Origin: a virus
Lineage: Duplodnaviria; Heunggongvirae; Uroviricota; Caudoviricetes
Strand: one strand, 5' to 3'
Length of the DNA stretch: 10,033 nt
Virus record (IMG/VR): IMGVR_UViG_2660238061_000002
Shown here: one piece after another, positions 1 to 10,033 of the stretch
How the letters are laid out: each line of letters opens with the position of its first letter
How positions within the stretch are numbered: position 1 is the stretch's first letter
The notes under the pieces: model-generated
Told to the model about the DNA's origin: nothing
Seen by the model: only the letters and a program-made list of their open reading frames with translations
Database searches by the model: none
Position numbers and translations under genes: made by a program

Positions 1-6876: not shown

Positions 6877-8265
6877 GCGGATATCCAGATTCGCTGCGGT
6901 GGTGTGAACGCCGGTCAGCCTGCCGGTGGTGCTGTAGCTGTAACTCCGGGTCTGGCGCGGGCTGCTGATGCGGATGAGTTCGCCGTTGTCGTTCCAGGTG
7001 TAATCGCGGTCATACTGCAGGCTGTTCAGGTGCTGACGCTGTAACTGCCCGGCAGGGGTGTAAGCGGTGGTGAGTTCATAACGACCGAAGCTGCGCAGCG
7101 TTTCCCGGTGCAGGCGGTCGCGGGTGAAATCCACCAGCGGTGTGTCGCCGAGCTTCATGCCTGCCAGCCAGCCGCTGCCGTAGGTCAGCCATTCCACGGC
7201 GGGCAGGCTGTCCGGTATACAGCGGTTCGCCAGTCCCTGTGCGTTGTACGCATGTCTGGTCTCATGCTGCCAGAGCAGTTCATTCGTCTGCGGATGATGC
7301 ACCGTCAGGTGTTCACTGGCGAGGCGGCCTTTACTGTCATAACCATAGTGCACCGCCACCCGGTGCCCTTCGCTGATATGGCTGATGTCTGTCAGCCAGC
7401 CGCGTTCGTCATACTGCCACTGCTCTGCGGTTTCACCCTTCACGGTGCGGTGAGTGAGGCGGTCTGCTTCGTCATAGTACCAGTGGGTGACCAGCCCCTC
7501 ATCCTCGCTGCGGATAAGTTTGCCGGTCAGGTCGTGGTGATAACGCTGTGTGCGGCCGTCAAAGCCGGTTTCCTGTATCAGCCGGTCGAGTACATCGTAA
7601 CGGAAGGTGGTGTGGCTGCCGTTTTCACTGGTCAGGCGGATGACCCGTCCGGCAGCATCGTATTCCATACTGCGCGTCAGCCCGCCCTGCGTGGTACAGA
7701 TGGCCTTTCCCCACGCATCGTACTGTGTCCCGTTTCTGCTGCCGTCCGGGGCAATGACGGTGGTCAGGTCACCGGCGGCGTTGTATTCATACCGCGTTTC
7801 ATGGCCCTGCGTGTCTTTCACGGCAATTAACTGTCCACGGCTGTCGTATGCGCGGTACTGGCTCAGCCCTTCCTCGCGGTGCACCGCCGTCACCTGACCA
7901 AAACGGTCATGGTCATAACGGGTTACATAACCGGAACAGTCGGTGAAGCTCAGCAACTGGCCGTAACGGCTCCACGTCATGGTTTTCCGGCTGCCGGTGG
8001 CATCGTCCGTTGCGCAGGGGAGGTCACTGTGTGGATTATCATAACGGTAGCGGGTGATATCGCCGTCAGGGGCGGTTTCCTGAATCAGACGGCCGGATTC
8101 ATCATATTCCCGGCGCAATTCCAGCCCGTCAGGCCCGGTGGCTGACGTTAACTGGTTGTGGTGGTTATAGTAAAACGCCGATGCCCTGCCATCCGGCGTG
8201 GTTATGCGCGTGATGAGGCCCGTCACCACATCCGGGCTGTACTCTGTTGTCCTGCCTGCGGCATC
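6877..8265 (-). CDS. Rhs-family protein, internal YD-repeat region (463 codons, no stops), open at both ends
   Basis: Repeated xxGxxxRYxYDxxGRL-type units (e.g. DAAGRTTEYSPD, RYDHDRFGQVTAV, RYEYNAAGDLTTV, TFRYDVLDRLIQETGFDGR); neither the N-terminal domain nor the C-terminal toxin tip is present. Confidence 0.85.
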
Positions 8266-8276
8266 NNNNNNNNNNG

Positions 8277-8872
8277 CACTGTAAAGAGAAGTGGCTGCGT
8301 ACCCTGTGTGAAGTTGATTTCACGCCACCGGTAAATGGGGAAACGCTTGAAACTCATGCCCCGGCATTCTGGCGCTGGCTGGACAGGGCAGCCGGGCGCA
8401 AGCCAGCAAAACGCGACATTATTCTCGCAGCGCTGTTTATGGTGCTGGCGAACCGCTATGACTGGCAGCTCTTTCTGGAAGTGACTGGCCCTGGCGGAAG
8501 TGGCAAAAGTATCCTTGCTGAAATTGCAACGATGCTTGCAGGAGAGGATAACGCCACCTCAGCGACAATTGAAACTCTGGAGTCCCCGCGAGAACGTGCG
8601 GCTCTGATCGGTTTTTCTCTTATTCGCCTGCCTGATCAGGAGAAATGGAGCGGCGATGGCGCCGGGCTTAAGGCTATAACCGGTGGCGATGCAGTATCTG
8701 TGGACCCCAAATATCAGAATGCTTATTCAACACATATTCCGGCGGTTATCCTGGCCGTAAATAATAATCCTATGCGCTTCACTGATCGCAGTGGTGGTGT
8801 GTCTCGCCGGAGAGTTATTCTGCATTTTCCTGAGCAGATAGCACCGGAAGAACGCGATCCGCAGCTAAAAGA
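8277..8872 (+). CDS. Phage/plasmid primase-helicase fragment, P4-alpha-like C-terminal (SF3 helicase-type) domain with Walker A GPGGSGKS at about 8487-8510
   Basis: Open frame across the block; P-loop motif plus sequence context recalled from P4-family primase C-terminal domains; open at both ends. Confidence 0.55.
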
Positions 8873-8882
8873 NNNNNNNNNN

Positions 8883-9395
8883 CGATTCGGTCGGGTTAAA
8901 CTGCACGCCAGCTCCCCACGCCAGAGACGTGTTGCTGTGGCGACCGTCATCACTTCCGGTCAGCACATCGTGCGTTTTCCCCTTGTTGTCAGTTACGCGG
9001 AGATAATCCCCGGAGAAAGTCGACACACGGCTGTAAGCCACACCCGCCATCGCATACGCGCTGAACCATTCATTCACGCGTACAGACGGCCCCGCCATCA
9101 CGCTGAACCAGCGGTTACGTAAGGAATCTTCATGCCAGCGGGTATCGCTGTAACGGGTCAGCTGGCGATTCTTGTCTCCTGCATAGCTGAATGACGTCAC
9201 CAGCCCTAGTGTGTCCGTAAACTCATAACGGTATTTCACGTTAATCCCGTTCAGATCATCGCTGCCGGGAACGTTCGTCGAGGCATGAAGATAGCCCGCG
9301 CTCAGCGTGGACTGATGTTCAGACGCCCATGCAGGCGCACCGGATACGGCCAGACAGATGGCTGCGGACAAAATGGCGGCATAAAGTTTACGCAT
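8883..9395 (-). CDS. lom: Second Lom-family outer membrane protein (paralog of 6051-6625), 3' end cut off by N run
   Basis: ATG at 9393-9395 (minus); MRKLYAAILSAAICLAVSGAPAWASEHQS…; about 95 percent identical to the first lom copy. Confidence 0.85.
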
Positions 9396-9418
9396 AATTA
9401 CCTCTCGCTTTTCTGCAA

Positions 9419-9444
9419 TAAAAAAGGCGCCAGAAATGGCGCCC
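9419..9444 (-). terminator. Rho-independent terminator between the second J C-terminus and second lom (minus strand: ggcgcca-tttc-tggcgcc then tttttt)
   Basis: Hairpin plus T-run read from the sequence; paralogous to the terminator at 6003-6027. Confidence 0.55.
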
Positions 9445-9463
9445 GCATATGGGTTATGAAAAT

Positions 9464-10014
9464 TCAGCTAATCGTGATACCTGCTGTGGATTTCTTCATC
9501 ACCACAACCAGCAAATCGCTGATACTGGCTGTGGGATACCAGTCATTTACCAGCCACGCTGATACCGAAAACTCCAGCGTCATGTGACCGCGACCAGCAG
9601 GCATATCAATAACACCTGTATAAACCAGCGTATTATCCAGCGCGGTACGGTTATAAATTTCAGCACCGTTTTTCTTCACTATCAGGCGGCATGACGAATA
9701 AATATCGTTATTCTCCCGCTCATGTTTAGCGCCACGAAACGCCACCGCGGGAATAACAATCTGCCGGTCAAACGGCTGATCGTCATAAACCCTGACGGTA
9801 ATGGTCCCTGATGGCCACCGCTCCGGTGCACGGGAGTCCCGGGGGAAAGCTTTGCCCACTGTTTTAACGAGATCGCCTTCAATCTGGTTCGCGGACAGTT
9901 TTCCCAGAACCCGACAGTTCTCGTTAATCGTGACATTGTTGAGCGTCCCGGCGTTCGCATTCACACTGCCACTGATATCCGCATTTTTAGCGGTCAGCTT
10001 TCCGTCCGGTGTCA
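9464..10014 (-). CDS. J: Lambda-like protein J, C-terminal receptor-binding region, variant 2 (…[69 protein letters not shown]…[22 protein letters not shown])
   Basis: Stop at 9464-9466 (minus); conserved flanks with a divergent central segment compared with variant 1. Confidence 0.85.
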
Positions 10015-10033
10015 NNNNNNNNNNCTGACACAT

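Follow-up and report, generated by a model that had tools for sequence, protein, structure and literature searches.

About 40% of E. coli genomes contain P4-like satellites, elements known to carry anti-phage systems. [quoted passage not shown] The alpha protein of P4 has been reported to carry two adjacent arginines at the arginine-finger position, and the homologous residue R690 of the pRN1 protein ORF904 is required for ATP hydrolysis (PMC2777425). The combination of D5_N with an SF3 P-loop core, and the order of the motifs, are common to alpha, to the solved primase-helicase 7OLA/7OM0 and to the SF3 types of pRN1 ORF904 and poxvirus D5. ORF904 also has in common with alpha its organisation into primase, SF3 helicase and winged helix, but its primase is of the prim/pol type, whereas that of alpha is a DnaG-like Toprim.

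The window analysed here is a stretch of 10,033 bases made up of 17 pieces of 9 to 1,825 bp each, joined by runs of 10 N. The piece under study (8276..8872; 597 bp, 53% GC) lies between two of these gaps, and it is almost certainly an internal fragment of an alpha gene (codons 431-628 out of 777) from a P4-like phage satellite in an E. coli-type genome. Both the gene and the element are already known, the element being abundant and well described in E. coli. The features of the piece and its edges are as follows:

8266..8275, no strand: 10-N assembly gap, left edge of the alpha piece
8276..8872, plus strand: orphan contig with an internal part of a P4-type alpha (primase-helicase) gene, lacking both start and stop codon
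8277..8387, plus strand: tail of D5_N (alpha 431-467), linker before the helicase core, placed by its offset from the full-length relative of identical amino acid sequence
8484..8810, plus strand: P-loop core of the SF3 helicase, Pfam DUF5906, fragment aa 70-178
8487..8510, plus strand: Walker A GPGGSGKS, alpha 501-508 (fragment aa 71-78, with lysine 507), identical in P4 alpha
8619..8642, plus strand: Walker B-like strand LIRLPDQE, alpha 545-552, identical in P4 alpha
8670..8717, plus strand: segment from Walker B to motif C
8745..8771, plus strand: motif C / sensor-1 strand VILAVNNNP, alpha 587-595, identical in P4 alpha
8802..8816, plus strand: SRRRV, alpha 606-610, at the position of the neighbouring-arginine 'arginine finger', identical in P4 alpha
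8873..8882, no strand: 10-N assembly gap, right edge of the alpha piece

The codons at 8277..8870 on the plus strand correspond to alpha residues 431-628 and form an open frame of 198 codons, the five other frames having between 3 and 14 stops. An earlier note on this DNA had pointed to a Walker A motif in an open frame and had likened its context to the C-terminal SF3 domain of P4 alpha-type primases. [quoted passage not shown] Of the profiles that had been proposed there for checking the assignment, DUF5906 and TIGR01613 match the fragment itself, and D5_N matches its full-length relative. The Pfam DUF5906 match to the translated fragment reaches 41.3 bits, over a gathering score of 27.6 (E=2.7e-10), and the NCBIfam profile TIGR01613 ('phage/plasmid primase, P4 family') matches with E=2.2e-19 and 69.4 bits over 179 of its 304 positions. 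The curated cut-off of this profile is 108.7 bits, which is exactly the score of P4 alpha, while the full-length S21 relative scores 102.4; since the cut-off sits at P4 alpha's own score, the shortfalls of the fragment and of the full-length relative probably do not amount to an exclusion. In addition, DNA-primase families of the PHROG collection match the fragment at E=4e-60 and 1.7e-53.

Over residues 431-628 of P4 alpha the alignment with the fragment needs no gap, and 179 of the 198 amino acids are identical (90.4%); identity of the DNA is only 77.7%. The 133 nucleotide differences from P4 amount to 97 synonymous and 19 non-synonymous codon changes, and the allele of E. coli S21 differs from the fragment by two synonymous and no non-synonymous changes. 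This excess of synonymous changes, both with respect to P4 and to the closest E. coli allele, indicates purifying selection on the lineage. Among 5,426 complete E. coli genomes searched with megablast, the best DNA matches, all of them 99.7% identical, were found in strains S21, H14 and PO06101, and the fragment was matched in 669 genomes, 686 of the 687 places being chromosomal. At blastn sensitivity a related core was detected in 2,051 genomes (38%), with up to six places per genome, which is in line with the published prevalence of P4-like satellites. As 62% of the genomes lack a match even at this sensitivity, the fragment represents accessory sequence.

The full-length relative encoded in S21 (WP_073508568.1; 777 aa, gene of 2,334 nt) is identical in amino acid sequence to the fragment over residues 431-628. 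Its domains are Zn_Ribbon_Prim (31-67), Toprim_3 (210-300), D5_N (336-467), DUF5906 (500-608) and Pox_D5 (670-769), and its C-terminus matches 1KA8, the solved origin-binding domain of P4 alpha (E=1.7e-48). The primase part and the winged-helix origin-binding domain lie N-terminal and C-terminal to the fragment, respectively, both outside the piece. P4 gp-alpha (NP_042036.1; NC_001609, 4636-6969) has the same length, 777 aa, and the same domain set; the two proteins are collinear and 73% identical over 99% of their length, and P4 alpha is the top match of the S21 protein in the phage collection, so that the best match is not an unrelated chromosomal helicase, which is what would have spoken against the earlier proposal. 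Identity between both proteins varies along their length: it reaches 92% in the SF3 core, is 78% for the C-terminal domain and 77% for D5_N, and falls to 57-60% over the primase half. The window piece is the most conserved part of the alpha gene.

At the level of sequence, Walker B, motif C and the arginine finger are present in SF3 order. From SF3 topology we infer that LIRLPDQE is the Walker B strand, and the segment at 8670..8717 would occupy the place of the pre-sensor-1 beta-hairpin, which in SF3 helicases touches DNA in the pore (PMC2777425). Residues 509-637 of 7OLA align to the fragment, the GxxGKG/S and RR motifs included, in what is a distant match (E=1.4e-4). By analogy with P4 and with SF3 helicases in general, which are the basis here for the hexameric state, the polarity and the replicative role (PMC8628076, PMC2777425), alpha would be the single-polypeptide replication initiator of the satellite, in which a Zn-ribbon and Toprim primase are combined with an SF3 hexameric helicase and a winged helix. 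The winged-helix domain would bind the iterons at ori and crr, and the protein would assemble as a ring helicase, with each ATP site probably formed by Walker A (K507), Walker B and motif C of one subunit along with the arginine finger of the neighbouring one. ATP hydrolysis is expected to drive translocation in the 3'-5' direction, leading to unwinding of the origin, and alpha would then prime synthesis with its own Toprim primase. Replication of the satellite would in this manner be independent of host initiators, and could take place in the plasmid state or once a P2-like helper phage has induced the satellite. The share of alpha encoded in the window is the nucleotide-binding core of this motor only.

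Seven relatives in which the fragment DNA is 95.6-99.7% identical were inspected together with their surroundings. All seven are P4-like satellites with a full-length alpha gene (2334 nt) as the last gene, and all of them have psu, sid and ogr/delta along with the P4 gene order. In the six relatives besides S21 the other core components are present by annotation, with psu truncated in two and delta interrupted in one. The sites and the defence cargo found in these elements are the following:

S21, H14 and PO06101: beside ssrA; SIR2-HerA (PADLOC)
700462: tRNA-Thr beside proA; Drt8 and PD-(D/E)xK (PADLOC)
PCP06022: the locus of 700462, upstream of the pao genes; Hachiman, HamA/HamB (PADLOC)
2014EL-1345-2: tRNA-Thr beside proA; ATP-dependent nuclease and UvrD helicase (Gabija-like by annotation only)
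LR-45: beside an annotated tRNA-Ser; Drt3a/b (by annotation)

The stretch retrieved for PCP06022 starts in an Avs2 gene, and the flank on the integrase side lies beyond it. In LR-45 the 112-nt 'tRNA-Ser' beside the satellite integrase (L009 2762..2873) was not recognised as a tRNA by ARAGORN, and the tRNA-Ser site therefore rests on the annotation of the record. The proposal that this gene marks P4-like satellites is borne out by the seven close relatives, which reside in such elements, next to tRNA or tmRNA genes and with defence cargo beside the integrase.

In most of the relatives a conserved hypothetical protein of 270 aa is encoded between ogr/delta and the variable defence cargo (L001 9034..9846; L003 8424..9236; L004 6463..7275; L009 8034..8846), being absent from the element of 2014EL-1345-2; it has no match in Pfam or PADLOC.

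The psu gene is truncated in 700462 and PCP06022, and an IS100 lies inside ogr/delta in the latter (L003 9530..9694; L004 7295..9693). With two truncated psu genes among the seven relatives and an insertion in delta in one of them, the alpha allele is no guarantee of a functional satellite. The coexistence of an intact alpha gene and defence cargo with a damaged hijacking module suggests that some of these elements persist as immobile defence islands.

In E. coli S21, alpha closes a 12-kb satellite located beside ssrA, whose genes are, in order, integrase, SIR2, HerA-type ATPase, 270-aa hypothetical protein, ogr/delta, psu, sid, alpA-type HTH, Ash/epsilon, a 74-aa ORF, DUF5375 (cnr family) and alpha. 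All seven P4 core components (Int, Psu, Ogr/Delta, Sid, AlpA, Ash/epsilon and alpha) were identified in this element with Pfam. The nearest relatives have in common with the catalogued P4-like satellites (PMC8628076, PMC9122126) the psu/delta swap, the cnr-like gene and the ORF of about 75 aa between epsilon and alpha, as well as the terminal alpha and the variable int-psu defence hotspot, and nothing substantive differs; this likeness is read from the relatives, the window itself holding the alpha core alone. The S21 element is bracketed by a 23-nt direct repeat with copies 11,975 bp apart, which lies about 110 bp beyond ssrA and is the sole flanking repeat. A duplication of the ssrA 3' end of at least 12 nt that could serve as att core was not found in S21, and because the end of ssrA itself is not duplicated the 23-nt repeat is regarded as a tentative att.

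The exact iteron of P4, TGTTCACC, has 11 copies in P4 and none inside the S21 element. A k-mer scan of the 30.6-kb S21 locus detected four copies of an overlapping octamer, CTGTTCAC, against 0.72 expected, a count that none of 100 shuffles reached. The copies are confined to the intergenic region between sid and alpA or lie just downstream of alpha (L001 11610..11701, 16107..16177), which are the positions equivalent to ori and crr of P4. It is possible that origin specificity has shifted in the S21-type alpha lineage with respect to P4, and if so satellites could co-reside without replicon interference. Downstream of the S21 alpha gene there is far less repeat structure than in P4, with its two 120-bp crr repeats.

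Other origins for the fragment were considered. A decayed satellite remnant that can no longer be mobilised, or a truncated alpha pseudogene, would account for an isolated 597-bp contig in a window with no other satellite sequence, and decay does occur among the close relatives, as seen in the psu genes of 700462 and PCP06022 and in the delta of the latter; one further genome, PS2Canimalfeces3, has only a partial match of 49%, abutting a prophage tail-fibre gene. Against this, the frame is intact over its 198 codons and differs only by synonymous changes from the intact gene of S21, 666 of the 670 matching records span at least 80% of the fragment, and alpha is full length in the seven relatives, including the two with damaged psu or delta. 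A remnant is in our opinion unlikely, and we favour a fragment of the alpha gene of a P4-like satellite.

It is highly improbable that the fragment derives from a PICI, a phage-plasmid, an integrative island with a DUF5906/D5-type primase or some other element that is not a P4-like satellite but has a primase of the P4 family. The C-terminal domains of P4-family primases are widespread, with 1100 phage records matching the full-length protein, and E. coli genomes do hold other genes annotated as 'DNA primase family' or 'DUF5906', but these classes are only around 65% identical in DNA or 25-53% in protein, while in the seven inspected relatives, at no less than 95% nucleotide identity, the gene is the last one among P4 core genes; of the 687 places matched in the E. 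coli genomes, all but one are chromosomal. A PICI-type gene set around the primase was found in none of the seven, which have psu, sid and ogr/delta instead. As for a fortuitous Walker A, or a chromosomal housekeeping helicase with no relation to the P4 primases, the pattern GxxxxGK[ST] is by itself very common, but E-values down to 4e-60, the 90% identity to P4 alpha, the lack of any housekeeping annotation and the absence of the sequence from 62% of E. coli genomes at blastn sensitivity leave this origin with practically no probability, and we consider it refuted by the profile, PHROG and P4 alpha matches.

A fragment of alpha from a P4-like satellite flags at least one such satellite in the source genome and brings nothing new in biological terms. 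What is of use here is corrective, and concerns the tRNA-Lys repeat, which is a feature of a housekeeping operon and not an att site, and the window, which consists of repeat-derived orphan contigs.

A tRNA-Lys att-like repeat in the window had been tentatively related to the satellite in the earlier note. This link does not stand, because the piece in question (2473..2666) belongs to the core lysT operon and is present in 5426 out of 5426 genomes, with a median of five places per genome. It is collinear, base for base, with the core lysT-valT-lysW... tRNA operon that adjoins nadA. The 18-mer TGGTGGGTCGTGCAGGAT has nine copies within 1.5 kb of this operon (L005 447..1544): each of the six tRNA-Lys genes ends with one at its 3' side, and three spacer/RtT-like repeats begin with one. 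A naive reader can mistake it for an att duplication; an origin by insertion of an element was rejected, this being a housekeeping repeat found in every genome. Insertion at tRNA-Lys was seen in none of the seven relatives, and no complete tRNA was detected in the window with ARAGORN.

The remaining pieces bear on how the alpha fragment came to be where it is. When the 16 pieces of at least 30 bp were compared with the 30.6-kb S21 locus by blastn, no satellite match appeared in any piece other than alpha. Of the 16 other pieces, 14 could be identified and all 14 belong to multi-copy families, the exceptions being 1868..2149, without a Pfam match, and 10025..10033, which with its 9 bp is too short; five of the smaller pieces were placed in lambdoid phage genes by reading their translations alone. 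The families represented are the 3' flank of gadA, two alleles of lambda gpG, the Big_2 domain of gpV, fragments of gpJ, two alleles of the gpJ C-terminus with lom, RHS repeats, IS1 and the tRNA-Lys array. The window resembles the last contigs of a short-read assembly, broken at repeats and later concatenated. The ends of the fragment are assembly breaks, not biological boundaries, and its adjacency to the RHS piece on one side (6877..8265) and to the lom/gpJ piece on the other (8883..10014) is artificial. The window strings together orphan contigs derived from repeats, and neighbour relations within it are therefore not to be interpreted.

As to why this part of alpha became an orphan contig, the most plausible cause would be that the source genome has at least two closely related alpha genes and that the short-read graph was broken there. 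This reading is drawn from the related core being present in up to six places per genome (among the 2051 of 5426 genomes with the core), from the origin of every other identified piece (14 of 16) in a multi-copy family and from the satellite matching no other piece of the window. When six alpha alleles were aligned and inspected by eye, no recombination or mosaic step was seen at the fragment ends (nt 1290 and 1886), and identity over the fragment is 95-99.7% within this group of alleles. No database allele has a breakpoint at these ends, and the multi-copy cause is to be taken as plausible. A more elaborate scenario, which we regard as quite improbable, is that the source genome may hold at least two co-resident P4-like satellites sharing the alpha allele, which would account for the orphan contig, at least one of them perhaps with an undescribed int-psu defence system, together with a shift of the origin relative to P4 (CTGTTCAC for TGTTCACC).

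Several observations were made on the other pieces. The first one (1..504), AT-rich with 37% GC, contains the 3' end of gadA and its downstream flank, and ends inside the gadA/gadB paralogous region, which is found in two places per genome in 5,426 out of 5,426 genomes. The adjacent pieces 1312..1652 and 1663..1857 are two alleles of the gene for gpG, the lambda tail assembly chaperone, that are nearly identical and yet distinct, which is consistent with several lambdoid prophages and repeat-driven contig breaks. Likewise, 5375..6625 and 8883..10014 are diverged alleles, in opposite orientation, of one lambdoid module in which the C-terminal receptor-binding domain of gpJ is followed by lom; two diverged alleles of this module imply that the source genome has at least two lambdoid prophages.

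The piece at 6877..8265 encodes, on the minus strand, 451 codons of RHS repeats with seven RHS_repeat matches (E=1.8e-58), and corresponds to an internal portion of an Rhs core, the toxin tip not being within the window. The piece at 1868..2149 contains an open frame of 93 codons with a high content of G, T, N and D (…NNEGESAITNGGTGTQINGDDATANNNGKTTVDGKDSTG…); it has no Pfam match at E<=0.001 and looks like an adhesin or an autotransporter passenger repeat. Finally, within the piece 3230..5054 there is a 1.5-kb unit (3490..4995) encoding a CPBP/Rce1-like intramembrane protease and a GyrI-like protein, with inverted left ends of IS1 on both flanks, their insA-proximal ends facing the unit. The whole unit was found in none of the 5,426 complete E. 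coli genomes, and the GyrI half alone in three of them. It is 100% identical to two Salmonella enterica plasmids of about 100 kb (CP048302 and CP048300), and looks like a rare IS1-bounded segment carried on plasmids.
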